Source of the DNA: a virus
Lineage: Duplodnaviria > Heunggongvirae > Uroviricota > Caudoviricetes
Length of the DNA: 13,929 bases
IMG/VR virus record: IMGVR_UViG_3300032038_000006
Strand: one strand, 5' to 3'
The position numbers were made by a program, and so were the translations under genes. The notes below the pieces were generated by a model, which made no database searches, was not told the origin of the DNA, and was given only the letters and a program-made list of their open reading frames with translations. Below, one piece after another: positions 1-13,929 of the stretch. Positions within the stretch are counted from its first letter, which is position 1. Each line of letters starts with the position of its first letter.

Positions 1-2
1 TC

Positions 3-1031
3 GTAGATACAGGAGAAGGCATGGATGTTGACTGGAGCTTAATCACTACGGGGACATATACGACAAGAATTCGTATTCAGTCAGGAACAACAGTTGATGG
101 ATTGATATTTAAACCAATGCTCTGCACCAAAGCCGCATGGGACATTTCACAGGAATATCAGCCTTACAGACCGAGCTATCAGGAGCTATATGAAAAAGTT
201 GAAACGAATGAAAGCAATATTTCAACCGATGAAGCTGCGCTCGTTGAACTTGTGGACGGAGGAGCGAAAAATGCGATAAATCTCATAGCACCAACCACTG
301 TCAATGGAATGACAATAACGGACGCTGGGAACGGTTCAGTTACGGCGTCTTGCAATAACGAGACTTTATCAAGTGCGGCCTACCATTACAATTTAACGCC
401 TGAAAAAAAATACAAGTTTATAATATATGTAGAAAGTGCAAGTGTTTCGAAGGTTCAATTTAACTGCACTGTGTATGATATTTCAGCCCTTCCGCCAAAA
501 GAGCTTGGTAAGATACAGAGGATAACATCAGTCGGAACGTACTCCATTGATTTTGTAGCAAGCTCTTATGTCCGCATCGCAATTAATTTAAACTCTGGTA
601 CTGCGGCGACGGGCAGTGCAACCTATCGTGCAATGCTCTGCACCGCTGAAGACTACGCAATCAGCCCGGAGATTGTGCCGTATGCGCCGACGAACCGCGA
701 GCTGTATGAAGCCAAAGCTGACATTTCTGAATTGCATGCGCTCTTACCTAACATCACATCATCGACCACAATACAGGATTATGCGAATTCACTATCAAAG
801 GGTGCGTATACGGCGTTCATTGCGAATGTATCAAATCCTCCTGATAGCCCTATAAATGCTAACTGTTTTGTTAATATTTATGTATACAGTGCAAGTTCTA
901 TGGCTGTGGAACTGATTCCTTTAGCAGCCGCTGAAATGCCGCGAACATATACAATGCGGAAAATAGGAGGCGTATGGCGCGGGTGGTACATGGTAGAAGG
1001 CACTCCAGTTGCTTCGTCCACGCAGAGCTGA
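3..1031 (+). CDS. Putative tail fibre / receptor-binding protein, C-terminal part (5'-truncated; the frame is open from position 3, so ATG 21 is probably internal)
   Basis: The frame is open upstream of ATG21 (GTA GAT ACA GGA GAA GGC). It has two copies of a module ending in (K/R)xMLCT..x..YxP+xxELYE. The C-terminus RTYTMRKIGGVWRGWY resembles pyocin-knob-type tail fibre tips (recognition from memory). It ends at TGA 1029-1031 and contains no in-frame TAG. Confidence 0.65.
   Translation, partial: VDTGEGMDVDWSLITTGTYTTRIRIQSGTTVDGLIFKPMLCTKAAWDISQEYQPYRPSYQELYEKVETNESNISTDEAALVELVDGGAKNAINLIAPTTVNGMTITDAGNGSVTASCNNETLSSAAYHYNLTPEKKYKFIIYVESASVSKVQFNCTVYDISALPPKELGKIQRITSVGTYSIDFVASSYVRIAINLNSGTAATGSATYRAMLCTAEDYAISPEIVPYAPTNRELYEAKADISELHALLPNITSSTTIQDYANSLSKGAYTAFIANVSNPPDSPINANCFVNIYVYSASSMAVELIPLAAAEMPRTYTMRKIGGVWRGWYMVEGTPVASSTQS
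115..644 (+). repeat. Internal duplicated module in the tail-fibre ORF, with an exact 14-nt direct repeat CAATGCTCTGCACC at 115-128 and 631-644
   Basis: Protein repeats FKPMLCTKAAWDISQEYQPYRPSYQELYE and YRAMLCTAEDYAISPEIVPYAPTNRELYE. The exact DNA match was read directly. Confidence 0.8.
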
Positions 1032-1176
1032 CAGTGGCAATACAAGCATTACAGGCTCAACTTAATGAATAAAAAGGTAATTTTGTACAATTAGTGATTT
1101 TGAAAGACACACGAATTTACAGTCATTTTAACTAATTTTAAGCAATACTGATATACATACAAATGTTTAAAACCAC

Positions 1177-1254
1177 TATATATTAAAAACTATATAATTG
1201 CTCTGGCTCAAGCGGACTCCCTTCAACCGCTTTGCAATTAATAGTTAATATATA
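1177..1254 (+). other. Long imperfect intergenic hairpin (candidate structured RNA or cis-element)
   Basis: Nested stems: TATATATT(1177-84)/AATATATA(1247-54), AACTAT(1188-93)/ATAGTT(1241-46), AATTGC(1196-1201)/GCAATT(1234-39), AAGCGG(1210-15)/CCGCTT(1227-32), with loop ACTCCCTTCAA. Confidence 0.4.
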
Positions 1255-1261
1255 CAGAGAG

Positions 1262-1297
1262 GTCACAGGGATTTATTATAAGTCCTTGTGACTTTTT
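1262..1297 (+). terminator. Rho-independent terminator upstream of the lysis cassette
   Basis: 14-bp stem GTCACAGGGATTTA-tta-TAAGTCCTTGTGAC (2 G-U pairs) followed by TTTTT. Confidence 0.8.
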
Positions 1298-1352
1298 CTA
1301 CTTATAAGAGGAAATAATAGGTTGATACCTAATTTTTAAGGAGGTTGATATA

Positions 1353-2594
1353 ATGCCATTAACACCAGATAAAACCTTTACTTGGAATGGGTTAAAGGTT
1401 TATGAATATCTTTTAACAAACCATAATCCTTATGGTATTGATATGCCGGGTTATAATCTTCCTGCTGTTCCGTTGGGCGTTACTGTTCATAATACTGAGG
1501 CTATTTCAGTAGCTTCAAATACTACTCCTGCAGAGCAGTATACTCGTGCAACAGTTAACGGCAATATGAAAGACGTAAGAGTTCATTTCTACGTTGATGA
1601 TTATTGTGCTTGGTAGGGCCTCCCCCTTACTTTAAGTGGTTGGCACGCAGCTGACGGCGGCGGTAATGGTAATAGAAAAACTATTGCTATAGAAGTAATC
1701 GGAAATTCTGCAAAGGCAGAAGCTAACTGTGTAAAGTTAGTAGCTTATTTACTTAACAAATATAATCTTAATGTTGAAGATAATCTTTTTACTCACACTC
1801 ATTGGCTTAATGTCCGTGATGGTATTACTGGAAGTAACGATTATCTTAATACTCGTAAGCATCCATATAAATGGTGCCCAATTTATATTCTCCCTCATTG
1901 GTCAACTTTTAAAGCTAATTGTATAGCAGAGTTGAATAAGTTGAAGGGCGGCACAACTCCAGCAACGTCTGAAATGTATCGTATTCGTAAAGAATGGACA
2001 GATGTTAAGTCCCAGATTGGAGCTTATGCATCACTCGATAATGCAAAGAAGGCCTGGAAGGAAGGCTATAAAGTTTTCAATAGCAAGGGAGAAGTTGTTT
2101 ATCCAACTTCAGCAGCTCCTACTCCAACAACTCCAGCTAAACCAGCAACTCCTGCTGCTCCTGCGGCATCAGCTCAGAAATAGATTGATGTAATTTATAA
2201 AGTCCGTATAAATTCTTGGCTTGGAGAAATAAAGAATTGCAATGATTCAAATGATATGGGATATGCTGGTATTAATTATGCTCCAATAAGATGTTTAATG
2301 GCGAAAGCTTCAGAAGGAGTTCTTCATTATCGTGTTCACATTATTGGTGGCGGCTGGCTTGGTTGGATAACTAAGTATAATGCTAATGACTGGTATAATG
2401 GTTATGCAGGACTCCCAGCTTATATGATTGACGGAGTTCAGGCATATCTCACTGGCGTTGATGGATATGAAGTTCAGTATAGAGTATCCACTGTTGGTGG
2501 TCCTTATTTACCTTGGGTAACTGGAACTTAGGATTATGCCGGTATCTATGGTAGAAAGATTGATAAACTTCAAATGAAAATTGTTAAGAAATAA
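1353..2594 (+). CDS. Endolysin: N-acetylmuramoyl-L-alanine amidase (Amidase_2, XlyA-like) + SPOR-like domain + Pro/Ala/Thr linker + ChW-like cell-wall-binding repeats; 413 aa with 3 in-frame TAG (1614, 2181, 2529)
   Basis: SD AAGGAGGT at 1338-1345. The track ORFs 1353, 1932 and 2256 share one frame, interrupted only by TAG, ending at TAA 2592. Motifs VTVHNT, HFYVDD, W*GLP..SGWHAADGGGNGNRKTIAIE, FTH and KWCP match Amidase_2 (predicted Zn ligands H46/H148/C175, catalytic E114). YRIRKEW..KSQIGAY.SLDNAKK is SPOR-like, and YRVH..GGGWLGW / YRVST..GPYLPWV are ChW-like. Confidence 0.93.
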
Positions 2595-2596
2595 TA

Positions 2597-2620
2597 AAGG
2601 GGAGAGTTAAACCTCCCCTT
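2597..2620 (+). promoter_or_regulatory. Hairpin between endolysin and holin (weak terminator or translational control element)
   Basis: AAGGGGAG(2597-2604)/CTCCCCTT(2613-2620) form a perfect 8-bp stem with an 8-nt loop and only a short AATTT tail. It lies 2 nt after the endolysin stop and just before the holin SD. Confidence 0.55.
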
Positions 2621-2640
2621 AATTTAAAGGAGGGATAACA

Positions 2641-2967
2641 ATGGAGAGTATTTTTGCAGCTTTAGGTTTAGGAACTTTAGGCTCAATAAGTGCTATGGCA
2701 TTTTTGACTATGATTATAGTTGAAGTTATGAAAAATGTAGTACCTAAGAAATTCCCTACTTAGATATTAACATTAATTATTGCTCTAATCATTGCTGTTA
2801 TAATTCCATTCCTTGCACCTGGCGTTGTTGTTAGTTTTGCTACTATCGCGGCAAGTGTTCTTAATGGTTTTATTATTGCGTTCATTAGTATGAACGGCTT
2901 TGATTCCCTAAAGAAGATTTGGGAAAGGGTGATAGGAAAGAAGGAGGATGAAGAAAATGGCGAATGA
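2641..2967 (+). CDS. Holin, 108 aa, three hydrophobic segments and a charged C-terminus; 1 in-frame TAG (2761)
   Basis: SD AAAGGAGG at 2626-2633. Sequence: MESIFAALGLGTLGSISAMAFLTMIIVEVMKNVVPKKFPT*ILTLIIALIIAVIIPFLAPGVVVSFATIAASVLNGFIIAFISMNGFDSLKKIWERVIGKKEDEENGE, stop TGA. It is adjacent to the endolysin and missing from the ORF track. Confidence 0.85.
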
Positions 2968-5900
2968 AGGAAAAGAGCGCGAGATAGCCTTTTCTTTGCT
3001 TGAAACTGATGACCTCGGTCTTATTTCTTGGGAAAGTATTATTGATGATTTAAGTACCAATCTTTATATTGATGAAAAGAAAACTGGTGATAATACTTAT
3101 AATGGTAGTAGAAAAGGTTTCGATTAGAAATTTAGAACTACTATACTTGCAGCAGATGCAACTGGTACTCTTCAGGGCGAGTATTTAAATCCCAGACCTT
3201 TAATTAATAAACTCGGATAGACATATAGAGAAGCTCGTCATGACGAGATTCCAATGAATATTCGTAATATGGATTATACTAATAAAATCAAGAGAGAAGA
3301 CGAGGAAGAAGAAAGCGAAGAATATATGGTTGGTAGCCTTACTCTTGAAGAATTATATCATGCACTTGATATATGTAATGATGGTGTTCTTGGTATAGAT
3401 GACGCATGGGCTGTATTGAATATTTATGCAATATATTCAACTCATGCTGAGGCCTATGAAGTTGAATTTTTCAAGCAGATTTTTGAACCAATTACAGAAA
3501 CTGCTTTGAATGAAATTATGACAGAACAAGATACTAACTGGGATGTCGCTTTTGAGCATACCCTTGAATGGGATAGGGAAGGACAGCAATAGGAATATCT
3601 TACTTATGATAATTACCATAATAAGGGTAGCCAATATGCTTATAATGTAATTTATACTAATGAAAATGGTGACGCCATTACTCCCGGCGTATATCCACAA
3701 GATGAATCATATTTTTATGTAGACCATCATCTTGCGAAAGTTCACGGTGTAGACGACGATGACCCAGCAAAATATTATGAATTTATAACTTTTTATGTTA
3801 ATGATTTTGCAGGTAGTTGTAACATAGAAGACTGTGCCAATACTTTAATGTCAAAGATTATAAAAATAAGAAGATAGGGACGTTTAGTTGTTGATGGTAC
3901 ATTAGCTTCAACTATACTTTATCTTGTAGCTAACGCTAAAGGTGAGGGTCATGAAGATAAAGCATATATTACATTTGATGAGTTCTCAACTTTTGTTCAA
4001 GAACATGACGTATTCCCTATGTCTGATGCTGATAAACTTAAGAGATACCTTAATCTTTTAATGCCAAGATACTCAAGAAGAGTTGAGGTAGAAGATTTAG
4101 ATAAGAATTTCTGGGTTATTGGTTAGGTCCTTGATGCTCTTGCAGAGGCCGTATGGAGAGACGATGGTATCGTTGATGCTATTCAAGCTATTATTAAGCA
4201 GTTAAATAACGTTACAAATCAGGTTAATGCTCTTAATATTTTACTTGGTTTGAATGGTGATACCACAATTTCTTTGAGGGGCGGCACATGGGCAACTATG
4301 ACAAATGGATATGACCTTACTAATCTTGTTGCAAGAGTTTAGAGAGGTAATGGTACAAGAGATATATCTATTCCAATTACAAATAGTTATAATATGAGTC
4401 TTGATAATTATGACTATAGTTCTTGGAAAAACTATGTTAAATCTTGGAATAAGCCGCCTTCAGCTTCAGCTTTGGTTAGCGGATGGAATCCAGGTTCAAG
4501 AAAAATAAATGTGTATGATTTGTTCGCTTCTGAAAATGTAGTTCCTTGTTCAGAGACAGCTGCCGGCACAAGCTATTCTATTAACACGACAAGAATTGCA
4601 CACCCATTCTATTATTCATTAGCATAGACAAGTGCAGTTAGTTGGTATTATTCTACTTTAAAATCTATGTGTAATAATGGAGATGAATTTAGGTTTGTTA
4701 AGGATGTAAACATTTTGATGTATAATCCTAACTATTATTCATATAGCGTTGACGACTTAAATAATCCAACTACATTTACTATTACTGAAACAACGGTTTC
4801 AGATAAAACATAGGGTAAGCAAAAATATACATATGATATAACCAAAGTTCTTGCTTATGCAAATAGAAACTTAGCAGAATTAGAATTGATTATGATTAAC
4901 TTTAACCCTAAGTAGGCAGTCACAGATAAAATTGCTGTTGATGCAAGTGGTACTATGCCAACAAATAGTTTTAATAGCTATAACTCATTAGATATGCACT
5001 ATGAAAATGGTGCAAGAACTAATTATCGTTATAATGGTATGACAACTGGTATAAGAAATGCTAAGCTTGACGAAAAGATTGGTATTGGTATTCAGTATTT
5101 TTCTCCCGCTTTAGTAGATAAAGATGGTAGCTCTTTAAGAAAATCAGTTAAAGTTTCTAATGTTTTATCATTAAGACAATCAATGATGAACTCAAGAACT
5201 TCTGAAACATCATCTGTATCTCAACGTTCATTTACAGCAGAATTTCTAAGTGGTAGCGCACCTCTTGCAGTACACACAATGTATGGTGAAAGTGGAAGAA
5301 TTGGAGCTTGCTCATACGTTGTTTCTACTAATAGTTATGATGAAGGTGTTTCACAAGGTCCTATCGCCCAATTCCTAACATATAAGGGAATGGCGCTATC
5401 AAGCGAGGCAGGAAATAGCAGTAGCCTTTAGGCACGCTGCTTTGTTAACGAAAGCGGTAATATTATAAAATATGGCTCTAAGTATTTGCCTATAAAAAAT
5501 AGCTTGGGCGGCCTATTTGATACAATAACAAAAGATGGTACTGTTCTTGGTTGGAAATCTAAAAATGTTATGACATTAGGAGATTTTATTGATTTTACTG
5601 GTAATGACATTTATACTCCGTCTTCAAATAAAATAGCTGGTATTGGTAATATAAGAAGTTTTGTTGAAGGTATAGGATTATAGTATGGTAATGCTTTTGC
5701 CGTTGCAGAGTTCCCAAATGAAATCAATCCTTCTATGGCGCCAAGACTTATAACTGATTTTGTAACTGAAGGAGACGCTCACGTTTCAGACATAAGACAC
5801 TCAAGATAGATTATATTTATTCCTATTTATTATAGTAGAATAGATGGTGGATATAATTACACTATTTATCTTGATTTAACTCAATGCGGTATTGTTATGT

Positions 5901-6274
5901 TTAACTGGCTTGCACAATCAGAATCTTAGATGACTGCAAATAGTGGTAGAAGATTCATCGCTAAAAATCTCGATAATTATTGGCTTGATGGAAATGGCGA
6001 TGTATCAGGAAACTCCGATGGTTCTCACGTACCTATTGGATTTGCTATTATATGTGCTGCCGCAGGTATGCCAGATTTTACAAATCCTCCTGCCGGCACC
6101 GCATGGGCAAATGGATGTGCTACAGTTGATACATTAAATACTTAGCTATTTGGTAAGTCTGTTCTTGGTACTTATATCTTTGAGACAAACTCTCAAGGAG
6201 ATACAAGTGGATTTAATATGCCTCATTTTGCTTTACCTGCTGGTGGGGTAGATATTGATATGAATATAGTTTAA
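2957..6274 (+). CDS. Large hypothetical protein, probably virion-associated; 1105 aa with 14 in-frame TAG
   Basis: SD AAGGAGG at 2941-2947; overlaps the holin end by 11 nt. The track ORFs 3254, 4394, 4955, 5486 and 5930 are all in this frame. TAGs at 3125, 3218, 3590, 3875, 4124, 4340, 4625, 4811, 4913, 5429, 5681, 5807, 5927, 6143, and no TAA/TGA until 6272. The function is inferred from context only. Confidence 0.8.
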
Positions 6275-6281
6275 TATTAAA

Positions 6282-6318
6282 AGAGAGAAGTCAACACTTG
6301 ACTTCTCTCTATTTTTAT
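6282..6318 (+). terminator. Rho-independent terminator after the 1105-aa gene
   Basis: Perfect 13-bp inverted repeat AGAGAGAAGTCAA-cac-TTGACTTCTCTCT followed by ATTTTTAT, 7 nt after the TAA stop. Confidence 0.85.
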
Positions 6319-6326
6319 GCTATAAT
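6298..6326 (+). promoter_or_regulatory. Sigma70/sigmaA-type promoter with extended -10
   Basis: TTGACT(6298-6303), 17-nt spacer, TATAAT(6321-6326), preceded by TG-n. The -35 box lies in the 3' arm of the terminator. Confidence 0.8.
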
Positions 6327-6409
6327 ATTAATAAGTAAAGGATTAGACGTTTCGACTCAAATCTCTACTTTATTATGTAGAAAACAAATTGTACGGAGGT
6401 GCAAAGGAA

Positions 6410-6667
6410 ATGGCAAATGAACAGCGTAAAATGCATGAGTAGGACATAACCTGGGATGATTATGTTGCTCTCGCTGAACAGCCAGACTTTATGAATTAGT
6501 ACAGAGACCAGATATTCTTTGTTACAGATATAGAGTTTTCTGATGCTGTTGAATATTTACTTAACAAAGTAAATGAATTAATGATTAAGTATGATAAACT
6601 TGTCGCAGCTTATTAGGAAGACCACCCCGATTTTGACCCTGACGCAGAAGAGGAGGTTGGTACTTAA
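6410..6667 (+). CDS. Small hypothetical protein, 85 aa, 3 in-frame TAG (6440, 6497, 6614); possible tail adaptor or assembly factor
   Basis: SD GGAGGTG at 6395-6401. Sequence: MANEQRKMHE*DITWDDYVALAEQPDFMN*YRDQIFFVTDIEFSDAVEYLLNKVNELMIKYDKLVAAY*EDHPDFDPDAEEEVGT. Its TAA overlaps the next ATG (TAATG), a typical sign of translational coupling. Confidence 0.8.
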
Positions 6668-8874
6668 TGGGAGTTGTTTTCAGAAATGGTAGACCCTTTG
6701 GAGCGGCCAAAGAAGATGTTACTATTGTAACTAATTTTGAGGATTTAACTAATCTTCCAAATAAAGAAACAAATCATTTATATGTTACTACTTCTGATAA
6801 TACTGAATATTATTGGAATGTTGAGAACAGAGAGTTTGTTCCTTTATCTGCAACTTTTGAGATTGCGGCAGATGAAAACGAGATAGTAATAGGCGATGGA
6901 AAAGGTGGAGTAAAACCACATAGCTTTTGGTTTGCAGAAACGTCAGGAAGTCCTGTCACTTCTGCGAAATTGAAAACTCCTTCACCAACAATAGAAATAG
7001 GAAGTACAATCAGTGTGTCAGAAAACTATTGGGATAATGATAAAAATAATGCTAAATTCTTTATGTCTGGCTCTCCATTACTACAGATGATGAAAAAAGA
7101 AGGAAGTTCTCCTATTATTTCAATGCTTGGTGCTGGTGTCTTTGAGATGTATGCCGATTAGGCACATAATAATTAGATAGCTTATACCCGTACTTTGCCA
7201 AGATTTAGTTCTGGTGAGAAATGTCTGTCTGAAGTTGCTTATTATGCTTATCAAGGTTATTCTCCTTATGGTGGTAACTATACATATTTAAATAATTCAG
7301 AGATTTTTCCATATTTTCATATGTCAAATTCAAGTACAGTTATAATGGAAGGAGCTTCTATTATAAAAACGGCAGACAGTGCAGGCCTTGAAATGGCTGG
7401 TAATGCAGATGTCGTTATTCGTGGCGGAGCACTTACTGATAGTTACGGTAATTAGATTAATTCTGGTTAGATAAGAACTGGTTTATATATGGAGCCAGGT
7501 GCAATGATTAGAATGACAAGAACAGATAGTACCTACGGCGGTGCATATGGACCAATGATTGCTCTTGAAAGTAGTAATTCTGATAAAGGTCCTGGTAAAC
7601 TTGTGCTAACAGCATAGCACAATATCTTTGGTGGAATTTATGACTATGATAGCTCTAATAATTTTGATTTTGATGCTACTTTAGATAAACGTATAATTGA
7701 ATGTAGTGATAGAGTATTCAATAACCGTAGATTTATTTATAATAAATATATTAATCCAGGTTATCTTCCTGCTAATTTAGCTCCGAAACTTTTTTAGCCC
7801 ACATTAAATATTATGGGTAAAACTCACTTATCAATTGGCGATAGCGGATATTTAGCTGCTAAAATTGCACCAGATAAAGATGCTTATATTTCTATTGATT
7901 GGAGTGGATGGGGATATGAAGATGTCAAAATTGGTGCAGGCAAAGATGCAATAGTAACATTTAATATGTGTCATGGTAAAGAAGCAGTTGCAATGTATAA
8001 TATTGAGCCAGAAGCAAAAAGTAATACTACTTTTAATTATTGTCCAAATGGTGTTTCGAGTATTAACTATGCGCCGAAAGGTAGTTGTGCAATATCTTTT
8101 ACTCCAAATTTAATGACAGAAATAACTTGTCAATGGGATACTTTGGATGCCCTAATTGAAGGTGATAATGCTTATATCCAAACATCAGGAAATTTCCATA
8201 CTGAATTGCATGGCGGTTCATTTATAATGAGAACCACAACTCCCGCAAATGATAACATTATTTATGGCGGCCATCCAAGTAATTCACATTTAGAAAGAGA
8301 TTGGACTACATTTGTATAGAATGATTCTGAACCTGTCTTTTAGATGTATGATAAATCTAACTTTGCAATGGCAGCGGATATTGTAAGAGAATATACTGGA
8401 GTTTATAGTTTTACAAATCCAACATCAATGTCACAGTCAGATTTTGAAGCCTCTGCTGAATATCAAACTTTTTTAGATGAACTTGCTACATATAATAGAA
8501 CTTTAATATCATATACCATAAGAAATGAAAGCAATAATAGTGGTTATATCGTTCATATTAAATATAAATTTACAAATGATACTCCAAGAGTTGCTCCAGC
8601 TACATCCACCCATGCTCCTGTTTTTGAAATGTATGGAGAGTCAGAGTTGCGTCTTCGTGATGGAGCTTCTATTAGAGGTACAACAGTTAATAATGAAATT
8701 CAATTCCAATTTGATGATGGAACTAATTCAGTTAGCTTTACAGTTGCGGAATTAACTGCTCTTAAACGCTTTATTGGAACTCTTCCTTCAAGAATTGCTA
8801 ATAATGATAGCGAAGCGACAGAGCCAAATACTTTATATTTTATTCCAGGAGGCGATGAGATTAATGCAAATTAA
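6667..8874 (+). CDS. Putative tail fibre/spike-like protein, paralog A; 735 aa with 8 in-frame TAG
   Basis: SD AGGAGGT at 6651-6657. The track ORFs 6667, 7195, 7813 and 8344 are in frame. TAGs at 7159, 7174, 7453, 7468, 7615, 7795, 8317, 8341; stop TAA 8872. It is colinear with 10345..13179 and rich in Gly/Ser/Asn short beta-repeats. The function is inferred. Confidence 0.75.
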
Positions 8875-10234
8875 TGAACAATTCTGGGGCAGCGAATCTT
8901 AGTCACAGGTATGGGTGCCTGATGTTACTATCACTAATTACGATATACTTAATGCGTTTAATCAAACGGGAGGTTCTGCTTGGACTCTACCATTAAATGA
9001 TGAACTTGACACATCAATATGCCCATGGGCTATTAATAAAGATGCGGATATATTAAAGCTTACTTATCCTGTATCACATCGAATCGGTACAGACGGTTAT
9101 AACTGGGCTGAACCTAAATTTTATCCTGTCCACGATTATGAATCTGAGATAAGTGGTATTCCAGTTTACTTTGCAGTGCCTGGTTATACTGGTGGCGGAG
9201 CAAATAGTTTCAATTGGTCTGCTCGTAATGGTAATGATGTCATATAGATATAGAATGCATTGTTCAGAAATATGATATATCCTGTCAGAAACTTTGATTA
9301 TTCTAAACTATGTGTAAGTGTATGTATTCTGTATACAGATAGTGCAACAACTACAGATAATGTTGACCCTGGCACGTTTGATTACTACTTTACATCAGGT
9401 CAAGAGTCTTGGCGTGCTACTCATCCAATAGCAGGAATTGGTTTCCAGATATATGGTCGTGGCTGGGATAGTGATTATCCTAATGCATGGCAGCCTACAC
9501 ATCCTACATCAGGACAGCAAATGTTAATAAATACAATGGGCCGTAAAAAGCCTTGTGAGATAGCTCCATCAGATACTACGGTTGGCTATAATGTTGATTA
9601 TAAAGACGACTTTATGACACTTGTTAATGGTAACTTACTCAACGGTCTTGCTATCGGTGCATGGGCTAATAATTATGGTGGTAATGGTTGGACAGTTATA
9701 TCGCCTGATGGTAGCACTTGGGCACAGTCATATGAGCAAGGTGCGGCTGCAGAATTATCAGCCAGTGAGAGTAATCGTCCTATTCCTAAAGTACCTATGC
9801 TTGAAGGTGAAGAGAACACTCATTGGCGTATTTACTCTAACTGGGCAGGTACAAGAGAAGTTTATTTTAAGACTATTCTTGATGCGTCAACATTTGCTGA
9901 TGAAGAGGAGCTTAAGGCATATATACTTAGACAGGCTGCTTATCTTGGTATGTGGATATATACTAATGGAACTCCGCAAGGAGACCCTGGTTCTGATGAA
10001 CATTGGTATCTTGGTGAAATTGGTTCTAATGGTGTTACAACTGGTAGATATAAACAAGGCTCTTCAACTTCCGAGCTTGATAATTCAACTTGGGAAAGTC
10101 CTTGGGATAGTTCTGGCTGGAATGGTAGATAGCCCGAACCTGGTCCAACTCCAGTATCAAGTGGAAGAATTTTATTTACTGGAGACAATCCTCCAACAAC
10201 GACCAGAGAAATTGTAAGAATAAAAATCAATTAA
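8864..10234 (+). CDS. Hypothetical, probably tail-associated protein; 456 aa with 4 in-frame TAG (8900, 9245, 9251, 10130)
   Basis: SD GGAGG at 8848-8852; ATG 8864 overlaps the end of paralog A (alternative in-frame ATG at 8855). The track ORFs 8915 and 9260 are in frame; stop TAA 10232. It has a Pro-rich linker (QPEPGPTP) before a short C-terminal segment. Confidence 0.75.
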
Positions 10235-10241
10235 GTATAAT
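10212..10241 (+). promoter_or_regulatory. Possible sigmaA-type promoter for paralog B
   Basis: TTGTAA(10212-17), 18-nt spacer, TATAAT(10236-41). The -35 match is imperfect and the context is AT-rich. Confidence 0.35.
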
Positions 10242-10291
10242 TAAGGACAAATTGTTGAAATAACACAAGTTCTTTATAAAAATTAAAATGC

Positions 10292-10319
10292 GCCGCCCTT
10301 CTAAAATCTGAGGGGCGGC
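10292..10319. other. GC-rich intergenic hairpin (not a canonical + strand terminator)
   Basis: GCCGCCCTTC/GAGGGGCGGC form a 10-bp stem (one G-U pair) with an 8-nt loop. There is no U-tract on the + strand, but an A-rich run upstream gives a U-rich tail on the - strand. Confidence 0.6.
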
Positions 10320-10344
10320 ACACTATGATAGGAGGTAATAATAA

Positions 10345-13179
10345 ATGGGAATTATATTTCGTAATGGGATTCCCTTCGGCACAGCGGAAGATGATGTGAC
10401 TACTGTCTATGCCTATGAAGACCTTTTCGATTTGACTGATAAGAAAGAGAACCATTTATATATAGTTGAAGAAACAAGTATCCCTTATCGCTATGATGTT
10501 GAAACCGAGCAGTTTTATCCTTTAGGTAAAGATATGACTATACCAGGTGAGAATAATCAAGTAGTTGTTGCCGATGGTTAGGGAAAAGCAAAAGCTAATA
10601 CTGGCGGTTTTTATGCCTCTGGAAGCGATAATATTAGTAAAATGGATTTTGCATATCCTGAACTGGAATTAAAATCTTTAACTGAATACGCTCCAGATAC
10701 ATATTGGGGATTAAATAAGAATGAAGCTAAAATTCATTTAAAAGGAAATCCTTTATTGTAGATGATAAATCAGGAGAATGGCGGACCAATTATCTCTATG
10801 CTCGGTAGAGGCATAATTGATTTTAAAGGCGACTCTGATAGCCTCGAAGATTGTACCAATCCCAATTAGGCTTAGAGAAAATAGTCTTCATAGCCGACTT
10901 GGATGTCTGAGAATGCATATAAAGTATATAGCACTACTCTTTCTCCTTTTAGTGATAAATATATGAATGAAGAGGATACTATTTATCCATTGCTTTCTTT
11001 GAAACATTGCGCTACTATTTAGGCAACAGATACTGCGCTCGCTCAATTTACTGGTGGTTCATCTTTTGTCATTGGTGGTAATGCAGATGTTACTATTCGT
11101 GGAGCAAATGACATGAAATTTCCTTCCGTAAGATATGGTAGAACGAGAGTAAATATTGAACCTGGTTCGCATTTCATTATGCAAATGAATGATGATGGAT
11201 AGTAGTACCCTACAGCTCCGTTCTTCCTAATGGAAGGTTCTAAAACTGGAGGATAGATTATTCTATCAACAGCACTTAGGGCTACAACAGGAAAATGGAC
11301 AGAATTTAATGAAGGATATTCAAATTTCAATGGTATTAAATTTTTTGAGGGTCGTTCTCATCTTTTAGTTGATTGTAGTTCACATAATATTTTTGGAAAT
11401 GGTAAGAAGATTTGGTTTAAACTTGATGGGTATAGTATTAAAACAACAGAATTCCATTCCCAGATGGCGAAATATGAAAATACTACTTGCGTATTTTAGG
11501 GAAATACAAATTTAGTAATCGGAGACAGTGGACATATTGGAATGAGAATAGGTCCAGATTCCGGAGGAGATATATTGGTTGACTGGACTCCTTGGACAGA
11601 TACAGTAACAAATATTAAATTTGGTGGTATGACAGGTTCTGCATAGGAATATGCAATTGAGCCAGATACTGATGCAGTTCAATATGTTAAGTTTGGTACA
11701 GACAAAGGCGGAGCAACCATTTTTAATATAATCCCTCATGGGATGACTTCTTTCCAATTTTGTCCAGAAAATATTTTTGGTATGACAGTAACTCCGTCTT
11801 CTACTAATATTGTGTGTCAATGGAAACATTTAACAGGTATTTTTGAAGGACGAGATGTTTTCATTTAGATAGAAGATAATATTCATAAAGAAATGTTAAA
11901 CAATTCTATTTTTATACAAAAGGGATATTCAGACTCATCAATTAATATGAGTGATACGACAATAGATGTAAATAAAAAGAGATAGGTTGATTTAGAAAAT
12001 TTTTATATTCCAACTTCTTATACAGATTTTGAAGATTATTATAGTAATGATTACAATAAAACAATTTTCCATAGTGCAATAATGCACGTAGATAGTCTAA
12101 GTGAAAGTCTCATCCCTGACCAGTATACTAATTAGTATGTTAGAAAAACTAATTCTTATAAAAAAAGGATGTATCAAACAAGATTTAGCTGTAGCGATTA
12201 TTTTGAAATGATTATTTCTTATGTTTCAGATACTTTATATACAGAAGACGAAGATTTTAATGCAGCACAATATTTCGGTGCTTTTGCAAGCACATATCAA
12301 ATTAGTGGCAATTTGTCTTCTGTAAGAAGTAGTAAGTTATTAGGATATTATAATGGTAAATACTATTATCAAGCTGTACTCAGTGTTTATATCAAGAACT
12401 TCTTCTGCTATACTTTTAATCAGTACACTGTTGATATGAAATACAGTAAAATAGACAGCGAAGATAAATAGCTTATCATTCGATAGATGCACTTTAAAGG
12501 CTGTGATTTAAGCAGTCGAGCTACAGTAGTACAATCAGAACCGGTTGAAGTTTCTAATCCTGAATATACAATTACTACATCAATACAACATTTAGGAGAA
12601 GATTGGTCTCGTCCAATTTAGTAGGGCGGCGAAAATAGAAATGCTAATGGTTCTATTATTCAGACATATGATGCTTCAAACTTCTTAATGCGTTCAAATT
12701 TACCTAAGCCGGCAGCCTATAGCGGTGCAAACATAACCGTCGCAAATGACTATACTGGATATACAGATAAGAGAGAATTAATTACAGCCTTCAAAAATTC
12801 AGCTGATTATGATACTTTCTTAAACTCAATATCTTTCCCTAATGAATATGAATTATGGGATATTTAGGATATTACACCACAAACATCAACTAATGTTATT
12901 GTTTTATATACAGCTAAGAAAGTGGGTTGGGATGCTCACCTTAAATCTGTTGCTGATAATCCTGTTTTAGAATTAACTGGACAATCAGAGCTAAGATTGT
13001 ATGATGATATTTACATTAAGGGCGAAGTTGAATATGGTACTCCTGTCTATACTTTTGGAGACTCTAAACACCCAGAAGATTAGGTTAGCTTTACTCTTGC
13101 AGAACTTAAAGCCCTTAAAGATTTAATTGTAAATCCACCTACTCCTCCACTCGCACCTGCCGAGAATCAATCATTCTAA
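10345..13179 (+). CDS. Putative tail fibre/spike-like protein, paralog B; 944 aa with 21 in-frame TAG
   Basis: SD AGGAGGT at 10330-10336. The single frame is broken only by TAG (10579, 10759, 10867, 10873, 10882, 10891, 11020, 11200, 11203, 11254, 11497, 11644, 11866, 11983, 12133, 12469, 12484, 12619, 12622, 12865, 13081); stop TAA 13177. Homology to paralog A continues across the TAGs from the N- to the C-terminus. Confidence 0.8.
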
Positions 13180-13192
13180 GAGGTGAATAATA

Positions 13193-13929
13193 ATGAGTGA
13201 ATATAGAATACAAGATACTACACTTACTGGTATTGCAGATGCTATCCGTTCAAAGACAGGTAGCGCTGCAACAATTATGGTAAGTGAAATGGCAGATGAA
13301 ATTGAATCAATTCCAACTGGCGGTGGAGGAAGCAGCATTCCTTTCATTGGTGGAATTTCCAATGTTACAGAAAGATTTGATTTAAATTTAGCAACTTTAA
13401 TGCTTGAAGTAAATGCTCCAGATTATAGTTAGACAAGGGTTGCATCAACAATAATTTTTGAATATAATAATTCATGGGAACTTTGTGTGGCTTTTACTCC
13501 AATATATGTGACCAATAAGGTTGGGTGTATAGTTGGAACCGACTCAGAGGACTGTTATTATGATAATCCTTCTCTCGAATTAAGAACATCTGGCGGTGAG
13601 TATACAGAATGCTGGTTTGGTTTTACAAACAATAACAGGTCTTGGACTTATGATAAAGGTATAACATTTGATGAGCCATTAGTTCTAAATGAGGAATATA
13701 TACTCAAAATGGGAGTTAATGAAAATGGTTATGCTTATGTTACTCTTACAAGAGCGAGTACTGGAACGATAATTTTAGATGACCTTAGTACAGAAACTGT
13801 ATCTCAAACAAATAGTTATAAGAGACGTTTAGCATTAGGTTGCAATGCAAGAAATTCAAGATTCACTGGTATTGCAAATTTTAATTTAGCTAAATGTTAT
13901 TATAAAGAAAATGGAATTACTCTTTGGGG
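13193..13929 (+). CDS. Putative tail-accessory / receptor-binding protein (3'-truncated, more than 245 aa; 1 in-frame TAG at 13430)
   Basis: SD GAGGTG at 13180-13185. The N-terminus TLTGIADAIRSKTG...SEMADEIESIPTGGG is a motif I recognise from Bacillota phage tail-accessory proteins. After the TAG the frame stays open to the window end with a beta-rich, possibly concanavalin/LamG-like domain. Confidence 0.7.

Follow-up and report, generated by a model that had tools for sequence, protein, structure and literature searches.

TAG very probably encodes glutamine in the lysis and tail-fibre genes of an uncultured ruminant-gut tailed phage

Genes of an uncultured tailed phage from the cattle gut use TAG as a sense codon, and within its lysis and tail-fibre module this triplet very probably specifies glutamine (genetic code 15), with genes ending only in TAA or TGA. 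The DNA analysed here, referred to as the window, is a stretch of 13,929 nt from the virus record IMGVR_UViG_3300032038_000006, and constitutes a lysis and tail-fibre module of a phage of approximately 120-190 kb. A first-pass annotation, made from the letters of the window alone, had proposed the reading of TAG as glutamine (table 15); this was upheld by homology across the TAGs, by endolysin codon 88, by the interchange of TAG with CAG and CAA, by selection and by a tRNA(CUA) in a syntenic relative.

The TAG-bearing set comprises eight successive genes on the + strand (1353-13929), which contain 55 in-frame TAGs (3, 1, 14, 3, 8, 4, 21 and 1, in gene order) and no internal TAA or TGA. Since TAG makes up only 19% of the stop triplets in the off-frames of these genes, the probability of all 55 in-frame stops being TAG is about 2e-40. 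Six genes terminate with TAA and one with TGA, whilst the last leaves the window without a stop; the recount thus matched exactly the 55 TAGs, and the lack of any gene ending in TAG, reported previously. The eight genes also hold 75 CAA and CAG codons, giving TAG a share of 55/130 (42%) of glutamine-equivalent codons, as had been estimated. A GGAGG-type Shine-Dalgarno site was found upstream of all eight starts, in keeping with the strong sites claimed for each gene, and strong sites were limited to these long-frame starts. The TAATG at 6665-6669 and the 11-nt overlaps at 2957 and 8864 were all present on re-inspection. The left boundary of the recoded region had likewise been drawn correctly, as the upstream ORF (3-1031, + strand, ending in TGA) lies outside the recoded set and holds no TAG against eight CAA/CAG codons. 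It encodes the C-terminal part (342 aa) of a protein resembling fibres or receptor-binding proteins, has a GC content of 44% and a GC3 of 40% (18-35% in the downstream genes), and matches phrog_3971, to which PHROG assigns no function, with weak Atlas leads only, to BppU, CBM and tail-fibre clusters. No DNA match to this ORF was found in the close relatives, whose similarity to the window begins at 1181.

Three relatives were informative for individual genes: L003, L043, which is 96% identical to the window, and the 122-kb contig G001, with which L043 is syntenic (at 88-96% identity across backbone and lysis genes, with lower values in the fibre genes, which are mosaic). Terminase is absent from both the window and G001, the latter being 81% complete. 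The first gene of the set (1353-2594) encodes an endolysin of 413 aa, an N-acetylmuramoyl-L-alanine amidase matching Pfam Amidase_2 (1.6e-12, residues 40-150) and the endolysin family phrog_15001 (3e-83, residues 3-352), the latter match spanning TAGs; its TAGs at 1614, 2181 and 2529 correspond to codons 88, 277 and 393. It is followed by a holin-like membrane protein of 108 aa (2641-2967; phrog_18218, 1.2e-13; the holin family phrog_1299, 1.3e-4), whose TAG at 2761 (codon 41) is also present in L003, L043 and G001. The third gene (2948/2957-6274) shares 11 nt with the holin gene when started at 2957, and encodes a protein of 1105 aa and unassigned family that returned no match in Pfam, PHROG or phage records and is probably a fibre or virion-associated protein; L003 and L043 both retain 13 of its 14 TAGs, with CAG at one site in L003.

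In the gap before the fourth gene, a terminator-like hairpin (6282-6310) overlaps a putative promoter (6298-6326) of near-consensus sigma-70/sigmaA type (TTGACT-17-TATAAT with a TG extension), which is the best match in the window (11/12), although the total of promoter-like sequences in the window was not above that of shuffles. The fourth gene (6389/6410-6667) encodes 85 aa, with TAGs at 6440, 6497 and 6614, at two of which G001 also has TAG but L003 and L043 have GAG; its product matched Pfam crAss001_48 below the cut-off (0.0061), and its stop overlaps the next start in the TAATG. A fibre-like protein of 735 aa with eight TAGs follows (6667-8874), sharing 79% amino acid identity with its G001 counterpart, in which six TAGs are kept and two are replaced by CAG or CAA. 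Next is a 456-aa protein of unassigned family with four TAGs (8864-10234), whose ATG at 8864 is preceded by GGAGG and which overlaps the preceding gene by 11 nt. The seventh gene (10345-13179) encodes a 944-aa fibre-like paralogue of the 735-aa protein, having the N-terminal approximately 100 residues in common with it; relative to L043 (79% amino acid identity), its 21 TAGs are kept at 11 sites, are CAA or CAG at seven and are other codons at three. The 5' part of a further gene (13193-13929; 245 aa, TAG at 13430) remains open at the end of the window.

Fifty of the 55 TAG sites could be aligned in relatives (at least 60% identity). Homology continued past these triplets, rather than ending there in close relatives, a possibility raised by the first-pass annotation, and TAG was retained at 38 of the 50 sites. 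CAG was found at seven sites, CAA at four and GAG at two, these tallies overlapping because one site can differ between relatives. In the reverse direction, TAGs of the relatives faced a glutamine of the window at 10 of 17 sites. Among the residues facing TAG, glutamine accounted for 24 of 41 and glutamate, the second commonest, for five, and with a substitution table derived from the same alignments, the likelihood of glutamine was ahead of that of lysine by 87 nats and of glutamate by 97. Endolysin codon 88, invariant in alignment A1, is glutamine in 119 of 120 database homologues; in the DNA of standard-code homologues without TAG, 49 of 50 have a glutamine codon at this position (CAG in 32, CAA in 17).

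No tRNA gene was found in the window, hence we infer the suppressor tRNA(CUA) of this phage from its relatives G001 and G006:C1. G001 encodes 49 tRNAs and a tmRNA, including a tandem pair of tRNA(CUA) genes that differ from each other, both above the Rfam tRNA threshold. In both, the acceptor stem is 7 bp long, two bases precede the D stem, the anticodon stem has 5 bp and the variable loop is short, this last feature arguing against a Leu, Ser or Tyr type. Their U1-A72 acceptor pair is the same as that of the two tRNA-Gln of the contig, and in one Clostridia MAG this pair is restricted to tRNA-Gln. The more distant relative G006:C1 (166.8 kb) carries, adjoining tRNA-Gln(UUG), a tRNA(CUA) whose acceptor stem is identical, and its 347 in-frame TAGs cluster in the genes for Dit, the tape measure and the virion. 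The search recommended previously for a CUA-anticodon tRNA, a GlnRS and RF2 was therefore productive for the tRNA, found in relatives, but neither release factor nor GlnRS/GluRS genes were found in the related contigs.

These data leave little room for TAG encoding another residue, be it glutamate, inserted by way of a non-discriminating GluRS with no amidation, or lysine, leucine or alanine, a reading we regard as very unlikely. Glutamate would fit the two TAG sites that are GAG in L003 and L043, its second rank among the residues facing TAG and the failure to find a phage GlnRS in related contigs. Against this stand the majority of glutamines opposite TAG and the likelihood differences over lysine and glutamate; furthermore, the four CAA replacements lie two base changes from TAG, standard-code homologues almost invariably have a glutamine codon at endolysin site 88, and the suppressor tRNAs combine short variable loops with a Gln-type U1-A72 pair. 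In chemical terms, glutamine and glutamate at TAG are not separable from sequence, two of the sites being GAG in relatives. Many Bacillota form Gln-tRNA via a Glu-tRNA intermediate.

The host is most likely a member of the Clostridia, within the Oscillospiraceae/Ruminococcus group, as suggested indirectly by sequence affinities, and the Bacillota host proposed at the outset has this same indirect basis. Relatives of the endolysin were located in Ruminococcus and Oscillospiraceae MAGs, and the DNA polymerase of the phage group is closest to those of Enterococcus and Bacillus phages (39-40% identical to Enterococcus and SPbeta-like phages). It is very improbable that this host itself reads TAG as sense, the phage simply matching its code with no switch on infection. 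There is a precedent in the phages of code-25 bacteria, which match the code of their hosts (bioRxiv 10.1101/2021.08.26.457843). However, Ruminococcus, Oscillospiraceae and Clostridia MAG contigs with endolysin homologues gain nothing from a TAG-sense reading, the Clostridia MAG containing G006:C1 has two release-factor genes, and the relatives bring a tRNA(CUA) of their own. To our knowledge, code 15 is not used by any bacterium.

The distribution of TAG along G001 also argues against a shared host code. Its share of glutamine-equivalent codons is 0.07 in early genes and 0.08 in replication genes, but reaches 0.36 and 0.46, respectively, in the two TAG-rich blocks, the lysis/fibre block and the contig end (117-122 kb), and several early genes of this relative appear to terminate at TAG. 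Its replication genes hold a few TAGs, located inside homologous regions, and the split is therefore not strictly one of early versus late genes. The recoded stretch had been described as a late region; this stands in so far as the lysis and fibre genes are TAG-dense, but the term denotes the lysis/fibre module, given that the replication genes of relatives carry a few TAGs.

Were the TAGs true stops, the region would be a phage remnant undergoing decay or pseudogenisation, or a run of many short genes, and table 11 does split it into fragments of 60-290 aa. This reading is hardly credible. Coding gain, taken as the share of the window that stop-to-stop frames of at least 200 aa covered under four code readings, was 13.7% with table 11 and 92% with TAG as sense, whilst the TGA-sense and TAA-sense controls gave 14.8% and 34.8%; the comparison of coding density across tables advised at the outset thus yielded, by stop-to-stop frames, a gain specific to TAG. 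The dN/dS ratios were 0.07-0.29 in eight of ten window-relative comparisons (by gene, 0.11 for the endolysin, 0.19 for the 1105-aa protein, 0.25 for the 735-aa protein and 0.21 for the 944-aa protein), the exceptions being short genes with few changes (0.47 for the 85-aa gene against L043 and 0.85 for the holin against G001). Judged by these ratios, the frames across the TAGs are under purifying selection. Real stops or pseudogenes were refuted by the in-frame TAG:TAA:TGA spectrum of 55:0:0 and by homology and selection persisting downstream of TAGs (dN/dS approximately 0.1-0.25), and are further opposed by TAG positions conserved between independent assemblies, by full-length standard-code homologues with glutamine at endolysin site 88 and by the confinement of strong Shine-Dalgarno sites to the eight long-frame starts. 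It had also been anticipated that standard annotation would misreport the region; this holds for table 11, which fragments the genes, but a large protein collection already uses TAG as glutamine and includes relatives' orthologues, from Logan contigs, called in this way at 1105 aa and 85 aa. The chance that TAG encodes pyrrolysine is negligible, since ARAGORN labels any tRNA with a CUA anticodon, including these, 'tRNA-Pyl', whereas the tRNAs are ordinary cloverleaves rather than of the atypical tRNA-Pyl structure, the TAG sites align with glutamine and not with lysine-like residues, and G001, G002 and G006 yielded no PylS.

Recoding of TAG to glutamine as seen here has already been described for many gut phages, to which this lineage adds another case; the earlier remark that such recoding is known in gut phages and has been proposed to time lysis agrees with the literature (bioRxiv 10.1101/2021.08.26.457843). 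Borges et al. (the same preprint, later in Nature Microbiology) described code-15 gut phages with the same pattern and a model for it. Likened by features rather than by a terminase tree, the nearest of these are the large multi-module clades Jade, Sapphire and Agate (cattle-gut genomes, Firmicutes hosts). Common to the Borges phages and this lineage are TAG as glutamine, with a high density in lysis and structural genes, varying levels in replication genes and none in early genes; a tRNA(CUA), here in relatives; low GC; an animal-gut origin; a size of 120-190 kb; and scattered recoded modules. They differ in that two TAG-recoded Agate and six Lak phages have RF2, which was not found here, and in that the tRNA set of G001 is unusually large (49), with a tmRNA and two different tandem tRNA(CUA). 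Code 15 has peptide-level proof in crAss-like phages (Peters et al., PMC9523058); with these and the Lak phages the present lineage shares codon reassignment and a late-gene bias, but they infect Bacteroidota, whereas its relatives are of Bacillota type. In the Phassvirus group (Babkin et al., PMC10607447), phAss-1 has a genome of 136 kb with TAG in 41 ORFs and three suppressor tRNAs; this group is alike in genome size, in its characteristic TAG-bearing ORFs and in having several suppressor tRNA genes. The window showed no DNA-level similarity to GenBank phage records (to August 2025), and by this DNA-level comparison it would not belong to the same genus, if those records include the two genomes of that paper.

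Under the standard code, the endolysin would end after 87 of 413 residues and the holin after 40 of 108, and TAG would in this way hold back lysis as a lock on translation, along the lines put forward by Borges et al. (bioRxiv 10.1101/2021.08.26.457843); this role in lysis timing is a model. At the start of infection, the standard-code machinery of the host would translate the TAG-free early genes during transcription of the tRNA arrays. Charged with glutamine by host enzymes, the tRNA(CUA) of the phage would next compete with release factor 1, and not until then could endolysin, holin and fibre proteins be produced at full length. A bolder version, which we think doubtful, is that in this phage group the lock replaces, rather than supplements, transcriptional control of late genes. 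The TAG-rich lysis and fibre operons would then be served by promoters of the host sigmaA type, such as TTGACT-17-TGnTATAAT at 6298-6326, and be transcribed early and translated late. The switch might be effected by tRNAs alone, no RF2, aminoacyl-tRNA synthetase or known RF1 inhibitor having been seen in the contigs, and the two different tandem suppressors might use different charging routes, with the lock opening as this tRNA(CUA) pair builds up.

When the region 1353-13929 was read with translation table 11, it broke up into approximately 30 short frames, in line with the warning of the first-pass annotation that standard annotation would misreport it. Reading TAG as a residue yielded eight consecutive genes on the + strand, located at 1353-2594 (3 in-frame TAGs), 2641-2967 (1), 2957-6274 (14), 6410-6667 (3), 6667-8874 (8), 8864-10234 (4), 10345-13179 (21) and from 13193 to the window end, the last of which contains one TAG and runs off the window. 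A codon count returned exactly the 55 in-frame TAGs reported earlier, with no internal TAA or TGA in any of the eight genes. It had also been claimed that no gene ends in TAG, and the terminators were indeed found to be six TAA and one TGA, the final gene being unterminated at the window edge. The share of TAG amongst Gln-equivalent codons (55 TAG versus 75 CAA/CAG, 42%), the TAATG junction at 6665-6669 and the 11-nt overlaps at 2957 and 8864 were all reproduced, and the strong ribosome-binding sites described for each gene were recovered as GGAGG-type Shine-Dalgarno sites ahead of all eight starts.

TAG accounts for 19% of the stop triplets in the off-frames of these genes, and against this off-frame stop mix the chance of 55 out of 55 interruptions being TAG is near 2e-40. 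In the comparison of coding density that had been proposed, the share of the window lying in stop-to-stop frames at least 200 aa long was 13.7% for table 11 and rose to 92% once TAG was taken as a sense codon; the control reassignments of TGA and TAA gave 14.8% and 34.8%, respectively.

Relatives of the window were found in IMG/VR and Logan assemblies. Two assembled contigs, L003 and L043, were 96% identical to it over 1181-6800/6931, and a 122-kb phage contig, G001, showed 86-93% identity over the endolysin and holin genes and a portion of the fibre genes. Across window-relative pairs, the endolysin had a full-frame dN/dS of 0.11, the 1105-aa gene one of 0.19, and the two fibre paralogues values of 0.21-0.25. 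That the interrupted genes are pseudogenes was ruled out by these low ratios, obtained over frames of which almost the entire length lies 3' of the first TAG. The nearest relative, L043, is syntenic with G001, with 88-96% nucleotide identity in the flanking ligase/RNase H, helicase and lysis genes and lower identity in the mosaic fibre genes, hence G001 was considered a fair stand-in for the backbone of the window. More than 2000 endolysin homologues were present in metagenomes, several of them on contigs of 145-190 kb.

The residue specified by TAG was assessed at the 50 of 55 sites that fell within alignments of 60% identity or more. TAG was kept at 38 of these sites, and the codons replacing it in relatives were CAG (7 sites), CAA (4), GAG (2) and six further codons found once each, these tallies overlapping because a single site can differ in codon between relatives. 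Where a relative carried TAG opposite a non-TAG codon, the window encoded Gln at 10 of 17 sites. In a likelihood comparison using a substitution table from the same alignments, Gln was the best residue, 87 nats ahead of the runner-up, Lys. The clearest single site is codon 88 of the endolysin, where 119 of 120 homologues from the database have Gln and alignment A1 shows no variation; since recoded contigs are translated in that database with TAG as Gln, this codon was verified on DNA. Amongst 50 TAG-free endolysin loci, from one standard-code phage and from Ruminococcus, Oscillospiraceae and Clostridia MAG contigs, it was CAG in 32, CAA in 17 and AGA in one, and it was TAG in the one recoded locus compared. 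In the standard-code relatives L004 and L005, a TAG-sense reading gave no gain and site 88 is CAG. The replacements, the likelihood and codon 88 all agree with the assignment of TAG to Gln (table 15); at the level of sequence, they show that TAG is read through in genes under selection and behaves there as a Gln position. Both the description and the interpretation given in the first-pass annotation were right.

The recoded region is a lysis and fibre module. The gene at 1353-2594 encodes an Amidase_2 endolysin (Pfam 1.6e-12), which phrog_15001 matches (3e-83) over residues 3-352, a match that spans two TAGs (codons 88 and 277), and the gene at 2641-2967 is holin-like, with matches to phrog_18218 and phrog_1299. 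None of the five large fibre-like proteins had a family match in Pfam or PHROGs. The products of the genes at 6667 and 10345 have their first ~100 residues in common and then diverge, also relative to those of relatives, a layout that is usual for alternative fibre or receptor-binding proteins. The region is labelled ‘late’ because of these lysis and fibre functions. Searches of GenBank phages gave no DNA match for the whole window (megablast), and no tblastn match for the 1105/1108-aa protein (2957-6274) or for the ORF at 3-1031.

This latter fragment, situated 5' of the lysis cassette, contains no TAG amongst its codons and eight Gln codons, with a CAG:CAA ratio of 7:1 versus 28:47 downstream. 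Its GC content is 44% and its GC3 40%, the GC3 of the recoded genes being 18-35%; close relatives lack a DNA match to it, and its best IMG/VR relative is merely 47% identical. It looks like a receptor-binding tip newly acquired from a GC-richer, standard-code phage. In close relatives, a PTS HPr-like gene (PF00381; L043 5455-5703) lies directly 5' of the fibre/lysis block, and may be an auxiliary metabolic gene.

No tRNA genes were found within the window, and its suppressor is inferred from relatives. G001 (CheckV 81% complete) carries 49 tRNA genes in two arrays along with a tmRNA, an unusually extensive translational repertoire given the size of this phage. The tmRNA (stretch L036 17539-17884, - strand) is full-length, with an Rfam RF00023 score of 123.6 bits and an ARAGORN tag of ADYAIAA. 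A tandem pair of differing tRNA(CUA) genes lies at 51724-51879 on the - strand (stretch L038 11724-11879), 3 nt apart and with just 66% mutual identity. Both score above the Rfam tRNA threshold, fold as ordinary cloverleafs with short variable loops and no spare Gln anticodon, and have U1-A72 and A73. U1-A72 is one of the features by which GlnRS and the GatCAB amidotransferase recognise tRNA-Gln. Within G001 it is otherwise found in two tRNA-Gln, one tRNA-Met(CAU) and an offset tRNA-His, and on the bacterial contigs belonging to one Clostridia MAG it is restricted to tRNA-Gln. By whole-sequence identity to other G001 tRNAs, Gln(CUG) ranked second at 0.68, after Cys or Met; as overall identity does not discriminate isotype, the suppressors were judged by U1-A72 and by likeness of the anticodon loop. 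A distant 166.8-kb relative, G006:C1 (CANRAW010000001.1), encodes one tRNA(CUA), which has the same acceptor stem as the first suppressor of G001 and adjoins a tRNA-Gln(UUG). The lineage is thereby shown to carry what are, by sequence, Gln-like amber suppressor tRNAs. No genes for a release factor, GlnRS/GluRS or PylS were found in the related contigs searched.

The distribution of TAG in G001 follows gene function. At 14-68 kb, where RNA ligases, polynucleotide kinase, helicase and the tRNA arrays are encoded, TAG occurs at 2.1 per 1000 codons (0.07 of Gln-equivalents), and in the replication block (NrdD, topoisomerase II, DnaB, RecJ and DNA polymerase) at 2.3 (0.08), rising to 11 (0.36) in the lysis/fibre block and 22 (0.46) at the contig end. 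Approximately one third of the early-region TAGs fall within the outermost 10% at either end of the frame as called, suggesting that they are true TAG stops or sites 5' of the real start. TAG is thus shown to be almost absent from early genes in the lineage. Some replication genes do carry TAGs inside homologous regions, at codons 14 and 36 in NrdD and at codons 52 and 98 in RecJ, and the early/late split is therefore graded rather than absolute. For several early genes at 14-68 kb and 97614-100052, the sole in-frame TAG falls within the final 2-9% of the frame as called; in a topoisomerase subunit, codon 811 of 812 is a TAG. By this pattern, TAG appears to remain a stop for some early genes in G001, yet to specify Gln in late genes.

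G006:C1 shares 64-74% identity with G001 in common genes, mainly those of replication, and contains 347 in-frame TAGs, densest in the lysis/fibre block and the Dit, tape-measure and virion protein genes. With tail and virion genes, a GC content of 31% and a tRNA(CUA) of its own, this 166,779-bp contig, binned in a rabbit-gut ‘Clostridia bacterium’ MAG, resembles a TAG-recoded phage genome that is close to complete; it is probably mis-binned or host-associated. Its sigma-factor-like gene (phrog_5767, 3.1e-19), on the - strand at 163359-164621 (stretch L112 3362-4621), has 18 in-frame TAGs in 420 codons, and the transcription factor itself would therefore be code-locked.

In the proposed mechanism, the early genes and tRNA arrays would be expressed first, under the standard code of the host, and the suppressor tRNA would then compete with RF1, full-length products becoming possible only from that point. 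Translated with the standard code, the 413-residue endolysin would be cut short at residue 87 and the 108-residue holin at residue 40. The same pattern and model were described by Borges et al. (bioRxiv 10.1101/2021.08.26.457843) for large phages, from cattle and other guts, whose genomes hold several modules in the alternative code. The gap separating the 1105-aa gene from the fibre operon, which falls within the TAG-rich block, holds at 6282-6326 a terminator-like hairpin of 13 bp and, overlapping it, a promoter close to the sigma-70/sigmaA consensus (TTGACT, 17 nt, TG-extended TATAAT; 11-of-12 match). Promoter-like sites in the window were not above shuffles (69 versus 60.9 ± 7.1), and this putative promoter, a single site, leaves room for timing that is translational rather than transcriptional.

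An alignment-based scan of bacterial assemblies placed endolysin relatives overwhelmingly in Ruminococcus, Oscillospiraceae and other Clostridia; a scan of bacterial genomes with single-protein patterns confirmed no relative. The nearest phage records to the endolysin are Ruminococcus phages (61% identity), and the G001 DNA polymerase shares 39-40% identity with its counterparts in Enterococcus phages and SPbeta-like Bacillus phages. The host is likely a member of the Bacillota (Clostridia) using the standard code. Bovine gut and wastewater metagenome runs held 40-50% of the window's words, and a word share of 0.4-0.5 indicates that such runs contain relatives.

The window uses code 15, as do crAss-like, Lak and the gemstone-clade phages of Borges et al.; in crAss-like phages this code has been proven with peptides (PMC9523058), and Babkin et al. 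(PMC10607447) described a comparable group, of 136 kb. TAG recoding, its late-gene bias and the suppressor-tRNA mechanism are already published, the protein collection already has TAG translated as Gln in these contigs, and current viral gene callers already cope with such recoding, so that no new question is opened. For annotation, table 11 would render the endolysin, the holin and five large fibre-like genes as ~30 fragments or pseudogenes. The finding adds to the known TAG-recoded phages a tRNA-rich, ruminant-gut lineage that likely infects Bacillota, in which holin and endolysin both carry a codon blocking full-length translation under the standard code, as fits the proposed delay of lysis by recoding.

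Follow-up and report, generated by a model that had tools for sequence, protein, structure and literature searches.

In the stretch of phage DNA analysed here (13,929 nucleotides, referred to below as the window), the comparison of coding sequences showed TAG to be a sense codon that behaves as glutamine (Gln). Very probably, TAG is read as Gln under genetic code 15, with TAA and TGA kept as stops. The genes of the window belong to the late block (lysis and tail-fibre-like genes) of an uncultivated large phage.

Gene content and reading frames

Under the standard code, the plus strand is broken into short ORFs, whereas reading TAG as sense restores contiguous genes of 413, 108, 1108, 92, 735, 486 and 944 aa. 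These seven ORFs (92–1108 aa) read through 54 TAG codons; with the 3'-open ORF at 13193-13927, there are 55 in-frame TAG codons in eight genes. The frames of these genes are interrupted by TAG only, and the eight complete genes end in TAA (six) or TGA (two), never in TAG. A both-strand measure of ORF density was uninformative, the DNA being AT-rich. The gene at 3-1031 carries no in-frame TAG. All genes of the window are late genes, the early ones lying outside it, and TAG occurs in the endolysin, holin-like and fibre-like genes alike. The main features are as follows:

1353..2594, + strand: endolysin (P0003), Amidase_2, three TAG codons, that at 1614-1616 being residue 88, in AW-Q-GLP
2641..2967, + strand: holin-like small protein, one TAG codon, TGA stop; matches phrog_18218 (1e-13) and the holin phrog_1299 (1e-4)
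2948..6274, + strand: late protein (P0004), 1108 aa, 14 TAG codons
6389..6667, + strand: small conserved protein, 92 aa, three TAG codons
6667..8874, + strand: paralog A (P0001), 735 aa, eight in-frame TAG codons, TAA stop
10345..13179, + strand: paralog B (P0002), 944 aa, 21 in-frame TAG codons, TAA stop

TAG accounts for 21–50% of the Gln positions in the larger genes and for 100% in the holin-like gene, whose sole Gln codon is TAG. With TAG counted, the Gln content of the larger late genes is 2.2–4.6%; without it, that of the two paralogs is 1.1–2.3%. Since gene calling under the standard code shatters the lysis and fibre genes, the region should be annotated with table 15.

Codon exchange between paralogs, orthologs and family members

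Paralogs A and B are related over their N-terminal 520 aa (BLASTP, E = 6e-66) and their C-terminal 190 aa (E = 5e-13), at about 29% identity. The start of paralog A overlaps the stop of the upstream gene (TAATG), and the 92-aa gene directly precedes the first fibre-like gene in all genomes compared (the window and loci L004 and L006). The preliminary description had taken the exchange of TAG with CAG or CAA between the two paralogs as internal proof of codon identity. In order to keep any Gln bias out of the alignment, both proteins were realigned with TAG masked as X; the final alignment was a two-segment local one, since a global alignment misplaced the C-terminal part owing to a 220-aa insert in B. 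All six codons at issue were confirmed at the coordinates given, and the three reciprocal TAG/Gln pairs that they form were reproduced in this masked alignment, in both directions:

7084..7086, + strand: CAG, A Gln140, in the SPLL-Q-MM motif, opposite B TAG139
10759..10761, + strand: TAG, B residue 139, opposite A Gln140; also TAG in the 81%-identical ortholog of L004
8179..8181, + strand: CAA, A Gln505, opposite B TAG508
11866..11868, + strand: TAG, B residue 508, opposite A Gln505
8341..8343, + strand: TAG, A residue 559, in the PVF-Q-MYDxSNF motif, opposite B Gln773
12661..12663, + strand: CAG, B Gln773, opposite A TAG559

Over the whole masked alignment, 22 TAG columns were aligned, with Gln (three), Ser (three), Lys, Gly and Tyr (two each) and ten singletons as partners. 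Gln encoded by CAA or CAG makes up 1.65% of the aligned residues, and the binomial probability of at least three Gln among 22 partners by chance is 0.0055. Summed BLOSUM62 scores over the TAG columns gave no separation between Gln (+1) and Ser (+2). The three TAG codons singled out do face Gln; the other 19 of the 22 aligned TAG columns face a different residue, and Ser equals Gln in raw counts. The pair by itself is thus suggestive, showing an enrichment of Gln opposite TAG that falls short of proof, and the claim that no external database is needed did not hold either, as it takes related genomes to raise the evidence to the level of proof.

This evidence has to be read from DNA. In databases, the homologs of these proteins come with TAG already rendered as Q, and because of this a Gln found in them would be circular evidence. 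At the DNA level, alignments of close orthologs (at least 70% identity; 3630 columns) contained 68 columns with TAG, of which 39 paired TAG with TAG and 16 paired it with CAG or CAA, the others being Glu (four), Lys (three), Thr, Ser and Tyr (two each). Hence Gln was the commonest non-TAG partner of TAG when the homolog check suggested in the preliminary description was carried out on DNA. Of 441 Tyr cells, only two were opposite TAG, and none was among 98 Trp cells or 252 Leu-TTR cells. Although around 45% of the non-identical partners of TAG were residues other than Gln, the codons CAA and CAG had the same spectrum, with partners that nearly match those of TAG (TAG 16, Glu four, Lys three, Arg two, Ala two). 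Ten of the 16 swaps were between TAG and CAG, which lie one transition apart, even though CAA outnumbers CAG among the Gln codons here. In alignments of five genes with their nearest orthologs, only 4 of 49 TAG codons of the window were opposite codons other than TAG, CAG or CAA, and all 14 TAG codons of the 1108-aa late protein were TAG or CAG in orthologs at 94–96% identity.

A 12-member family alignment was also read at the DNA level. Among the residues sharing columns with TAG, Gln was enriched 4.6-fold, compared to 1.7 for His, 1.65 for Glu, 1.64 for Lys, 0.86 for Tyr and 0.13 for Trp. The column of A Gln140 and B TAG139 contained three TAG, two CAG, two CAA, two GAA, one GGT and two ATT codons, and that of A Gln505 and B TAG508 four TAG, four CAA, two AGC and two TTR. 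In the column of A TAG559 and B Gln773, there were five TAG and seven CAG codons, and this column is one of three that are invariant across 30 family proteins.

The endolysin provided a further line of evidence. It matches Amidase_2 (PF01510; 48.3 bits against a Pfam gathering cut-off of 26) and phrog_15001 (3e-83), and its AWQxLP and GWHA motifs align with those of three phage endolysins, namely those of the two annotated phages Ruminococcus NatCom_23091 and Faecalibacterium FP_Mushu and one from an unannotated faecal contig. TAG88 lies opposite an invariant Gln in these three proteins (41–61% identity), whose matched stretch is open under the standard code; with TAG read as Gln, the peptide spanning it is AW-Q-GLPLTLSGWHAADG. 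The earlier remark on an amidase W*GLP motif was correct, the motif being AWQ(N/G)LP. As the nearest relatives of the endolysin come from phages of Ruminococcus and Faecalibacterium, a Gram-positive Clostridia bacterium, and not a member of the Bacteroidota, is indicated as the probable host.

Taken together, the ortholog swaps, the family columns read from DNA, endolysin TAG88 and the exclusive use of TAA and TGA as stops back the proposal that TAG serves as a synonym of the Gln codons CAG and CAA. TAG would drift freely to and from CAG and CAA between paralogs and orthologs, and such drift would account for the three reciprocal swaps between A and B. Codon swaps of this kind offer an inexpensive means of finding out what a reassigned codon stands for, provided that homolog DNA is used, since public protein sets carry the TAG=Q translation.

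Suppressor tRNAs and competing readings of TAG

A tRNA search of the window found none, and Rfam at gathering scores gave no match in it. Suppressor tRNAs do exist in close relatives: the closest one found, a phage with 94% identical proteins, carries two tandem tRNA(CUA) genes inside a tRNA array (L044:12683-12838), and identical copies of both are present in the IMG/VR contig G002. The two tRNAs are 66% identical to one another, and each is 100% conserved between phages that share just 38% identity in the 1108-aa late protein. With Rfam at gathering scores, L044 yielded tRNAs only, and no theta or HDV-like ribozyme was seen beside the suppressors. Identity of the tRNA(CUA) to phage tRNA-Gln (Gln-UUG, and Gln-CUG of G002) was 61–68%, with several other tRNAs about equally close, and for this reason the amino acid that they carry cannot be deduced from sequence. 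ARAGORN labels CUA tRNAs 'Pyl' by default.

Decoding would most likely be carried out by phage-encoded amber-suppressor tRNAs with the anticodon CUA, located outside the window, so that host ribosomes would produce full-length proteins only after suppressor expression. The charging synthetase and a role in late-gene timing are parts of this scheme that we infer.

We regard it as very improbable that the two tRNA(CUA) are non-redundant, with one charged differently or stage-specific, and TAG decoding conditional or dual. In that reading, should the host be a Clostridia bacterium lacking GlnRS, charging of a Gln suppressor would require GluRS and GatCAB transamidation. Very improbable is also ambiguous decoding as a rival explanation, in which the two tRNAs would carry different amino acids, or TAG would be part stop and part Gln depending on the infection stage. 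The full conservation of two distinct CUA tRNAs across such divergent phages fits with it, as does the current hypothesis for such phages of a stop early and Gln late (10.1101/2021.08.26.457843; PMC9523058), but the swap spectrum of TAG is that of CAA and CAG, with a second favoured residue absent, and a stage-dependent reading fits within the main explanation and is not a true rival. The swap data give no call for dual decoding.

Less credible again is the explanation that TAG is sense for another residue (Glu, Lys, Ser, Tyr, Leu, Trp or pyrrolysine). The tie between Ser and Gln opposite TAG in the A/B pair (three each, with tied BLOSUM62 sums), the position of Glu and Lys as the next commonest partners in orthologs and the lack of clear clustering of the tRNA(CUA) with tRNA-Gln would all be compatible with it. 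Nevertheless, CAG or CAA made up 16 of the 29 non-identical partners in close orthologs, any other residue reaching at most four, and TAG was opposite approximately 1% of Glu, Lys or Tyr cells compared to 12% of Gln cells. The invariant Gln opposite endolysin TAG88 and the family column holding TAG and CAG only also argue against another residue, as does a position in ThyX, where relatives carry CAG or CAA. Regarding pyrrolysine, none of its machinery was seen in the loci examined, which are partial genomes. Finally, that the TAG codons are real stops, in pseudogenes, split genes or genes with rare read-through, is scarcely conceivable: the ORFs are indeed fragmented under the standard code and the window holds no suppressor tRNA, but homology at 80–96% identity spans the 8–21 TAG codons of the genes in several independent metagenomes, 39 TAG positions are kept as TAG, TAG is the sole interrupter of the frames, genes end in TAA or TGA with coupled starts, and relatives carry suppressor tRNAs. 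Reading TAG as Gln is the explanation that we retain.

Paralog function, lineage and comparison with known systems

Paralogs A and B are probably mosaic tail fibres, the sole basis for this label being gene position, size and mosaic architecture. Searches against known fibre and tailspike families gave no sequence match in Pfam, PHROG or PDB, a profile search of PDB sequences included. The AF2 model of paralog A had a mean pLDDT of 60.6 and its BFVD matches were meaningless; with the model of the C-terminal domain (pLDDT 73.7), a fold search of the PDB returned nothing at E ≤ 0.001.

When three window proteins were compared by tblastn with 50,697 deposited phage records, the endolysin gave the sole match, with none for paralog A or the 1108-aa protein, and a megablast of the whole window against the same number of phage records returned nothing. 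A search of IMG/VR for related loci with the A/B alignment found none, an exact search there for a 44-mer taken from the window likewise gave nothing, and an exact look-up of the product of the first gene gave no match. With the present case, the TAG-recoding phages gain a further large lineage, whose hosts are probably Clostridia; the known mechanism of recoding is left unchanged.

In Escherichia coli, supE is a tRNA-Gln with the anticodon CUA that competes with release factor 1 for UAG and inserts Gln there. The decoding proposed here resembles it in that a CUA tRNA would place Gln at UAG; it differs in that suppression would be an intrinsic part of how the phage encodes its proteins throughout the genome, TAG making up as much as half of the Gln codons of the larger late genes.

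TAG-to-Gln recoding is already known from crAss-like, Lak and other gut phages; phages of this type, including gemstone-named clades, were surveyed by Borges et al. (10.1101/2021.08.26.457843), and in crAss-like phages the reassignment was confirmed by metaproteomics (PMC9523058). With regard to the Phassvirus group, represented by phAss-1 (135,976 bp; PMC10607447), the window proteins tested had, the endolysin apart, no detectable similarity to the deposited phage records, which are assumed to include the GenBank relatives of phAss-1. The window shares with the code-15 gut phages the in-frame TAG codons in structural and lysis genes, the exchange of TAG with CAG and CAA, the TAA and TGA stops and phage-encoded tRNA(CUA), here in its relatives. 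It differs from them in lineage and in its probable host, which would belong to the Clostridia rather than the Bacteroidota. Recoding extends to the endolysin and the holin-like gene, in line with the gating of lysis that has been proposed.

Window genes with TAG read as sense

Under the standard code, the + strand of the window was divided into many short ORFs, whereas reading TAG as sense gave a tight + strand block of genes:

1353-2594, + strand: endolysin (413 aa, 3 TAG)
2641-2967, + strand: holin-like protein (1 TAG)
2948-6274, + strand: large protein (1108 aa, 14 TAG)
6389-6667, + strand: small protein (92 aa, 3 TAG)
6667-8874, + strand: paralog A (735 aa, 8 TAG)
8774-10234, + strand: ORF of 486 aa with 4 TAG (from the GTG at 8915, about 440 aa with 3 TAG)
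10345-13179, + strand: paralog B (944 aa, 21 TAG)
from 13193, + strand: ORF open at its end

All eight complete genes of the window ended in TAA or TGA. The gene at 3-1031 held no TAG, with a GC of 0.44 vs. about 0.35. The endolysin carried an Amidase_2 domain (48.3 bits in Pfam, cut-off 26) and matched PHROG endolysin families (3e-83); neither Pfam nor PHROG returned a family match for A, B or the 1108-aa protein. The ORFs at 3-1031, 8915-10234 and 13193-13927, for which a counterpart was absent from every related locus fetched, look like strain-specific inserts amid conserved late genes. The 92-aa protein was 96-97% identical in the related loci L004 and L006, its gene directly precedes the first fibre-like gene in all three genomes, and its TAA stop shares bases with the following gene's start codon in the window (TAATG); a weak, sub-threshold Pfam match to crAss001_48 (E = 0.006) was also observed.

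The paralogs and their codon swaps

A and B are true paralogs, which aligned by BLASTP over the first ~520 aa (E = 6e-66) and the last ~190 aa (5e-13) at about 29% identity, with a ~220-aa insert present in B. The preliminary description had claimed that TAG exchanges reciprocally with CAG/CAA between them, and had taken this as internal proof, independent of any database, that TAG is a synonymous Gln codon. Its six codon positions were exact, and its three conserved swaps were recovered, in both directions, when the pair was realigned with TAG masked as X (A Q140, CAG / B TAG139; A Q505, CAA / B TAG508; A TAG559 / B Q773, CAG). The residues opposite the TAGs, tabulated over 22 TAG-holding columns, were Gln and Ser (three each), Lys, Gly and Tyr (two each) and ten singletons. 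Gln was thus enriched over its CAA/CAG background of 1.65% of these columns (binomial P = 0.0055), but the table was untidy, with Ser equally frequent. Because Ser is as common as Gln opposite TAG and the two tie in summed BLOSUM62 score (Ser +2 vs. Gln +1), the pair provides a good clue rather than a proof, and support for the Gln reading came only with external DNA.

When 1.84 billion representative proteins were searched with a profile, 93 members of the family were retrieved, and 40 of these reached E <= 1e-30. The family is mosaic: ~90 aa at the N-terminus and ~180 aa at the C-terminus are common to its members, and the central parts are exchangeable. Some members join ends typical of different window paralogs (e.g., an N-terminus of B type to a C-terminus of A type). 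In the loci examined (the window, L004, L005, L006, L008 and L009), each genome had two or three copies. Sequence and fold searches matched A and B to no known family or fold; their mosaic make-up, their size and their position downstream of the lysis genes suggest that they may be tail fibres or receptor-binding proteins. A short motif, P-V/I-x-x-M-x-G-x-S-x-L/F-x-L/M, is present in three copies per paralog (SPIISMLGAGVFEM, PVFQMYDKSNFAM, PVFEMYGESELRL; window copies at 7090-7170, 8330-8370 and 8610-8680). It delimits the conserved end modules, and the invariant TAG/CAG Gln lies inside its second copy.

Codon identity from homologous DNA

The encoding contigs were fetched for three family members, and each yielded the database sequence only if TAG was translated as Gln; the Gln residues of such proteins are therefore circular evidence, and DNA had to serve instead. 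The codon-swap table was built from contigs L004, L005 and L006 with TAG masked (L007, a duplicate of L006, was omitted), and L008 and L009 were added for the 12-member family alignment and the gene-by-gene count. Alignments of at least 70% identity comprised 3630 columns, 68 of them with TAG: 39 were TAG:TAG and 16 TAG:CAG/CAA, followed by Glu (4), Lys (3), Thr, Ser and Tyr (2 each). CAA/CAG had nearly the same partners (TAG 16, Glu 4, Lys 3, Arg 2, Ala 2). TAG was faced by only 2 of 441 Tyr cells and by none of the 98 Trp and 252 Leu-TTR cells. Although these genes use CAA for Gln more often than CAG, 10 of the 16 swaps were with CAG, which lies one transition from TAG.

Gene by gene, the eight TAGs of A corresponded in both orthologs to TAG (6) or CAG/CAA (2). 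The 21 TAGs of B corresponded to TAG (11), CAG/CAA (7), AAA, TCT and TAT (1 each). In the 1108-aa protein, each of the 14 TAGs was TAG or CAG in orthologs, and the three of the endolysin were TAG, CAG and TAG. A further TAG, described in ThyX opposite a conserved His, corresponds to CAG or CAA in three relatives, which likewise agrees with Gln.

Codons at the three swap columns in 12 family members, read at the DNA level
Column 1 (A Q140 / B TAG139): TAG 3, CAG 2, CAA 2, GAA 2, GGT 1, ATT 2
Column 2 (A Q505 / B TAG508): TAG 4, CAA 4, AGC 2, TTR 2
Column 3 (A TAG559 / B Q773): TAG 5, CAG 7, no other codon

Column 3 (Q559) was among just three invariant columns in a 30-protein alignment. Across the TAG-containing columns of the 12 members, Gln was enriched 4.6-fold; His followed at 1.7, Glu at 1.65 and Lys at 1.64, with Tyr at 0.86 and Trp at 0.13.

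Endolysin homologs whose genes are open under the standard code were found in Ruminococcus phage NatCom_23091 (61% identity), a faecal contig (60%) and Faecalibacterium phage FP_Mushu (41%). In all three, Gln faces TAG88 of the AW-x-(G/N)LP motif within an otherwise invariant block, which confirmed the earlier remark on an amidase W*GLP motif. These relatives point to a host probably of Clostridia type. Ortholog DNA, family columns and standard-code endolysins together support TAG as a synonymous Gln codon.

Suppressor tRNAs and known recoded phages

No tRNA was found in the window. In its closest relative (L044 contig; endolysin and 1108-aa protein 94% identical), walking along the contig led to two tandem tRNA(CUA) genes (L044:12683-12838) within an array of 19 tRNA genes (L044:11392-17140). 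Both tRNA(CUA) (loci L044 and L016:355-510) were 100% identical between this relative and the IMG/VR contig G002, despite a 1108-aa protein at only 38% identity; G002 also encodes an ortholog of paralog A (80% identity) and gave 49 tRNA matches. No ribozyme family was detected beside the two genes. Their first pair is U1:A72, as in phage tRNA-Gln. Overall similarity (61-68%) did not single out tRNA-Gln, and the Gln identity of tRNA(CUA) therefore rests on the codon data rather than on the tRNA sequence. Two more distant relatives, G003 and G004, were mostly without recoding in the fetched stretch; there, ARAGORN reported a tRNA with an unassigned two-base anticodon, 'tt', near a tRNA-Gln(UUG) (L015:1933-2006 and L014:1936-2009).

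Among deposited phage records, paralog A, the 1108-aa protein and the window DNA had no counterpart. TAG-to-Gln recoding is itself already known: in several gut phage clades, late and lysis genes are recoded in this way, with phage suppressor tRNAs (10.1101/2021.08.26.457843); metaproteomics has confirmed it for crAss-like phages (PMC9523058), and it has been reported in another large gut phage group (PMC10607447). The window's phage, which agrees with these phages in every sequence-level feature that could be tested (genes interrupted only by TAG, TAG opposite Gln in homologs, TAA and TGA as stops) and differs from them in lineage only, adds one more case.
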